NCBI GenBank assembly: GCA_963777605.1
Contig: CAVZRV010000035.1
Location: 160,001 to 224,000, forward strand
Length of the DNA stretch: 64,000 nucleotides
From: an uncultured Acidobacteriota bacterium
GTDB lineage: Bacteria > Acidobacteriota > UBA6911 > RPQK01 > JAPXNP01
Direction of reading: 5' to 3'
Shown here: piece by piece, positions 1 to 64,000 of the stretch
Layout: each line of letters begins with the position of its first letter
Numbering within the stretch: the first letter of the stretch is position 1
The notes under the pieces: model-generated
Databases searched by the model: none
Told to the model about the DNA's origin: nothing
The model's input: only the letters and a program-made list of their open reading frames with translations
Program-made: the position numbers and the translations under genes

Positions 1-2
1 AC

Positions 3-1106
3 CGGATTGATCTGGACACCCTGGCCGTCCAGAAACAACTCCTGACCAACGTGCAATTCCCAACCGGCTTTGACATTGCGCTGGCAACGGAAAGCCGCGC
101 CATGCTGCTCGGCGACTTTTACATCTACATCCATGAAGACCAGGGCCAGGTGATCACATCCGCCTGGAATCCTGACACCAATCAGGTTATCAACGACCGC
201 GTTGGAAGCGTCGGCACAACCGGGCTCCATCCGTTTGCTGCGGCGCCGCTCGGCGGACATCGATTCGCTCTCGGCTGGGAGCAGAACCTGGTCGGACTGG
301 AGCTCGCGCGGAGGCGGGGAACCACCGACTTCCAACTCCAGCGATTCGGAACGCTCGGGCACGACTTCAAGGGTCCGGTTGCATTTTCGCCCAGCGAAGG
401 GTGGATCGCCGGAAACCGGGGAGACGACTTTGCAGTTGCCCCCCTGAATCTCAACCATCTCGTCTATGCTCCCCAGACACCTGCCGGAGCCTCTCAGTTC
501 CTGGTTACGAACCAGGATAGCTCCCCGCTCTCGGTAGATTTCTCAATCCGGAGTCCTTCCGGGGACGAACTGGATTCAGGCCGGCTCGAGCTCGACGCAC
601 ATGAAACCGTCAATTTCGAAGCCCTTCCAGGGGCCAGCCTGGCGCCTGCGGCAACCTACTTCAGCGGCCCTGGTCGTTTCGCAGTGACGGGCGCATGGAG
701 AATCGGCCCGACCGAGACCGGAATAACGGGTTCGCTGGCAGCGCGAAACTGGGGCTTGACCGCCAGACAGGACGAGAATATCCGCACCGCGATGGCCTAT
801 GCCAATCCGTCCCCGAATCCCAACTCCTGCGAGATCAGCTTTTTCGGCCAGGACGGAGGATTGGGAGGTGAGGCTCAAAAGACAATGGACGGCTGGCAGC
901 AGGAAGCGCTGTTCGCGGACGAATTACTGGCAGAAGCCGGAATTGTCAGGGACGAGAACGGCTTTCTGGTGTTTGAATGCGAGCGCCCGATCGCCTTCAC
1001 GGGAGTCTGGCAGGACCAGCGAAACAGCGCTCTGGTCAATCTCAGCGCCCTTGCCTCCTATAAGGATTCCTGGGACTGGGAATTGGCCACCTGCGGCGAT
1101 TTCTAA
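3..1106 (+). CDS. Hypothetical protein, C-terminal part (5' truncated by window edge); beta-rich, likely secreted
   Basis: Frame of ORF 51..1106 is open back to position 3 (RIDLDTLAVQKQLLTNVQFP...). The C-terminal module (VTNQDSSPLSVDF...TAMAYANPS...ALFADEL) resembles accessory domains of acidobacterial secreted proteins (recognition only). Confidence 0.65.
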   Translation, partial: RIDLDTLAVQKQLLTNVQFPTGFDIALATESRAMLLGDFYIYIHEDQGQVITSAWNPDTNQVINDRVGSVGTTGLHPFAAAPLGGHRFALGWEQNLVGLELARRRGTTDFQLQRFGTLGHDFKGPVAFSPSEGWIAGNRGDDFAVAPLNLNHLVYAPQTPAGASQFLVTNQDSSPLSVDFSIRSPSGDELDSGRLELDAHETVNFEALPGASLAPAATYFSGPGRFAVTGAWRIGPTETGITGSLAARNWGLTARQDENIRTAMAYANPSPNPNSCEISFFGQDGGLGGEAQKTMDGWQQEALFADELLAEAGIVRDENGFLVFECERPIAFTGVWQDQRNSALVNLSALASYKDSWDWELATCGDF

Positions 1107-1259
1107 CAGGGTTGCAGCCCTGCAGCGGGCCGGCCTTCCTTTCCGACAATCTCATCTGCGGCCGTTCAATTTCAAAAGAGCAGAGATCGACCGGTGAGGA
1201 AGGACTCCTGGTTGGACGGCAGGCGGGATCTCTTCGACTCCGCATTGGTAAGATATGAA

Positions 1260-2609
1260 AACCGAAATCTCGACACCCCGAACATTGACCGTTTAGCCCA
1301 AACAGGAGTCACCTTCGACCGGTTCTTTGTCAGCCCGGTCTGCTCGCCGACACGCGCCGAGTTGCTGACCGGGCGGTACCACGTGCGAGACGGTGTCTAT
1401 TCCACTTCCTCGGGTGGCGAACGGCTCTTTCTTTACTTGCCGCTCAATACCCCCCACAGCCCGATGCAGGTTCCCGACAGGTGGTGGAAGAAATTCGAAA
1501 CCAGGGAACTGCTGCAGCTGCATCGGGAACCCGAAAAAGACGACCAGCCGTTTACACGAGCCGCTCTGGCCATGTGCGAGAACATCGATTGGAATGTCGG
1601 GCGCTTGCTGGAGAAGATCGACGAGTTGGGGATTGCGGAAGAAACCATCGTCATCTACCTGTCCGACAACGGTCCCAACAGCTGGCGCTGGAACGGGGGA
1701 ATGAAAGGAAGAAAAGGCTCCACCGACGAAGGCGGCGTGCGTTCACCGATGTTCGTAAGGTGGGAGGGTTATCTCGAAGGCGGAAAGGTGATCGAGGAGA
1801 TCGCAGGTGCGATCGACGTAATGCCAACGCTGATCGACCTGGCGGGTGTCGATCTTCGGCCCGACAAACCGCTGGACGGGATCAGCTTGACGCCCCTGCT
1901 CCTGGAGAAAGATCCCGTCTGGCCGGATCGGCTGATCATGAGTCACTGGGGAAACCAGACCAGCGTCCGGAGCCGGCGATTCAGGCTCGACCACGAAAAC
2001 CGGCTTTTCGACATGCAGAACGATCCCCGTCAGGCAACCGATATCTCGGCTCGGATGCCGGCCATCGCGCGGCAACTGATTCAAGCGAAAGAGACCTGGA
2101 AACGTCAAGTACTCAGCGAGCTTCCCGAGAGGGATCTCCGGCCCTTCCCCGTTGGCCATCCCGATTATGGATTGACCCAGTTGCCGGCACGCGACGGCAT
2201 CGGCCATGGAAACATCACCCGTTCCAACCGGTTTCCCAACTGTTCCTTTTTCACAAATTGGATCAGCCTCGAGGACAGCATTACCTGGGATATCGAAGTG
2301 CTGGCGGATGGTGATTACCAGGTCGAGCTTTACTACACCTGCCCCGCCGAGGACGTCGGGTCAACCCTCGAGCTCAGTTTTGGTCAGGCCAAGCTCACCG
2401 GGGCAATTCTTGAATCTCACGACCCGCCTTTGCAGGGGATGGAAAACGACCGGGTCCTGCGTGGGGAATCGTATGTCAAAGATTTCAGGCCTTTTACGCT
2501 GGGTACGATTCACCTGACCAAAAGCACCGGGGTTCTGACTTTGAGAGCACCCAGGATGCCCGGATCGCAGGTGATGGATTTCCGGTTGATGATGTTGAAG
2601 AGGATGTGA
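1260..2609 (+). pseudogene. Arylsulfatase remnant (formylglycine-dependent family), N-terminus missing and central segment deleted in frame
   Basis: TPNIDRLA, CSPTRAELLTGR (CxPxR), SDNG and GGVRSP motifs present. GGERL is joined directly to FLYLPLNTPH with no GKWH motif. No signal peptide and no N-terminal DD metal ligands. Confidence 0.75.
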
Positions 2610-2619
2610 GGAGGCAATA

Positions 2620-2715
2620 ATGAAAAAGTCTCTCGAGCCCGAGTCCTCTCGTCGTGACTTTCTGAAAAGTTCGGCCATGGTAGCGGCCGCCGAATATTTC
2701 AAGGACCTGCACTAG
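2620..2715 (+). pseudogene. 31-aa ORF: Tat signal peptide fused to a short tail (probable deletion remnant)
   Basis: RBS GAGGAGG at ~2608-2614, ATG at 2620. Translation MKKSLEPESSRRDFLKSSAMVAAAEYFKDLH* contains a consensus SRRDFLK twin-arginine motif. Confidence 0.6.
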
Positions 2716-3190
2716 GGAGAGAGCTGCCGATGAACCCTGACCAAGCCGAGAAACTTCGCGACCTCCTGGAAGCACAGCGCATCGCATCGCGTTGATCTTG
2801 GCGAGAGCGTCGCGTTCGCGAAACGGCGCGAATGCCTCGCTCCGAAGTTTCTCTCGCCCTTCGTACAACTGCTTCCGAGCGGCGCCTGGGCGGGGCGGCG
2901 CCATGAGAAGGACAAGGCCGCTCGGGTAGTGTGCCGATCTCTTCGCCAGCTTGTGAATCAAGTTCACTCTCGTCCTCGGCCGCTGAACTGTTTGGCCCTT
3001 CAAAGTCTTCGATAACAAGGCTCAATCGAAAACAATTGGTGACAAACACGTTCTGCAGCCGCTATATTGAGTGGCCGTTGCCGTTTCCGGGCATCGAGGA
3101 AGAGATGCCCTGAAGAGGAACTTTCCTCGGCTCACTGCCGAGTTCTTCCGGATGGTATCCAGCCCGAGTGGCAAAAGTGGGAATCTGAAA

Positions 3191-3737
3191 ATGGACGACT
3201 TTGAACGTCTTGAACGTGAGAACGAACGCCTGAGATCCCGCCTTGCCGAACTCGAAGAGAGGGAGCAACGCTTCAGCGCCACTCTCTATGGGATTGGGGA
3301 CGGCATGATCGCCACCGACGCCCTGGGGCGCATCACCCAACTGAATCAGGTCGCCGCTCAGTTGACCGGCTGGGAAGAAACCGAGGCAGAGCGAAATCCG
3401 ATTCTCCTCCCTGTATGAGGCGATGTCGGAGGGGGTCTGCGTCCACGAACTCGTTTACGACGACTCGCAGCGGGCCACCGATTACCGCATCCTTGACGTC
3501 AACCCTGAATACGAGGCCATCCTTGGTCTCGCGAAAGCCGACGTGGTGGGTCGCCTCGCATCTGAAGCCCGGATCCACCCGGAGATCAAAGTGATCTACA
3601 TGTCCGGGTATGCCGACGACGTGATCGCGGGCCGGGGCATAATGGACCAGTCTGCACACTTCGTCAACAAGCCTTTCGCAGTTGAAACCCTCCTGGAGAA
3701 GGTTCGTACAGCTCTGAAACCGCAGATGGGCAAATGA
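3191..3737 (+). pseudogene. Hybrid PAS sensor kinase/receiver remnant
   Basis: Coiled coil plus a PAS start (IGDGMIATDALGRITQLNQVAAQLTGW), then out of frame a second PAS start (SEIRFSSLYEAMSEG...DYRILDVNPEYE) fused to the C-terminal half of a receiver (IKVIYMSGY...VNKPF). No kinase core and no phospho-Asp half. Confidence 0.75.
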
Positions 3738-3826
3738 TCCCTGACGCCAAAATTGAAGGAACTCATCTGCCGCGCCTCATGGCTGACAGAGATGGAAAGA
3801 CCCTTCGCCCGAGTTACGCGAAAACG

Positions 3827-4384
3827 CTAAGCTAGCTGGATCCCCAACTTCCTGGCAGCCGCCTGGACCTCGGGATCCTGAGTCCCGAGCTCCCTCGGGA
3901 CCCCGATCAGCCGGATCGTGTCGGTTACGCGCTCGGCGAAGAGTGTCGCGTTGGTCCATTGCGACTCGAGGACTGACCACCAGAGAAGTCCCGCCGCGCC
4001 TTCACCGAACAGTGCGGCCGCAAGGTCCTGGGTAATCCTCCGTTCGAGGGTGGCAACCCGAGACGGGCGAAGAGATCTTCGGTGCAGTTCGGACGGATCG
4101 TCAAGGTCACAGAAGACGGAGGAGCCGGCCACCTCCAAAGCCGCGAGTGCCAATCGCCGGTTGTGGCCGCGTACGAAGTCTCCGTCATCGAGGGATTGGT
4201 TCCGAAACGGCTGAAGCGCCTCGGCCACCGCCGAAACCTGATCCAGTGCGCAGTAGAAAGCGCCATACAGTTCGGGATTGTCATGACGTCCGCTGCCCTG
4301 GTGAGCCCTGGGCACAAATAGCGGTCCCCCGACTCCTGCACCCTTCGAACGGCCGTCCCAGCCGAATACTCTGAACACCTTCAT
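3827..4384 (-). CDS. RES domain toxin (RES family NAD+ phosphorylase/ADP-ribosyltransferase-like)
   Basis: Conserved R (FRV), GRHD, YCA, E (AVAEAL), TQDLA and S (LWWSV) pattern; lies downstream of an Xre/MbcA antitoxin. Confidence 0.85.
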   Translation of the reverse strand: MKVFRVFGWDGRSKGAGVGGPLFVPRAHQGSGRHDNPELYGAFYCALDQVSAVAEALQPFRNQSLDDGDFVRGHNRRLALAALEVAGSSVFCDLDDPSELHRRSLRPSRVATLERRITQDLAAALFGEGAAGLLWWSVLESQWTNATLFAERVTDTIRLIGVPRELGTQDPEVQAAARKLGIQLA

Positions 4385-4462
4385 GACCTGGCCAACCTGG
4401 TTGAACTCGGGCAGTAAAGCCCAGGACCCCGCTGACGTTTACCCAAAATGCCTCCGGGCTTG

Positions 4463-4816
4463 TCAGGCGTAGGCCCCGGCTTCAAACTGCTCCAGCGCAG
4501 CGATGACCTCGGCGACACGGCCGTCACGAATCAGGTCGATCGGGCGCCGGTTGGCGAGATGAGCGTTGACTCCCAGCAGCCACTTTTCAGCGGTTGCTGA
4601 AGGCAGTGACGACTGGAGCCTGGAGAACACAAACTCGAGTGCCTCGAGCTTATGTCGGTTTGCCGCGTCCGGTGCCTCGGTTCGCAGCCATCGAGAGACC
4701 CGCGAGCGATCTACAGCGAGCAGTGCCGCGAGTCGGCTCTGGCTTCGAAACTGGCCGCTTAAATAGCTCACCTTGTCCCGAAATACGTCTTCCCATTGAA
4801 CCGCGGCTTCGCCCAT
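4463..4816 (-). CDS. Antitoxin Xre/MbcA/ParS family (HTH plus DUF2384 toxin-binding domain)
   Basis: HTH-like SQSRLAALLAVDRSRVSRW and C-terminal WLLGVNAHLANRRPIDLI...EAGAYA; upstream of the RES gene. Confidence 0.85.
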   Translation of the reverse strand: MGEAAVQWEDVFRDKVSYLSGQFRSQSRLAALLAVDRSRVSRWLRTEAPDAANRHKLEALEFVFSRLQSSLPSATAEKWLLGVNAHLANRRPIDLIRDGRVAEVIAALEQFEAGAYA

Positions 4817-4842
4817 GTCGTCCTCTTCTTCCAGCTTAGCCT

Positions 4843-4890
4843 GTAGCGATCGTTAACGCAACGATATCTGTTGCGCATAACGATCGCTAC
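4843..4890. promoter_or_regulatory. Inverted repeat upstream of the TA operon (candidate autorepression operator or hairpin)
   Basis: Perfect 13-bp arms GTAGCGATCGTTA (4843-4855) and TAACGATCGCTAC (4878-4890), with inner CGCAAC/GTTGCG around GATATC; 26 nt upstream of the antitoxin start. Confidence 0.6.
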
Positions 4891-6270
4891 GGCCTGATAT
4901 TCTGATTTAGATGGAAGACGTTTTCAGGGTCGTACCGTCGCTTGATTTTGCGGAGTCGATCGAAATTGGCACCGTAAGCGGCCCGTACCCGGTCCCCTTC
5001 TTCCTCAGTCATGAAATTCACATAGGAACCGCTGGAAGCGAACGGCTTTGAAGCCTCAAAGAAGGCACGCGCCCAGGAGACGCCTCGCTCGTCGTCCGTC
5101 TGATCACTCCAGCGTCCGTGCACGTTGAGCACGAATTTGGCGTCCCGATGGGTATAGGCCGTTGCGCTGGACGGAACGTGGTTGGCCGCGCCGCCCAGAA
5201 ACGCGATGAAGATCTCACAGTGAGGCGACGGCAACCGGGAACCGTAGTCGATCACGCAATCGAACAGCCTGTCGCCCAATTCAGTGAGGTTGTGCGATTT
5301 CCAGTAATTTCTGGCACCCGGGGTAAGCAACGGATCGAAGGCCTTCTGCCATTCAGTGTAGGGCATCTCACCGACATGCTCGCCGTGGGGATCTCCGAAA
5401 CTACGGATCGACTTGACGAGGTCTTCCCCTGCGGAAGCCTCGCCCGAATAGAAGATTGCCAGGACCAGCACCTCCCTGCCATGAATCTCCTCGGGCAGGA
5501 ACGGCAGGGGCGGCGCCTTTCTCATGACAACCCAAACGTTCAGCTCCGTCCGGGGCCGACTCAATGAAGTCGCGGTAGCGTCTCAGCACCTGCCCGGCCT
5601 GCTCAAACGGGAAGACAATCAGGCCGGCCAGCACGTTGGGGCCGACCGAATGAAGCCCGAACTCGAACTGGGTCACAACGCCAAAGTTTCCTCCTCCGCC
5701 CCGGATTGCCCAGAAGAGATCGGGATGCTCCGCCGCACAGGCCCGGACCGGCTTGCCGTCCGCCGTGACCATCTCAGCTGAGACCAGGTTGTCGATGGTC
5801 AGCCCATACTTTCGGGTCAGCCAACCGAAGCCTCCCCCCAGAGTGAGCCCGGCAATTCCAGTCGTCGAGTTGATCCCTACCGGCGTTGCCAATCCAAACG
5901 GCTGTGTCGCGGCATCGAAATCTGCGAGGGTGGCGCCGGGCTCGACCCAGGCGAGCCGTTTCTTGGGGTCAACGCGCGCCGAGGTCATCCTGGAGAAATC
6001 GATGGCGAGGCCGTCATCACAAAGAGCATTCCCGGCGATGTTGTGTCCCGCTCCCCGAATGGAAATCTCGAGTTCGTTCTCGCGAGCAAACGTAATTGCC
6101 CGCGGAACGTCGGAGGCACTCGCGCACTGAACAATGACTTCCGGTTTCCGGTCAATCATCGCGTTCCAGAGCGCACGAACTTCGTCATAGTCCGGGTCGG
6201 CTGCAACGACGGCGCGGCCGTGGATTTGGCTTCGGAGTTTTTCGACGGCTTGCTTTGACAGGTGTGGCAT
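4887..6270 (-). CDS. FAD-binding oxidoreductase (FAD_binding_4 plus BBE domain), split by one frameshift at ~5546
   Basis: RGAGHN flavinylation motif, TGIAGLTLGGGFG, RGGGGNFG, and C-terminal YVNF...KRRYDPENVFHLNQNI. Removing one C at 5546-5547 restores ...SAPDELNVW.... Confidence 0.85.
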
Positions 6271-6638
6271 GGATTCGTCCCTTCATGAAAGGAACCGAAG
6301 GACTGATCGATCAGGTACGAAGACTGACGTACTCATTGCCTTCACTCGGTTTCCGGCGGTTGCCCGCCGCGTTATTCACCGCGCTTGCTGCCCAACCGGG
6401 GTCCTGAAATTTGGAAAGCAGGAAAGGGCGGTTTCTGGAAAGACTTGAGAGCCTATATGACTCAGACGAGTCAACTGATTCAGGATTGCGGAGGATAATT
6501 TTCAATTACCCGATTCGACGCCCCCATAAAGTCAGACCTGTCTTGGTCCTCAACCGGGCTTCACCCCCTCAACGTTGCGTCTCTGTGTGGACCCGGGTAG
6601 AGTACGGAGGTGGTCACAAGTCGGAGACAGAGTACGGA

Positions 6639-7985
6639 ATGAGCGACCGGACTGAAGGGCACGAAGGGGCGGAGTTCCGGGGAAGTGGCGAGCGCACCCG
6701 GACGATTCGGGTGCGCAGCGTTGATTCCAATTTCGAGAGGGAACCGCTCATCCGTCCGTTCGGTTTCAAAGGGGGGCACATGTCGGAGATCTGGCAGTCC
6801 GCGGCCCTCTTGGAAAGTGACAGCGGTGCTCGCCGGATCGGACTCTGCTCGCAGAGCGTTCTCTGGTCCGACGACAGGGTCTTTGCTTCGCACTCAGAAA
6901 GCGGGGGCAACGCGGTGATGTACGCCCTCACCGAGCGCGCCCTCCACATCGTCCGGGGGATGACTTTCACAACGCCGATCGAATTGCTGGACGAGATCTA
7001 CGACGAAGTCTACCGGCAGGGCCAGCTCATCTCGGGTAATCCCGAGCTGCGCAAGACGTTCGCTCTCAACGCCCTGGTCGGAGTGGACAACGCCGCATGG
7101 CTCCTCTACGCACAAGAAAACGATATCCGAACTTTCGACGAAATGATCCCGCCCCCGTACCGGGACGCCCTGGCGAACCATCACAGCGAACTCGCCGCGA
7201 TCCCGCTGATGTCCTATGCGGTTCCAATCGAGGAAATCCGAGAGGCGGTCAACGAAGGCCAGTTCTTCCTGAAGATCAAAATTGGCCAGCCCGGTACCCA
7301 GGAAGAGATGCTGGAGAAGGACAAGGCCCGAATCACCGCCATTCACAAGGCGATCGGCCACACCGAAACGCGTCACACCCGGTCAGGCAAACTCCCCTAC
7401 TACTTCGACGCGAACGGGAGGTACCAGCAAAAAGAGACCTTGATGCGCTTGATCGACCATACGAAGGAGATCGGCGCCTTCGAGCAGATCGCCATCATAG
7501 AAGAGCCCTTTCCGGAAGAGTACGAGGCCTCAGTCGATGACCTGGGCGTCCGCATCGCGGCCGATGAGAGCGCCCACACCGACCGGGAAGCGGCCAGGCG
7601 AATCGAGATGGGGTACGGGGCGATCGCGCTCAAGGCAATCGCCAAGACCCTTAGCATGACTCTGAAGATCGCGAAACTGGCCCGCGAGAAGCAGGTGCCC
7701 TGTTTCTGTGCCGATCTCACGGTCAATCCAATCCTCGTGGAATGGAACAAGAACGTGGCGGCCCGGCTGGACCCGTTTCCGGAACTGGGGCTGGGGCTCC
7801 TGGAAACCAATGGACATCAGAACTACCGGAACTGGGAAGAAATGGTGAAGCGTCATCCTTTTCCCGGAGCCGCCTGGCGCGAGGCCAAGGACGGGATCTT
7901 CCGGCTCGACGGCGACTACTACGGCCGAAGTGGCGGCATCTTCGACCCGTCCCCCCACTACGAGCGCCTCTTCCAAAATCGGTGA
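6639..7985 (+). CDS. Enolase superfamily enzyme (MLE/dipeptide epimerase-like subgroup), substrate unknown
   Basis: KIK (KxK), FDANG, IEEPF, AADES and ALKAIAK catalytic/metal motifs. ATG 6639 preferred over the track's TTG 6411. Confidence 0.75.
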   Translation: MSDRTEGHEGAEFRGSGERTRTIRVRSVDSNFEREPLIRPFGFKGGHMSEIWQSAALLESDSGARRIGLCSQSVLWSDDRVFASHSESGGNAVMYALTERALHIVRGMTFTTPIELLDEIYDEVYRQGQLISGNPELRKTFALNALVGVDNAAWLLYAQENDIRTFDEMIPPPYRDALANHHSELAAIPLMSYAVPIEEIREAVNEGQFFLKIKIGQPGTQEEMLEKDKARITAIHKAIGHTETRHTRSGKLPYYFDANGRYQQKETLMRLIDHTKEIGAFEQIAIIEEPFPEEYEASVDDLGVRIAADESAHTDREAARRIEMGYGAIALKAIAKTLSMTLKIAKLAREKQVPCFCADLTVNPILVEWNKNVAARLDPFPELGLGLLETNGHQNYRNWEEMVKRHPFPGAAWREAKDGIFRLDGDYYGRSGGIFDPSPHYERLFQNR

Positions 7986-7998
7986 TAATTGCACGCGG

Positions 7999-9877
7999 TC
8001 ACTCCTCGCGCAGCCAGGACTTGAGATGCGCTTGCTGCTCCTCACTGGCGCCAGGAAGGACCTCCAGAGTCCAGGACGTCCGTGAAACCGCCATCAACTC
8101 CATTTCGAGCTTCTTCAACAGGTCCCTGCGGGCAACCAGTAACGTCAGCTTGTCCCCTGCCTTGTAGGAGTCGAGCCGGACCGGCCACTGGTCGGCACGC
8201 ACGCGATACTGGTTGACGGCCAGGATCTCGTCACCCACGTTCACTCCGGCCTTCTCTCCGGGACTGCCTCGTCGCACCTCGGACACCACCAGGCGTCCGT
8301 CGTCGGCCTGGGTTTTCAGCCCGGTCTCGATCGGGGGAGGCTCATCCTTGCCGGCGTCCTGCTTCTCCTTGAACCGCAGCCCGAACCAGTCGAGAGCTTC
8401 CGTGTAGTCGAGTTCTTCGGTGGTCTCCAGGACCTTGTGGAACCACCCGTCGAGATCCTGCCCGGCAACCTCCGAAGCGAGCTGTCGGAACTGTTCCGGT
8501 GTGTAGCCGTGAGGACCGGAATAGCGTTCGTAAGCCAGTCTCATTACGTCGTCCAGGTTCTTCCGATCCCGAGTGGCTTTCCGGATGCGGGCGTCGAGGA
8601 GGAACGCGATCACGTCTCCCTTGGTGTAGTAACTGATCGCCGTATTCGACGAGTTCTCATTGGGCCGATAGAGCTTGATCCAGGCGTCGAAGGACGCCAA
8701 CTGCACCGGCTGTACCAGGCGTCCCGGCGTTTCCTGCAAGTGGCTGGATCGTCTCTGAGAGAGACCGCAGAAAGGATTCGCGAGACTTCAAGCCGGCTCG
8801 CCGCAGAGCGAGGGGTCCGTAGTACGAGGTGATGCCCTCGGCGATCCAGAGGCTCCGCGTGTAGACCTCGTTCTCGTAGTCGAAAGGCCCGAGTTCCACC
8901 GGACGGAGCCGCTTGACATTCCAGACGTGAAAGTACTCATGACTGACCAGGCCGTGCCAATTTGCCCGGCTCGGCCGCCGGTTCCGGGGCGCCGACGGAT
9001 CGGCCGATTCCGGAGCGGGTTCTTCCGTATTGCCGTAGGCCCAGCGGCTGGTGTTGAGCCAAGTAGAATTCTTGTGCTCGAGACCCCCGCCAGTTTCGGT
9101 CATCAGGTTGAAGAAGACGTAGCGATTGTAGGGCAGTAATCCCCACATACGCAGGTACTCCTCGACGATCTTCTGGACGTCCCGTGCCGAGGCCGGGCCG
9201 TCCCAGACGTCGCTTTCCCCTTCGTTGACCAGGTAATGTTGCTTGCCTCCAACCTCGAACTGGTAAATCGGGGCATTCCCCGCATAAATCGGGCAGTCCA
9301 CGAGTTCGTCGAAGTTCGTTGCCCGGTAATGGTGAGGCTCCCCTCCGGGGCCCAGGGAGAGTCCGCTGATGCTCTCCTTCCACGAAGGTGGCAAAACGAG
9401 CTGAACCTCGTGGGGCCGCGGACCGTCGTCAACCAGGGTCATGAAATTCGGGGCACCGTTGAGCATGGCGAAATCAGCGTCCACCCAGTTGCCCTGGACG
9501 TTGGGTTCCCGTGCATAGATCCGGTAGGAGATTTCGAACCGGGCGTTGTCGCCGGTGTCAATGCGCCACCGGTTCTTGCGGGTCTTCTCGAACGAGAGCA
9601 GATGCCCGTCCGGGGTCTGAGCCCGAAAGTCCTCCACGTTGCGGGAGTATTCGCGCACCAGGTAGGAGCCCGGGGTCCAAACGGCCATCATGACCTCAGT
9701 TTGACGCCCTTTTGCCGGCAGGGACGCCGTCACTTCCAGGTAGTGGGTCTCGGGAGCGGAAAATCGGACCGCGTAGCGGATCGGGTCGCCGTCCTGCCCC
9801 AGTCCGATGGCGGTGCTGACCAGGATAGCCAGCAGGAAAACCTTTCCAAGAGAAAGTGTCAGGTTGTGATAGCGCAT
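7999..9877 (-). CDS. M61 family glycyl aminopeptidase with C-terminal PDZ domain, frameshift at ~8746
   Basis: Signal peptide, WTPGSY, GGGLEH, HEYFH...WIAEGITSYY, ISYYTKG and PDZ (GSPGEKAGVNVGDEILAVN). Removing one base in GG 8746-8747 joins the two ORFs. Confidence 0.88.
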
Positions 9878-9996
9878 TCGTCTCTGTCCCCGTTCTCAAC
9901 GACAATGAATGGAGTACCTGCCCTCAAGCCTCGCTGGTTTCGCAATGTCTCGGGAATAACCACCTGACCCTTCGAGGACATCTTCGTCGTGGCTAC
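9859..9996 (-). pseudogene. Truncated AbrB/MazE/SpoVT-family DNA-binding antitoxin remnant
   Basis: VATTKMSSKGQVVIPETLRNQRGLRAGTPFIVV motif. It runs into the M61 start, lacks a C-terminal part and has no toxin partner. Confidence 0.6.
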
Positions 9997-10189
9997 TTCT
10001 CTGGGCTTCTTCCTCGTTACCCGTAAGATCCTAGCATGGAGCGAATCCGCCGTTCCGGTTGAGTCTGAGAGTCGCAAACCTGCGAGTGTTGCTCGCCCCC
10101 TTTCTCCTGAGAACTTGGCACGCCTCAGTGGCACCTTGATTTGAAGTCCTCCGCCTGGGTTGGGGGGTAGGGAAGCTCTCGCTTCTTCA

Positions 10190-10370
10190 GACCCTGGGCG
10201 CAATCGCTGCTGGACAGAGTAGTAGGATGGTGGTCGCCCGCCATATCGTCCCGCAGGGGCGGGACTGGGTCTGGCGTCGTGCCGGTGAACCCAGGACTCC
10301 GCTTCGCTGCGTTCTGGGCAACTCCATTCCTCACCGCAGTGCGGGGCTGGATTAATTCGGCACGGCTTTG
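10190..10370. repeat. REP-like palindromic intergenic elements
   Basis: Hairpins such as GTCCCGC-AGGG-GCGGGAC and CCCAGGACTCCGCTTCGCTGCGTTCTGGG in a non-coding interval. Confidence 0.45.
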
Positions 10371-10455
10371 CGGCGGCCCCCTCTGGGATGCTGCTTGTCA
10401 AGCGGGGCAAACAGGGATTTCACCGGGATGTATTCAGGATCAGTGAACTCCTGGG

Positions 10456-12138
10456 TCAATGTCGGTCCGGCTGGTGGGAGAGTGCGGCAATCATGTCGAG
10501 CAGGAGCGGGAGGCGGGCCTCAGTGCCGGCGGCATCCACCTCGGAAAGGGCCACATCGAGATTGACGAATGCCTGCTCAATCAGCAGGGCGTGCTCCAGG
10601 TCTTTGGCAGCTTCCGCTGTCTTACCCGGCGCAGGCTGGGACGTTCGGGCCTGATCCAGGAGGCGCCGGGCTGCTTCGAGTCTTGCCGCGTCGGCCTTTC
10701 CCAGGGCAACCCGTCGAACGGGCAGCAATTTTGCGGTCATCTCCATCTGATCTGAAATGCCGGGAGCCTTCTCGATGAGTTGTTCGGCGATTGTGATCGC
10801 TTCGCTCCAGATTTCCGGCAGAGCTGCAAAGCGGCCCAAGTAGAGTAGATCGTCAAACCCATCAACGTTGTTGAAGCGGCTCCAAAGTCTTTCTTTCAAT
10901 TTCCCAACTTCTTTTTCACGCTGGAGTCTCCAGAGACCGCTCCACCCATAGCCAGGGCCTAGACTCCTTGGACTTGCCAGCACTGGAGGGCCGCCAATGG
11001 AAATTGAGGATGAAAGATTCTGAGTTGAGATCGGGAAGGGCCATGGACTCGCGGCCGGATCGCCCACCCCACCACTCCAGGAGGGCGGCTTCACTCGATA
11101 TTCAGAGGCCATTTCTACAGAGGCAGCTTCACGTTCTCGTGTGAGTTGTCGGGAGTCTTCTATTTCAGTGACGAGGGCCTGAATCCGGGGACGGCCTTCA
11201 ACAGCTTGTTGGGTGAGATCGTGCCGGCCCCGGACATAGGATAGCGCCTCCAGAAGTTGGGAATCCCGGCCCGTAACGGCCAACCCCTTTCCGGCGACGC
11301 AGGTCGGCAGTGTCGTCTCCGGGGAAAGAGATCCGACTTTCTCTGCCAGCAACTGAAAGCCCTCGACAAAGAGCGGGCTTTGCAGTCGCGCCACGAAGTA
11401 GAGGGCTCGCCTGAAATTCACAATCGCGGCGGGAGACGCCGGTGCGGTGCGGAACTCGGCGAAGCAGTTCTGAATTTCGCCGGTCACGTCCGGTTGCAGG
11501 TTCTGTCGCACCAACTCGCGGGCGATCAAAATCTGGATCTCGAAGGTCGTTTCGAGTTTCGGAAAGAGCTGCCGCAGTGCCCGAAACTCCTGTCGTGCCC
11601 GACCGGCATCCCGAAGCGCGATGCCCCGCAGGTAACCATCGACCGCCTGGTCCACCAGGTCGCCGTGCTCCAGCGCCGGAGTCCCGTCGGGAGCCGGCGG
11701 CCAGTGGGCAAGCTTGTCATAAAGCCACTCTGCGTCCAGCGCGGGGAACTGACTGAAGAGCCGAAAGGCAAAGAGGGTCGCGCTCGCGTATTGACTTCCC
11801 GTCGAGGCACCCGCAACCTGGCGGCGGAACTGCTCTACGAGAAATCGGGCAACGGCTTCCTTGTTTTCAGGATCCAGCCTTGCCCAGTTCAGGCCGATCG
11901 CAAGAAACTCCTGTGAGGAAAACTGGTCTGCAGGAATCGCTGCAATCGTCTCGGTGGCCTTCCGCAGGACCTGCCGGGCCGAACGCAGCTCCCCGGGTGT
12001 GATACCCAGACGATCCGCCTGTTTGGCCAAGTCCCGATCGACACCCGACGGCAGTTGGAGATCGGTTGCGGGGGAGCCGAGCAGCGAAGCGCACGCAAGC
12101 AGGGACACGAACCCGAGCAACTTCTTTGTTGGAGACAT
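10456..12138 (-). CDS. Hypothetical exported, mainly alpha-helical protein
   Basis: Long ORF. ATG 12138 begins a signal-like MSPTKKLLGFVSLLACASLLG; the upstream part of the track ORF overlaps repeat DNA. Confidence 0.65.
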   Translation of the reverse strand: MSPTKKLLGFVSLLACASLLGSPATDLQLPSGVDRDLAKQADRLGITPGELRSARQVLRKATETIAAIPADQFSSQEFLAIGLNWARLDPENKEAVARFLVEQFRRQVAGASTGSQYASATLFAFRLFSQFPALDAEWLYDKLAHWPPAPDGTPALEHGDLVDQAVDGYLRGIALRDAGRARQEFRALRQLFPKLETTFEIQILIARELVRQNLQPDVTGEIQNCFAEFRTAPASPAAIVNFRRALYFVARLQSPLFVEGFQLLAEKVGSLSPETTLPTCVAGKGLAVTGRDSQLLEALSYVRGRHDLTQQAVEGRPRIQALVTEIEDSRQLTREREAASVEMASEYRVKPPSWSGGVGDPAASPWPFPISTQNLSSSISIGGPPVLASPRSLGPGYGWSGLWRLQREKEVGKLKERLWSRFNNVDGFDDLLYLGRFAALPEIWSEAITIAEQLIEKAPGISDQMEMTAKLLPVRRVALGKADAARLEAARRLLDQARTSQPAPGKTAEAAKDLEHALLIEQAFVNLDVALSEVDAAGTEARLPLLLDMIAALSHQPDRH

Positions 12139-12187
12139 ATTCTGTCGCTCCTCCGGATATCCTAGCAGATGCAAAATCTGCACGAAA

Positions 12188-12254
12188 GGTTCAGCGCCCT
12201 GCCTCCACGCCAGCGCGGCGCTTCCGCGAATGGAGACCACTCCCAGGGTGAAAC
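12188..12254 (+). repeat. Long (67-bp) variant of the GKTTCA...GTGAAAC element
   Basis: GGTTCAG...CTCCA(...)TGGAG-ACCACTCCCAGGGTGAAAC. Confidence 0.6.
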
Positions 12255-12321
12255 CGGGCCTGGCCAACCCGGGGGCGCGGCTTCGCCTTACCCCCGGCTC
12301 TGTGTCTGGCGCCAACCGGAG

Positions 12322-12373
12322 GTTTCAAGTCGACGCCCCCCGCGCCCTGCGCGGATCATTCAGAGGGTGAAAC
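12322..12373 (+). repeat. 52-bp GKTTCA...GTGAAAC element
   Basis: GTTTCAAGTCGACGCCCC-CCGCGCCCTGCGCGG-ATCATTCAGAGGGTGAAAC. Confidence 0.7.
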
Positions 12374-12550
12374 TGGTGGAGCATCTCCAGATGAGCGCGC
12401 CGACGCAGGGTCATTTTCAGCCCGGCGGAAACGCCCCGGGAATGGGATCCGGGGCGTCAATGCCGCACTGAAAGTGCGATTCAGTCCCGGTGGCGGACTG
12501 TTTCAGAACCAACCCGAAATCAAGAATCCTGGATTGAGAATGTTCACTTC

Positions 12551-12603
12551 CGCCGGGCAAGCTGCCCGGCCGCCATACCAGGCAGGGCCTGCCTGGATTA
12601 CTC
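12551..12603. repeat. Double-hairpin REP-like element (homologous to 14374-14426)
   Basis: CGCCGGGCAAGCTGCCCGG...CCAGGCAGGGCCTGCCTGGATTACTC. Confidence 0.6.
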
Positions 12604-12644
12604 TCCCTCCAGGAACGAGGAACCAGGAACCCATCCCAAAGGTG

Positions 12645-12696
12645 GTTTCAGGTCAGCCGGGCCCCCGGCGGCGCCGGACCATTCAAAGAGTGAAAC
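12645..12696 (+). repeat. 52-bp GKTTCA...GTGAAAC element
   Basis: GTTTCAGGTCAGCCGGGCCC-CCGGCGGCGCCGG-ACCATTCAAAGAGTGAAAC. Confidence 0.7.
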
Positions 12697-12855
12697 TTGC
12701 CAAGTCCCAGCCGACCATCGCGATTCCCCCGCATTCAGTACGCGGGAGAGCGCGTGTCCGGAGGTTGATCCAATCCATCGAAGGATGCAGTTTGAAGCTA
12801 GCGGCGACGGAAGCTTTCGCTTCCTGAACTTGGCTGAGACGTTCCGGGTTGGGCA

Positions 12856-13183
12856 AAAGCGGAAGCTGCCGCTTCGCGCACTCCACATTGGGGGAGGCGC
12901 CCAAATTCAGGCTGGTGGGTGAGGAGAAGGCCGGAAGGGGATGCGAACCTCAGTGTCGAACGGCTGGTCCGGGATGCGATCTGCTCGTTGCCCTCGGCGA
13001 CGGTCCGTACACTTCCCTCTCTCATTTCGAAAATTCCGTGGGTGCTTGAGACCATGCAGGTTCCACTCCGAAGTGATCCTTCGAAGTCTGTGCCACGCTG
13101 AACCATGAACGCAAGAATTTTCTCCCGAGTTCGCCAGTACTGCAGAATTGATATGGAGTGCGCGAAGCGACAGCTTCCGCTTT
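12856..13183. repeat. Pair of 30-bp inverted REP-like repeats (29/30 identical) flanking 268 bp
   Basis: AAAGCGGAAGCTGCCGCTTCGCGCACTCCA (12856-12885) and TGGAGTGCGCGAAGCGACAGCTTCCGCTTT (13154-13183). Confidence 0.8.
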
Positions 13184-13303
13184 AAACCCCGGCAGGTCGG
13201 GGGCAATGCCGGCGAGTCCGGTTCCGCAGCCCAAGCAACGCGATGGTCAGCGTTGCCCGTGCGGCGCCGGAATACTCACAGAGTGAGGCTTAGCCTTGTC
13301 GGG

Positions 13304-13418
13304 TTGAACCGACGCAAAGGCGCTAAAGAATCTCTTGCTTTCAACAATAACGCCCTTGGCTTCCTTGGCGTCTTCGCGGTGAAATTCAACGTCTCCCAAT
13401 TTGAAGTTTCGGGTCAGC
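13304..13418 (+). repeat. Imperfect palindromic module plus left half of the GKTTCA element (homologous to 18797-18900)
   Basis: TTGAACCGACGCAAAGGCGCTAAAG...CTTCGCGGTGAAA...TTGAAGTTTCGGGTCAGC. Confidence 0.65.
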
Positions 13419-14169
13419 GAGCCTCCCCCTCGACCACGGCTTCCGGGAACCGTCCCTCGACGCCACGGCGGAGACGATCGAGCAGGAGCAGCATCTCGAG
13501 CAGGTCGGTGGTCGCCAGTGACAAGCTGTCGTGGATGGTTACCCAGCCGTCGATGGAACGCTGAATTGCTTGCAGGGCCATCCCGGCTGAGCGCGCTGCG
13601 TCCTCCTTTGCGAAGGGTTCATCGGCTTCCTCAGCCCTCCCCCTGGACGAGACTGCCCGTGAAAGCTTTCCGAAGATCAGGTAGCGATAATGCAGAATCG
13701 ATTCGAGGGCTTCGGTGCAGCCCTCGATGGTCTCTTTGCCTATGCCCTTCTCAGGAGCAATGCCCAGTTCGACCTTCTTCATGACCCCGGCTGCAGCGGC
13801 CGCGAGAGCGTCCTGCACGAGGTTGATCGGATGGCAGCAATCGCTAACGTATTTTCGAGCCTGCTGGACCAGATCGTCATTCAAGAGCTCCGGGACGGCG
13901 CACTCGCTCCCGGAATCGTCTTCGCAGATTTCTTCCCGATCCAACCCTTGCGCCCTCATGGCCTCCGCAAGCAGATCAGCGGTCGTGTCGAGACAACCGG
14001 AGATCGAAGCGAAGGGATCTTCGTCCGAAAACTCCATTTCCTGGTCGATCGCGAACTGGAGACAGTTCTCCTGGTGCGGGCAACGTGCACACCGCCGGTC
14101 GCAGTAGTTGTAGATCCCCGGGATGTGCCCGGGAGTCGCCGCCAGTTCAAGTAGTCGCTTCGCATCCAT
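13414..14169 (-). CDS. Conserved hypothetical protein with N-terminal Cys cluster (putative metal binding)
   Basis: GIYNYCDRRCARCPHQENC motif followed by a helical body and C-terminal RFPEA. Confidence 0.75.
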   Translation of the reverse strand: MDAKRLLELAATPGHIPGIYNYCDRRCARCPHQENCLQFAIDQEMEFSDEDPFASISGCLDTTADLLAEAMRAQGLDREEICEDDSGSECAVPELLNDDLVQQARKYVSDCCHPINLVQDALAAAAAGVMKKVELGIAPEKGIGKETIEGCTEALESILHYRYLIFGKLSRAVSSRGRAEEADEPFAKEDAARSAGMALQAIQRSIDGWVTIHDSLSLATTDLLEMLLLLDRLRRGVEGRFPEAVVEGEAR

Positions 14170-14309
14170 CGTCTGTATTCCTTCCGTTTCGCTGCGGATT
14201 CAGCCTGGGGACCGCTCACCCCGATGCCCGACAAGTCGTGAATCCATTGGTTTGTTCCGTTCACAAACCAATAACGTTCGACCCGCGGAAAATGACGGCA
14301 AAATAATCC

Positions 14310-14426
14310 AGGCTGCCAGCCTGACAGGTCGAACGGGCCGCCGGCCCGTTCGGGGAGGTGCTGTGCTTGCGGGCGCCGGGCAGGGCTGCCCGACGGACAG
14401 TCCTGGCAGGGCTGCCAGGACTACTC
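14310..14426. repeat. Cluster of REP-like hairpins including a GTAG-type REP
   Basis: CGAACGGGCC-GCC-GGCCCGTTCG, CGGGCAGGGCTGCCCG, and GTCCTGGCA-GGGC-TGCCAGGAC-TAC (GTAG on the minus strand). Confidence 0.6.
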
Positions 14427-14478
14427 TGCAGAGATCCACACATTTCCTGACCCCAGCCGCCATGGCGGGCTCGTGAAC

Positions 14479-16035
14479 TCACAGACCCACGGTGGGGCGG
14501 AGGGTCAGGGTGCCGTCCGATTCCGTCTTCTGATGGCAGGCCCAGGTCACGGGATGGCGAACGCCTTTGACTTCCAATTCGCCTTTGAGTCTCAGTCCCT
14601 TCCAGGCTGTCCCTTTCGGCAACAGGAACATGGCCTGCCGGACTCCGCGGATGTGGGGATACCCCGGGTCCAGGTAGCCGCCGGCCAGTTCGCTGCCGCT
14701 GGACCCCAGGATCGACACCCTGAGCGTGCCCGGAACACTGGCAATGCCGTCGTTGACGAAACCGACAACCAGGCCGGGATAGCCTTCCTTCTCGAATGAC
14801 CAGATCCACGATGGCCTGACCCGATATCCGATGGACCGGGCAATTCGGTCAATGGGAGCAGGAAACTGCTCGTAGTAGCTCAGGATGTTGCGGGCCCCAA
14901 TATTGTGCCAGTTCCACAGCGACCAGTAATTGGCTCCCAGGTCGATCACGTGGGCGATGATGTTCTCGGTGTAGGTGACCCCCGCGTCAATTCGCAGTCT
15001 CGCAGGATCGCCGGTGGTCATGCCAACTTCGCTGACCGCCGCGGTCCACGGAGGACGGTTGGCAAGCGACTCGATCTGGGAATTTTCGATGAAGATCGTG
15101 TCGGTCCTGAGCCACTCATTTCCCCGCACGGTCCGATCGACCAGCTCCGAGTTCCCCACCCGGCTGAAATCGGGCTGGGTGTTGGTCACGAGCGGGGTTC
15201 GCCGCATGTACTCGCGCTGTACGTCGAACATCCTGACGAAGGTCTCCTCGGCGATTCGGTCGTCGGGAAAAGGGTGTCCATCAAAAGGCCAGGTGTGACC
15301 TTCGCCCCAGAAACCGTACATGAACGTGTCCATGTATTCGACCAGGTCGTTGCCGTCCAGTTCGTCGGCCAGGAGTTCGTTCAGTTCCCGAAAGGCCGCC
15401 TGGTAGGCCGGGTCGTCGTATCGCGGCAGACGGTGTTCCTTGCGGTATCGGACTCGACTGGAATCGCCGGTCCAACTGCCCTGAAGCTTGACGTAGGGGA
15501 TGCGGTCCGCCAGAAAGTCCGGGACTCCCAACTCGGGGATGTCCGGGTTCTCCAGCATGATCCTGAAACCAACTCGTTTTCCGTACCGACGAGCCAGGTC
15601 AAAGGTGATCTTCCAGTATTCCGGGAAATCGAGCCTGCCCGCGCGGCTTTGAATTTCTCTCCAGTTCGGACGGAGGTAAATCTTCTGGGCGAACGGCAGC
15701 TTGACGAGATCCTCGATCGACTTCTCCAGCGACTCGCCCTCGATTCGGGGAGGCCCGATGTCGCCCGACACGTAGACGACCAATCCCATGCCGAAATTGG
15801 GAACGATCTCGGACGACGGGGTCGTCGCCATCACGACTTCACTTCCGGGAAGAAACTCCTCAGGTGCATACTGCGGGAACGGTCCCTGGTACAGGCGAGG
15901 TTCCTTCACAGGCCCGTTCCCGAAGTTGTAGCCATCCCAGTTGTGGGCCGGGATTCGCGCTTGCGCCGTTCTCACGCTCACCGCTCCGGGAAGAGCAGCA
16001 GCACCCAGAGATCCCAAAAACGCCCGCCGTTTCAT
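14479..16035 (-). CDS. Tat-exported putative glycoside hydrolase-like protein (clan-A/DUF4832-like)
   Basis: MKRRAFLG Tat signal; YLRPNW, P-Y-DDP-Y, YGFWGEGH and IGYRVRP...NDGIA motifs. Confidence 0.7.
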   Translation of the reverse strand: MKRRAFLGSLGAAALPGAVSVRTAQARIPAHNWDGYNFGNGPVKEPRLYQGPFPQYAPEEFLPGSEVVMATTPSSEIVPNFGMGLVVYVSGDIGPPRIEGESLEKSIEDLVKLPFAQKIYLRPNWREIQSRAGRLDFPEYWKITFDLARRYGKRVGFRIMLENPDIPELGVPDFLADRIPYVKLQGSWTGDSSRVRYRKEHRLPRYDDPAYQAAFRELNELLADELDGNDLVEYMDTFMYGFWGEGHTWPFDGHPFPDDRIAEETFVRMFDVQREYMRRTPLVTNTQPDFSRVGNSELVDRTVRGNEWLRTDTIFIENSQIESLANRPPWTAAVSEVGMTTGDPARLRIDAGVTYTENIIAHVIDLGANYWSLWNWHNIGARNILSYYEQFPAPIDRIARSIGYRVRPSWIWSFEKEGYPGLVVGFVNDGIASVPGTLRVSILGSSGSELAGGYLDPGYPHIRGVRQAMFLLPKGTAWKGLRLKGELEVKGVRHPVTWACHQKTESDGTLTLRPTVGL

Positions 16036-16268
16036 TGCGTCACCCTCTTGTGTCAGTTGCCGGGAACCGGCGCTCTACTAGAACCGGCCGGGAACAACTC
16101 CGGAATTGGATCGGAGTCGATCACAGTTGCCGGAAACTTCAGCGTCCCTTTCCATCAGAGTATGACGGCTCCTCCGGGAGAAGTCACCCGATCCCGGTGC
16201 TATAGTGATGCCGTGAATCGCTCCCATCGACTGAGGACCGGGCGTGATTCGCAGGGGGATGCAGTGGA

Positions 16269-17069
16269 ATGGCCTTCACGGGAAATCGTGTCGTCATTGT
16301 GACCGGAGCCGGCAACGGTATCGGTTTTCACCTCACCCGGGCTCTCCTGGACCGGCCCTTCCTGGTCGCCGGACTGGACCGAGCCACCCACCGCCTTCAC
16401 GAACTCGCCGCAACCTGCACGGATAACCTCGAGGTGTGCGAGTGCGACGTCACGGACGAGTCCCAGGTGGAAGCGGCCGTCGAAGCGGTGATCGAGCGGT
16501 GGAGCCGGATCGACGTCCTGGTCAACAACGCCTGCCTCGCGGTTTTCGAGCCTTTCGATCGTGAGGACCGAATGGGCAGTATCCGTCGGGAATTCGAGGT
16601 CAACTTCTTCGGCTACCTGAACCTGATCCGCGCGGTTCTTCCCCGGATGAAGTCTCAAGAAGGAGGAGTTATCCACAACGTCAGTTCCGGGGTGGGCATG
16701 ACCGGATTCCCCGGCCTCTCCGGCTACACCTCCACAAAGGGAGCCGTCGAGGCATTGACCCGAACGTTGGCTTTCGAGCTCGAAGCCTTTGGAATCACCG
16801 TCAACCTGATTCACCCGCCCTTGACGGACACGGCTTCTGCCTCGCCGCTGGGGATCCCGAAGCAGATGATGAGCGATCCGGCCCGGGTGGGACGGGATCT
16901 GGCAGCAAAGATTGGAACCCGCGATCCCATCATCACTCCGGACTGGAAGACAGGTTTCGGGCTCTTTATCAACCGGCATTTCCCGGGATTGGTCGGCAAC
17001 CTGATGGTGCGGCAGACGAGACGGGTGCAGTCATCGTCCCGTCCCACCGCAGGAAAGAAGGAGGGCTGA
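16269..17069 (+). CDS. Short-chain dehydrogenase/reductase
   Basis: TGAGNGIG, VNNA, NVSS and YTSTK motifs. Confidence 0.9.
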   Translation: MAFTGNRVVIVTGAGNGIGFHLTRALLDRPFLVAGLDRATHRLHELAATCTDNLEVCECDVTDESQVEAAVEAVIERWSRIDVLVNNACLAVFEPFDREDRMGSIRREFEVNFFGYLNLIRAVLPRMKSQEGGVIHNVSSGVGMTGFPGLSGYTSTKGAVEALTRTLAFELEAFGITVNLIHPPLTDTASASPLGIPKQMMSDPARVGRDLAAKIGTRDPIITPDWKTGFGLFINRHFPGLVGNLMVRQTRRVQSSSRPTAGKKEG

Positions 17070-17073
17070 GGAA

Positions 17074-17664
17074 ATGGACGCGCGACGGCAAGGGGCTGAG
17101 GGAGCCAATTGCAAGGGGAAGATGCTCGATCGGAGAAGGCTCTGTCAGGTTGCCTGTGGCGGTACGGTGTTCGCGTGGGGAGGGGCCTCCCTTTTGGGCC
17201 AGGAGGGCAAGTCGTGGTTGACTGCGGAGGACCGGGTTGCAGTTGCACGAATGCACTTTCGGATGGGGTTTCACTGTGCCCAATCGATCCTCGCAGCCTA
17301 CGCCGAAGACTTCGGAATCGATCCGGACACGGCCCTCAAACTATCTGCGGGACTCGCGGGAGGATCGACCGCCGGAGGGGAGTGCGGGACAGTCGGTGCC
17401 GCTTACCTGATCCTCGGGTTGCGCCACGGTCGAACGTTACCCGCCTTTGGAGACGTGGAAAAAGAGGCGGAACTGTTCGACCGGATCAAGGATTTTCTCA
17501 AGGAATTCGCTGCCCGACACGGGGCAATCACCTGCCGGGACCTGCTGGGCATCGATGTTTTTACCCGGGAAGGGAGAGAAGAAGGACTGCGCCGTAACCT
17601 GTTCGCGGAACGCTGCCCCCGCTTCATTCAGTCTTCCGTTGAAATTCTGGAGGAATTGGCCTGA
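17074..17664 (+). CDS. C-GCAxxG-C-C family putative redox protein with twin-arginine leader (alternative start 17122)
   Basis: FHCAQS, GGECGTVGA, ITCRDL and ERC cysteine pattern; N-terminal LDRRRL plus hydrophobic stretch. Confidence 0.8.
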   Translation: MDARRQGAEGANCKGKMLDRRRLCQVACGGTVFAWGGASLLGQEGKSWLTAEDRVAVARMHFRMGFHCAQSILAAYAEDFGIDPDTALKLSAGLAGGSTAGGECGTVGAAYLILGLRHGRTLPAFGDVEKEAELFDRIKDFLKEFAARHGAITCRDLLGIDVFTREGREEGLRRNLFAERCPRFIQSSVEILEELA

Positions 17665-17682
17665 CCTCGAACGGCTGGGAGA

Positions 17683-18747
17683 TCAGATTTCGAGGGCTTT
17701 GAGGAACTCTTTAGCGACCTTGTTTTGCTCGTACTCCTCTACTCTCTGCAAGGCCCCGGCAGAAAAGAAGCGCCGAAGTTCCGCATCACCCAACATCCGG
17801 GCAAGCAAGCGGCTCAACTCTCCAGGGTCACCGGGCCGGAACAACAGTCCGACTTGATTCTCTTTCACGACTTCCGGAGTTGCGCCCGCCCGGGCTGCCA
17901 CGATCGGCAGGCCCGCCGCCATCGCCTCGAGGAAGACGATTCCAAAGCCTTCCTGCAGGCTCGGCAAGCAGAACAAATCGGCTTCAAAATAGTGACGCAT
18001 CAACTGGATACGATCTCGGACCGCCCCGAGAAATCTCAGGTTGGGCCCCAGGCCGAGGTCATCCGCCAGTCTCCGGAGGCTGTCCAGCCGGGGGCCGATT
18101 CCCACGATTCGAACCTGCACATCGGGGATCCGTTGCCGCAAAAGGAAGAGGGCCTTAAGCAGTGTAACGGTGTCCTTGCGACGATACTGGTGGGCAACGC
18201 TGAGTATCGTCGGCCGGGGATCTGATCGCAAGAGAACCTGACATCTCATCTCCCTCCAGACGGACAGGTCAATACACTCCGGGACGATCGCCAGCTGCTC
18301 CCGCTTCAAGCCGTAAGCCCGTTCCGCGGTCCCGGCACAGTACCGGCTGGTTACCAGCGCGCGCCGGGCATTGCGGGCATTGGTCATTTCCAGGCTCGCC
18401 TGGAACCTCAGCTTCAGCCTTTTCGCCGGCGCTTCAAAACGGGCCTCGTCTGCGGAGACTCCCTTCAGTGCCAGGAAATAGCTCCCGGTTCCTGCCCGGG
18501 AAAGAGCGCACCCGTCGATGTCGAAGCCAAGAAGGGCGTCGAACTGGGATCTCCGCAACCGGGGAACGGTTCGGAGGTTAGCGCAGAGGCGATCGACAAG
18601 CCTGGCACTCGCTCCACTCCGGCTTGTGAACGGAAACACCCGGTGCCCCAGAGACTCGAGCCCGAGCTGCAATTGCTGAATGGCTACAGCCGTGCCGGAT
18701 CCCCGGACCGGGTCCGTGGTCCAGGTGTTAACGAACGCAATCTTCAT
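17683..18747 (-). CDS. Glycosyltransferase family 4
   Basis: MKIAF start; PSLQEGFGIVFLEAMAAGLP (EX7E) motif. Confidence 0.9.
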   Translation of the reverse strand: MKIAFVNTWTTDPVRGSGTAVAIQQLQLGLESLGHRVFPFTSRSGASARLVDRLCANLRTVPRLRRSQFDALLGFDIDGCALSRAGTGSYFLALKGVSADEARFEAPAKRLKLRFQASLEMTNARNARRALVTSRYCAGTAERAYGLKREQLAIVPECIDLSVWREMRCQVLLRSDPRPTILSVAHQYRRKDTVTLLKALFLLRQRIPDVQVRIVGIGPRLDSLRRLADDLGLGPNLRFLGAVRDRIQLMRHYFEADLFCLPSLQEGFGIVFLEAMAAGLPIVAARAGATPEVVKENQVGLLFRPGDPGELSRLLARMLGDAELRRFFSAGALQRVEEYEQNKVAKEFLKALEI

Positions 18748-18796
18748 GGAACCACCCATGCGGATCACTCAAAGAGGGAAAATTGCCACGGCTCTA

Positions 18797-18940
18797 TTGA
18801 ACCGCGCCAAGGCGCGAAGCCTTTCTTTGTTTTGGACCAAGAGAGCCCTGGTGATCTTTGCGGTGAAAATCGAAGCCTCCAGATTGAAGGTTCAGGTGAG
18901 CCGCTCCCTCCGCGCGCGGAGACCATGCAGCGAGTGAAAC
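18797..18940 (+). repeat. Palindromic module followed by a 52-bp GKTTCA...GTGAAAC element (18889-18940)
   Basis: TTGAACCGCGCCAAGGCGCGAAG...CTTTGCGGTGAAA..., then GGTTCAGGTGAGCCGCTCC-CTCCGCGCGCGGAG-ACCATGCAGCGAGTGAAAC. Confidence 0.7.
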
Positions 18941-18959
18941 TGAGCCGGGCGCCTTGGTT

Positions 18960-19137
18960 TCAGCCCAGGGCTTGCCTTGGGTCTGTGGTCCTGCACTTCG
19001 ATTGCGGCCTGTAAGGTCGCGCCCCGGATTCACCTCGTCCGAAGAGGTGTTCAGCCCCTTCAGGGCTGGATTCTTGATGGGTGGACCGTAAACCCAGGCA
19101 AATGCCTGGCCTGGAAACAGGCCCCCTTCAGGGGCCA
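18960..19137. repeat. REP doublet (REPIN-like inverted pair)
   Basis: CAGCCCAGGGCTTGCCTTGGG...GCGGCCTGTAAGGTCGC and inverted AGCCCCTTCAGGGCT...CCCAGGCAAATGCCTGG...GGCCCCCTTCAGGGGCC. Confidence 0.55.
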
Positions 19138-19299
19138 GCCCGGCGGCGATCCTGTGATCATCACTCATCCACGTCTGGCTCCTGACCAGGAACCAGGATC
19201 CAGCCGATAATCACGGCCTTGGCTCTCCACCGATCGCCTTTATCTCCATCCAGACGTGTCCAAATCGTCCCGGCTTTCCAACTCATCCAGATTGGCCCA

Positions 19300-19632
19300 T
19301 TAGGTGAGCTGGTCGACTTTGGCGGCCAGGATGAAGTCATTCTCGCTGAGCCCGTCGATGGCATGAGTCCAGAGCTTTATTCCCACCTTGCCCCAGGACA
19401 GGAAGAGATCCGGGTGGTGCTGCTCCTCTTCTGCAACCTCGCCAATCTTGTTGACGAAGTCCAGTGCCTGCTTGAAGTCGTCAAATTTGAACTCCCGTTC
19501 GAGGTGATGCCCATCGGTCACCTTCCAGTCCGGGTCGATTTCATCCTTGAACGCAGTCAGTTTCTCACCTCGGAGCGGCGGAGTGTCTCCGCTGCATGGC
19601 TTGCATTTTCTTGTTTCCAGGTTATTTGACAT
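19300..19632 (-). CDS. phhB: Pterin-4-alpha-carbinolamine dehydratase
   Basis: CKPC, AEEEQHHPD and WTHAIDGLSENDFILAAK motifs. Confidence 0.92.
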   Translation of the reverse strand: MSNNLETRKCKPCSGDTPPLRGEKLTAFKDEIDPDWKVTDGHHLEREFKFDDFKQALDFVNKIGEVAEEEQHHPDLFLSWGKVGIKLWTHAIDGLSENDFILAAKVDQLT

Positions 19633-19952
19633 GAAGTCTCCTTTCGGGTCGGCAGTCCTGGTTTGTTGTTACAGAATACAGGGGCTACCATCACGGAGTT
19701 CCAACCGTCGGTCCAGTTCTCAGACGGCATTCACCGGCAAGTAGCGTTCTATCCATTAAACCGCGAGTCGAACATCAGTTCCAACCGGCCGGTCGGACCC
19801 TCTTCACCAGTATTTCTCCCACGGTCAAACCACAACGTCGGCAGTCTTCTTCGCAGTTGATTGCGAAGAGGATTAGAATCTTTCCTTCGCCGATCGGGAA
19901 CGATCGGAGTTCCGCTTCTGGAACTTGAATGACCAGGTAGGTGACGTGCGCG

Positions 19953-21217
19953 ATGAACTGGACAATTTCGCCCGCCGGAAAGCGGGCGCTGCTCATGCTG
20001 CTGCTCAATTGCTTTCTTTGCACGCTATCTTGGGGTGACGATCGTGAAGCCGAGCAAAGGTCTCGACCACTTCCACAACGGAAGAGCACCGCCCCTGGAA
20101 GGTGGGCTTCAACGATCGCCTTCTGCTGGAGACTCCCGTCCCGCCGGTGAAACTCGAGTTCGGTGCATTCTTGCAAACAGATTTCGCCGCCTTTTCGGGT
20201 GGAAATGGGTTCGAAACAGCCCAGGGAAGCCTGGAGAACAGTGCCGAGTGGCGAAAAGCGATGTTCTCCGTTGACGGAGATCTGAGCAGCAACGTGGGGT
20301 TCAAGTTCCAATACGACTTCGCAACCAAGTCGCCTCCTCAGCTCAAGGATGCTTACCTGGATTTTCCGATTTTCACCTGCCTTTCGAGTTCCGGGTCGGG
20401 CCGACTGCAAACGCCGATTGGACTGGAGGGCTACACGAGCGGACGGGACTCGACATTCCTCGAGCGGGGGCTGGCGAACGCGTTTCTGCCGTCCCGTAAC
20501 ACCGGCGTTGTCCTGTACGGGAGCTTCCCCGAGAGAACGGTTCGGTGGGTGTTCGCGTTAATCCAGAAGGAGGCCGACTTCCGGATTCCCAACTTCAACC
20601 GGTTCGGATTCTCGGGGAGGGTGGCACGACGCTTCACGCTGGGGGACGAGTCCTTCCTTCACCTGGGTTTCGACCTCGAACATCGCAAAGTTGATGACTA
20701 CATCCGGTTCCTCGAACGTCCCGAGTCACACCTCGCGCCGCAGTTCGTCGATACCGGCAACATTCCCGCCAATTCTGCCGACAACTGGATCCTGGAAAGC
20801 GCATTCGTGCGCGGTTCGATGACGGTGGAAGCCGAACTGGCGACGTCAGAAGTGAACGGGAGAGGACAGGTCGGCCAACCCGACGTGCGATTTCCCGGGT
20901 ACTCCGTATCGACGAGTTACCTGCTGACCGGGGAGCAGCGCCCCTACTCCGAGTCGGAGGCGCGTTTCACCCGGCTCCGCCCCCGGCACAAGGTCGGCGA
21001 CGAGGGCGGCATCGGTGCGTGGGAGGTCGGCATCCGCTACTCCCATCTCGACCTGACGGACCTCAACGTCAACGGAGGCGTGCTGACCGACGTGACCGGG
21101 GCCGTGAACTGGTACCTCAACGACTACTCCCGGATCATGTTCAACGTCGTCCGGGCCGAGCGCCTTGACATAGCCACCGTCTGGATCTACCAGACCCGCT
21201 TCCAGCTTGCATTTTGA
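19953..21217 (+). CDS. OprO/OprP-family porin, frameshifted near 20056 (plus an apparent compensated pair at ~20370/20400)
   Basis: Signal peptide in the 19953 frame; FLER, RPESH, LLTGEQRPY, GAWEVGIRYS, VNWYLN and terminal RFQLAF beta-signal. Confidence 0.8.
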
Positions 21218-22396
21218 CCGGGCGGATGACGTTCGCCGGCCTTCCTCACCTGGTAACGGGAGATCAGGGGCCCAATCGATTCGAAGATCACCGCTGTCGC
21301 CACAACCGGTGTGAGGAAGAAGTCTCCGAACGAAGGGAACTGTTGCTGCGCTATCAGAGCCAGTCCCATGGCGATGCTCGCCTGGGGGAAGAGACACCAC
21401 CCGGCTCGCCTGCGAACCTGTGGAGGCGCTCCTGCGGCAAGCGGCTCCGAGGTAAGCACCCAGGAGTTTTCCACCTCCCCGGAACACCATGTAGACGACT
21501 CCGACCAGACCGATGGACCCGAGCGTGACAAACTGGAACCGAAATCCGGCCAGCAGGAAAAAGACTGCCAGGAAGGGCTCGGCCACACTTTCCAGCGCCC
21601 GAAACGACCGCAACGGATCGTCCGAGATCCTCGTCAGCGTAATTCCGAGAAACATTGCCGCAAGCAGGTAGGAAACTCCCATGACGGTGGCAATGCCGGT
21701 AACGAGCAGGACGAAGCCGCCGGTCAGGACCAACGCCGGATCACTGCGCTTCACCCGATGGGCAACCCAGGACATCGGGAAAGCCATGACCACACCGAGA
21801 ACCGCCCCGCCCAGAGTTCTCCACAAGCCACCACCGATTTCGTAGAGTGGGTGCCCGGTTCCGAGGTAGCTCTGAACCATTGAAACGGCGACACTGAACA
21901 GGAGTATTCCCCAGGCGTCGTCCAGTACCACCGACCCCAGGACAGTGTCACTGAGCGGCCCGCGTGCGCCCGATTGGCGCATCGTCTCGAACACTGCCGT
22001 CGGGGCAGAAACCGGGGCGATCCCCGCAAGGATGATCGCTACCGGCAATTCGGCCCCGCACAAAACGAGCGCCAGGAAAACCATCAACGCGGCGGCTGTC
22101 GCCTCTCCAATGGATACCGACAGGACTACCCGGCCTCGTTTCAGGAGATTCTCACCCGTGAAACGCGCACCGAGCAGAAAGCCCACCATGGCTAGCGAAA
22201 CATGGCCAGTGAGCGGAAACCAGTCAGAGACTCCTTCCGGGATGAGTCCCAGAAAGTCAGGACCGCACGCCGCTCCGATGACGATCAGAAAGGTCACCCT
22301 GGGCAGGCCGATCCGGGGAGCCACGGCGTAGCCCGAGTAGCCCACCAGGAGAAAAGCTCCCAGCACGACGAGGTTCCAACCCGTATTCGAATCCAT
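21187..22396 (-). CDS. Cation:proton antiporter (Na+/H+ exchanger family), frameshift at ~21443
   Basis: Multiple TM helices, LDDAWG, FFLLAG and RGGGK; the conserved LFPQASIAMGLAL tail lies in the 21187..21588 frame. Confidence 0.82.
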
Positions 22397-22403
22397 GCAT
22401 TCC

Positions 22404-25217
22404 TCAGCGAACGGCTACCAGGACATCGGCCGGAAGCCGTCCCAGGGCGTCCGCCACACTGAGGTGCAGGCCGCTTTCGCCGCGGTCCGCACGCACTTCC
22501 CTGCCGGTCATCCACGATCGCCATCGCGCCACCCCAGAAGGCGCACGGAGTGGAATCCGGGTGTCTCCCCATTTGGACTTCAGCGATGCAGGGGGAGGCG
22601 AATCACACGGTCCCGCCGCAAACCGGGAGGCAATAACGAGAACGGTTTCCTCGTCATCCGAACGGGTGAAAGCGAGAACAGCCCCGGCAAGTCGCCCTTC
22701 GATGGAGAGACCAGTGTAGCTCCCCGAGTCAAATACCGCGGCATATCGCCGGCGCAAATGGAGTAGTTTCCAGACGGTGAAAACCTTGATCCTCGGGTCT
22801 TCCGGCGTGCGAATTAGCTCGTCGACAAATTCCGCCTCCGACTGCTCGGATCGTTCGATGACCTCATCGAGAAGCCGACGGCGAAGCTCGTAGTCCACCG
22901 GTCGGCGATTGTCCGGGTCCACCAGAACGAAATTCCACAACTCGTCTCCCTGGTAGATGTCCGGTCCTCCCGGACTGGTGAACTGCAGGACGATCTTGGA
23001 CAACGCGTTCCAGAATCCACCGGGAGCCATTTCGGAGACCAGGCCAGTTACTCCCTTCAGAAAGGCAGCACTCTTCTCCCGGTCCAGGGCGGCACGAACA
23101 AATCTGATCAGGGCGTCCTCATAGGCTCCGTTGGGATGAACCCAGCTGGTCCGGCGCTTGGATTCCCTGACCGCCTTGATCATGTACTCCTCGACTCTCT
23201 CGACCAACGTGCCGGACTGTTCGATTTCGGTCGCGGCATCCGCCGGCCAGAGGGCGACGAGAATCTGGTAAAAGAGGTACTCCGCCACGGGATCAGGCGC
23301 CAGGCGCCCTCCGACCTTGGTCAGCAGTCGCCGGTTCCGGCGATGCCAGCTCCGGACCATCTCCAGCCAGCGATCGGGGATCTGGGAGAGGACGTCGAGC
23401 CGGGACCGGACGTCGCTGCTCCGCTTCGTATCGTGTGTCGTCGCAGCCAGGAGGGCACGCGGGAGGCGCTCTTGGCGATCCTGGTTCTCCTGGTGAAAGA
23501 GGCTTGCCGAATCGGTCGCGACCATTTCGACCGTCCCGCCCACCTCGTTCAGGGAGACCAGCGGAACGTAGAGATAAAGCGCAGTGTCCTCAATGCCCTT
23601 GGCAGCAGCAGGGCCGGTCAACTGCTGGAAACGGGCAACGAAATTCGCCGCCTCTCCGGAGTGGACACCCTCCAACTCCGAATTCAGAAGAACCATCAGG
23701 AGCAGCTGGAGGGCCCTAGCGTCCACGCGTCTCGAGGCACCAGCCTGGGAGGCTGCCTTCCGAATGACCTGCTCATCCCAGGCTTCGCGAGATTCCCCGT
23801 CCAGGTAGGTTCGGTAAACCGGGAGTGCCACGGCAAACTCGCGTACAGCGGTGTTGAGTCGAACCTGGTCGAGGTCGGAATACTCCGGGAGCTGGCGGGC
23901 AATACGCATCAGGATTGCACCCAGCCTGCCCACTAGTGCCGAGAGGTCCAGGCGTAAAGCGCGCCTCTTTCCCCAGATCTCCAGTTCGGCGAGCGACTCC
24001 GAATGGCGAACCAGCTGCCGGTACCCATGCTCGATCTTCCTGAGTCCTTCCGGGCAAACGAAGAGTTGCTCCGCCCGGTTCAGAAACTCGTAGCCCGTCG
24101 TTCCGTCAACGGGCCAGGGTTCCGGCAGCGGCTCTCCCGATGCAAGGATCTTCTCAATGAACAGCAGCATCCGTTCGCCGCCCAGTTGCCTGAGGCTCCG
24201 GAGGTATTCGAGCGGATTGCGCAGGCCGTCAATGTGATCGACCCGAACCCCGTCAATGAGGCCGTCCGCAAGCCACTGGGCCACCAGTTGATGGGTCTCG
24301 GAGAACACCTCCGGATCTTCCTGGCGAACGGCTATCAGATCGTTGATGTCAAAGAACCGGCGATAATTGAGGATCCTCGCTCCCTGCCGCCAGTACGCCA
24401 GCCGGTAGGGCTGCCGGTCGAGGAGTGCCTTCATCCGGTAACTCGCACCCTCCCCCTCGCAGTACCGACTGGCCGCATCCTCAACCCAGGCGCGCCGGCG
24501 TGGCGAACTCTCGACAATCTGCGCAAGCCGGGCAAGCCTGTCCTCGACTTGCTGTCGGGGCAGGACGACGTGCCGTCGGACCCGGCTGGCGATCTGCGGG
24601 AGGGAGTGGAGGAAGCTGAAGATCTCCTCGATTTCGCTACGTAGTTCCCCAAGTTCCGGAGCGTCCAGCACAGGCTCGAGGATGAGATGAACGGTCGAGG
24701 GATCGATCGGGAATCGATGCTCGTAGTAGTTGAGGCAGAACCGCCCATCGCACCAACTCAGGCGGAGTTCTCCCTCTTCCACGACAGGGCCGATCGGGCT
24801 TCCGAGGATAGGAATAACCACCCGCCCCCAAAACTCCGGGTCCGGCAATCGCCAGTCAATATCGAACCATCTCGAATACGGAGAGCCGGGCCCGTAAGTC
24901 AACACGTCCATCCAGTAGGGGTTCTCGCTGCACGCCGCCATGTGATTGGGAACAATGTCCACGATCAGCCCGATCCCGTAGGAGCGCAAAGTCGAAATGA
25001 GGCTGAGAAAGGCGCTGTGGCCTCCGAGTTCGGGATTGACGGACCGGGGATCCACTACATCGTAGCCATGGGTGCTGCCCGAACGGGCGCGCAATACCGG
25101 GGAGCTGTAGAGGTGAGTGACCCCCAGCCGGCTCAGGTAAGGAACCAGTTGTTGTGCGTCATCGAAAGTGAACTCGGCGCTGAACTGGACACGATAGGTA
25201 CTCAGGGGGGCGCTCAC
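22404..25217 (-). CDS. treY: Malto-oligosyltrehalose synthase
   Basis: STYRVQF, GSTHGYD, DIVPNHM, NYRRFFDI, RVDHIDGL, THDTKR and LVDPDNRRPVD motifs. Confidence 0.96.
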   Translation of the reverse strand: MSAPLSTYRVQFSAEFTFDDAQQLVPYLSRLGVTHLYSSPVLRARSGSTHGYDVVDPRSVNPELGGHSAFLSLISTLRSYGIGLIVDIVPNHMAACSENPYWMDVLTYGPGSPYSRWFDIDWRLPDPEFWGRVVIPILGSPIGPVVEEGELRLSWCDGRFCLNYYEHRFPIDPSTVHLILEPVLDAPELGELRSEIEEIFSFLHSLPQIASRVRRHVVLPRQQVEDRLARLAQIVESSPRRRAWVEDAASRYCEGEGASYRMKALLDRQPYRLAYWRQGARILNYRRFFDINDLIAVRQEDPEVFSETHQLVAQWLADGLIDGVRVDHIDGLRNPLEYLRSLRQLGGERMLLFIEKILASGEPLPEPWPVDGTTGYEFLNRAEQLFVCPEGLRKIEHGYRQLVRHSESLAELEIWGKRRALRLDLSALVGRLGAILMRIARQLPEYSDLDQVRLNTAVREFAVALPVYRTYLDGESREAWDEQVIRKAASQAGASRRVDARALQLLLMVLLNSELEGVHSGEAANFVARFQQLTGPAAAKGIEDTALYLYVPLVSLNEVGGTVEMVATDSASLFHQENQDRQERLPRALLAATTHDTKRSSDVRSRLDVLSQIPDRWLEMVRSWHRRNRRLLTKVGGRLAPDPVAEYLFYQILVALWPADAATEIEQSGTLVERVEEYMIKAVRESKRRTSWVHPNGAYEDALIRFVRAALDREKSAAFLKGVTGLVSEMAPGGFWNALSKIVLQFTSPGGPDIYQGDELWNFVLVDPDNRRPVDYELRRRLLDEVIERSEQSEAEFVDELIRTPEDPRIKVFTVWKLLHLRRRYAAVFDSGSYTGLSIEGRLAGAVLAFTRSDDEETVLVIASRFAAGPCDSPPPASLKSKWGDTRIPLRAPSGVARWRSWMTGREVRADRGESGLHLSVADALGRLPADVLVAVR

Positions 25218-25226
25218 AGCTGCCTC

Positions 25227-27630
25227 CTACGGGACGTTGACAGAGAGTTGACCGGCGATCCGGGAGAGGGTCCGATTCCAGGCCCCGCCTTGGTCATCGT
25301 CGAGAACTCCCCGGCCGGATCATTGCGAACACCACGTTCTGGGCCAGGGAAAGATCAACCTCGAAGGGAAGCATCAATGCCACTTCCACGACATTCTGAA
25401 GCCGTGCCAGGCACTCCTCGTCCCGAGGAGACTCGTGAACGAGGTTCACTTTGTCCCAAAGCCGCTGTTTCACCGCATAGCTCAAACCCTCCCGGTCGAG
25501 TTCGATGTGCCAGCGATCGGCAGTCTGGAGCCACGACCGGATCGACGCCAGGTTCAGCTCCTCTTCACCCATAGCGTCTCGAAGATCTGCCGAAAGGACC
25601 ACTTTGGCAGCAGTCTGGAATGCCTCCGGGATAGGCGTCCCAAGTTCGGCGAGAAAGTTCATCAACGGCCCGTGACGGTCGATCAGGTGACGGTAGGAGG
25701 CTTCTGCCTCCTCCAGAGTCGCGTCCAGGATCAGGTCGAGGATCTTCCTCTGTTCGTCCCTAAAGAGGGTGTTCAGGGAATACCGTTGCTGGACAAAATT
25801 GGAGTCGAGTTTGCGAAGCGTTGCCGCAACGTCGGCCCGGGAGAACGCCTGTTCGAGGTCGTTGTCCATCTTCAGGTATCCGCCCTGTCCCTGAAACGCC
25901 CGCACTCCCCCGAACAGGTTGTGATCGCCCAGGTGAACACAGGCAAAACTCAGCGCCGCCGACTCCAGGGTGATCTTTGACGAGAACGTTCCCCAGCCGG
26001 TCACGAGACGGAATCGGCCTGACTCGCGGACGTGATAGCTCTCCAGGTTCACTGTGAAGGCGTAAATCTCAGTCTGCTTCTCGTAATCCTCGAAAAGGGA
26101 ACTGGCCGCGAAATGAGCCGCGACCTTGGGAAGCCCTACCCGAGACGGCCGCACCCACTTCTCGTAGACCTTCCGTCCATCCCTGTGTTCGGGCAGGTTG
26201 CTCTTGGCCAGCTCCAATTTCTCGAGAAACGTTCCCTCGATTCCGCTCGACTCAGTCAATTCATGAGCCAACTGGACGGCTCTGCCGGCATATTGGATCA
26301 CCTGTACAGTCTCGATTCCCGAAAGTTCGTCGAAGAACCACCCACAACTCGTGTACATGAGCATAGCGTGTCGCTGAAGCTCGAGCCACTTCAGGGTCCG
26401 GACGCGCTCCGGCGATTCGAGCTCCTGCTTCTGGTGGGTCGAGAAAAACTCGTCAACGTTTTCCCGGGAACCGGAATAAACCAGACCGATGTAGTCGTCT
26501 CGAGCCTGCCAGGGATCGGAAAGTGTCCGCGCCGCTTCTTCTTCATAGACCGGGGCGAGCTCGTCGCGGAGCCAGTCCAGAGCGGCCCGCAAGGGACCAC
26601 GCCAGGCCTGGTTCCAACCCTGCCGTCCGCTGTTGCAGCCACAGTCGGACCGCCATCGTTCGATTCCGTGGACGCAACTCCAGGACGAGTTCTCGATGAT
26701 TCGGACCTCCGGGAGTTCCTCGAAGTTGTCGAGGAACTCGGCATAGTTAGTCAACTCGACTCCATCCTGGTCCTCGATGGTCTGAAGGGCGTAGGCCAAA
26801 CTCATTTCCCCGTGACGGTGATGGTGCCCGAAGGTTTCGCCATCGGTTGCGACGTGAGCCAGTTCCGGAACTCCGGGTGACTTCGAAAGCAGCCCCAGGA
26901 GACGCTTGGCCAAGTCCTCACCCCTGGACAACAGGCCCTCAAAGGCGATCGCCTGGGACACCGGCCCGTCATAGAAGAAGAGGGCAATCTCGCGTCCCGA
27001 AGGCAACTTCTGACGGTAGGGTACCTTTGGATTGATGCGGGCCCCGGCCACCTCCCGCCATTCCCGGTCGCCGATTTCCCTTACTGAATCGGCCTGGTGC
27101 GGAGACAGCACGGTGAAGCGGATCCCGGCGTCAGCGAGCAGGTCGAGAGTTTCCAGGTCAACTGCCGCCTCTGACAGCCACATTCCTTCCGGATCTCGTC
27201 CGTACCGCTGCCTGAAATCCTCAACTCCCCATCGGATCTGGGTGACCTTATCGCGGCGGTTGGCCAGAGGCATGATGATGTGATTGAAGACCTGGGCCAT
27301 CGCCGAACCGTGCCCCGAAAACCGTTCGCGGCTCGTGCGGTCGGCCTCAAGAACTGCCTGGTACACGTCCCCGGCATATTTCTCCATCCAACCCAGCAGC
27401 GTTGGTCCGAAATTGAAGCTGATACGCGAGTAGTTGTTCAGGATCGACGCAATTCTGGCCTGCCCGTCCAGGATGCGTGCAGTCGAGTTGGGCCGGTAAC
27501 ACTCCGCGGTGATCCGGTCGTTCCAGTCGTGATAGGGATAGGCCGAGTCCTGCAGTTCGATTGCCTCGAGCCAGGGATTCTCTCGGGGAGGTTGATAGAA
27601 ATGCCCGTGAATGCATACGAAACGTTTCAA
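25227..27630 (-). CDS. GH57 family glycoside hydrolase with DUF3536 domain (probable late frameshift at ~25310)
   Basis: HGHFYQPPRENPW, ATDGETFGHH, WSCVHG and MYTSCGWFFDE. The alternative frame gives a plausible tail ...AWNRTLSRIAGQLSVNVP* ending at the treY RBS. Confidence 0.88.
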
Positions 27631-27632
27631 AG

Positions 27633-29525
27633 TCAGGAAACCCGTTCCTTTCTGAGGACGGTTACCGAGCGGGGCGGCAATTGCCACCCGGTGCCCTCCT
27701 CCATTGGACCATCGCCATTCCGAAGATGACGTCCGCCTGAATCCTTCTGCGTGGAGGAGTCCAGGATTACCTGCCAGTTCTCACCTCGCAACGGGTTCGG
27801 GATGGCCACCATTTCCGGCAGGATGTTGAAGACCGCGAGGAGTGTTTCCGTGTCAACCCAGATCCGGAAACTCATCACCGCATCTTCCAGCAAGACTCGG
27901 GTTTCGGTCTGCTCACGGGTTGCAAAGCGATAGGCGGGACTGGTTCTCCGGATCCTGATCAGTTCGCGGTAGAACTCCCGCAGGTCCCGATGCCGCGGTT
28001 CGTCGCGAAGGTGATGATTCAGCTTTGCCCTTTCGAAAGTCTCTTCCGACTGCGGGTCGGGAATTTCTCCCTCCCACTGAAAATGGGCAAATTCGTTCTT
28101 CCTGCCCTCGCGCACGGCCGCCACCAGGTCGGGGTCGCCATGGCTCACAAAATACTGAAATGGAGACGTTTCCCCGTATTCCTCGCCCATAAAAAGGAGC
28201 GGTTGGTAAGGAGATAGGAGGACCAGGGCGGCAGCGAGCCTGGGGACGGCGGGGTCATCCAGTAACCCGGTCAGGCGTTCACCCAACATCCGGTTACCCA
28301 CCTGGTCATGATTCTGACTGCACACCACGATTCGCCGAGGGTCCAGGTGACGCGCCGAATTTCCGTGCCGGCGGCGGCGAAAGCGTGAGTACTGTCCCTC
28401 GTAGACAAATCCGTGCCGGTAGGCTTTGACCAGATCGGAAAAGCCTTCGAAGTCCTGGTAATAGCCATCCTTCTCTCCGGTCAGGGTGCGGTGAATCGCG
28501 TGGTGGAGGTCGTCGCACCACTGGGCGTCGATGCCCCATCCACCCGAATCAGCGGATTGGAGGATCCTGGAGTCGTTGAGACTGCTCTCGGCAATCGTGT
28601 ACGCGGATCTGCCGAGGCGTTCCCCTTCGATTGAAACCGCAGTCGCCAGTTCCTGGAAAAACGGCTTTGCCGAGAAGTCGTAGACTGCATGGACGGCATC
28701 GAGTCGGAGAGCGTCGATGTGGAACTCGCGGATCCAGTAGACAGCGTTCTCGACAAACAGGCGCCTGACTTCGTCACTGTCTGGGCCGTCGAAGTTGACC
28801 GCTTCTCCCCAAGGCGTCCGGTATCGGTCGGTAAAGTACGGACCGAAATTGGCCAGGTAGTTTCCTTCCGGCCCGAGATGGTTGTAGACCACGTCCAGAA
28901 TGACCGCCAGACCCTTCCGGTGACACGCATCGACCAGTTTTCTGAGCCCGGCGGGTCCACCATAACTGTTCTGGACTGCAAAGGGATGGACCCCGTCGTA
29001 GCCCCAGTTTCGGGAGCCGGGGAATTGCGCGACCGGCATCAGTTCGAGGGCCGTGACTCCGAGATCGTTGAAATCGTCCAGGAACGGAATGATCCCTTCG
29101 AAGGTGCCTTCCCTCGAAAAAGTCCCCACGTGAATTTCACAGGTGAGATAGTCTGCCAGCGCGATTCCCGCCCACGAGGAGTCGGTCCACGGAAACGACG
29201 GATCGACAACCGCGGAGGCCCGGTGGACACCGTCCGGCTGATAGCGTGAAGCCGGGTCGGGGAACTCATTCTCTCCGTCCAGTCGGTAGAAATAGCGGGT
29301 TCCCGGCTCGATTCCTCCCACCTGCGCCTCGAAGTAGCCTCTCCCGTGCGGAACCAGCGGAACCAGGCGATCCCGGGGAGACACGACGTGCACCTCAACC
29401 CGGTTCGCCCGCGGGGACCAGACCTCGAATCGACATTCTCCGGAACCCAGATATTGAGCGCCCAGGCTCAGTCCCCGGGTCGGATGGGCGACCGGCTCAT
29501 TCGGCCGTTGCGCCTTTAATTGCAT
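27633..29525 (-). CDS. treZ: Malto-oligosyltrehalose trehalohydrolase
   Basis: DPASRYQP, RNWGYDG, LRLDAVHA, QNHDQVGNR and LLFMGEEY; start uncertain (29525 or 29600). Confidence 0.95.
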   Translation of the reverse strand: MQLKAQRPNEPVAHPTRGLSLGAQYLGSGECRFEVWSPRANRVEVHVVSPRDRLVPLVPHGRGYFEAQVGGIEPGTRYFYRLDGENEFPDPASRYQPDGVHRASAVVDPSFPWTDSSWAGIALADYLTCEIHVGTFSREGTFEGIIPFLDDFNDLGVTALELMPVAQFPGSRNWGYDGVHPFAVQNSYGGPAGLRKLVDACHRKGLAVILDVVYNHLGPEGNYLANFGPYFTDRYRTPWGEAVNFDGPDSDEVRRLFVENAVYWIREFHIDALRLDAVHAVYDFSAKPFFQELATAVSIEGERLGRSAYTIAESSLNDSRILQSADSGGWGIDAQWCDDLHHAIHRTLTGEKDGYYQDFEGFSDLVKAYRHGFVYEGQYSRFRRRRHGNSARHLDPRRIVVCSQNHDQVGNRMLGERLTGLLDDPAVPRLAAALVLLSPYQPLLFMGEEYGETSPFQYFVSHGDPDLVAAVREGRKNEFAHFQWEGEIPDPQSEETFERAKLNHHLRDEPRHRDLREFYRELIRIRRTSPAYRFATREQTETRVLLEDAVMSFRIWVDTETLLAVFNILPEMVAIPNPLRGENWQVILDSSTQKDSGGRHLRNGDGPMEEGTGWQLPPRSVTVLRKERVS

Positions 29526-29624
29526 TGCACCTGCTTTCGTCACTTCTGCCGTCGCCGCGGCCCGTTCGCTGCCGCCGAACCAGCCGGCGACGCCGTTCAA
29601 TGAAATCCGTTCTGCTTTCTAAAG

Positions 29625-30971
29625 TTATATCAGATCGGAGTTTGCGGACCGGGATTGCCAAAACCAGTATGCAGGAAGTCCGGTCAGGATGACGGCAATT
29701 CCCAAGATGACCCGGATGAAATCGTTGAATACGCTGTTGGCCACCAGGGCGGCGGCAGCGACGGCGAAGATGAGAGGAACAACCGGATACCCCCAGGCTC
29801 GGTAAGGCCGGTCGAGTTCAGGTCGGCGAATTCGCAGGACGATCACTCCCGCGGCCCCGAGTCCGTAGAAGACCCAACTGACGAAAATGACGTAGTTGAA
29901 GAGCTGTTCGAAAGTGCCGATGAGCGTCAGCAGAGATGCCATTACGCCGGTGAGAACAATTGCCACGCTGGGCACTTGAAAGCGGGGGTGGACGAAGGTC
30001 ACCGCTCGAAAGAACAGTCCCTGCCTTGCCATGGCATACGGCACCCGGGGTCCGGCCAGGATGTTGCTGTTCATCGCCCCGGATATCGAGAGGAGGATCG
30101 CTCCGGCCACAAGACTCCCCCCGATCGGTCCCAGCGCCTTCTCCATGGCGTCCCCGGCAACGCTGGCCGAAGAGGCAATCTCCTGGAGCGTCAGAACCCT
30201 GAAGTAGGCGACGTTGACGACAAGGTAGAGTCCGATGACCACAAGCGTTCCGCCCAGCAGGCCACGCGTCAGGTTGCGCCGGGGTTCGTGGACTTCTCCC
30301 GCAGCGAAGGTCACAAGGTGCCAACCGTCATAGGACCAGAGCACCGCAATCATGGCCAATCCGATGGCGCTGAGCGAAGGAAAGGTGAACGAAGCGGTCT
30401 CCGGGGCCGGCATCGAGGTACCACCTCCCGGCATGAAGAAGAGCACGGAAGCGATGGCCAACAGCGAGCCTATCTTCGCGCAGGTCAACAGGTTCTGAAC
30501 CACCGCACCGAAGTGGATTCCACGGTAATTGAAGGTCACAAGGAGCGCAATCAAAGCGATTGCCACCGCCTTGCTCAGTCCCGGAGGCCAGTGGGCAAGG
30601 TAGCTCAGGTAGATGGCAAAGGCGTTGGCCAGCGTGGCAATGGCACCCGGTATGATGACCAGGAATGCGCACCACCCGTAGAGAAAAGCGGGGAGTCGTC
30701 CGTAGGCCTCATCGAGAAATACATAAATTCCGCCCGCCTCGGGAAACGCCGAGCCCAGTTCGGCAAAGGAAACCGCACCGCAGAAGGTCAGGACTCCCCC
30801 GGCAATCCAGACCAGGAAGACGGCACGTACATCGCCCAGCACTTGAGCGATCGATCCGGGCGTCAGGAAAATCCCCGAGCCGATTATGGCTCCTATAACC
30901 AGAAGGGCACAGTCCAGCCCTCCCAGGGCCCGCTTGAGCGGTTTTCCAGTCCGCCGGTTAGAACGCGCCAC
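29625..30971 (-). CDS. APC superfamily amino acid permease
   Basis: GAIIGSGIF, WSYDGW and RPYRAWGYP motifs; about 12 TM helices. Confidence 0.92.
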   Translation of the reverse strand: MARSNRRTGKPLKRALGGLDCALLVIGAIIGSGIFLTPGSIAQVLGDVRAVFLVWIAGGVLTFCGAVSFAELGSAFPEAGGIYVFLDEAYGRLPAFLYGWCAFLVIIPGAIATLANAFAIYLSYLAHWPPGLSKAVAIALIALLVTFNYRGIHFGAVVQNLLTCAKIGSLLAIASVLFFMPGGGTSMPAPETASFTFPSLSAIGLAMIAVLWSYDGWHLVTFAAGEVHEPRRNLTRGLLGGTLVVIGLYLVVNVAYFRVLTLQEIASSASVAGDAMEKALGPIGGSLVAGAILLSISGAMNSNILAGPRVPYAMARQGLFFRAVTFVHPRFQVPSVAIVLTGVMASLLTLIGTFEQLFNYVIFVSWVFYGLGAAGVIVLRIRRPELDRPYRAWGYPVVPLIFAVAAAALVANSVFNDFIRVILGIAVILTGLPAYWFWQSRSANSDLI

Positions 30972-32637
30972 TGTTCTTCCTCAAAATCCGGCCGGGCTTC
31001 ATCCCGGTGTGTTCAGCATGCTCCAGGACCGGGACTCCGTTGACGATAACGGCTTCAATCCCCGTCGGATACTGGTGGGGATCCGTAAAGGTCGCATTGT
31101 CGATAACCCGTTCGGGGTCGAAAAGCGTGAGATCGGCCTTTTTCCCCTCCGCCAGCACACCTCGTTCCGTCATGCCCAGTTTCTCGGCATTCAGCGCGGT
31201 CATCTTCCGAACCGCCTGTTCGAGCGTGAGCACTTTCTCTTCGCGGACATACTTGCCCAGAATTCGGGGGAAAGTCCCATACCAGCGCGGATGCGGCTTA
31301 CCCTCGCCCAGCGGCCCATCGGGCCGGACCGCGGCACCGTCGGAGCCAACGGAGACCCATGGTTGCTGCATCGCATAACGGACGTCGTCCTCGCTCATCA
31401 GGAAGTAGACGGCCGGCACCGAACCGTCTTCCGACGCCAGCAGATCAAACACCACGTCGGTCGGACTCTTGCCCCGGTCGGCGGCAATCTGGGCGACCGA
31501 CTTGCCCTCACAGGGCTTGTTTTCTTCACTGTCAACCGATGCCACTACGCAGCCTTCCCACTCGCCTGCGGCAAGGTAGTGATCGAACCAGCCGGGGACT
31601 CCTTCCAGAATGTCCTGGGACATCCTGGCCCGAAGCTTCCGGTCTTTGAGGCGCTTCATCATCTCCGCGTGCCCCCCCTCCATGGCCCAGGGCGGTATCA
31701 GGGCGTCCAGGTTGTTCTGTCCGGCCACATAGGGATACTGGTTGGCCGTGATCTGCACGCCGCTCTCCCGGGCTTTCTCAATCTGCCCGCAGATCTCCGG
31801 CATGGAGCCCCAGAGACGGTGATCGGCAACTTTGAGATGCAGCACGTCAACCGGCACGCCGGCGCGGCGCCCCACTTCGATGGCCTCTTCGATAGCCTCG
31901 TCGATCCCCTCACCCTCGGTCCGGATGTGAATTGAGAAAAGGCCGCCGAAAGAACGGGTTTCTGCAGCCATTTGGGCTAGCTGCTCGGTCGTGTGGTAGG
32001 TATTCGGAGGAACCAGGAGAGCACAGGACAGTCCGAGTGCCCCCTCGGACATGGCCTCCCTGACCAGGCGTCGCATCTCAACCATTTCGGTCGGTGTTGG
32101 CTCGCGGCTTTCCTCTCCCAGCACACAGAGGCGAACCTGCGTTGCCCCAACGAACGAAGCTACGTTGAGCGAGACGCCCTGGCGCTGCAGCCGGTCGAAG
32201 TACTCGCCCAGGGTGCTCCAATCCACCTGGAGTCCGTAGGGTGCCGTCCGCGGCGCCCTACCCGCGATCGGTCCGGCCGAAAGCGACTCTCCCAGCACTT
32301 CAGTAGTGACTCCCTGTCGAACCTTGCTCTGTGCCGTCCCGTCGACCAGGAGGGAGTAGTCGGAATGCGTGTGCACGTCTATGAAGCCGGGGCTGACGAT
32401 CAGGCCCGCCGCGTCGATCCGGCGGCCGGCAGCGGCTTTCTCCTCGGGCGAAATCGAGCCGATTCGGGCAATCGTATCGCCGACCACACCGACATCGGCC
32501 TGGAAGCGTTCCGCTCCCGTCCCGTCGACAACTTGCCCGTTCTCAATGACGATGTCAAACTTCTGGGCCCCGGGTGGGCTCCCGCACCCATAAAGGAACA
32601 AACTCGCCAAGACAATCCCGATCAGATTTCGCATCAT
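30958..32637 (-). CDS. N-acyl-D-amino-acid deacylase (amidohydrolase), lipoprotein
   Basis: Lipobox LYGC, PGFIDVHTHSD, HIRTE, GSDG and PHPRWYGTFPR. Confidence 0.9.
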   Translation of the reverse strand: MMRNLIGIVLASLFLYGCGSPPGAQKFDIVIENGQVVDGTGAERFQADVGVVGDTIARIGSISPEEKAAAGRRIDAAGLIVSPGFIDVHTHSDYSLLVDGTAQSKVRQGVTTEVLGESLSAGPIAGRAPRTAPYGLQVDWSTLGEYFDRLQRQGVSLNVASFVGATQVRLCVLGEESREPTPTEMVEMRRLVREAMSEGALGLSCALLVPPNTYHTTEQLAQMAAETRSFGGLFSIHIRTEGEGIDEAIEEAIEVGRRAGVPVDVLHLKVADHRLWGSMPEICGQIEKARESGVQITANQYPYVAGQNNLDALIPPWAMEGGHAEMMKRLKDRKLRARMSQDILEGVPGWFDHYLAAGEWEGCVVASVDSEENKPCEGKSVAQIAADRGKSPTDVVFDLLASEDGSVPAVYFLMSEDDVRYAMQQPWVSVGSDGAAVRPDGPLGEGKPHPRWYGTFPRILGKYVREEKVLTLEQAVRKMTALNAEKLGMTERGVLAEGKKADLTLFDPERVIDNATFTDPHQYPTGIEAVIVNGVPVLEHAEHTGMKPGRILRKNSGAF

Positions 32638-32811
32638 GCCACCTCCCCTCCAGACGATTATTCACAATCTCATGAACCACGAGAAATATCTATGATCGAC
32701 GATTTTGGGATTTGTGATTTCCCGAGAACTACGTCTGGTGGTTTCTGAATGGGGTTCAGGGGGTAAGATTCTTCTTGATCGCCGGTCCCGAGTGCGACAC
32801 CATTCCTTCTG

Positions 32812-33495
32812 ATGAAAAGAACACCGCGGTTTCGCTTGTCGCGCCTGTCCATTACCTGCATCCTGGCCGGAATCACCTGTAGCGTGGTGGCCGGTTTTGG
32901 ACCGCTCTCGGTGAGTCAAAGTCCCGCTGTCGAACCGGGGTTCACCGCGATCTTTGATGGCAAGACTCTGAGCGGATGGGAGGGTGACCCGAACTACTTT
33001 CGGGTCGAGGACGGCGCCATCGTGGCCGGTTCGCTCGAGCGCGCGACACCGGAGAATCAATTCATCAGTTCGACTGGATCCTACGGTGACTTCGAGCTTC
33101 GTCTCTCCTTCAAGCTGCTGGGCGACCCCGCCCACGCTAACGCGGGAATCCAGTTTCGAAGCAGCCGGGTTCCCGACAGCAATGAAATGAGCGGCTACCA
33201 GGCCGACATCGGACAAACCTACTGGGGATGCCTGTACGACGAGTCACGCCGCAACCGGACCCTGGTCCAGGCCGACCAGGACGCGGTCAACCCGGTCTTG
33301 CGCCGGGACGGCTGGAATGATTATGTCATCCGCTGCCAGGGCCGGCACATCCAGCTCTGGCTGAACGGGGTGCAGACAGTGGATTACACCGAGCAGGATA
33401 GCGGAATTGCCGAAAGCGGCATGATCGGCCTCCAGGTCCACCAGGGCCCCCCGTCAAAAGTCTTCTACCGCAACATCCGCATCCGAAAGCTGTAG
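32812..33495 (+). CDS. DUF1080 (3-keto-disaccharide hydrolase-like) protein
   Basis: FDGKTLSGW, NAGIQFRS, GYQAD, WNDYVI, GLQVH and YRNIRI motifs; signal peptide. Confidence 0.9.
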   Translation: MKRTPRFRLSRLSITCILAGITCSVVAGFGPLSVSQSPAVEPGFTAIFDGKTLSGWEGDPNYFRVEDGAIVAGSLERATPENQFISSTGSYGDFELRLSFKLLGDPAHANAGIQFRSSRVPDSNEMSGYQADIGQTYWGCLYDESRRNRTLVQADQDAVNPVLRRDGWNDYVIRCQGRHIQLWLNGVQTVDYTEQDSGIAESGMIGLQVHQGPPSKVFYRNIRIRKL

Positions 33496-33498
33496 GGC

Positions 33499-34917
33499 TC
33501 AGGAATCGAGTCCGATGAGGGAGATGATTTTCTGCTTGTCGGCTTCCAGTTTGACCGGCTTGTTGGAGAAACTCGACTCGAGCTTGCCCGATTTCTTGAC
33601 CAGGATGGTCTCGTAAGCTGCCTTTTCGTAGAGGTTGTCCAGGTGATAGTTGACGGTGTAATCCGGGTCTTTCAACTGGTGTCCGGTAAGGACCGCCACA
33701 ATATCCTCGTCTTTGTCGATGGTGATGTCCGCGTCGCCCGATTCGGCCATCTCCATCAACTTCTTAAGACCCGCCACCGTGGTAGCTGATGCCGGCTCGC
33801 AGCCGATCCCATCCCGGCCCAGCACCGCCTTGGCGTCGGCAATCTCCTGTTCGGTGACGACGTCACACCAACCGTCGGTAAACTGGAGCGCGCGGACGGC
33901 TTTCTTCCAGCTGATCGGCCGACCGATCTTGATGGCACTGGCCAGGGTAAAGGCACCTTCAACGGGAACCAGTTCCTGCGAACTCGAAACCAGGGTCCGG
34001 TAGAGGGGGCTGGCCCCGGCAGCCTGGATGATGGTCACCCGAGGAACCTTGTCGATCAGGCCAAGGCTCTTCAGCTCCATCAGTGCCTTTCCATAAGACG
34101 AACTGTTGCCCAGGTTGCCGCCGGGAACCACGATACGGTCGGGAATCTGCCAGTCCAGCTGTTCAAAAAGGCCCAGCATGACGGTCTTCTGCCCCTCGAG
34201 ACGGAACGGGTTCAGGGAGTTCATCAGGTAAAGGTCGGTCTCGTTCGAAATCTCCTGAACCAGCTTCATCGCCACGTCGAAGTCGCCCTTCAACTGGATT
34301 GTCAGGGCGCCGTAATCGAGCGTCTGGGAGAGCTTCCCGTAGGCGATCTGCCCTTCCGGAATGAAGACGACCGGCTTGAGCGGCGTTCGCGCGCAGTACG
34401 CGGCCATCGACGCCGACGTGTTGCCCGTCGATGCACAAGCAACCACCTTCGAGCCCAGCTTCTGCGCCTGGCAAATGGCGGTCGTCATCCCGTAGTCCTT
34501 GAAGGAGCCTGAAGGGTTCCAGCCGAGGTGCTTGACCCGCAGGCGGCTGAACCCGGAGTAGGCCGCTGACCGCGGCGCCTCGAGCAAAGGGGTGTTTCCT
34601 TCTCCGAGCGTAACCACGTGACCATAATCGGCTTCATCAAAGGGGAGCAACTCTCGGTAACGCCAGACTCCGCTGAAATCGAGCGGGTGGTTGCTGGATC
34701 GCCGGGACCAGAAGAGGTCGCGCAGGAACTCCGGGTCGATTTCGGCGGGAAATTCCAGGACGATGTCCAACAGATCGCTGCATACCGGGCACCGGTAGAG
34801 CTTCTCTTCGCAGGAGAAGCTCTTTCCGCACAAGGCGTTGATGCAGCGGAACGTGTAGCGCGATTCTATTCGCTTAAGAGACGTCGAAGATTCTCGATGA
34901 CTTCCGGTGTGTCCCAC
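33499..34917 (-). CDS. thrC: Threonine synthase
   Basis: N-terminal Zn ribbon, GEGNTPL, NPSGSFKD, CASTGNTS, PGGNLGN and CEPASA; start uncertain (overlaps tlpA). Confidence 0.92.
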   Translation of the reverse strand: MGHTGSHRESSTSLKRIESRYTFRCINALCGKSFSCEEKLYRCPVCSDLLDIVLEFPAEIDPEFLRDLFWSRRSSNHPLDFSGVWRYRELLPFDEADYGHVVTLGEGNTPLLEAPRSAAYSGFSRLRVKHLGWNPSGSFKDYGMTTAICQAQKLGSKVVACASTGNTSASMAAYCARTPLKPVVFIPEGQIAYGKLSQTLDYGALTIQLKGDFDVAMKLVQEISNETDLYLMNSLNPFRLEGQKTVMLGLFEQLDWQIPDRIVVPGGNLGNSSSYGKALMELKSLGLIDKVPRVTIIQAAGASPLYRTLVSSSQELVPVEGAFTLASAIKIGRPISWKKAVRALQFTDGWCDVVTEQEIADAKAVLGRDGIGCEPASATTVAGLKKLMEMAESGDADITIDKDEDIVAVLTGHQLKDPDYTVNYHLDNLYEKAAYETILVKKSGKLESSFSNKPVKLEADKQKIISLIGLDS

Positions 34918-35408
34918 GGCCGAGCTCCCTGATGAAAGTGAACCAGTCTGCGGTGGCTGTCAAGTAACAGGGTCATCGGTATCGACCAGATCCGCAGCCG
35001 GTCCGCAAGAATTCCTTTTTCGTCGATCAGGATGGTGAAGTCGTAAGGGGCATGGGCCAAGTAGGCACGAACCGTCGCAGGATCTTCATCCGTAATCGCC
35101 AGTATTCGAAAGCTCTCGCGTGAAAGTGCATCCTCGAGGGCTTCCATCGAGGGCATTTCGACTCGGCACGGGCCGCACCAAGTCGCCCAGAAGTTGACTA
35201 GCAGAACCCGCTCGTCAAAATCACTGATCTTCACGGGCTTGCCGTCAACCGTAAGCAGGTCGGCAGAAAGGTCAACCTCGACCCGCTGCTCCGGTCTTAG
35301 CCAGGTCTGCCCGAAAACCGGGGCAATGCAAGAGACGAGGACGAGCGCAAACCCAACAACTACCGGAACCCAGCACTGGGAAACGACCAGATCACGCTTG
35401 AGTCTCAT
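34866..35408 (-). CDS. TlpA/ResA-family thiol-disulfide oxidoreductase
   Basis: VNFWATWCGPC...EMP, cis-Pro IPMT, N-terminal signal/TM. Confidence 0.9.
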   Translation of the reverse strand: MRLKRDLVVSQCWVPVVVGFALVLVSCIAPVFGQTWLRPEQRVEVDLSADLLTVDGKPVKISDFDERVLLVNFWATWCGPCRVEMPSMEALEDALSRESFRILAITDEDPATVRAYLAHAPYDFTILIDEKGILADRLRIWSIPMTLLLDSHRRLVHFHQGARPWDTPEVIENLRRLLSE

Positions 35409-35498
35409 CGAAGCCGCGTCATCTTACCACAGGGTTTGAGGGTTTGGGGGTTTCGTTGGAAGCGCCAGCGTTCGCTTCCGTGCGACCTGCCGGGTTTC

Positions 35499-35528
35499 AC
35501 AGCGAAACCTGTCGCTTCGCGCACTTCA
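35499..35528 (+). repeat. Degenerate copy (25/30) of the 12856-12885 REP-like repeat
   Basis: ACAGCGAAACCTGTCGCTTCGCGCACTTCA. Confidence 0.6.
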
Positions 35529-35695
35529 AAGAAACCCTCGGAAACGCACGCGCAAGTTCACCGGACAGCGGAACGAGGAACGCTGAACGTGGACACCCTC
35601 CGGACATCAAGCCCCCAGACACCCAAATCCCAAATCCAAACCGCGACTCCCATTCGACATTCTTCCTCGAGCGAGCCTATGATACTGGCTGGCGC

Positions 35696-36418
35696 ATGAA
35701 GGTAGCTCTTTTTGTCACTTGTTTGGTGGATCAGCTTTACCCGAAGGTTGGGCTCGCGACAGTTGAATTGCTGCGGAGTCTGGGCGCGGAAGTCGTCTTC
35801 GACCGGCGCCAGACCTGTTGCGGGCAACCCGCTTTCAACAGCGGTTACGCGGAAGAGGCGGCGAGGGTTGCCCGGTGCTTCCTCGAAACCTTCCGCGACG
35901 CCGAGATCATCGTGACTCCTTCGGGTTCCTGCGCCACGATGGTCAAGAAGTTCATCCCGGAACTGATGGAGCCCGATTCCGGTGATTTCGCCGTTGCCCG
36001 GGCCGTCGCCGACCGGACCTGGGAGCTCTCGGATTTTCTCGTCAACGTGTTGCAGGTCTCCGACGTCGGGGCCCGCTTCCCGCACACGGTCACTTTTCAC
36101 GATTCCTGCCACCAGCTCAGAGAACTGGGGATCTTCGAGCAGCCCCGACAGCTGATCAGGGCCATAGGTGGCGTCCGTTTCGTGGAGATGACCGACTCGA
36201 CCCGCTGCTGCGGTTTCGGCGGCACCTTCGCAGTGAAGTTTGATGAACTCTCATCGGCCATAGGTGAGGACAAAGTGAACCGGATTCAGGAATCGGGGGC
36301 CGAGGTGGTGGTTGCCAATGACGTCAGCTGCCTGATGCACATCGACGGGTTGCTGCGCCGCCAGAAGGTCCCGGTCCGGACAATGCACCTGGCGGAACTG
36401 TTGACGCAAAAGTCATGA
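35696..36418 (+). CDS. lutA: Lactate utilization protein A (CCG-domain Fe-S subunit)
   Basis: MKVALFVTCLVD, QTCCGQP, SGSC, HDSCH and CCGFGG; ATG 35696. Confidence 0.9.
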   Translation: MKVALFVTCLVDQLYPKVGLATVELLRSLGAEVVFDRRQTCCGQPAFNSGYAEEAARVARCFLETFRDAEIIVTPSGSCATMVKKFIPELMEPDSGDFAVARAVADRTWELSDFLVNVLQVSDVGARFPHTVTFHDSCHQLRELGIFEQPRQLIRAIGGVRFVEMTDSTRCCGFGGTFAVKFDELSSAIGEDKVNRIQESGAEVVVANDVSCLMHIDGLLRRQKVPVRTMHLAELLTQKS

Positions 36419-37809
36419 TTCGAATCAAACCGAACATCCCGGCAGTACTGGGGAATCCGAAGCTTCAGGCAAACCTAAGGAAGACCCTCTCGAACGCCGG
36501 TCCGGCTCGTCTGGCGTCAATCGCCGACGTGGAGAACTGGGAAGAGCTCCGCAACTACGCCCGAGCCGTCAAACTCCACACTTTGGGTCAGCTCGATCGG
36601 TACCTCCTTCAGCTCGAAGAGAAGATCACTTCGCGGGGAGGTAAAGTCTTTTGGGCCGATTCGGCCCAGGAGGCGACCGACTATGTCGTGGGCCTGGCTC
36701 GAAAGAGCGGGGTCCGCTCGGTCGTCAAGAGTAAGACCATGTTGGGCGAGGAGATTCACCTCAACGAGGCTCTGGAGGCAGCCCAAGTCCAGGTGGTCGA
36801 GACAGACCTCGGAGAGTACATTCAGCAACTCTCGGGAGAACCCCCTTTTCACATCGTGACTCCCGCGTTTCACAAGTCCAAGGAGGAGGTCTCGCAACTC
36901 TTCTCGGAGCTCCTCGGCGCCCCTCCCACTGACGATGTCAGGGAAATGACCCTGACGGCCCGACGGACGCTGCGTGAACGCTTCCTGGAAGCCGACATGG
37001 GAATTTCAGGGGTCAATTTCGGAATCGCCGAAACGGGAACCCTGGTGGTCGTCGAGAACGAAGGGAACGCCCGACTGTCCACCTCGCTGCCCCGAATCCA
37101 CGTTGCCCTGATGGGGATTGAAAAGGTCATTCCGAGAGCCCGCGACCTGGCGGTCTTTCTGAAGCTGCTGACGCGCAGCGCAACGGGACAGAAGATCACA
37201 AGCTACCTCAACCTGATTTCCGGCCCTCGACGGGAGGGAGAGATGGACGGGCCGGAGGAGTTTCACCTCGTCATCGTGGACAATGGCCGCAGTTCGATCC
37301 TCCAGGATGAGTTTCTCGGCCAGACCCTGGCCTGCATCCGCTGCGGCGCCTGCCTGAACAGCTGCCCCGTCTACCAGCGGATTGGCGGTCATGCTTACTC
37401 CTCCGTCTACCAGGGCCCCATCGGGGCAATCCTGATGCCTCAACTGCTCTCACCCGAGGAGGCACCCGAGCATCCCTTTGCTTCCTCCCTGTGCGGGGCC
37501 TGCCAGGAAGTCTGCCCGGTCAAGATCGAGATACCCCACATCCTCCTCCGCCTGCGTCAGAAGGTGAAGCAGCAGCAAGGTTCAGGACTGGAGCGCCTCG
37601 GCATGCGGACCTGGAGATGGTTCATGACCTCACCGTCCCGCTACCGCTTCGCGACGAAGATCCTCGAGACCGTTTACCCGATGTTCTGGAGGAAGGGCCA
37701 GATTCGCCCGGCTCTGCCACCCATCTCGCTGTGGCAAAAGAAACGGGACCTGCCGGAGGTGCCCCGTCGCAGTTTCAGGGACCTCTTCGACAGTTCGAAC
37801 AAGGGATAA
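36415..37809 (+). CDS. lutB: Lactate utilization protein B (4Fe-4S)
   Basis: ETDLGEYI, ENEGN, RSATGQ, CIRCGACLNSCP and SLCGACQEVCP. Confidence 0.92.
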   Translation: MIRIKPNIPAVLGNPKLQANLRKTLSNAGPARLASIADVENWEELRNYARAVKLHTLGQLDRYLLQLEEKITSRGGKVFWADSAQEATDYVVGLARKSGVRSVVKSKTMLGEEIHLNEALEAAQVQVVETDLGEYIQQLSGEPPFHIVTPAFHKSKEEVSQLFSELLGAPPTDDVREMTLTARRTLRERFLEADMGISGVNFGIAETGTLVVVENEGNARLSTSLPRIHVALMGIEKVIPRARDLAVFLKLLTRSATGQKITSYLNLISGPRREGEMDGPEEFHLVIVDNGRSSILQDEFLGQTLACIRCGACLNSCPVYQRIGGHAYSSVYQGPIGAILMPQLLSPEEAPEHPFASSLCGACQEVCPVKIEIPHILLRLRQKVKQQQGSGLERLGMRTWRWFMTSPSRYRFATKILETVYPMFWRKGQIRPALPPISLWQKKRDLPEVPRRSFRDLFDSSNKG

Positions 37810-37815
37810 CCGTCC

Positions 37816-38493
37816 ATGTCGCGTCAACACATACTGGAGAAAATCCGACGAAGTCGAAAGAGACAGGTAGAGCTGCCACTTGAGCTTCCTTCCTTCCCGC
37901 GGTACGACAATCCGGTTTCGAACTTCACACTCGAAGCAGAGCGGGTGGGAACACGCGTGCTCGATGGAGATGACCTGGAAGCAGCGCTGACGACGGTCCT
38001 CGCGGAAACCGGGGCCCGGCGACTCTATTGGCAAGGCGAATCGGCGCTCGAGCAACTGGGTGGCAACGTGGAACCTCTCCCGGATGAGCCGGACCCGGGA
38101 TCCCGGCGTCTGGCCTATTCCGACCATCCCGACCAGGTCTGCCGTTTCCCGCTTCGACTGGAATCGGAACCCTATGACCGGGCCAGACTGGCTCTGGCCG
38201 AAGTGTCCGTAGGAAAGGCTGACTGGGGTATTGCGGAAACCGGCACTGCCACTGAAAGCACCCAGCGGGCGGGCGGCCGGGTTCTCCCCATCCTGGCCCC
38301 CAACCATGTACAGATCCTCTCCCGCTCCCAGATCCAGATGAACGTGGCCGAGTTTCTGAGCACAATCACACTCAGCGTCGAGGAGAGCGCCCGCATCCTG
38401 ATGACCGGGCCGAGCCGTACGGCCGACATCGAAAAGATCCTCATACTGGGCGTTCACGGACCGCGGCAGCTCTACGTGATTCTCGTCCCCTAA
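37816..38493 (+). CDS. lutC: Lactate utilization protein C (LUD domain)
   Basis: IAETGT and TGPSRTADIE..GVHGP motifs. Confidence 0.9.
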   Translation: MSRQHILEKIRRSRKRQVELPLELPSFPRYDNPVSNFTLEAERVGTRVLDGDDLEAALTTVLAETGARRLYWQGESALEQLGGNVEPLPDEPDPGSRRLAYSDHPDQVCRFPLRLESEPYDRARLALAEVSVGKADWGIAETGTATESTQRAGGRVLPILAPNHVQILSRSQIQMNVAEFLSTITLSVEESARILMTGPSRTADIEKILILGVHGPRQLYVILVP

Positions 38494-38537
38494 TGTCCTG
38501 TCACTAGCAACCTGCAGTAAACTGTTGCACGGATTTC

Positions 38538-38942
38538 ATGTACCGGATTACGAAACGATTTCACTTTTGCTACGGCCACCGGCTGCTCAATTACGCTGGC
38601 CCCTGTGCGCATCCCCACGGCCACAACGGGTTGGTTGAGGTCGATCTGGAGAGCCCCGACCTGGATGACCAGGGCATGGTCTGGGACTTCGGGAAAATCT
38701 CCTCCCGCCTCAAGGACTTCATCAACGATTGCCTCGATCACCAGATGATTCTCCGCTCGGACGATCCCCTTGCCGCCGTCCTGAAAGAGATGGGAGAGCC
38801 GGTCTACCTGCTCGATTCCAATCCGACTGCCGAAAACCTGGCCCGGTTGATCTTCGAAGAAGGCCTCCGCAGAGGAATCCCGGTTAAGGCGGTCCGCCTT
38901 TGGGAGACTCCCCGCAATTGCGCCGAATACCGGGGAGCGTGA
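38538..38942 (+). CDS. queD: 6-carboxy-5,6,7,8-tetrahydropterin synthase
   Basis: GHRL...CAHPHGHN, LDH, NPTAEN and ETP motifs. Confidence 0.88.
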   Translation: MYRITKRFHFCYGHRLLNYAGPCAHPHGHNGLVEVDLESPDLDDQGMVWDFGKISSRLKDFINDCLDHQMILRSDDPLAAVLKEMGEPVYLLDSNPTAENLARLIFEEGLRRGIPVKAVRLWETPRNCAEYRGA

Positions 38943-39086
38943 GAGCCGGGTTTCGGGTAACAAGTCTCCCGGTTCAACGTTCCGGGGGCCGGCGTGCGGT
39001 TGGAACCACCTGGGTTGCGGCTGATTTTCGGGAAGTCCGTAAACGCTCTGCGCTGTCGTTCCCTGAAACCTTGAACGCTGAACCCC

Positions 39087-41759
39087 TTATAGCAGCGCCT
39101 CGACCGCTTCCCGCAAGCGGCTGTTGAAGGCATCGACCGACTCTCCCGAATTCGGCTTCAGGGGCTTCCCGTAATGAATCCGGATCGGGAGAAAGCTGAT
39201 CTTGTTGGACCCTCTCCTCCAGACTTCAAAGGATCCGCGGATCCCCACGGGGACCACCGGCACGCCGATCTGAGTAGCCAGGATAGCCGGCCCCTTCCGG
39301 AAAGGCTTCAAGGTTCCATCAATGGAACGCTCCCCCTCCGGAAAGACCATTAAAACGAGATCGTTCCGCAACCCTTCAGCCGCAAGCCGCAGGGTCTGTT
39401 TGAGGTCCCGGTCCGGATTGACGGGGAGAGTCCGCACGATTCCGCCGAGGAAACCGGTCAGGCCCCCGGAGAAGTAGTCCGAATACCCCAGCGAATAGAA
39501 CCGCCGGACGATGCGGTTGGGCAAAAGGCAGATGACAATGAAGGCATCCAGGAAGCTGAGGTGGTTGGGACAAAGCATGAAAGGATACTCTTCGGGAAGG
39601 TTCTCCAGCCCTTCTCCCTTCAGCTTGAAACAGAGCTTGCTGATCAGCCGGATCGTGATTGCCACCAGAATGACCAAAGGTTCTACAAACGGACGTCTCT
39701 TCAGCAGGCGCAGATATTCTTTCGGAGTATCCTCTCCGAGCGGTTCGTCCAAAAAGTCCGACCAGCTTCGCTTCTCACCCTCCCCGTCACCCGGCTCGTC
39801 GAGCCGGTTTTTGACCCGGTCAAAGACATCCCGGAGCGTAAAAAGCTGAGCAGCCTCCTCGTCAGGGATCGAAATCTGGTAAGCCTCGTGAACCGAGGAG
39901 AGAAACTCCACTCTCTCCAGTGAATCGAGACCAATGTCCAGTTCGAGGTTCATTTCCGGATTAAGGCCGGTGGCCGCTTTGACCTCCTGCAAAAGAGCCG
40001 TTACTCGAGTTTCCACCTCGTCTTCGGGGCTCCAGGCTTCGACCGCTGCAGTGCCCTCCGGGGCACCGCTTCGCAGGCGCTGCTCGACGTCGAAGCGCTT
40101 GATCTTACGTGTCGGCGTCCTCGGAAGCGGCTCCTGCCAGATCTCGAAGGTGCGCATCCTCTTGTAGGGGGGAAGCTGCTGGGAAAGTGTCTCGGTCAGG
40201 TAGCGGATCATGTGATAGGCATTGACGACCTGCTGGCGCTTCATTTCGTCGAAATCGGGCACGATCACGGCATGGAGTCGTTCCCCTTCATGACCCGTAT
40301 CGTCCTGCACCCCGATGACGCACATTTCCTTGATCAGCGGGCAGTTGGACTGGTAGAAGTGCTCGATTTCTTCAGGATAGATGTTCTTTCCCGAACTGAG
40401 CACGATCACCTCTTTGGCGCGGCCGGTGATGTACAAGAACCCGTCCGTGTCGAAATAGCCCAGGTCGCCGGTGCGAAGCCAGCCCTCGTCGTCGAAGGCC
40501 TCCCGGGTTGCTTCCGGGTTCCGGAAGTACTCCGGAGTGACACTCTCCCCCCGAATCAGAACGTGGCCGACGCCGTGTTCATCGGGTTGATCGATCTTGA
40601 CCTCGGTGTGCGGCAGAGGCCGTCCGACCGAGCCGATCCCTTCCAGAGTGACCGGGGTGACCGTAGTGAGCGCGGCGGTTTCCGTCATCCCGTAGGCCTG
40701 GAGGACGTCGAAACCCAGATCGGTCAGCGACCAGGCCACCGCCGGATCGAAACGTGCCCCCCCGACTCCGAAGTAGCGCAAGTGTTCTCCGAACTGGGTG
40801 TGCAGTTTCCGGAAGAAGACCTTGCCCGGGTTGAATCCCAGGCGGACCCGGCTGAAGTGGGAAACCCGAAGCAGCAGGTTGAAAACCATCCGCTGCAGGG
40901 AGCCAAGGTGTTCAATCTCGGACATGATCCGGCGATGCAGGAGGTAGAAGAACTGGGGCACGCAAACGAAAATCGTGATCCCCTCTTCGCGAAACACGCG
41001 CAGGATCCGCTGGGCATCGATCACATCGAGAAACGTCGTCCGGGCCCCGCAGTGGAGCGGAACGATGAAATTCACGATCAGAGCGAGCACGTGGTAGAGC
41101 GGAAGAACGCCCAGGAAGTGGTCCCTCTCGGTCACGTGAATCAGCTTGAGCGTATCGATGACATTTCGATAGAGGTTTCGCCCAGTGAGCACGACCCCCT
41201 TTGGCTCACCCGTCGTCCCACTGGTGTAGAGGATCACATGAGGTTCGTCGATGTCCCGCGCCACGAGCGGAAGCGGGATCTCGGAGGCCTGTCCGGCAAC
41301 GACCACCTGGTTCCACTCCGGGTAACGCCCCTCCGCGGACCCAACAACCAGGACAGGCAGCGGTGCCGGAAGAAGTTCCTGGATCTGGTCCAGCACGGGG
41401 AGCAGCTTCTCCGAGGCAAAAAGAAAGCTGCACCGCGCGTGGGCGATCAGCTTGGCAAGGGTTTCGGGCGTATGGAGGACATCCAGGGGCACCACCACAG
41501 CTCCGGCACTCTGGGTCGCCAGGAATGCAATCCCCCAGCGTGGGTGGTTCTCGATGACCAGTCCCACTGAAGACGCCGGACCAACGCCCTGGTCCTGGAG
41601 GTGCCGGCTGACCTGGCGGACTTCCTCCCCCACCTGCTGGAAAGTGATGGTCTCGGCTCCGCTCCGCGTGATGTTCTTGAACGCCACCTGCTCCGGAACG
41701 CGGTCGAGAACCAATCTAAACTGCTCAAAAAAATCGTAATCAAATTTGGAATAATTCAA
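39087..41759 (-). CDS. Acyl-AMP ligase/long-chain acyl-CoA synthetase + acyl carrier domain + PlsC-type acyltransferase fusion
   Basis: YTSGTTGEPKG, YGMTE and TGDLG (AMP-binding); IGLDSL (phosphopantetheine site); NHLSFLD and FPEGER (LPLAT). Confidence 0.9.
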   Translation of the reverse strand: MNYSKFDYDFFEQFRLVLDRVPEQVAFKNITRSGAETITFQQVGEEVRQVSRHLQDQGVGPASSVGLVIENHPRWGIAFLATQSAGAVVVPLDVLHTPETLAKLIAHARCSFLFASEKLLPVLDQIQELLPAPLPVLVVGSAEGRYPEWNQVVVAGQASEIPLPLVARDIDEPHVILYTSGTTGEPKGVVLTGRNLYRNVIDTLKLIHVTERDHFLGVLPLYHVLALIVNFIVPLHCGARTTFLDVIDAQRILRVFREEGITIFVCVPQFFYLLHRRIMSEIEHLGSLQRMVFNLLLRVSHFSRVRLGFNPGKVFFRKLHTQFGEHLRYFGVGGARFDPAVAWSLTDLGFDVLQAYGMTETAALTTVTPVTLEGIGSVGRPLPHTEVKIDQPDEHGVGHVLIRGESVTPEYFRNPEATREAFDDEGWLRTGDLGYFDTDGFLYITGRAKEVIVLSSGKNIYPEEIEHFYQSNCPLIKEMCVIGVQDDTGHEGERLHAVIVPDFDEMKRQQVVNAYHMIRYLTETLSQQLPPYKRMRTFEIWQEPLPRTPTRKIKRFDVEQRLRSGAPEGTAAVEAWSPEDEVETRVTALLQEVKAATGLNPEMNLELDIGLDSLERVEFLSSVHEAYQISIPDEEAAQLFTLRDVFDRVKNRLDEPGDGEGEKRSWSDFLDEPLGEDTPKEYLRLLKRRPFVEPLVILVAITIRLISKLCFKLKGEGLENLPEEYPFMLCPNHLSFLDAFIVICLLPNRIVRRFYSLGYSDYFSGGLTGFLGGIVRTLPVNPDRDLKQTLRLAAEGLRNDLVLMVFPEGERSIDGTLKPFRKGPAILATQIGVPVVPVGIRGSFEVWRRGSNKISFLPIRIHYGKPLKPNSGESVDAFNSRLREAVEALL

Positions 41760-41841
41760 ATCACTCGACCTTCGGGAAATTGAGGTAGGCGCTATTATAG
41801 CGACTCAGTTCCCGAATCACCCGGATGATAAGATCATTTTG

Positions 41842-42816
41842 ATGCAGGGACTGTGGCTGCAGGAGCAGAAGCTTACCTACCGGGACGATTTGCCCGTACC
41901 GACACCTCCCCCCGGTGAGGCCCTCGTTCGAGTGGAACTCGCCGGGATTTGCCGGACCGATATCGAGCTGATCCGGGGCTACTATCCCTACAGTGGCATC
42001 CCCGGCCACGAATTCGTGGGAACGGTGACGCAAGCTCCCGGTGCCCCGCACCTGAAAGGGCAACGAGTGGTCGGCGAGATCAACGCCGTTTGCGGAAGGT
42101 GCCCCGAGTGTCGAAGGGGAGAATCGCACCACTGTCGCCGCCGCACCGTTCTGGGGATCGTCAACCGTGGAGGCGCGTTTGCCGAGTTCCTCGCTCTACC
42201 CGCCGACAACCTTCACGTCGTTCCCGACGGCGTGACAAACCGCCAGGCCGTTTTCACGGAACCTCTGGCTGCCGCCTTGAGAATCCGGGAGCAGGTATTG
42301 ATTGGCCCCGGGGAACTCGTTCTCCTGATCGGGGCCGGAAAACTGGGACAACTGGTGGCCCGGTCACTCGCGGCAACGACTTCCAGACTCCACGTCGTCG
42401 GCCGCTACCCGAGACAGCGTGAGCTGCTGGCTTCTCTGAACGCTACGATCTGGGACGCGATTCCCGCCGACACGGAGCGCTTCGGCCTGGTCGTAGAGGC
42501 GACCGGCTCCCCCGAAGGCCTGCAACTTGCGCTCGACAAGGTCCGCCCGGGTGGGACCATCGTCGTGAAGAGCACCTACGCGGGCCAGGCAGGTCTCGAT
42601 TTCTCAAAGCTCGTTGTTGATGAAATCTGTCTCGTCGGTTCTCGGTGCGGTCCGTTTGAACCGGCACTCGCAATGATGGAACAAGGGCACTTCGAATCCG
42701 AACCGCTGATCGAGGAGGAGTTCCCAATGAGCTCGGCTCTGGAAGCCTTCGATTGCGCCCAGGCGACCTCGGCAATGAAGGTGCTCCTCCGGGGACCGGG
42801 CAGCCCACCCCAATAG
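41842..42816 (+). CDS. Zinc-dependent alcohol dehydrogenase (MDR family)
   Basis: GICRTD, GHEFVG, CGRCPEC..HC and GAGKLG motifs. Confidence 0.9.
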   Translation: MQGLWLQEQKLTYRDDLPVPTPPPGEALVRVELAGICRTDIELIRGYYPYSGIPGHEFVGTVTQAPGAPHLKGQRVVGEINAVCGRCPECRRGESHHCRRRTVLGIVNRGGAFAEFLALPADNLHVVPDGVTNRQAVFTEPLAAALRIREQVLIGPGELVLLIGAGKLGQLVARSLAATTSRLHVVGRYPRQRELLASLNATIWDAIPADTERFGLVVEATGSPEGLQLALDKVRPGGTIVVKSTYAGQAGLDFSKLVVDEICLVGSRCGPFEPALAMMEQGHFESEPLIEEEFPMSSALEAFDCAQATSAMKVLLRGPGSPPQ

Positions 42817-42844
42817 ATCGCGAACCTTTGGTATCGTTGCCCTG

Positions 42845-43519
42845 ATGGCGGAACCTGTCCCCAAACACATTTACGGAATTCTCTTCGATTTCGATGGAAC
42901 GCTCATTGATGCTTCCGAAGTGATCTGTCACTCATACAACCGCGCGCTCCAATCGGCCGGCCTACCTTCCCGTTCGGAAGACGACCTCAAGTCGAGGATC
43001 GGAATTCCTCTCCGGGACGTGTTCGCCGAGATCGCCCCGTCATTTCCAAACGCCGAACTGGTGGCCGCCTACCGGGAGGAGTTCTGGAAGCACTCCAGAA
43101 CCGGCACCCGGCTGCTGCCGGGAGTCGGGCAGTTGATTCCCCAACTGGCCGCCCGCTACCAGCTGGCCGTCGTGACGTCACGAAGCTCCCGGGGCGCTTG
43201 GGACATCCTCGAGTACTTCTCCCTCGACTCCCTTTTCAAAACGGTCGTGGGAGTGGACGAGGTGACCAGGCCAAAGCCGGATCCCGAACCGGTGATCTCC
43301 GCGCTCTCCCTGATTGGTGTCGATCCTAAGAATGCTCTCTTCGTCGGGGACACCGTCCAGGACATGCAGGCCGCGGCGGCGGCCGGAGTTGCCGCCGTGG
43401 GCGTCGGAACCGGGAGCCATCGGCCCGAGGATCTGCTGGCGGCCGGGGCCGTCACCGTCTTGGGCGATTTTGCTCAACTCGCAGACCTCTTGCCGGCGGA
43501 AGACGATCGGATTGCCTGA
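42845..43519 (+). CDS. HAD-superfamily phosphatase (Gph/PpaX-like)
   Basis: FDFDGT, VVTS, KPDP and GDTVQD motifs. Confidence 0.9.
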   Translation: MAEPVPKHIYGILFDFDGTLIDASEVICHSYNRALQSAGLPSRSEDDLKSRIGIPLRDVFAEIAPSFPNAELVAAYREEFWKHSRTGTRLLPGVGQLIPQLAARYQLAVVTSRSSRGAWDILEYFSLDSLFKTVVGVDEVTRPKPDPEPVISALSLIGVDPKNALFVGDTVQDMQAAAAAGVAAVGVGTGSHRPEDLLAAGAVTVLGDFAQLADLLPAEDDRIA

Positions 43520-43549
43520 GCACGGTTCAACGAGTCGGACTCCAAAAAC

Positions 43550-43927
43550 TCACTTGTACAGGTGGACTTCAAAATCCAGGCTGTCCAGAACGTCGTAGAC
43601 GCGTTCCAGTACCGGTGGGTAGTAGGGGTCTTTCCGTGATGGTTTTCTGCGCTTTACCGCCTTCCGGACCAGATCTGAGTTGGTGGAGAGGCGACGGTTC
43701 TCCAAATTGAGTTCGATCCAATGGTCGGCCTTGCGTGGAGGCGCTTCGGAACTGACCTGGATTGCCAGGCCCAATTGCTTCAGGATCGCAATTCTTGGAT
43801 CCTCAGCCCGATAAATGTCATCTAGGAACTGGAGCAAGTCGGCCACCATCCATCCCCGGTCGGGCAAGATCAGGGAATAAAATTGATTCTGATACTGGAT
43901 GCTGATCGATCCGGTAACGGCCTCCAT
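43550..43927 (-). CDS. Hypothetical protein
   Basis: 125-aa ORF filling the intergenic gap, with -10-like TAGGAT 6 nt before the ATG. Confidence 0.65.
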   Translation of the reverse strand: MEAVTGSISIQYQNQFYSLILPDRGWMVADLLQFLDDIYRAEDPRIAILKQLGLAIQVSSEAPPRKADHWIELNLENRRLSTNSDLVRKAVKRRKPSRKDPYYPPVLERVYDVLDSLDFEVHLYK

Positions 43928-44008
43928 GCCCCTATCCTAACCGATTCAAAGAAAGGGCAAAGAACAGATTATGCTAGGATTAGCGCCAGTCCACATGCGG
44001 AAGGGATC

Positions 44009-44926
44009 ATGAGAAGTTCGATCATCGACATCGCTTCGGTTCGCGAAGAGGCGGAGGCTCGCGCGACCTGGCTCCAGCTGATCAATTCGTTTGTCGAACT
44101 GACCAAACCCCGGGTCACCTCCATGGTCCTGCTGACGACAGCGGCGGGATTCTACCTTGCCTCCCACACGCCCTACAACCTGGTGTTGCTGTTCAACGTC
44201 CTGGTCGGCACCGGCCTCCTGGCAACCGGAACAGCTGTTCTCAACCAGTACATGGAGCGGGAAGCCGACCGGCGCATGCACCGGACCTCGGCCCGTCCCC
44301 TTCCTTCCGGCCGGATCACGCCAAGGCAGGCACTCAATTTCGGCATGCTGCTGGTATCTGCCGGAACGGTCTACCTGCTGGGAACCACCAACACCCTGAC
44401 TGCACTGTTGGGATGGCTGACATCGGTCATCTACCTGCTCGTCTATACTCCGCTGAAGACCCGGAGCACCTGGTGCACCCTGATTGGCGCAATCCCCGGG
44501 GCGCTCCCACCCGTAATGGGCTGGACTGCCCAGCGCGGCTCGCTCGGGATCGAGGCGGTGATTCTCTTTGGGATTCTTTTCTGCTGGCAGTTCCCCCATT
44601 TTCTGGCCATTTCCTGGCTCTACCGTGACGACTACGAGAGGGGCGGCTTCCACATGCTCCCGCAAGGAAAAGAAGCCGGGCCATGGGCGGGACGACGAAT
44701 CCTGGGATTTGCGATTTTGCTCCTGCCGGTTTCGATGGCTCCCTACTGGACCGGGTTGACCGGACTCCTCTACCTTGCCGGCGCCGTCATCATGGGACTC
44801 TTCTTTCTCTGGTCCAGTTACGAGACGGCTCGACTCGCCACCAAGCCGGCCGCACGGCTTCTGCTCAGAAACTCGGTCATTTATCTTCCTATTCTGCTTC
44901 TCTTCCTTGCGATCGGTAAAGTGTGA
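44009..44926 (+). CDS. cyoE: Protoheme IX farnesyltransferase (heme o synthase)
   Basis: LTKPR, NQYMEREADRRMHRT..RPLPSG, YTPLK, GAIPGA and WQFPHF. Confidence 0.95.
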   Translation: MRSSIIDIASVREEAEARATWLQLINSFVELTKPRVTSMVLLTTAAGFYLASHTPYNLVLLFNVLVGTGLLATGTAVLNQYMEREADRRMHRTSARPLPSGRITPRQALNFGMLLVSAGTVYLLGTTNTLTALLGWLTSVIYLLVYTPLKTRSTWCTLIGAIPGALPPVMGWTAQRGSLGIEAVILFGILFCWQFPHFLAISWLYRDDYERGGFHMLPQGKEAGPWAGRRILGFAILLLPVSMAPYWTGLTGLLYLAGAVIMGLFFLWSSYETARLATKPAARLLLRNSVIYLPILLLFLAIGKV

Positions 44927-45846
44927 TGGATCTCGCCATAAGCCTGCGCGATGTGGTGTTCTCCTATGGGGAACGCAAAGCTTTGAACGGTGTCTCTTTT
45001 TCGGTGGAAGCCGGCAAGATCGCCGGACTGCTGGGTCCGAATGGGGGCGGCAAAACGACCACGTTCCGGATCCTCAGCACTCTTCTGCGGCCAGAGGCGG
45101 GGACGGCCACGGTCTTCCAGCGAGACGTTGTTGGTGACCCCTATGGAGTCCGACGCCTGATCGGGGTGGTCTTTCAGAATCGCAGCCTCGACCTCGAACT
45201 CACTGTCCGGGAAAACCTGGTCCACCAGGGCCACCTCTACGGGTTGCACGGGCGGACGCTGGCTCAAAGGATCGTACAACTCGCCGAACGGTTTGGGATT
45301 GTGGACCGGCTTTCGGAGCGGGCGAAGAGCCTCTCCGGAGGCCTGCAACGCAGAGTCGATCTCGCCAAGGCGCTTCTCAGTCAGCCCCGACTACTGCTTC
45401 TGGACGAACCCACCAACGGGCTCGATCCCAAAGTCAGCCGTGATTTCTGGAACCTGCTTCAGGACCTCAACCGGACCGAGGGCATGTCGATCCTCCTCAC
45501 CACCCACTCCATGGAAGAGGCGGAGCGTTGCAATGAACTGATCATCCTGGCGGATGGGGCCGTCGTGACCGAAGGAACTCCGTCAGCGCTCAAACAGAAA
45601 GTTGGGCCTGAGATCGTGACGCTGCGTTCCCCGGTAGCCGAAGAGTTGTGCGAGCGGATCCGGAACGAGTTATCCCTTGAGCCGACGCTCGTCGAAGGAG
45701 TCATTCGAATCGAACACGACAACGGCCACGAACTCATGTCCACGTTGGCTCAACGGTTCGAGGACTCGATCGAGTCTGTCACCGTCAGCCGGGCTACCCT
45801 GGAAGACGTCTTCATCCGGGAAACCGGCCGAACGCTGGCCGGATAG
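44923..45846 (+). CDS. ABC-2 type transporter ATP-binding subunit
   Basis: GPNGGGKT, LSGG, LLLDEPT, TTH and TLEDVF motifs. Confidence 0.92.
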   Translation: MMDLAISLRDVVFSYGERKALNGVSFSVEAGKIAGLLGPNGGGKTTTFRILSTLLRPEAGTATVFQRDVVGDPYGVRRLIGVVFQNRSLDLELTVRENLVHQGHLYGLHGRTLAQRIVQLAERFGIVDRLSERAKSLSGGLQRRVDLAKALLSQPRLLLLDEPTNGLDPKVSRDFWNLLQDLNRTEGMSILLTTHSMEEAERCNELIILADGAVVTEGTPSALKQKVGPEIVTLRSPVAEELCERIRNELSLEPTLVEGVIRIEHDNGHELMSTLAQRFEDSIESVTVSRATLEDVFIRETGRTLAG

Positions 45847-45952
45847 GCGGGTTTCTGGTTCCTGCTTGGTGGTTCCTGGAGAGTGTCCGCGAATGCACCC
45901 CGCCTGCGGGACTCCACCCAATCAAAAATCACAAATCTAAAATCTGAGATGC

Positions 45953-46513
45953 CTACAGGTCTGTTCTTGGGGCGGTGATGTGCTCGGGGACGAAACCCTT
46001 GATGAGGCGATTGTACCGGCCGCGCAGGTAGAGTAGGGGGCCACGGTCGGCAGCGTGAGGACCCCGGTGGACCCCCGTGACCTCTGCGAGCAAAATGGCA
46101 TGGTCGCCCGCGGGATGGATCGTCTGGAGGCGACAGTAGATCCAACCGAGGCAGTTGGGCAGAAAGGGGATCCCTTGTTCAGTGCGATCGTAAAGACCGC
46201 AGCCCCAGGACCGGTCAGTACTGTGCGTTGCAAAGAAATTGGAGATGGTCTCCTGGTCTTCGGTCAGGATGTTGACGACAAACGGACGGCCCAGGTCGAA
46301 CTGCTCCAGCCCGCCGAGTTGTCGGTCGAGGCAGACGAGGATCAGCGGAGGATCGAGGGAAACCGAGGTAAACGAGCTGACGGTGACGCCATAGGCGTTC
46401 TCCGCGGCGCCAACGGTCGTCACAACAGTGACGCCGGTAGCAAACAGTCCCATCGTATCCTTGAATGATCTCGGGTCCAAAGTCACGCTGACCTCATTTG
46501 ATGCCGGATGCAC
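45953..46513 (-). CDS. Flavin reductase family protein (HpaC/RutF-like)
   Basis: FATGVTVVT, SFTSVSLDPP, GDH and PLLY motifs. Confidence 0.9.
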   Translation of the reverse strand: MHPASNEVSVTLDPRSFKDTMGLFATGVTVVTTVGAAENAYGVTVSSFTSVSLDPPLILVCLDRQLGGLEQFDLGRPFVVNILTEDQETISNFFATHSTDRSWGCGLYDRTEQGIPFLPNCLGWIYCRLQTIHPAGDHAILLAEVTGVHRGPHAADRGPLLYLRGRYNRLIKGFVPEHITAPRTDL

Positions 46514-46594
46514 GCAAATTATGGTATCAAAAGGGGACTGCGGCCACAGTACCGGGGCGAGGACGGGTTCACAGAGAGAAGGAAAATCCGGAAT

Positions 46595-47362
46595 ATGCAG
46601 ATCAGAGGAGAAGTGGCAATCGTAACCGGCGCGGCTTCCGGGCTCGGGGCTGCGACGGCCGAGTTACTGGTTTCGGAAGGGGCACGGGTGTCCCTCTGGG
46701 ACCTCCGCGAGCGAGAGGGCACCGCGCTGGCTGAAAAGCTTGGAGAAGCTGCCCGGTTCCTCAAGACCGACGTCACCTCAGCCGAATCGGTCAGCCGCTC
46801 GCTGCACCAGACCGTGGCCGAAGTGGGCAGCCCGAAGATCAACGTGAACTGCGCCGGAATCCTGATCGGAGAAAAGATCCTCGGAAAGAACGGCGTTCAC
46901 GATCTCGATCGCTTCCGGAAAGTTGTCGAGGTCAACCTGGTTGGCACTTTCAATGTCCTTCGGCTGGTAGCCGAAACGATGTCCGGAAACGTCCCTGCCT
47001 CCGAGGGCGAGCGGGGTGTGATCATCAATACTTCGTCCATCGCCGCGTTCGAAGGCCAGTTGGGGCAGTCGGCCTATTCGGCCTCCAAAGCCGGCATCGC
47101 CGGCCTGACCCTTCCCGCGGCCCGGGAACTCGCCCGGAACGGTATCCGCGTCTGCGCCATTTCGCCCGGCGTGTTCGACACCGCCATGGTTGCCGGTATG
47201 ACCGAGACTGTCCGCGAATCCCTCGAAGCACAGATCCCCTTTCCTTCCCGTTTGGGTCGGCCCCGGGAATTTGCCTCCCTGGTAAGGGCCATCGTTGAGA
47301 ACCCGATGATCAACGGAACCGTCATCAGGCTGGATGGTGCGATGCGGATGTCCGCCCGCTAA
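46595..47362 (+). CDS. SDR, 3-hydroxyacyl-CoA dehydrogenase type II-like
   Basis: TGAASGLG, NCAGI, ERGVIINT, YSASK and RLDGAMRM. Confidence 0.9.
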   Translation: MQIRGEVAIVTGAASGLGAATAELLVSEGARVSLWDLREREGTALAEKLGEAARFLKTDVTSAESVSRSLHQTVAEVGSPKINVNCAGILIGEKILGKNGVHDLDRFRKVVEVNLVGTFNVLRLVAETMSGNVPASEGERGVIINTSSIAAFEGQLGQSAYSASKAGIAGLTLPAARELARNGIRVCAISPGVFDTAMVAGMTETVRESLEAQIPFPSRLGRPREFASLVRAIVENPMINGTVIRLDGAMRMSAR

Positions 47363-47376
47363 CACAGGAAGAACCC

Positions 47377-48066
47377 ATGTACGAAATCTACCGGCGCAGC
47401 CAGCGCAAGCGCATCCAGAGCGAAAGTTACACGAGCCACTCCTATCTCGTGATGCCTTCCGACGGCGAGTTTCAGCCATTCGGCTCACTGGTCCACTGCC
47501 TCGAGACGGTTCAGCGACCCGGCACCCGCATCCAGCGGGGGCCCTTTCGGGAAACCTTGATTGTCACGATTCCTCTGTACGGTTCAGTCAGAGTGGCAAC
47601 CGACTCCCAGGAGTCGATCCAGGTTGCGCGTGGTGAGCTTTCCCGGACAGTACCCGAGTATGGCGAGCACGTTACCTATGAAGCCGTTGGCGACGAGGAC
47701 GTTCGCTTCCTGGAACTGGGTTATCGAGTGTTGGGAGAACCGGAGCCTGGCAGCAACTCTTGCGCGACCTTCGACACCAGGGGCCCCCGGCCGTTGCTCG
47801 TGCCGGTAGCATCGGGTCAGGAGTCCACTGACCTGATGACACTTCCCTTCGACTGCGATATCTACATGGCTTTCCTGAGAGCGGGCGAAAACCTCATCTT
47901 CGAGACCGCCCTGGAGCGAGCGCTTATCTTGCTCGTCCTCGAAGGCACCATCCGGGTCGAGGAGCACCGGTTGCTTGATCGGGATTCGGCGCACATTCTG
48001 AGAGTCAATCATCTCGCGATTGCGGCCCCGGAGCGTTCCCAGCTCTTACTCGTAGACATGCCCTGA
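47377..48066 (+). CDS. Pirin-like bicupin protein (YhaK-like), apparently lacking metal-binding His
   Basis: S-HS, PFGSL, PVASG, VLEGTIRV...L..RDSA and LLLVDMP pattern. Confidence 0.6.
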   Translation: MYEIYRRSQRKRIQSESYTSHSYLVMPSDGEFQPFGSLVHCLETVQRPGTRIQRGPFRETLIVTIPLYGSVRVATDSQESIQVARGELSRTVPEYGEHVTYEAVGDEDVRFLELGYRVLGEPEPGSNSCATFDTRGPRPLLVPVASGQESTDLMTLPFDCDIYMAFLRAGENLIFETALERALILLVLEGTIRVEEHRLLDRDSAHILRVNHLAIAAPERSQLLLVDMP

Positions 48067-48088
48067 GTCTGCTACAGTTGCATTTCTC

Positions 48089-49507
48089 ATGAGCGTACGT
48101 GTTCGATTTGCTCCCAGCCCGACCGGATTCCTTCACGTCGGCGGTGCCCGCACCGCCCTCTTCAACTGGCTCTTCGCTCGTCAAACAGACGGAACTTTTA
48201 TCCTCCGGATTGAAGACACCGACGAGAAGCGCTCCAGCGAGGAAATGGTCGACGGCATCATGAACGGGATGAGCTGGCTCGGCCTCGACTGGGATGAAGG
48301 GCCCTTTTTCCAGTCCCGCCGGCTCGAACTGTACCAGGCCACAGCCAGGCGGTTGCTGGCCGATGGCCATGCCTACCGTGATTTCAGTGCTGCTGACGCG
48401 CAGCCGGATGGCTATCGCGCGTTTCGCGATCTGCCGATGGCGGAGTCCGACCGCCGCGCTGATTCCAGCGAGGCATTTGCGGTCCGGTTCAAGACGCCCG
48501 CGGGAAAGACGATCTCGTTTCTCGACCTCGTTTTTGGACCGATTGAAGTTTCTTCGGACAACCTCGAGGACTTCGTGATACTCCGCTCCGACGGCTTCCC
48601 AACCTACCACCTCAGCGTCGTCGCGGACGATTCCGACATGAAGATCAGCCATGTGATTCGCGGGGCCGATCACCTCACCAACACGAGCAAACACGTTCTA
48701 CTCTTTGAGGCCCTGGGTTTCTCGGTTCCGACCTATGTCCATCTTCCCTTAATTCTCGGACCTGACAAGAAACGCCTCAGCAAGCGGCACGGTGCCACCT
48801 CAGTGACCGAGTACAGCCAGAAGGGGATGCTGCCCGAGGCGGTCCGGAATTACCTTGCGCTCCTCGGCTGGTCTCCTGGAGATGATTCCGAGATCCTCAG
48901 CCAGGATGAACTCATCCACCGTTTCGATCTTTCGCGAATCAACCGGGCCAATGCCGTCTTCGACGTCAGCAAGCTGGAGTGGATGAACAAGCGCTACCTC
49001 TCCGCCGCTGAACCCGAAGTCCTCGAGCCCTACGTCCGCCGGGAACTGGAAAGCCACGACCTTTGGGGCGACCGTTGGGCCGGTGAAGATCGGGACCGGT
49101 TTCTGTCCATCCTCAACCTGCTCAGGACCCGGGTGGAGAGCCTGCACGATTTTCCCGTTTACGGACGAGCCTTCTTCACGGATGATTTTCTCTATGAAGA
49201 GGATGCCGCGAGGCGATACCTGGAGTTCTCCGACACGGCTGAACGCGACCTGCTCCTGGATTCAATTCGACAGTTGCGGGCGGAATATTCCGAACTACCC
49301 GTTTTTGACATAGGCTCGACCGAAGAGGTCCTCCGCAGAATTGCCGGCGAGCGGGGGCTCAAGGTCGGACAATTTATCGGCGCCGTGCGAGTTGCAACGA
49401 CGGGACGCGGTCAGGCTCCCGGGATCTTCGATGTCCTGATCACGCTTGGGCGTGCGGAGACCCTCGCGAGGCTGGATCGCCTGATCCTGTATCTGGCAGA
49501 TGGCTAA
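48089..49507 (+). CDS. gltX: Glutamate--tRNA ligase
   Basis: RFAPSPTG-LHVGG, RIEDTD, RLSKR and anticodon-binding domain. Confidence 0.96.
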   Translation: MSVRVRFAPSPTGFLHVGGARTALFNWLFARQTDGTFILRIEDTDEKRSSEEMVDGIMNGMSWLGLDWDEGPFFQSRRLELYQATARRLLADGHAYRDFSAADAQPDGYRAFRDLPMAESDRRADSSEAFAVRFKTPAGKTISFLDLVFGPIEVSSDNLEDFVILRSDGFPTYHLSVVADDSDMKISHVIRGADHLTNTSKHVLLFEALGFSVPTYVHLPLILGPDKKRLSKRHGATSVTEYSQKGMLPEAVRNYLALLGWSPGDDSEILSQDELIHRFDLSRINRANAVFDVSKLEWMNKRYLSAAEPEVLEPYVRRELESHDLWGDRWAGEDRDRFLSILNLLRTRVESLHDFPVYGRAFFTDDFLYEEDAARRYLEFSDTAERDLLLDSIRQLRAEYSELPVFDIGSTEEVLRRIAGERGLKVGQFIGAVRVATTGRGQAPGIFDVLITLGRAETLARLDRLILYLADG

Positions 49508-50258
49508 ACTGGACATCTCAGTCGTTGTTCCAGCGTTCAATGAAGAGAATCGTCTCGAAGGGACGCTTCGCGCAATCCTGGACTACCTGAACCGACGGAA
49601 CGGGGAATTCGAAATCCTGGTGGTCGACGACGGATCAACCGACCGGACTTCTCAGGTGGCAGAGTCAGTCGCGGGCTGGCCCGACGCCGGCAGCCGCATC
49701 CGGCTGCTTCGGGAACCCGTCAACCGGGGCAAGGGATATGGCGTTCGGGCAGGGATGCTGGCAGCCCATGGGCGGCTGGCCCTGATGACCGATGCCGATC
49801 TCAGCACTCCCATTGGCGAACTCGGAAAATTACAGAGCGTTCTGGAGGAGTTCCAAGCCGACCTGGTTTTCGGCTCAAGGGACATCACCGGGTCCCGCAT
49901 CGAAATCCGCCAGCCGAAAAGCCGGGAGATTCTCGGCAAGTCATTCAATCGCTTCATCCGCTTGCTGACCCGGATTCCGTACCGGGATACCCAGTGCGGT
50001 TTTAAGCTGTTTCGCATGTCGGCTTGCAGAGAGATCTTCGAACGGCAGCGTCTCGATGGTTTCGCCTTCGACGTGGAACTTCTTTTTATCGCCCGAAAAT
50101 GGGATTTGAAACTTCATGAGGTACCGGTCACCTGGAGCCATTGCGACGGAAGCAAGGTGAGCTTTGTCCACCACGCCCCTTCGATCCTGATTGACCTTGC
50201 CCGGCTCCAGCTGAATAATGCCTCAGGGGCTTACAATCGCACGCCGGCAACCCGCTGA
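49500..50258 (+). CDS. GT2 polyprenyl-phosphate glycosyltransferase
   Basis: PAFNEE, VDDGSTD, NRGKG, DADLS and DTQCGFK motifs. Confidence 0.9.
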   Translation: MAKLDISVVVPAFNEENRLEGTLRAILDYLNRRNGEFEILVVDDGSTDRTSQVAESVAGWPDAGSRIRLLREPVNRGKGYGVRAGMLAAHGRLALMTDADLSTPIGELGKLQSVLEEFQADLVFGSRDITGSRIEIRQPKSREILGKSFNRFIRLLTRIPYRDTQCGFKLFRMSACREIFERQRLDGFAFDVELLFIARKWDLKLHEVPVTWSHCDGSKVSFVHHAPSILIDLARLQLNNASGAYNRTPATR

Positions 50259-50273
50259 GGGAAGGAGGCTGAC

Positions 50274-51026
50274 ATGACCAGGCTTGGGGTCAATATCGAT
50301 CATGTTGCGACAATTCGGCAGGCTCGGAAGGCTCTCGAGCCCGATCCGATTGCGGCCGCGGTCCTCGCGGAACAGGCCGGGGCCCACGGAATCACCGTTC
50401 ACCTCAGGGGAGATCGCCGTCACATCACTGACCGTGATGTCCAACTCCTGCAGGCCGTGATCAAAACCCGGCTCAACGTCGAGATGGCGGTGACGGAGGA
50501 AATGATTGCGGTTGTTGCCACGGAGTTGAGGCCGGACACAGTAACACTTGTCCCGGAGAGCCCCGAAGAGGTGACCACCGAGGGAGGACTCGATGTCGTC
50601 AATCACCACCAGGAGATCGCCCGGGCCGTGCGCAGGCTGCGGGAAGCGGGAATCGAGGTGTCGCTTTTCATCGACCCTGAAACGGAGCAGATCGAAGCAT
50701 CCGAAAGCGTCGGCGTGACCATGGTGGAGTTCAACACGGCGGCATATTCTGAGGCGGTACCCCGCGGAATCAAGAACTGGGACCCGGCCTTCGAAGACGA
50801 GTTGGAGAAGATGATCGTGGCGTCTGAGGAGGCGTCCGCTCGTGCGCTTCGGGTGCTGGCCGGACACGGTTTGACCTATCGAAACGTGGGAGCGATCGCC
50901 GCCATTCCGGCAGTCGAAGAACTCAATATCGGGCACAACATCATTGCCCGAGCCGTCATGGTGGGGATGGAACGAGCAGTCAAGGACATGCTCCGGGCGA
51001 TGCTCGACGATATTGTCGAGGAGTGA
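50274..51026 (+). CDS. pdxJ: Pyridoxine 5'-phosphate synthase
   Basis: LGVNIDHVAT, HLRGDRRH, TTEGGLD, AGHGL and NIGH. Confidence 0.96.
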   Translation: MTRLGVNIDHVATIRQARKALEPDPIAAAVLAEQAGAHGITVHLRGDRRHITDRDVQLLQAVIKTRLNVEMAVTEEMIAVVATELRPDTVTLVPESPEEVTTEGGLDVVNHHQEIARAVRRLREAGIEVSLFIDPETEQIEASESVGVTMVEFNTAAYSEAVPRGIKNWDPAFEDELEKMIVASEEASARALRVLAGHGLTYRNVGAIAAIPAVEELNIGHNIIARAVMVGMERAVKDMLRAMLDDIVEE

Positions 51027-51035
51027 CCCTCCCCC

Positions 51036-51854
51036 ATGTCCGGCACGCTTTACGTTGTTTCCACGCCTATCGGAAATCTAAGTGACCTCAGCCCCCGTGC
51101 GATCGAGATTCTCGGTTCAGTCGAGTTGATCGCCTGCGAGGACACCCGTCACACGCGTAAGCTTCTAAATCACTTTGGCATTCAGACCCCGACGACGAGC
51201 TATCACGAACACAACGAATCCGCACGCGCCCCCGGCCTTGTCGATGGGATTGCGGAAGGTAAGGTAGTCGCCCTGGTTTCGGACGCGGGCACGCCACTTC
51301 TCTCCGATCCCGGCTACCGGCTGGTCAGACTTTGCCGGGAACGGGGGATTGCGGTGATCCCGATTCCGGGACCGTTCGCCGCATCCATTGCGGTTTCGGT
51401 GTCGGGCCTGGCAACCGACCGGGTCCTCTTCGGGGGCTTCCTGGCATCGGCTGCATCCGCAATCAGAAAGCAGCTGGAGGACATTGCATCCCTGCGGGCC
51501 ACCCTGGTTTTTTACGTCTCTCCCCATCGTCTTATCAAAACATTGACGGTAATGCGCGAGGTCTTGGGCTCCCGTCACGCGTTCCTGATTCGCGAGATGA
51601 CGAAGCTCCACGAAGAGGCGTTCAGTGGAAACCTGGACGAGCTCATCGAAAAGCTGACGCACCACGAACCCCGCGGCGAGTACACCATCGTCGTCGAAGG
51701 GTCGACCGAAGACGAACCGCCGCCCCGGATCGACACCGCCGCATACGTGGCTGGCCTGATCTCCGAGCGAGGCCTCTCTCGCAGAGACGCCATCCGGAAG
51801 GCCAGCAGGGAACTGGGATTGTCGAAGCAGGAAATCTATATAATTTGCGAATGA
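51036..51854 (+). CDS. rsmI: 16S rRNA (cytidine1402-2'-O)-methyltransferase
   Basis: LYVVSTPIGNL, CEDTR, SDAGTP..SDPG and REMTKLHEE. Confidence 0.95.
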   Translation: MSGTLYVVSTPIGNLSDLSPRAIEILGSVELIACEDTRHTRKLLNHFGIQTPTTSYHEHNESARAPGLVDGIAEGKVVALVSDAGTPLLSDPGYRLVRLCRERGIAVIPIPGPFAASIAVSVSGLATDRVLFGGFLASAASAIRKQLEDIASLRATLVFYVSPHRLIKTLTVMREVLGSRHAFLIREMTKLHEEAFSGNLDELIEKLTHHEPRGEYTIVVEGSTEDEPPPRIDTAAYVAGLISERGLSRRDAIRKASRELGLSKQEIYIICE

Positions 51855-51977
51855 AGATTTTCGTTTGACGGTTTTTCCGAATTGTGGGCGGGCCCGTCGC
51901 CTAACCGCCAATCGAACTGCCTCCGAAAAATCGGAAATCGCCATCCGCAATCAAAAATCTTTTTCCTGAATCTTTTG

Positions 51978-52013
51978 TTGCTTTGGCAACGTCATTATGT
52001 ATAATTATGCACA
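51978..52013 (+). promoter_or_regulatory. Sigma70-type promoter overlapped by an ARG box (ArgR operator)
   Basis: TTGCTT (51978)-16 nt-TATAAT (52000). TATGTATAATTATGCACA (51996-52013) matches the wnTGAATAATTATTCAnw ARG consensus with 2 mismatches. Confidence 0.75.
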
Positions 52014-52129
52014 TCATGCATTGGACCGGACACAGACCTGACCGACCCGGCCTTTTGAGGCGTCCCTTCTACAGGCGCTAGCACCCCGCGCTTTCCAGGC
52101 GCGAACCATAACGTCAATCTCCAACGGAA

Positions 52130-52147
52130 GTTGTATTTCCATGCATA
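52130..52147 (+). promoter_or_regulatory. Second, weaker ARG box overlapping the start codon
   Basis: GTTGTATTTCCATGCATA (TGnAT-n4-ATGCA). Confidence 0.5.
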
Positions 52148-53232
52148 TTCAAAGCGTTTCAAACCAGTATTCAATGCCTTCGACATCCAAAGCGGCAGGA
52201 GGGATTGTCCCGGATTTGGTGAGTTCCTGTGCAGGGACGCTGGACCTGGCATTTCCACTGAAAACGGCCGAGATCGCCAACCCGGGAGCGGGTGATGTCG
52301 TGCTTGCCAGGGTGGAAGAAGTCAACCCGGCCTACCCGGCCATGGAACTTCCCGATGGAACCGACATCATTCTCGAACCGGGGATGAAGATTGTCGGAGC
52401 GCTGGGTACGCGCAAGGCCCTTCACGGGTTTTCCGGTCGAATCCCCCACCCCCTTTTCATCGGGCAACACATCCAGTTGCTCAACAAGGGTGGAGTGATC
52501 GGCGAATGCACGGCCTTTCATCGGAACCTGGAATGGCCGACGCTGCTGACCTACCTCGGCACCGTCGTCGAGGGAGATCGTCCCGTCAACCTGCGTGACA
52601 GTGCGCTCCCCTTCGTTGACCGGGAATTGCCCAAGATCCCGTTGGTATTCGTTCTCGGGACCTGCATGAACTCGGGAAAGACAACCGTCTGCAAAACCAT
52701 CATTGACGGTTTCAGCAAGCGCGGCTACCACATCAACTCGGGCAAAGTGGCGGGTGTTGCATGTCGGCGTGATCTGAACGTGATGAAGCAATCGGGATCG
52801 AAGCGGGTGCTGAGTTTCCACGACTTCGGACTCCCCTCCAGCGCCGACGTTCCTTCGTTGGTGCCGGTCGCACGATCGATTGTCCACCATCTGGCCGAGC
52901 CAGAGCCCGATTTCATCGTCCTGGAGATGGGCGACGGAATCCTCGGCGGATACAACGTAGCGTCTTTGTTCGACGACAAGGAGTTCCTGAGCCGCCGGGC
53001 AGCCACGGTGATCTGTGCGAACGATCTCATGGGTACCTGGGGTGCGTTGGAATGGCTTCGGCAACACGACGTAGACACGGCCCACGAACCGATCCTGGTC
53101 TCGGGTCCGGTGACTGACAGCTGCGAAGGCGTCAAGTACATCGAAGACAACTGGGACGTCCAGGCCGCGAATCCATTCGACAGTTCCGGTAAGCTCTGCA
53201 GCTTCGTCCTGAAGAGCCTCCGGCCATGTTGA
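52141..53232 (+). CDS. DUF1611/DgcN-like P-loop protein, first gene of the arg operon
   Basis: GDVVLARV, GTCMNSGKTT, GKVAG, DFGLPS and VLEMGDG motifs typical of DUF1611-type proteins; 3' end overlaps argC. Confidence 0.72.
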   Translation: MHIQSVSNQYSMPSTSKAAGGIVPDLVSSCAGTLDLAFPLKTAEIANPGAGDVVLARVEEVNPAYPAMELPDGTDIILEPGMKIVGALGTRKALHGFSGRIPHPLFIGQHIQLLNKGGVIGECTAFHRNLEWPTLLTYLGTVVEGDRPVNLRDSALPFVDRELPKIPLVFVLGTCMNSGKTTVCKTIIDGFSKRGYHINSGKVAGVACRRDLNVMKQSGSKRVLSFHDFGLPSSADVPSLVPVARSIVHHLAEPEPDFIVLEMGDGILGGYNVASLFDDKEFLSRRAATVICANDLMGTWGALEWLRQHDVDTAHEPILVSGPVTDSCEGVKYIEDNWDVQAANPFDSSGKLCSFVLKSLRPC

Positions 53233-54236
53233 AAGTTGGAATTGCAGGCGGCTCAGGTTACGGTGGGCTGGAACTGATCAGCGTCCTGTTGCGGCACCCC
53301 GAGGTGGAGATTGTCTCAATCTCGTCTGAGCGGCACTCCGGGAAAGAGGTCTGCCAACTCTATCCCCACCTGCGGGGAATCGTTTCGCTGACGTTCTGTC
53401 CCCTGGAGGAAACAGTGGCGGCGGAGACCGACGTACTCTTCCTTGCCCTTCCTCACGGCGAGGCGATGAAGATCGCCCCAAAGGTCCCGGCTGGGAGAGC
53501 GCTGATCGATCTCAGTGGGGATTTTCGGATCAGCGACCCCGAAACCTTCGCAAAGTACTACGGCTTTCCGATGACCAGCGTCGCCGAGCAGTCCAAATTC
53601 GTTTACGGTCTCCCGGAAATCAACCGCGAGTCGATTCGCGGCAAGCGGCGCGTCGCCAACCCAGGCTGCTTCGCAACCGCCACCCTGCTGGCCCTGTTTC
53701 CCCTCTACCAGGAAGGCTGGGTTGAAGGTTCGGTCTACGTTGATTCAAAGACGGGCTCGTCCGGATCGGGTCGAACACCAAGCGACAAGACCCACCATCC
53801 CCGGCGTAGCCACGCCTTTTTTCCCTACAAGCCGTTCATCCACCAGCACGTCCCCGAGATGCGGCAGATCCTCGACAACCCCGGCAACCCGCTGATCTTC
53901 CAGGCTCACTCGACTCCGCTCGTCCGTGGTATCTTCGCCAGCCACTACATGCAGCTCAAACAACCGAAGACCGCAGCCCAAGTGGAGGACCTCTTCAGCG
54001 GCTACTACGGAGCCGAGCCGTTCATCCGCTGGGAACCAGGCAATCCCGATATCTGTAACGTCGAACACTCCAACTACGTGGATATTGCCGCAGCAACCGA
54101 TGGGGAACACCTGATCGTCTGGTCGGCTCTGGACAACCTCCAAAAGGGAGCGGCCGGACAGGCCGTTCAAAACATGAACATCATCTGCGGATTCGAGGAG
54201 ACTACCGCCCTCGAGCAGGCTCCGCTCTTCCCATAA
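53226..54236 (+). CDS. argC: N-acetyl-gamma-glutamyl-phosphate reductase
   Basis: GGSGYGG, DLSGDFR, YGLPE, ANPGCF and DNLQKGAAGQAVQ. Confidence 0.93.
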   Translation: MLKVGIAGGSGYGGLELISVLLRHPEVEIVSISSERHSGKEVCQLYPHLRGIVSLTFCPLEETVAAETDVLFLALPHGEAMKIAPKVPAGRALIDLSGDFRISDPETFAKYYGFPMTSVAEQSKFVYGLPEINRESIRGKRRVANPGCFATATLLALFPLYQEGWVEGSVYVDSKTGSSGSGRTPSDKTHHPRRSHAFFPYKPFIHQHVPEMRQILDNPGNPLIFQAHSTPLVRGIFASHYMQLKQPKTAAQVEDLFSGYYGAEPFIRWEPGNPDICNVEHSNYVDIAAATDGEHLIVWSALDNLQKGAAGQAVQNMNIICGFEETTALEQAPLFP

Positions 54237-54238
54237 CT

Positions 54239-55399
54239 ATGGACAACACTCAATACATTTCCATTAAGCAACTTGAAGACCGCTACCAGGTCAACACCTA
54301 TGCCAAGCTCCCCATCTTGATCGATCGGGGGGAGGGCTGTTTCGTTTTCGACCAGGACGGAAAACGCTACCTGGACCTCTATGCCGGGCATGCAGTAACT
54401 GCGACCGGGCACTGCCACCCGTCCGTGGTTGCCGCCATCCAGCGGCAAGCCTCCCAGTTGATCTTCTACTCCAACGCCACCTACAGCTCAACACGAAGCC
54501 TGGCCCTCGAGAAACTGATCGAATTGTCCCGCCCCTACCACCAGGCATTCCTGGTGAACTCCGGCGCCGAGGCCAACGAGAACGCCATCAAGCTCGCCCG
54601 CGCGTTGACCCGTCGACGGGAAGTCATTTCAACCGTCAACGCCTTTCACGGCCGGACCTACGGCAGCCTCTCCGCAACCGGCATCGAGAAATATCGCAAT
54701 TTCCTGAACACCCCCGTTCCCGGCCACCGCATCTTGCCCTTCGAAAAGGTTGCAGGGTCGGTTTCCGAGAAGACCGCCGCAGTATTGATCGAGCCAATTC
54801 AGAGCATGGGCGGGGTCGTCACGATCCCGATCTCCACGATCCAGGAGATCGCCCGCTCCTGCCAGGCGGCCGGGGCGCTGTTGATTTTCGACGAGATCCA
54901 GACTGGCGTCGGACGCACAGGCGGAACCTTCCTCTATTCCCAGAAACTCGACGTCGTTCCGGACCTGACCTCCCTGGCCAAGGGAATCGCTTCCGGCTAT
55001 CCGGCCGGGGCCGTTCTCATGACCGAGGAGATAGCGGGCCGGGTCAACCCGGGGGACCTGGGCACTACGTTCGGAGGGAATCCGCTGGCTTGCGCTGCCA
55101 TCCTTTCTACACTTCAGGTGATTCAGGAGGAAGGCCTTCTCGCCCAGGTTGATGACGTTTCCGGCTACCTCCGGGATTCTCTCGCGGAACTTCCGGTCAT
55201 AGAGGAACTGCGGGGCGACGGTCTCCTGTTGGGGATCCGGTTCAAAGGGTTGACGGCCAAGGAGGCACAGAAGCGTCTCCTGGAGGCCTTCATTCTTACC
55301 GGGACCTCCTACGATCCGTCCGTACTTCGCCTGATGCCTCCTCTGACCCTTGGCCGGGACGAGGCCGACATCTTCATTGAGGCGGTGAGATCGCTATGA
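54239..55399 (+). CDS. argD: Acetylornithine aminotransferase (class III PLP)
   Basis: NSGAEANE, FHGRT, FDEIQTG, LAKG and TTFGGNP; arg operon context. Confidence 0.88.
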   Translation: MDNTQYISIKQLEDRYQVNTYAKLPILIDRGEGCFVFDQDGKRYLDLYAGHAVTATGHCHPSVVAAIQRQASQLIFYSNATYSSTRSLALEKLIELSRPYHQAFLVNSGAEANENAIKLARALTRRREVISTVNAFHGRTYGSLSATGIEKYRNFLNTPVPGHRILPFEKVAGSVSEKTAAVLIEPIQSMGGVVTIPISTIQEIARSCQAAGALLIFDEIQTGVGRTGGTFLYSQKLDVVPDLTSLAKGIASGYPAGAVLMTEEIAGRVNPGDLGTTFGGNPLACAAILSTLQVIQEEGLLAQVDDVSGYLRDSLAELPVIEELRGDGLLLGIRFKGLTAKEAQKRLLEAFILTGTSYDPSVLRLMPPLTLGRDEADIFIEAVRSL

Positions 55400-56208
55400 A
55401 GCTCATCCTGAAGCTGAGTGGGAAGGTACTGGAGGAGGCCGGCCTGCGCCGGTCGCTTGGACAACAGATCGCCCAGCTCAATCGGGCCGGGCATCAACTG
55501 CTCCTGGTGCACGGAGGCGGAAAGCAGCTGTCGGACTTCTGCCGGGACACTGGGTTACCGGTTGTCCAGGTCCAGGGCCGGCGGGTAACCGACGAGCGCA
55601 CTCTGGAAGCAGCCAAGAAGGTCTTTGGTGCGGTCAATGCGGACCTCACAGTGAGTCTGCTGGCCGAAGGAGTCCCCGCTGTCGGGATCTCCGCTTTCGA
55701 CGGGTTCCTGACCCGGAGCAGACGGCGGCCACCGCTGGCTCTGCAAGTAGATGATCGAGTCGAGACGGTCGATTTCGGCCTCGTTGGAGAACTTCAGTCG
55801 GTGGATCGGAGCCTGGTGGATGCGCTTTGGGCGGCCGGCTATGTGCCGGTGGTCAGCTGCCTCTGCAGTTCTCCCAACGGGCAGATTCTCAATATCAATG
55901 CCGACACACTCTCTACCGAACTGTCGGTGGCGCTCGCCGCAGACCGACTGGTTGCGGTTTCCGACGTCGGTGGAATCTACCTGGACCCGGCGCGCGCCGA
56001 AACCCGCATCGAACACCTCGGCCTGGTAGAGGCGCGAAAGCTGTTGCGGGAAGGCGTCTTCCTGGATGGGATGATCCCCAAGGTCGAAAACGCCATCCGC
56101 CTGATCGAGCAGGGCGTCGATAATTTCCAGGTGCTGAGCGGACTCCAGGAAGGGGCGTTGGCCAACTGCCTGGATGGGCAAACCGGGACGCTCCTGTCAC
56201 GGGAGTAA
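55396..56208 (+). CDS. argB: Acetylglutamate kinase
   Basis: KLSG, VHGGG, GRRVTD, NINAD and GMIPK. Confidence 0.9.
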   Translation: MKLILKLSGKVLEEAGLRRSLGQQIAQLNRAGHQLLLVHGGGKQLSDFCRDTGLPVVQVQGRRVTDERTLEAAKKVFGAVNADLTVSLLAEGVPAVGISAFDGFLTRSRRRPPLALQVDDRVETVDFGLVGELQSVDRSLVDALWAAGYVPVVSCLCSSPNGQILNINADTLSTELSVALAADRLVAVSDVGGIYLDPARAETRIEHLGLVEARKLLREGVFLDGMIPKVENAIRLIEQGVDNFQVLSGLQEGALANCLDGQTGTLLSRE

Positions 56209-56363
56209 CGCCTGGTCGGCCTCCTGGCTGTAATTGTCGGGCAGATCGGCCGGGCAGACTGGTTAGACCCGCCGGACATGTCGGACCTTTCTCCCCCCAT
56301 CTCCCACCCCGCTTGCTTGGGAAGGCCGGGTGTTGGATAATCTCATATCCCTTTGGGGGGTAG

Positions 56364-58239
<1,876 letters not shown>

Positions 58240-58243
<4 letters not shown>

Positions 58244-58767
58244 AATTCACTCCGGCCGAAGATCATGAACGTCGCATACCGGGATCGGAGATCTTTGCGT
58301 TCCTGCTTGTCGGCCTGTTGATCGAGTTGATCCAGGGCACTGTCGTGCCCGGCTTCCTGCATGCCGACATTCTGCTGGTCCTCGTCATCTACGTTGCCGC
58401 CCACAGCGACCCGCTGAAGGGTGCTCTGGTGGGAACCCTGTTCGGGATGGTCCAGGATTACCTGGTGGGCGTTCCTGTGGGCCTCAATGGCCTCACCAAG
58501 GCGATCATCGCATTTGGGGCCAGCTACCTCCACCGCTGGACATCGACCGACCTCGGCAGCCTGCGGATTGTGTTCATCGCTTTGCTGGCACTCATCGACC
58601 GGGCTCTCATCCTGTCGACCCTCTTCCTGCTCGGCCTTCACGTCGCTCCGCTGCGGCCCATTGAAGCAGTTTCCAGTGCCGTCCTGACCGGCATTGTCGG
58701 AGAAGTCTTCTTCCGACTCTATGATAAGATCAGGTTTCCGCCCAAGGATTTTCGGCGGCTGGATTAG
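58240..58767 (+). CDS. mreD: Rod shape-determining protein MreD
   Basis: Hydrophobic, G..QD motif, lies between mreC and mrdA. Confidence 0.85.
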
Positions 58768-58801
58768 CGTCCGCCTGCTTTAACGGTGGTGATGAGAAGC
58801 C

Positions 58802-60613
58802 ATGCCGATTTCCCAAGATAACCGCATCATCATTCGCCGGCTGACGGTCGCGAGAATCCTGGTTATTCTTGTCTTCCTGGCCCTCGGGCTCAAACTCTGG
58901 CACATCACGGTCGTTCGGTATGATCACTTCCGCAAACTGGCCGAGCACAACCAGGTCCGCACTATTCCGTTGCTGGCCCCACGGGGAACGATTTTCGATC
59001 GCGATGGCCGTCCACTCGTTGAGAACATCAGTTCGTTCAACCTTTTCGTTTACCGGGATGAAATCGGCCAACTGGAGAACCTCAAGCGCTTTCTCCAGGA
59101 GTCGGTCGAAGTTCCCGGCGAGCAGGTAGACGAGCGGCTTACGGCGGCGGCCCACTATGCGCCCTTTCAGCCGGTGCTGCTCAAACCCAATCTCGGCCTC
59201 GACCAAGTCGCCAAAATTCTCGCCCACCAGGCTGAATTTCCGGGAATCCGAATCATCGAGCAGCCGCGACGGCTCTACCGCTACGATGAACTGGCCGCCC
59301 ACAGTCTGGGTTTCGTCGGAGAGGTTTCCCAGGCAGAACTCGACTCGCCTGAGTTCGATCAGTTCTCACCGGGCGACACCGTGGGCAAGTCGGGTATTGA
59401 GCGCGTCTACAACTCTGAACTGATGGGCGAAAACGGCTATTCCCGGATCCTGGTAAACAGCACCGGAAAAGCCCTTCAGGAACTGGGCAGGGTAGAACCT
59501 CGACCGGGGAATGAGCTTCGGCTGTCCCTCGACCTGGACCTTCAGAGGGTTGCCGAGAGCGAGTTAGGTGAACACCCGGGAGCGATCCTGGCCTTCGACC
59601 CGCGCAACGGAGAGGTGCTGGTCCTGGCCAGTCGTCCCGCTTTTGATCCCAACTGGTTCGCGACGCGAATTACTCGAAGCCAGTGGGACCAGTTGATGAA
59701 CAATCCCGACAACCCGTTGCAAAACCGGGTGATCCAGAGCACCTTTTCACCCGGCTCGATTTTCAAGGTGGTGATGGCTCTGGCCGGTCTCGAACTCGGC
59801 CTGGTTACCCCGGAGACGTCGGTCTACTGCAACGGAGCGGTCACCATTTACGGGCATCCCTTCCACTGCTGGAAGGCCGGCGGGCACGGAAGAGTCCGCC
59901 TGGTTGATGCAATCCAGCACTCCTGCAACGTCTACTTTTACCTTCTGGGGCAGAAGATGGGGATTGACCAGATCGCAGAATTCAGCCGCCGCATCGGGCT
60001 GGGCCAGCCAACTGGTATCGATCTGAACGGGGAAGCGGTCGGGTTGGTGCCCTCGCCGGAGTGGAAGAAACGAGTTCAGGGCCAACCATGGTTCGCCGGC
60101 GAAACGATCTCAGTCGCCATCGGCCAGGGCCCGTTGAATGTCACACCGGCCCAGCTGGCCCGTGCGATCGGTGCGGTTGCGACGGGTAGGATCCCTCGCC
60201 TCACGTTGATCAAGGATTCCGTCGCCAGGACAACCCCGCTCACCGGTTTTTCTCCCAAGAACCTGGAGATCGTGCGGAATGCGATGTGGAAAGTGGTCAA
60301 CGAGTCGGGAACCGGGCGCTCGGCCAAGGTCGCCGGCTTCAACGTCTGCGGAAAGACTGGAAGTGCCCAGACGATCAGTCGGCGAGTGCGGGAAACGCTT
60401 TCTGAGGAAGAACAAGAGAAATACGAGGCGAATGCCTGGTTCGTTGGTTTTGCGCCCCAGGAAGAACCTGAAATCGTGATCGCCGTGATCGTCCAGAGGG
60501 GCGGTTCGGGAGGTGCCGAAGCTGCGCCGATTGCCGGGCACATCCTGGACGAGTACTACCGAAAATACAACGCTCCCCCAACGGAAACGATCCAGATGGC
60601 GGCAGGAGGATAA
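58802..60613 (+). CDS. mrdA: Penicillin-binding protein 2
   Basis: APRG.I.DR, PGSIFK (SxxK), SCN and KTG motifs. Confidence 0.95.
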   Translation: MPISQDNRIIIRRLTVARILVILVFLALGLKLWHITVVRYDHFRKLAEHNQVRTIPLLAPRGTIFDRDGRPLVENISSFNLFVYRDEIGQLENLKRFLQESVEVPGEQVDERLTAAAHYAPFQPVLLKPNLGLDQVAKILAHQAEFPGIRIIEQPRRLYRYDELAAHSLGFVGEVSQAELDSPEFDQFSPGDTVGKSGIERVYNSELMGENGYSRILVNSTGKALQELGRVEPRPGNELRLSLDLDLQRVAESELGEHPGAILAFDPRNGEVLVLASRPAFDPNWFATRITRSQWDQLMNNPDNPLQNRVIQSTFSPGSIFKVVMALAGLELGLVTPETSVYCNGAVTIYGHPFHCWKAGGHGRVRLVDAIQHSCNVYFYLLGQKMGIDQIAEFSRRIGLGQPTGIDLNGEAVGLVPSPEWKKRVQGQPWFAGETISVAIGQGPLNVTPAQLARAIGAVATGRIPRLTLIKDSVARTTPLTGFSPKNLEIVRNAMWKVVNESGTGRSAKVAGFNVCGKTGSAQTISRRVRETLSEEEQEKYEANAWFVGFAPQEEPEIVIAVIVQRGGSGGAEAAPIAGHILDEYYRKYNAPPTETIQMAAGG

Positions 60614-60617
60614 ACGG

Positions 60618-61712
60618 GTGGCGATCGTATCGCGCCGATTCTGGGGGCAATTCGACCTGCTCCTCTTTATTCTGTCCCTGGCCCTGGCCCTGCTGGGCGT
60701 CCTCGGGGTTTACAGTGCCAGCCTGGCCGGAGACGGCAACCTCTACTGGGGCCAGTTGACGCGGATGGGCGTGGGTCTCGCCATCTGCCTGCTCGTCATG
60801 CTGATCGACTACCGGCAACTCGTTGACGCTTCCATTCTGCTCTACGGGCTGGCCATCGGGGTTCTCGTTTTCGTCTTGCTTTTCGGCACCGAAATCAATG
60901 GCAGTAAGAGCTGGATCAGTTTTCCCGGCTTCAACTTCCAGCCTTCGGAGCTCACCAAGATCGTTGTGATACTCCTCCTCGTGAAACTCCTGTCGGACAA
61001 CAACGAGGACTACCTGACGCGGCGCCAACTCGTATTCGTCGGCGTCGTCTGCGTCATACCGATCCTCCTGATCATCCTCCAGCACGACCTGGGAACCGCA
61101 GTGATGTTTATCCCGATCGTGGCCGGAATGGTGCTCGTATCCGGAGTCCACAAAAAGCTGATCATCGGTGCCCTGCTGCTCACACTGGTCGCGGCGCCGG
61201 CCGTCTGGTTCGGGCTCAAGGACTACCAGAAACAGCGCGTGCTCGTCACCCTGGATCCCGAACTGGACCCCCTGGGGGTCGGTTACCAGACCCGCCAGGC
61301 CCAGATCGCGATCGGCTCTGGAGGGCTTTTTGGGAGGGGTATCGGTCAGGGACTGCAGAGCCAGCTGGGATTCGTGCCGGAGAGCCACACCGACTTCATC
61401 TTCGCCCTGCTCGCCGAAGACACGGGCTTCCTGGGCGCATCGCTCATCCTGCTCCTCTACGGTCTGCTCCTCTCACGCCTGATTTCGGTCGGGCAGCAGG
61501 CCAGGGACCGGGCGGGAATGCTGGTCATCGCGGGAGTAGTTGCGTTCGTCTTCTCGCACGTCCTCGTCAACGTCGGAATGGCTCTGGGAATTGTTCCCCC
61601 GATCGGGATACCGCTGCCACTCCTGAGCTACGGAGGGTCCTCGACGCTCTCGACATTCGTCGCCCTTGGCCTGGCACTCAGCGTCGGGTTGCGCCGATAC
61701 ATGTACGCCTGA
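60618..61712 (+). CDS. rodA: Rod shape-determining protein RodA (SEDS)
   Basis: QPSE, DLGT, AIGSGG, PESHTDFIF and LSYGGSS. Confidence 0.95.
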   Translation: MAIVSRRFWGQFDLLLFILSLALALLGVLGVYSASLAGDGNLYWGQLTRMGVGLAICLLVMLIDYRQLVDASILLYGLAIGVLVFVLLFGTEINGSKSWISFPGFNFQPSELTKIVVILLLVKLLSDNNEDYLTRRQLVFVGVVCVIPILLIILQHDLGTAVMFIPIVAGMVLVSGVHKKLIIGALLLTLVAAPAVWFGLKDYQKQRVLVTLDPELDPLGVGYQTRQAQIAIGSGGLFGRGIGQGLQSQLGFVPESHTDFIFALLAEDTGFLGASLILLLYGLLLSRLISVGQQARDRAGMLVIAGVVAFVFSHVLVNVGMALGIVPPIGIPLPLLSYGGSSTLSTFVALGLALSVGLRRYMYA

Positions 61713-61722
61713 GGGAAACCGG

Positions 61723-61747
61723 GTCAGACAAGTCCGACCCGTCTGAC
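61723..61747. terminator. Hairpin between convergent rodA and gatA
   Basis: GTCAGAC-n11-GTCTGAC; no U-tract. Confidence 0.3.
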
Positions 61748-61761
61748 GAGATTCAGTCTGC

Positions 61762-63228
61762 TCAAACCGCCAGGCTTGGAAAATCGAGCTTGAGCTCGCT
61801 CTCCAGGGCGTGAGCTACTCTGAGCAGCTTTCCTTCCGAGAAGTGGGGACCCAGAAACTGCAAGCCGACGGGCAGCTTTTCCGGCGTAAAGCCGCACGGC
61901 ATGGAAAGCCCGGGAATCCCGGCCAGGTTGGCCGTCACGGTGTAGATATCGGACAGGTACATGGAGAGCGGGTCGGATGTTTTCTCTCCCAGACGGAAAG
62001 GGGGCGTGGGCGTCGTCGGCCCAACCAGCAGATCTACCTTCTCAAAAGCGTCCAGGTAGTCCTTCTGAATCAGGGTTCTCACCTTGCTCCCCTTGACGTA
62101 GTACGCATCGTAGTACCCGGCGCTCAACACGTAGGTGCCGATCATGATACGGCGTTTCACCTCATTGCCGAATCCCTCCGACCGCGTACACGCGTACATC
62201 GAGTGCAGATCTTCGGTGCGGGGGCTCCGGTACCCGTACTTGACCCCGTCGTAGCGGGCCAGGTTCGAGCTCGCCTCGGCAGGCGCGAGGATGTAGTACG
62301 TGGCGATCGCCTGCTCCGTATGAGGGAGGCTCACTTCCTCGACCGAACAACCGAGGGCTTCCAGTCGGTCGAGCGCCCTGCGTACCGGTTCCTCGATCGA
62401 AGCCTCCAGACCGGAGCCGAACCACTCTCGCGGCACGCCCACCCGGAGTTCGTGGACATCTTTTCCGATCTCCTCGACGTAACCACCAACCGCCTCGTCC
62501 GCCGTTGTCGAGTCTCTCTTGTCCTGTCCGGCAATCACACGCAGCACGTAGGCCGCATCCCGGGCCGACCCTGCAATCGGGCCGATCTGGTCAAACGAAG
62601 AACCAAACGCTACCAGGCCATAACGGGAGACTCTTCCGTAGGTCGGCTTCAATCCCACGACACCACAAAAAGCGGCTGGCTGTCGAATTGATCCGCCGGT
62701 GTCACTGCCCAGCGCGGTTGGAACCTGGCGGGCAGCAACCGCTGCCGCCGAACCCCCGCTCGACCCCCCGGGGACCCGCTCCAGATCCCACGGGTTCCGG
62801 GTCGGCTCAAAAGCCGAGTTCTCGGTGCTCGACCCCATGGCGAACTCGTCCAGGTTGGTTTTCCCGATGAGGAGGGCACCATCCCGCTTCAGCCTGGCCA
62901 CCACGGTCGCGTCATAGGGCGGCACGTAGTCACCCAGAATGCGCGACCCACAAGTGGTCCGCACCCCCCGCGTCACCATGTTGTCTTTGACCGCGACTGG
63001 AATACCGGTGAGAAATCCCAATTTCAGAGAACGGTCTGCGATCTTGCGGTCCAGTTCGTCGGCCTCCGCCAGCACCTGCTCCGGGTTCACGGTGAGAAAG
63101 GCATGGACGCGGTCATCGGTCTCTTCGATCCGCTCCAGGCACCCCTCGGCAAGCTCCCGGACCGTGACGTCCCTCCGCTTGATGGCATCCCGCATCTGCT
63201 TGATCGACCAGCCCGTCGTCTCTCTCAT
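61762..63228 (-). CDS. gatA: Asp-tRNA(Asn)/Glu-tRNA(Gln) amidotransferase subunit A
   Basis: [31 protein letters not shown] and KRRIMIG. Confidence 0.96.
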
Positions 63229-63515
63229 TCGATCACCTTGGGAACCCGAAAATGACCGTCTTTTGAATCCGGAGCCTCTGCAAGAACTTCGTCAACCGGC
63301 AACGATTTCTCACACTGGTCGGGCCGCATTGGAGTCTTCAGTTCCGGCGTCAGGAGCGCGTGATAAGTGGGCTGAACTTCCCCCGTGTCCACGGTCCCGA
63401 GCTGCTCGAAATAGTGCAGTATCTGTTCAAACCCGGGGACAAACCGATCCAGTTCCGATTCATCAAACTCCAGGCGGGCCAGTTCGGCAATCCGTCTAAC
63501 TTCTTCCCTGGTCAA
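63225..63515 (-). CDS. gatC: Amidotransferase subunit C
   Basis: IAELARL...MRPD...FRVPKVIE; directly upstream of gatA. Confidence 0.93.
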
Positions 63516-64000
63516 GAGTTTCCTTTCCTTCCGAAAGCAGGCGGGCAGTCTTCCCGCTGTATTTTTCGACCCAAAGAATATCTTTCCTGATCCGTTGAAT
63601 CAAAGCGTCGGCAGTGTCGAAGCGGCGCTCGGGCCGAATTCTAAAGCAGAACTGCAGCTTCATCGACTGGCCGTAGAGGTCACCCGAAAAACCGGGAAGA
63701 TGAGTCTCGATCGTCGGTTCAGGCTCGCGAAAACCCTGGATCGTGGGTCTGAACCCGATATTGGTTGCACCGACAAACTCCGTTCCATTGACGAACGCCC
63801 GGGTCACGTACACACCAGTCGCCGGGGAGAGCTCGTTGTCGGTTTTCAGATTCGCCGTCGGGAAGCCCAGTTCTATACCGCGCCTGGCTCCCTTCACGAT
63901 GCTCCCACGAATTTCGTACGGGCGGCCAAGCAGGCGCTTCGCCAACGCCACCCGACCCTCTCTCACGAGCGCCCTCAGGGCTGTACTGCTCACCCGGGAA
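63496..64000 (-). CDS. ribF: Bifunctional riboflavin kinase/FAD synthetase, C-terminal part (truncated by window edge)
   Basis: SST..R, LLGRPY, GFPTANL, NIGFRPT, ETHL and RPERRF. Confidence 0.93.
   Translation of the reverse strand, partial: SRVSSTALRALVREGRVALAKRLLGRPYEIRGSIVKGARRGIELGFPTANLKTDNELSPATGVYVTRAFVNGTEFVGATNIGFRPTIQGFREPEPTIETHLPGFSGDLYGQSMKLQFCFRIRPERRFDTADALIQRIRKDILWVEKYSGKTARLLSEGKETLDQGRS

Follow-up and report, generated by a model that had tools for sequence, protein, structure and literature searches.

Gene-less cassettes joined by a sharp core sequence form an apparently undescribed and probably mobile family

The window analyzed here, meaning the whole 64-kb stretch of DNA under study, is ordinary chromosome of an Acidobacteriota bacterium, in which Pfam names housekeeping and metabolic genes. 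We examined 66 of its open reading frames (ORFs), comprising the main long ORF at each position, drawn from 188 of at least 100 aa, and some shorter ones over the arrays described below. The best named relatives of its glutamyl-tRNA synthetase are Acidobacteriota, with at most 71% identity. No tRNA or tmRNA was detected in the window, and the number of Rfam families reaching the gathering score there was 0. At 3827-4816 a RES-domain gene lies beside an Xre/MbcA/ParS antitoxin-like gene, with which it likely forms a toxin-antitoxin pair. An FAD-linked oxidase (4887-6270) and an M61 peptidase (7999-9877) are each split over two overlapping frames, which suggests frameshifts or assembly errors.

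The window holds two arrays of non-coding units, both lying between two minus-strand genes. The main array begins at the 3' end of a host gene (13414..14169, minus strand) for a 251-aa protein with a YNYCDRxCxRC cysteine motif; this protein falls in no Pfam or NCBIfam family, has 212 homologues in several phyla, and its nearest homologue ends at the same position. Its downstream neighbor, also on the minus strand, is a gene without a family match (10456..12138). Formally, a 619-aa ORF (10456..12315) overruns a 67-bp unit end of the array; its likely start, judged by a Met just ahead of a signal-peptide-like stretch, is 12138, and its protein is probably secreted. No terminator-like site occurs between 12050 and 13500, and promoter and terminator scans returned 0 sites. 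The second array lies between a glycosyltransferase gene (17683..18768) and a pterin dehydratase gene (19300..19632).

Both arrays are organized by a short sequence that forms one end of each unit, which we refer to as the constant end. Four full copies read GKTTCA...TGAAAC on the plus strand: a 67-bp variant (12188..12254), the last unit end before the host promoter region, and three copies of 52 bp at 12322..12373 (including the junction core), 12645..12696 and 18889..18940, the last with a central perfect palindrome of 14 bp. The positions, lengths (three of 52 bp, one of 67 bp), common orientation in the window and 19-nt right arm that the original prediction had assigned to these four elements all hold. 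Its inverted ends are likewise found in four of four copies, two of which start with GGTTCA and thus carry one mismatch; a length of exactly 52 bp is true of the three window copies and not of the family, where it ranges from 52 to 56 bp in the relative introduced below. Two further plus-strand copies had been missed. One is degenerate (13238..13289; z 8.5 against 12645) and, read on the minus strand, stops at CTGA without TGAAAC behind it. The other is degenerate and truncated (~18745..18782; z 4.7 against 12645; covariance model 11.6 bits, E 2.2) and runs into the start region of the glycosyltransferase gene. The 67-bp variant has a 5-bp stem with a 23-nt loop and scores 16 bits (E 0.13).

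The two-arm pattern matched 4 times in the window and 0 times in each of 100 shuffles. Since the pattern was drawn from the tested copies themselves, a leave-one-out test is the fairer control: the 52-mers then score 30.9, 37.4 and 33.4 bits, against a highest score of 16.5-19.1 bits in 20 resampled windows. The window copies are mutually only 60-73% alike.

On the boundary of the unit the original prediction was wrong or unsupported. The sequence at 13406..13418 (plus strand), which it read as the left half of a further element, is really the host-side junction core, placed on the stop codon of the 251-aa gene and identical to the core of the 12645 copy at 14 of 20 positions. The predicted spacers of 67 and 271 bp stand, whereas that of 709 bp consists of two cargos (541 and 116 bp), because the degenerate copy at 13238-13289 splits it. 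As had been expected, the spacers hold no credible genes: the six ORFs that overlap them (100-138 aa) all lack a Pfam or NCBIfam match.

The cargos differ in kind. Cargo A (12255..12321, 67 bp) is a hairpin module that is not homologous to the other two cargos of its array compared with it or to 18941-19299 (z -0.7 to 1.4). Cargo B (12374..12644, 271 bp) contains several hairpins, with inner TTTCAG motifs at ~12414 and ~12500 and folding z-scores of -5.2 and -4.3. Cargo C (12697..13237, 541 bp) holds an inverted pair of GGAG-footed hairpins, which we take to be REPIN-like; their 33-nt arms (12856-12888 and 13151-13183) are 94% complementary and 262 nt apart. A third copy of this hairpin lies outside the array (35483-35528), and no cognate transposase was found in the window. 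A 13-nt inverted repeat with arms at 12710-12722 and 13239-13251 brackets cargo C, one arm coinciding with the broken end of the 13238 copy; it possibly marks a separate insertion or inversion. Cargo D (13290..13405, 116 bp) has a homologous second copy in the other array (18783..18888; z 8.7), and the units 13238-13418 and ~18745-18895 are homologous across core, cargo and end. Cargo E (18941..19299) consists of palindromic modules and reaches the stop of the pterin dehydratase gene. On its host side, a core candidate at 18957 matches at only 8 of 20 positions. The end of the pterin dehydratase gene (19286-19314) resembles the junction of the 18889 element (18878-18906) at 72% over 29 nt and may be a decayed host-side core. 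Among cargos A, B, C and E no clear homology was found (best z 2.7).

A scan of 185,579 species genomes with the strict pattern gave 42 matches at 41 loci, where our own arithmetic predicts ~48 chance matches at even base composition. We rejected 37 of the 41 loci as chance or coding matches, none scoring above 20.2 bits with the covariance model; seven of these (L001, L005, L009, L010, L014, L027 and L032) have in common a 56-bp coding context, presumably from an acyl-CoA ligase-like gene, judging by its reading frame. True relatives occur in one of the 185,579 genomes, the chromosome OZ242296.1 of a Ca. Versatilivorator sp. (class Terriglobia), a count to be read as a lower bound since the strict pattern missed variant copies even within the loci it found. 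These are four loci with five matches (L003, L019, L026 and L038; ~80.4 kb in all). The Versatilivorator copies helped to train the covariance model, and independent homology comes instead from direct alignment (79.7% over 59 nt between L038 and the window copy at 12645, the one nearest to the Versatilivorator copies) and from a common architecture.

In Versatilivorator the element is one end of a non-coding unit of ~184 bp, of which 5 full units are 89-96% identical. The tandem units of L038 are 96% alike and match those of other loci at 89-93%. They adjoin unrelated genes: a PQQ dehydrogenase, proS, a PP-loop gene/purD and a transporter region. Arrays are co-oriented and comprise 1-4 units; four ends lie in L003 (two are degenerate or truncated), three in L038 and two in L019, and L026 has a single end, an orphan start and, set apart from these, a pair that runs the opposite way. 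The co-orientation proposed for the whole genome fails at this last locus, which holds both orientations 2.2 kb apart, and units run antisense to the neighboring genes at three places (L026 12185/12280, L026 19140 and L003 3621). In L003, L019 and L038 the best-preserved units lie beside the host core and degenerate ones farthest away; this gradient is reversed in the main array of the window.

The cargo varies inside single arrays, and L019 and L038 have a second cargo in common (z 21). The same end with different cargos, and the same cargo at different loci, bear out the view that the elements partition modular non-coding units. Window cargo D is not homologous to Versatilivorator cargo 1 (z 0.3). 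A coding origin of the cargo was ruled out, as no synonymous excess is seen: across six frames, 1-5 of 13 changes are synonymous, near the neutral 23-29%. Several insertions are nested in cargos: a group II intron (Rfam domains and reverse transcriptase fragments), a DDE insertion sequence with a TTAT duplication, a short derivative of this DDE element, and a tandem DDE element with an ATTAAA duplication. At L003 5655-9985 the group II intron, a DDE insertion sequence and short derivatives all occupy one array, and this insertion sequence family appears to favor a T-rich tract of the cargo. At L038 6069-9900 a DDE insertion sequence of 1916 bp is perfectly duplicated in tandem inside a cargo; the duplication may be real or an assembly artefact. 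At L026 12225-12262 a 7-bp unit, repeated five times, is expanded within a constant end between stem and core. Short-period (9-10 bp) repeats of several kinds are present in cargos (L003 3648, 5423 and 5611; L038 9932 and 10151; window 13369). Repeats of such kind occur beside GxxExxY nuclease genes, none of which was found in any scanned locus.

The window shares the unit plan of the Versatilivorator arrays. Read on the minus strand of the window, a unit consists of a core, a variable palindromic cargo and the constant end (a GTTTCAC arm, a small stem and a G-rich tract), whose last part is a new copy of the core; the core reads CTWG-YCTGAAAC(AA). In the 80.4 kb of Versatilivorator sequence, all 12 core 13-mers with 0-1 mismatch fall at unit junctions; with 2 mismatches there are 3, against a background of 3.0 from the 37 control loci. 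The start and end cores of one unit match at 14-17 of 20 positions, and each unit has direct core repeats of 9-14 nt on its two sides. In three degenerate copies at distal positions the sequence stops at CTAG, CTTG or CTGA and TGAAAC is missing (L038 5913-5916, L003 ~5105 and window 13246-13249), whereas the terminal copies at L026 10001 and window 12188 keep TGAAMC and then pass into host DNA. The units have a defined anatomy, are dispersed to unrelated genes and follow one another head to tail in arrays whose cargo is uniform or mixed, with cores at the junctions; all of this junction logic derives from two genomes.

The constant end itself folds poorly. The 52-mer had been proposed as a self-contained folded site; nine copies have top-strand folding z-scores of -2.9 to +1.7, only one below -2, and they fold no better than shuffles. 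We consequently dropped a stable 52-mer hairpin, given z-scores mostly near 0. The predicted central palindrome, with its symmetry kept while its sequence differs, found modest support: a perfect stem of 5-6 bp adjoins the right arm in all four full window copies, with differing sequences (individual p 0.04-0.17; Fisher combined p 0.009, the anchor having been picked by the analyst). Summed over 16 copies, the anchored stems reach 59 against 49.4 +/- 3.8, with one anchor misplaced. The consensus structure has an outer 6-bp stem and an inner 4-bp stem, and covariation involves 2 of 10 pairs, with 3 cells of two-sided changes, in an alignment that was fitted to the model and is biased toward it. 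A small right-arm hairpin is 88% pairable with 0 two-sided changes and therefore uninformative. Pairing between cargo ends does not reach significance in the window (3 of 24 permutations were equally good), and its comparison with pairing of element ends did not discriminate between the two. A hammerhead ribozyme was also considered and rejected, its core motif being absent by eye.

No empty site turned up in the DNA, and the evidence of movement is indirect, coming from a protein. At L003 the last codons of the PQQ dehydrogenase gene carry the core, and the unit adds a tail of 27 aa. Among 115 scored homologues (of 120 listed), the residue after a conserved Leu is Pro in 101; it is Ser in the L003 protein, where the change from Pro to Ser falls right behind the CTTG-encoded Leu, and Ser is found in five of the 115, four besides the L003 protein. 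The tail has a median of 3 residues in 107 distant homologues against 27 in the L003 protein. In its seven nearest relatives (81-92% identity) the tail is 3-26 residues long and differs starting at the core, so that, at the protein level, the eight close dehydrogenases differ at the element boundary as the original prediction had anticipated for orthologous loci. A TKGH/TNGH module is common to four of these eight tails, those of L003 and three others, and for this reason the differences could also reflect one old insertion followed by drift. Compared as a peptide with a protein library, the unit matched 8 spurious ORFs that belong to no protein family; P0363 spans three tandem units, P0366 covers two units with another cargo and a start, and a further one contains a unit whose cargo is only a few bases long. 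Taken together, we consider it probable that the cassettes are mobile by insertion at core-like sites. Shuffling of cassettes, as originally envisaged, was not borne out over repeated insertion and local duplication.

The full model that we favor, with chances that we put at about even, regards the cassette as non-coding and mobile but non-autonomous, with the 52-mer as its constant end and an HUH enzyme as its mover. Probably, units insert where the sequence resembles the core, in most cases at the 3' end of a gene, and a fresh core is left each time at the far end of the unit, so that arrays grow in one orientation. Single-strand cleavage and joining might take place just 3' of CTWG, the enzyme being an HUH tyrosine transposase (TnpA-REP, IS200 or IS91 kind) whose gene lies elsewhere in the genome, and movement could proceed via a single-stranded circle or rolling-circle-like amplification. 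The arrays might then serve as harmless landing zones for insertion sequences and group II introns. HUH chemistry would fit because the three old copies stop at CTAG, CTTG or CTGA and the Pro-to-Ser switch follows CTTG. According to passages of the respective sources, IS91 targets CTTG without duplication (PMC13181058), sub-terminal hairpins are bound by IS200/IS605 enzymes, which rely on a short guide beside them (10.1101/279083), and strand transfer by TnpA-REP, an enzyme that cleaves at CT, yields tandem BIME arrays of variable composition (PMC3333891). The copies at L026 10001 and window 12188 keep TGAAMC and are not accounted for by a clean cut behind CTWG, and both the weak folding of the end and the lack of a GTAG foot count against the model. 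No HUH, recombinase or other candidate enzyme gene was found among the 66 window ORFs (64 kb), which include no transposase or cas gene either, and none among 38 ORFs of the four related loci (80 kb); a crude motif scan of all 41 loci gave one match, in an unrelated locus. The tyrosine recombinase or HUH/RAYT nuclease expected to co-occur with the elements was not found in the 144 kb examined.

By analogy, the cassettes might work like a REP/BIME array or a gene-less derivative of IS91 or IS200, while their layout recalls integron cassettes. REP/BIME and REPIN sequences with their TnpA-REP (RAYT), as portrayed in parts of PMC3333891, PMC2817692 and PMC3733652, are likewise intergenic, mostly behind genes, arranged in modular head-to-tail arrays with variable linkers, amplified locally and targeted by insertion sequences, with the enzyme gene elsewhere. 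The loci examined are in keeping with this, being intergenic, clustered and modular with multi-copy tandem arrays. Unlike REPs, the constant end has no GT(A/G)G at the foot of a 20-40 nt hairpin and neither a GTAG nor a CGTC foot, GGAG-footed hairpins being present only inside cargo; the units are co-oriented rather than inverted pairs, have a core of 12-14 nt at both junctions and carry other REP-like modules as cargo. No cognate RAYT gene flanked by the repeat was found in the 144 kb. With IS91 (HUH Y2, rolling circle) and IS200/IS605 (HUH Y1), in the portions of PMC13181058 and 10.1101/279083 that describe them, the cassettes have in common an asymmetric unit, a structured sub-terminal end and, apparently, a CTTG-like tetranucleotide at both junctions with no variable target duplication. 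They differ in lacking a transposase gene, in their size of ~60-600 bp and in a junction sequence longer than four bases. An autonomous element with an HUH transposase and the same ends was found neither in plasmid and phage searches, where BLAST gave only noise (E 0.1-0.4) or no match, nor among the 8 peptide matches.

Several other explanations have to be weighed against this HUH model. An integron-like or other site-specific recombinase (tyrosine or IS110-type) would treat the core as an att site, from which cassettes excise as circles, re-insert and can be reordered. The direct core repeats around each unit, the strict co-orientation inside arrays of mixed cargo and the best-preserved units beside the host core in three Versatilivorator loci all speak for it, and integron cassettes similarly combine cargo and site in one orientation, with AAC/GTT triplets at inverted ends and a variable core sequence. 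The resemblance ends at the site itself. The attC R box RYYYAAC pairs with GTTRRRY (PMC5027507, in the text available), whereas the element ends are GTGAAAC and GKTTCAR, and the original prediction was right that the attC motif is not that of the element. The integron kinship it raised does not follow: the R box is missing, the AAC and GTT triplets stand in reverse order within the 52-mer (the AAC...GTT order is present across the cargo), and there is neither a single long imperfect hairpin with an L box and an unpaired spacer nor any identified extrahelical bases. Furthermore, the cassettes are gene-less, arrays are scattered over many loci, no intI, attI or nearby integrase was found in the window or the four related loci, cargo-end pairing is not significant in the window, and the age gradient is reversed in its main array. 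We therefore regard a site-specific recombinase as unlikely. A dedicated cassette system is slightly less improbable in our estimation, and still doubtful: here a separate enzyme would read the constant end, the GTTTCA arm would guide it by pairing with the TGAAAC core, repeat modules of other selfish nucleases would be captured as cargo, and cassettes would be added, removed and reordered at gene ends.

A passive repeat mosaic seems quite improbable; in it a few old insertions would have become many through slippage or unequal crossing-over between cores, been homogenized by conversion and persisted at most for their RNA structure in 3' UTRs, no dedicated enzyme being active now. It would account for the greater likeness of the tandem L038 units to each other than to other loci, for the start of most arrays at a gene 3' end, for the divergence of the window copies and for the common tail module in relatives; it leaves unexplained the 90%-identical units at unrelated genes and the exact core junctions (12 of 12), and the antisense orientation at three places, the lack of a terminator-like site and the lack of an Rfam family also speak against it (Rfam matches in the four related loci were limited to one tRNA and two domains of a group II intron, and a further Rfam search gave one noise match at E 4.5). 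Still less probable is a DDE-mobilized MITE, either the 52-mer itself or a cargo with TG...CA ends, that prefers to insert beside itself. Bacterial MITEs are also short, gene-less, dispersed and bounded by inverted ends, and they extend host reading frames, gene-tail fusions being common for them in what PMC3184786 reports. Here the inverted ends span 6 bp (8 bp in Versatilivorator), and beyond the hexamer the two ends of cargo 1 agree at 5-6 of 10 positions and form a closing stem. However, none of the 10 elements inspected has a consistent target-site duplication, the longest direct repeat being 0-4 nt and the 4-nt repeats belonging to the neighboring unit, so the elements are no classic MITE. 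In addition, the unit is asymmetric and folds weakly, and the 52-mer never stands alone in host DNA in the loci examined. A degenerate CRISPR array or a coding repeat has almost no credence with us. The termini of the constant end may resemble the ends of CRISPR repeats, and translation of the right arm in one frame gives similar peptides; but in place of near-identical repeats with unique spacers of even length there are spacers of 5-541 bp that recur between loci, a combination of length and reuse that largely refutes a CRISPR, and neither a cas gene in the scanned ORFs nor an Rfam CRISPR match was found. A coding repeat is contradicted by frameshifting indels in the copies, the missing synonymous excess and peptide matches without a family.

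PMC3333891 and the abstract of PMC8266576 describe the assembly and spread of REP/BIME-type mosaics in living cells as a question of long standing. We found no description of the present cassette family in the open-access literature; the main text of PMC3733652, which describes acidobacterial tyrosine transposases with inverted repeats of another kind on their flanks, does not contain the element motif, and the TIR families in its figures and supplements, acidobacterial ones included, may bear on novelty. The family is real and apparently undescribed, and its non-coding cassettes are marked by a sharp junction core. It offers a readable core and recent tandem units that are 90-96% identical in a complete chromosome, and because the core is sharp and the units are recent, the insertion point, circular intermediates and the enzyme are directly testable. 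Should target choice depend on the internal arm, the enzyme could serve as a single-strand integrase that can be retargeted. If a dedicated cassette system were at work, it would rewrite 3' UTRs and protein tails as an integron-like assembly line with a self-encoded target rule. Even if the cassettes were only another non-autonomous repeat, they would matter for genome annotation, since they create spurious ORFs and false protein tails.

Follow-up and report, generated by a model that had tools for sequence, protein, structure and literature searches.

Which enzyme opens arginine synthesis in an acidobacterium that has an arg operon and neither ArgA nor ArgJ, the proteins that supply N-acylglutamate for ArgB? 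The window analysed here, a 64,000-nucleotide stretch from an uncultured Acidobacteriota bacterium, holds such an operon, and its first gene is an open reading frame (52141..53232) for which we use the working name ORFX. The gene set of the original prediction, in which ORFX overlaps argC and is followed by argD and argB, was as described, and its coordinates were reproduced:

51978..51983, + strand: possible -35 hexamer TTGCTT, 16 nt upstream of the -10; weak, 3/6 match to TTGACA
51998..52011, no strand: ARG-box-like palindrome TGTATAATTATGCA, overlapping the -10; similar in orthologous promoters
52000..52005, + strand: perfect -10 hexamer TATAAT, inside the palindrome
52059..52079, + strand: small hairpin in the 5' leader (GGCGYC, 9 nt, GGCGCU), conserved in close orthologues
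52141..53232, + strand: ORFX, 363 aa, candidate N-acyl-L-glutamate synthase, directly upstream of argC
52141..52620, + strand: N-terminal domain of ORFX, about residues 1-160, with conserved Gly-rich motifs (two family alignments)
52657..52683, + strand: canonical Walker A / P-loop GTCMNSGKT, residues 173-181
52921..52938, + strand: Walker-B-like motif LEMGDG, residues 261-266, aligning with EGQGS of DUF1611
53226..54236, + strand: argC, overlapping the end of ORFX by 7 nt (TIGR01850, 365.7 bits; cut-off 233.6)
54239..55399, + strand: argD-type class III aminotransferase (PF00202 Aminotran_3, 326.6 bits)
55396..56208, + strand: argB, N-acylglutamate kinase (TIGR00761, 172.5 bits against a cut-off of 151.3)

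The argD-type frame falls below the argD-type NCBIfam cut-offs (TIGR00707, 343 bits, under the cut-off of 410). The absence of argA and argJ, first remarked for the window, extends to the whole genome (6.73 Mb, 96.7% complete), in which we found neither ArgJ nor LysW, and no ArgA beyond a match to argB. ORFX occupies the place that the absent first enzyme would take, at the head of an arg operon in a genome in which argA, argJ and lysW were not found. ArgR, argG, argH, an OTCase and an ArgE/DapE-family deacylase that scores above its cut-off are encoded elsewhere in this genome. Its only carbamoyltransferase is the ordinary OTCase; it has no ArgF'.

The operon was also predicted to start from a promoter with an overlapping ARG box. 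This holds for the -10 element, which lies within the palindrome: all 14 orthologous upstream regions listed have a TATAAT or TATAAA box within the same or a closely similar palindrome, and most have a TTGACA/TTGCAT-like -35 at the same relative place. It holds less well for the -35 of the window itself, which is weak and was not accepted by a promoter scanner (0 sites). The palindrome, which we take to resemble the ARG-box consensus, is AT-rich and imperfect, lies over an arg promoter in a genome that encodes ArgR, and is followed a few bases downstream by a second ATGCA half-site. It is also rare, with five sites at two or fewer mismatches in 6.73 Mb; one is the ORFX promoter and another lies inside argR, just upstream of argH. 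We infer that ArgR binds this palindrome, and ORFX, argC, argD and argB would then be made from one ArgR-controlled, translationally coupled transcript. In a fold of five close orthologous leaders, the six pairs of the leader hairpin are all invariant or nearly so and show no covariation; an Rfam scan of the leader gave no match.

Domains and relatives of ORFX

ORFX had been assigned to the DUF1611/DgcN family by motif recognition, and profile searches do not bear this out. On its own, ORFX has no Pfam or NCBIfam match, amino-acid kinase, GNAT and ArgJ models included. PF07755 (gathering cut-off 25 bits) does not match it even at E<=10, nor does NF041892 ('N-acetyltransferase DgcN') at E<=0.01, and among its relatives 33 of 47 touch PF07755 at E<=0.1 (best 1.2e-5). 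Alignment of the ORFX family with true DUF1611 by hhalign gave a probability of 75% and an E value of 2.5e-5 over 174 columns, all within ORFX residues 163-363, and thus did not extend to a DUF1611_N domain. Here the P-loop GTCMNSGKT aligns with GTDxxxGK. True DUF1611 proteins of the phylum match NF041892 (nine of nine, best 8.9e-77) as well as PDB 7XRJ, and sit on a very long branch from ORFX. Their genes are separate from ORFX; of 121 phylum genomes, 21 have them, and two of these (G089, G101) carry ORFX as well. A six-frame search of the window's own genome for true DUF1611 returned 0 matches. An ORFX-family profile (A1) run against the PDB did not find 7XRJ, 2G0T or 2OBN, which a DUF1611 profile (A2) does find. 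We therefore rejected membership of ORFX in DUF1611/DgcN; the resemblance is remote and confined to the C-terminal half, which carries the P-loop.

DgcN is a catabolic enzyme whose substrate is D-glutamate. Its family (PF07755 plus DUF1611_N; NF041892; PDB 7XRJ, 2G0T, 2OBN) shares with ORFX a C-terminal GTxxxxGK P-loop and an E-G-x-G motif, and the chemistry proposed for ORFX is likewise N-acylation of glutamate. The N-terminal domains are unrelated, and Walker A is a canonical GKT in ORFX where the DUF1611 set has GK-R/x-T. The homology to DgcN is weak: it spans half of the protein and was missed by the HMM-versus-PDB search, which weighs against ORFX as a glutamate N-acylating enzyme.

The motifs themselves are strongly conserved. 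G173, T174, M176, G179, K180 and T181 are invariant across 47 ORFX homologues, as are E262, G264, D265 and G266 in the homologue alignment. Sub-threshold matches to MobB (0.074), AAA_26 (0.27), a DTBS structure in the PDB (0.34) and also CbiA cover the P-loop only. We propose from these sequence comparisons that the catalytic half of ORFX is a SIMIBI-type P-loop domain with remote kinship to DUF1611/DgcN. Many Gly, Arg, Asn and Glu residues are invariant in the N-terminal domain, and a PDB search with a profile of that domain gave no credible match (best E 0.26, a designed protein).

Linkage, distribution and proposed role

The gene order is conserved, as the original prediction had anticipated. 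At 49 of 49 related loci, spread over about 23 families, argC follows ORFX directly and in the same orientation. Within the 20 kb fetched per locus we found argB in 49, argD in 44, a carbamoyltransferase gene in 42, argR in 40, argG in 39, argH in 37 and an M20 deacylase gene in 24. Superfamily paralogues of ORFX, at 11 of 11 loci, are not adjacent to arg genes. The eight-gene cluster of family f40 (argD-argF'-argB-M20-argH-argG-ORFX-argC) accounts for each step but the first with one gene, which leaves only ORFX unassigned; compact arg clusters hold no other first-step candidate. The named members that we found of the ORFX family are from Acidobacteriota, Pseudomonadota, Deltaproteobacteria and Gemmatimonadota MAGs, and none is labelled Steroidobacter.

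The expected anti-correlation with known first enzymes was also found. Across a sample of 401 genomes of the phylum, argC is present in 251; among these, ORFX occurs in 104, ArgJ in 118 and both in 0, although related genomes in such counts are not independent samples. Every one of the 104 ORFX genomes carries argC. Full-length ArgA occurs in six genomes, none of them with ORFX (0/104). The ORFX and ArgJ states both occur within three single families (f9, f30, f34). In a single ORFX genome (G264), ORFX is accompanied by a stand-alone GNAT with homology to the acetyltransferase domain of NAGS (PDB 2R8V, E 7e-36); a search of 251 other genomes met this GNAT in only one. Anti-correlation with ArgJ would be common to any component of a succinyl-type pathway variant.

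On this evidence from comparative genomics, we consider it likely that ORFX is the first enzyme of arginine biosynthesis and a non-orthologous replacement for ArgA and ArgJ. ORFX would N-acylate L-glutamate, and the product would feed ArgB, ArgC and ArgD.

The acyl group

The carbamoyltransferases encoded beside ORFX offer a guide to the acyl group. In the available text of one study (PMC4581275), Glu92 and Asn185 mark acetyl-specific enzymes, and we mapped the corresponding positions through PDB alignments. Position 92 is never Glu in the 41 readable cluster enzymes (A 23, T 8, P 4, S 3, I 2, V 1) and position 185 is Pro in all 41; position 302 is E, V or I in 38 of 42 and Lys in 4 of 42. Because all 41 lack both acetyl-specific residues, N-succinyl- rather than N-acetyl-glutamate is probable in those relatives. 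In relatives with a cluster carbamoyltransferase, the product is thus probably N-succinyl-L-glutamate, and ORFX would most likely be an N-succinyl-L-glutamate synthase. The argument does not carry over directly to the window's own lineage, because its genome has an ordinary OTCase and no ArgF'. There, an ArgE/DapE-type deacylase and the ordinary OTCase would complete the late steps, and our estimate leans only modestly to succinyl over acetyl.

An acetyl product throughout the family, at the same step, was the exact reading of the original prediction, and parts of it keep some force. The OTCase and the ArgE/DapE-type deacylase of the window's genome are as in the E. coli acetyl route, its argB and argC pass NCBIfam models named for acetyl enzymes, DgcN is an acetyltransferase by NCBIfam name, and Lys302 is kept in those four carbamoyltransferases. 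However, acetyl and succinyl enzymes are not told apart by the NCBIfam models for argB, argC and argF', and misannotation between the two is reported in the accessible text of GapMind 2020 (PMC7311316). Glu92 and Asn185 are missing from every readable neighbouring carbamoyltransferase, a DapE desuccinylase model gives the cluster M20 enzyme a slightly higher score than ArgE models do, and ArgC of the window's lineage is nested among succinyl-signature lineages. We regard a family-wide acetyl product as unlikely. Since a succinyl product is likely in those relatives, complementation of an E. coli argA mutant could fail even if ORFX does catalyse the first step.

Alternative roles, precedents and chemistry

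ORFX might instead be a non-catalytic or accessory P-loop NTPase (a regulator, a partner of ArgB or ArgC, or a scaffold), with an unrecognised acyltransferase elsewhere carrying out the first step. Six Pyrinomonadaceae genomes (G181, G301, G319, G354, G370, G394) do run the arg operon without ORFX, which is cleanly absent from the order argR-(argG)-argC-argD-argF'-argB, and their ArgC proteins are nested among those of ORFX-bearing sisters. ArgJ was found in none of the six; in five of them (not G370), an ArgA model taken down to E 0.01 matched argB only, and no GNAT was seen at the two of the six loci scanned. These operons imply that another source of the first intermediate exists in Pyrinomonadaceae, and the same source might also be present in ORFX genomes, a point against ORFX as the first enzyme. 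An accessory role would also suit the nearest sub-threshold matches, MobB, CbiA and ParA-type NTPases, several of them adaptors, and translational coupling with argC would fit a partner protein too. Yet functional replacement predicts the perfect complementarity with ArgJ and ArgA, which is unexpected for an accessory factor. The invariant Gly, Arg, Asn and Glu residues of the N-terminal domain are typical of a substrate pocket, the sole characterised remote relative is an amino-acid N-acyltransferase, and compact clusters offer no rival candidate. An accessory role is, in our judgement, distinctly unlikely.

We hold it to be very unlikely that ORFX acts at another step of the pathway, whether as a novel deacylase replacing ArgE or in ArgJ-like recycling as an ornithine acyltransferase. 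ArgJ is bifunctional in many bacteria, and ORFX is strictly exclusive with it. The M20 deacylase is found in only 24 of the 49 clusters, and Steroidobacter is described as having no recognisable ArgE in the available text of GapMind 2026 (bioRxiv 10.1101/2024.10.14.618325). But where M20 and ORFX do occur together (those 24 clusters, including all 11 f40 loci fetched), only the first step is left unassigned, and the window's own genome has a deacylase of the ArgE/DapE family above its cut-off. An ornithine acyltransferase is not required in lineages that have an acyl-ornithine carbamoyltransferase. A P-loop fold whose Walker A is intact is not known as a scaffold for hydrolases, which we take to speak against a deacylase. 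That ORFX is unrelated to arginine and merely carried along with argC is highly implausible: the adjacency persists in 49 of 49 loci despite rearrangement of the remaining cluster, argC is present in every ORFX genome, a 1.2 Mb streamlined genome (G329) retains an f40-type cluster with ORFX, and the ORFX promoter has a conserved ARG-box-like palindrome.

First-step N-acylation by ORFX was originally presented as a candidate new synthase, and in this respect it was preceded. GapMind 2026 (Price et al., bioRxiv 10.1101/2024.10.14.618325, PMC13759103) predicts the same role for Steroidobacter ACG33_RS14135 (A0A127FCT3), very probably a member of the same family. We infer this homology because the descriptions match, the two proteins having been compared by description only. 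As far as the accessible text of that preprint goes, both are hypothetical proteins whose genes almost always lie in arg operons (argB, argC, argD, argF', argE, argG, argH, argR); both are very remotely related to DgcN, the D-glutamate acetyltransferase; neither shares a genome with ArgA homologues, the stand-alone ArgA-like GNAT of G264 being a partial exception; and position 92 of the neighbouring ArgF' is A/P/S/V/I/T instead of Glu. Our analysis independently reproduced all four arguments for ORFX. The Steroidobacter host is a gammaproteobacterium, the available GapMind 2026 text mentions no Acidobacteriota, and it does not describe a context like that of the window's lineage, with an ordinary OTCase and no ArgF'. 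A paper on freshwater Holophagaceae noted that NAGS is missing in that family.

ORFX has no sequence relationship to ArgA (amino-acid kinase plus GNAT) or to ArgJ, and its distribution is complementary to theirs. The Bacteroidetes-type N-acylglutamate synthase BT3761/Cabys_1732 is a GNAT-type protein. It belongs to a different protein family from ORFX but is likewise encoded inside an arg cluster, for the same proposed step and in the same pathway variant, with succinylornithine carbamoyltransferase and desuccinylase (GapMind 2020, PMC7311316; Kublanov 2017, PMC5317091). The second of these papers reports it from Bacteroidetes and Caldithrix only.

By analogy with DgcN, the acyl donor of ORFX could be an acyl-CoA. 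Alternatively, a free acid could be activated by ATP, as the canonical GKT Walker A and acidic Walker B suggest. SIMIBI amidoligases use ATP to activate a carboxylate or carbamate, after which a C-N bond is formed. Those of the dethiobiotin synthetase/CobQ/CobB type share the GTxxxxGKT Walker A and hhhE-G-x-G Walker B with ORFX, and serve as a working analogy in which all matches are sub-threshold and limited to the P-loop. Such a ligase would use Walker A and B to couple L-glutamate with free succinate (or acetate) by way of an acyl-phosphate. In the window's own lineage it could go together with a fourth pathway variant, in which intermediates would be succinylated only as far as N-succinylornithine, a DapE/ArgE-type desuccinylase would act next, and an ordinary OTCase would replace the Bacteroides-type succinylornithine carbamoyltransferase. 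The two ideas taken jointly, an ATP-dependent ligase rather than a CoA-dependent transferase and a fourth variant, are doubtful. If true, an ATP-dependent ligase would mean that arginine synthesis can begin with a reaction of a new chemical type.

Layout and conservation of the arginine operon

ORFX, the candidate gene, heads four closely packed plus-strand genes, with a 7-nt overlap between ORFX and argC and a 4-nt overlap between argD and argB. This layout, together with family scans of its neighbors, bears out the original observation that ORFX leads an arginine operon.

Features of the operon and its promoter
51998..52011, palindrome TGTATAATTATGCA, with a perfect -10 hexamer, TATAAT, at 52000..52005
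52141..53232, plus strand, ORFX, 363 aa, no name
53226..54236, plus strand, argC (TIGR01850, 365.7 bits against a cut-off of 233.6)
54239..55399, plus strand, argD-type aminotransferase (PF00202, 326.6 bits)
55396..56208, plus strand, argB (TIGR00761, 172.5 bits against 151.3)
G000:C29:354670 (own genome, outside the window), second ARG-box-like site TGTATAAATATTCA, within the coding sequence of argR, some 300 bp ahead of argH

Beyond argB, another ORF with the same orientation starts at 56409; read by eye, it may encode an actin-like MreB.

A promoter with an overlapping ARG box had been proposed upstream of ORFX. The palindrome resembles what we take to be the ARG-box consensus, and all 14 printed orthologue upstream regions carry TATAAT or TATAAA inside TGTATAA(T/A)TAT(G/A)CA or a near variant. 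A second ATGCA often follows the palindrome in these regions, and a TTGACA/TTGCAT-like hexamer precedes the box in most of them. The 6.73-Mb genome to which the window belongs encodes ArgR (96.8 bits) and has only five sites matching the 14-mer at two or fewer mismatches, among them the operon palindrome and the site within argR. We infer ArgR control of the operon at this palindrome. On the other side, the window's own -35 element, TTGCTT, matches only three of six consensus positions, and a promoter scanner accepted no site. Further into the leader, a hairpin at 52059..52079 (GGCGYC, 9 nt, GGCGCU) recurs in five of five leaders of close orthologues; with all pairs invariant, it yields no covariation evidence. 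An Rfam search of the leader gave no match.

Strong matches to ORFX were defined by score alone (E ≤ 7e-60; 104 genomes), and a clear score gap separates them from 16 weak matches at 9e-50 or worse. Regions of 20 kb were fetched for 49 strong loci, which span about 23 families, and for 11 weak ones. The linkage seen in the window recurs throughout the strong set: argC lies directly downstream of ORFX, on the same strand, at 49 of 49 loci. These loci also hold argB (49), argD (44), a carbamoyltransferase (42), argR (40), argG (39), argH (37) and an M20 deacylase (24). Pyrinomonas has the order argR-argG-ORFX-argC-argD-argF'-argB, with argH on the opposite strand ahead of argR; argF' encodes an acyl-ornithine carbamoyltransferase. 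In family f40 the order is argD-argF'-argB-M20-argH-argG-ORFX-argC, which leaves no space for a further gene. This eight-gene cluster has a gene for each step except the first, and ORFX is the sole gene without a step. The whole cluster, ORFX included, is kept in a strongly reduced f40 genome that is complete at 1.2 Mb (G329, locus L065).

Apparent ORFX fusions, in open frames of up to 867 aa, were rejected: long open frames at ORFX matches are artefacts of high G+C, and Pfam resolves separate adjacent genes at the two loci L061 and L045. At locus L050 (G313:C4:76900-96899) ORFX is broken in two and argC and argD are matched only in part, as in an arg cluster undergoing decay; G313 carries a non-arg paralogue as well.

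The ORFX family and its relation to DUF1611

ORFX matches no Pfam family at E ≤ 0.01. Its matches at E ≤ 10 are MobB (0.074) and AAA_26 (0.27), both confined to the P-loop, and NCBIfam finds just a MobB-like stretch of 38 residues. The P-loop, originally read as GTCMNSGKTT, is confirmed as GTCMNSGKT at residues 173-181. A word-indexed search gave 371 homologues at E ≤ 1e-3, of which the named ones are all called 'hypothetical protein' and come from MAGs of Acidobacteriota or Blastocatellia, and an exhaustive HMMER search gave 1,829 clusters (50% identity) at E ≤ 1e-3 and 496 at E ≤ 1e-30. Scanning one genome per species confirmed at least 581 ORFX-family loci; the best 80 of these are nearly all from Acidobacteriota and include the cultured Pyrinomonas methylaliphatogenes K22. 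Cluster look-ups added members labelled Pseudomonadota, Deltaproteobacteria and Gemmatimonadota (MAGs).

An alignment of 47 family members (A1) has about 47 invariant positions, including G173, T174, G179, K180 and T181 of the Walker A motif, D257, and E262-x-G264-D265-G266. Invariant residues of the N-terminal domain are G51, Y65, E69, R91, N115 and G117-G118, and this domain would likely bind glutamate. PDB sequence searches with ORFX alone, with the A1 profile and with a profile of the N-terminal 160 residues (A3) returned P-loop noise only, A3 finding nothing credible, and an ESM Atlas search with the whole protein returned unnamed clusters only.

The original prediction labelled ORFX as DUF1611/DgcN-like. 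That label does not hold at family level: neither ORFX nor any other protein of its genome matches PF07755, and of its 47 relatives 33 reach that model at E ≤ 0.1 (best 1.2e-5). As a comparison set (A2) we took nine true DUF1611 proteins of this phylum, all of which match NCBIfam NF041892, 'N-acetyltransferase DgcN', and whose profile recovers PDB 2G0T, 2OBN and 7XRJ. Aligned profile to profile, A1 and A2 match at 75% probability (E 2.5e-5, 174 columns), a match confined to ORFX residues 163-363; the N-terminal 160 residues lie outside the match. The alignment pairs GTCMNSGKT with GTDSAVGKRT and LEMGDG with EGQGS. The Walker A motif is a canonical GK-T in ORFX, whereas the DUF1611 set has GK-R-T. 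A quick tree sets the DUF1611 proteins apart by a very long branch. Of 121 phylum genomes, 21 have true DUF1611 genes, and two of these (G089 and G101) carry ORFX too. ORFX is not a DUF1611 member, and the right label is a remote relative of DUF1611, alike in the C-terminal half only.

DgcN itself is reportedly a D-glutamate N-acetyltransferase, a function taken here from the name of NF041892 and from passages that cite the DgcN work.

We considered whether the weak matches are true DUF1611 proteins and rejected this. They form a separate paralogous group of the same superfamily (loci L082-L092; E 1e-40 to 1e-50 against A1), and none of the 11 fetched weak-match loci has an arg gene. Their neighbors are varied and include peptidases of families M20 and M28, an ATP-grasp enzyme of the YheC/D type and a subunit of a haem-copper oxidase.

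Distribution of ORFX against ArgJ and ArgA

The genome carrying the window has no ArgJ, no LysW and no ArgA domain except the argB match. Its argG sits at the edge of a contig, while argR and argH lie together. All phyletic counts come from one 401-genome sample of the phylum, in which related genomes are non-independent: argC is found in 251 genomes at E ≤ 1e-30, ArgJ (PF01960) in 120, full-length ArgA above cut-off in 6 and a strong ORFX match in 104. No ORFX genome has ArgJ or full-length ArgA, the anticorrelation foreseen from the single operon, and families f9, f30 and f34 each contain both ORFX and ArgJ states. argC is present in all 104 ORFX genomes, in 118 of 120 ArgJ genomes and in 251 genomes overall; leaving out the unpublished G024 and G049 (ORFX, argC) and G152 (ArgJ, weak paralogue), the counts are 102, 117 and 248, with the ORFX/ArgJ overlap still 0, and nothing else here depends on these three genomes. 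Exclusion of ArgJ would equally fit any component of a succinyl-type pathway.

ORFX, ArgJ and ArgA are all absent from 29 argC genomes. Two of these, G053 and G273, have fragmentary ORFX matches at contig ends. Six of eight other fetched loci from this group have argC-gap-argB-argD or argC-gap-argB, with an argB match 27-31% identical, and their ArgC proteins form a separate clade. Such argC-like, argB-like (27-31% identical) and argD-like sets, in which 640-860 bp separate argC from argB, occur at L203-L205 and L208-L210 and as second gene sets of L068 and L069, and are possibly a LysW-type amino-group-carrier system.

Six more of the 29, all Pyrinomonadaceae (G181, G301, G319, G354, G370 and G394; loci L197-L202), count against a first-step role. 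They have argR-(argG)-argC-argD-argF'-argB, from which a clean deletion between argR/argG and argC has removed ORFX, no ORFX match genome-wide and no ArgJ. In the five genomes other than G370, an ArgA-model search to E 0.01 found the argB match only, and two of the loci, when scanned, held no GNAT and no recognisable substitute. Their ArgC proteins nest among those of ORFX-bearing sisters; these are therefore recent losses, and another supplier of the first intermediate must exist in these genomes. At L198 a 181-aa ORF with no Pfam match lies between argF' and argB (6390..6935, minus strand).

A further point against the role is that one ORFX genome, G264, also has a stand-alone 209-aa homologue of the NAGS GNAT domain.

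Stand-alone acetyltransferase of G264
L236 2055..2684 (G264:C5), minus strand, NAGS-type GNAT (Neisseria NAGS, PDB 2R8V, E 7e-36)

A short ArgA-like GNAT as a general alternative was rejected: of 251 genomes besides G264 only G059 has one, alongside full-length ArgA, and none was found in five ORFX-less genomes. The idea of an overlooked GNAT within the clusters or the operons that lack ORFX was likewise rejected, none being found in those scanned.

Acyl group and proposed role

N-acetylornithine carbamoyltransferases are marked by Glu92, Asn185 and Lys302 (X. campestris numbering), and N-succinyl enzymes have A/S/P/V/Q, P and V/I/E at these positions (PMC4581275); GapMind 2020 applies the same rule to position 90/92 (PMC7311316). 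We mapped the three positions through a PDB alignment of the Pyrinomonas carbamoyltransferase to X. campestris structures, whose engineered variants differ at exactly these sites. Among the 42 cluster carbamoyltransferases, position 92 is A in 23, T in 8, P in 4, S in 3, I in 2, V in 1 and unreadable in 1, never Glu; position 185 is Pro in 41 of 41 readable; and position 302 is E in 19, V in 12, I in 7 and K in 4. The highest score of the cluster M20 enzyme, 160.5 bits with a DapE desuccinylase model, lies under the cut-off and narrowly exceeds those with the ArgE models. The three residues and the M20 scores therefore make succinylated intermediates most likely in the ArgF'-bearing relatives, where N-succinyl-L-glutamate is very probably the ORFX product.

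The window's own family (f1) is among those of the 7 of 49 loci with no cluster carbamoyltransferase (f1, f5, f6 and f9). A quick tree of ArgC proteins nests f1, f5 and f6 among succinyl-signature lineages (support 98) and puts 20 of 20 ArgJ-type ArgC proteins in one clade (support 99), a placement that leans weakly towards succinyl for the window too. We give succinyl a modest preference as the acyl group there. The genome's only ornithine carbamoyltransferase (OTCase) is of the ordinary kind (TIGR00658, 388 bits against 280.85), its best score with the acyl-ornithine carbamoyltransferase model is 167 bits, below 288, and it has an ArgE/DapE-family deacylase (TIGR01910, 229 bits against 217.6). 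Deacylation is therefore placed at the ornithine level. The best ArgE/DapE ORF is 321 aa (G000:C31:57574..58539; L173 1477..2442, minus strand) and matches the model from roughly position 57-61 onward; apparently either some 55 residues at the start of the family are missing from it or its true start lies elsewhere. Directly before the OTCase gene lies an ornithine--oxo-acid aminotransferase (TIGR01885, 558.6 bits; G000:C7:884250..886431; L181 240..2421), and the pair could be a non-acylated glutamate semialdehyde-ornithine route or a catabolic pair.

ORFX is likely a first-step N-acyl-L-glutamate synthase, judged from sequence and gene context. The original prediction of a first-step enzyme making an N-acylated L-glutamate is well supported by comparative genomics; the acyl group needs revision, since the product is probably N-succinylglutamate in most ORFX carriers. 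By analogy with DgcN, the donor may be acyl-CoA, which we slightly prefer; alternatively, ATP and a free acid could react via an acyl phosphate. The ATP route fits because of the intact GKT Walker A motif, the invariant acidic D257, E262 and D265, and a motif pattern like that of the DTBS/CobQ families.

A first-step role has already been predicted in the literature for a family that is almost certainly this one. GapMind 2026 (Price et al., bioRxiv 10.1101/2024.10.14.618325; PMC13759103) predicts a Steroidobacter protein, ACG33_RS14135, as the missing ArgA; its text presents this as a prediction and reports no assay or complementation. The homologues are virtually always in arg operons and never together with ArgA homologues, the predicted structure has weak Foldseek similarity to DgcN (PDB 7XRJ, E 1.4e-7), and position 92 is A/P/S/V in 90% of 70 neighboring ArgF' proteins, or 97% counting I and T. 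The same four arguments were reached independently here for ORFX. Compared by their descriptions alone, the two families are very probably one. No ORFX-family member labelled Steroidobacter emerged from a further homologue search or from two look-ups of clusters. In its text, GapMind 2026 names no Acidobacteriota, and full-text searches on DUF1611 and on N-acetylglutamate synthase in Acidobacteria found no other paper naming the family. What is new here is the window's context, an ordinary OTCase without ArgF'.

The first arginine step is a recognised gap in many genomes; Holophagaceae, for example, are described as lacking N-acetylglutamate synthase in a passage of PMC11561045. If the product is N-succinylglutamate, complementation of an E. 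coli argA mutant may yield a false negative. The family reaches at least 581 species-level genomes, 104 of the 251 argC-bearing genomes sampled, and some Pseudomonadota and Gemmatimonadota MAGs. If the proposed role is true, ORFX would bring a new fold to the synthesis of N-acylglutamate, succinylated arginine synthesis would be common outside Bacteroidetes, ORFX carriers would no longer be miscalled arginine auxotrophs, and the first-step gap in arginine synthesis would be closed for a large part of the Acidobacteriota.
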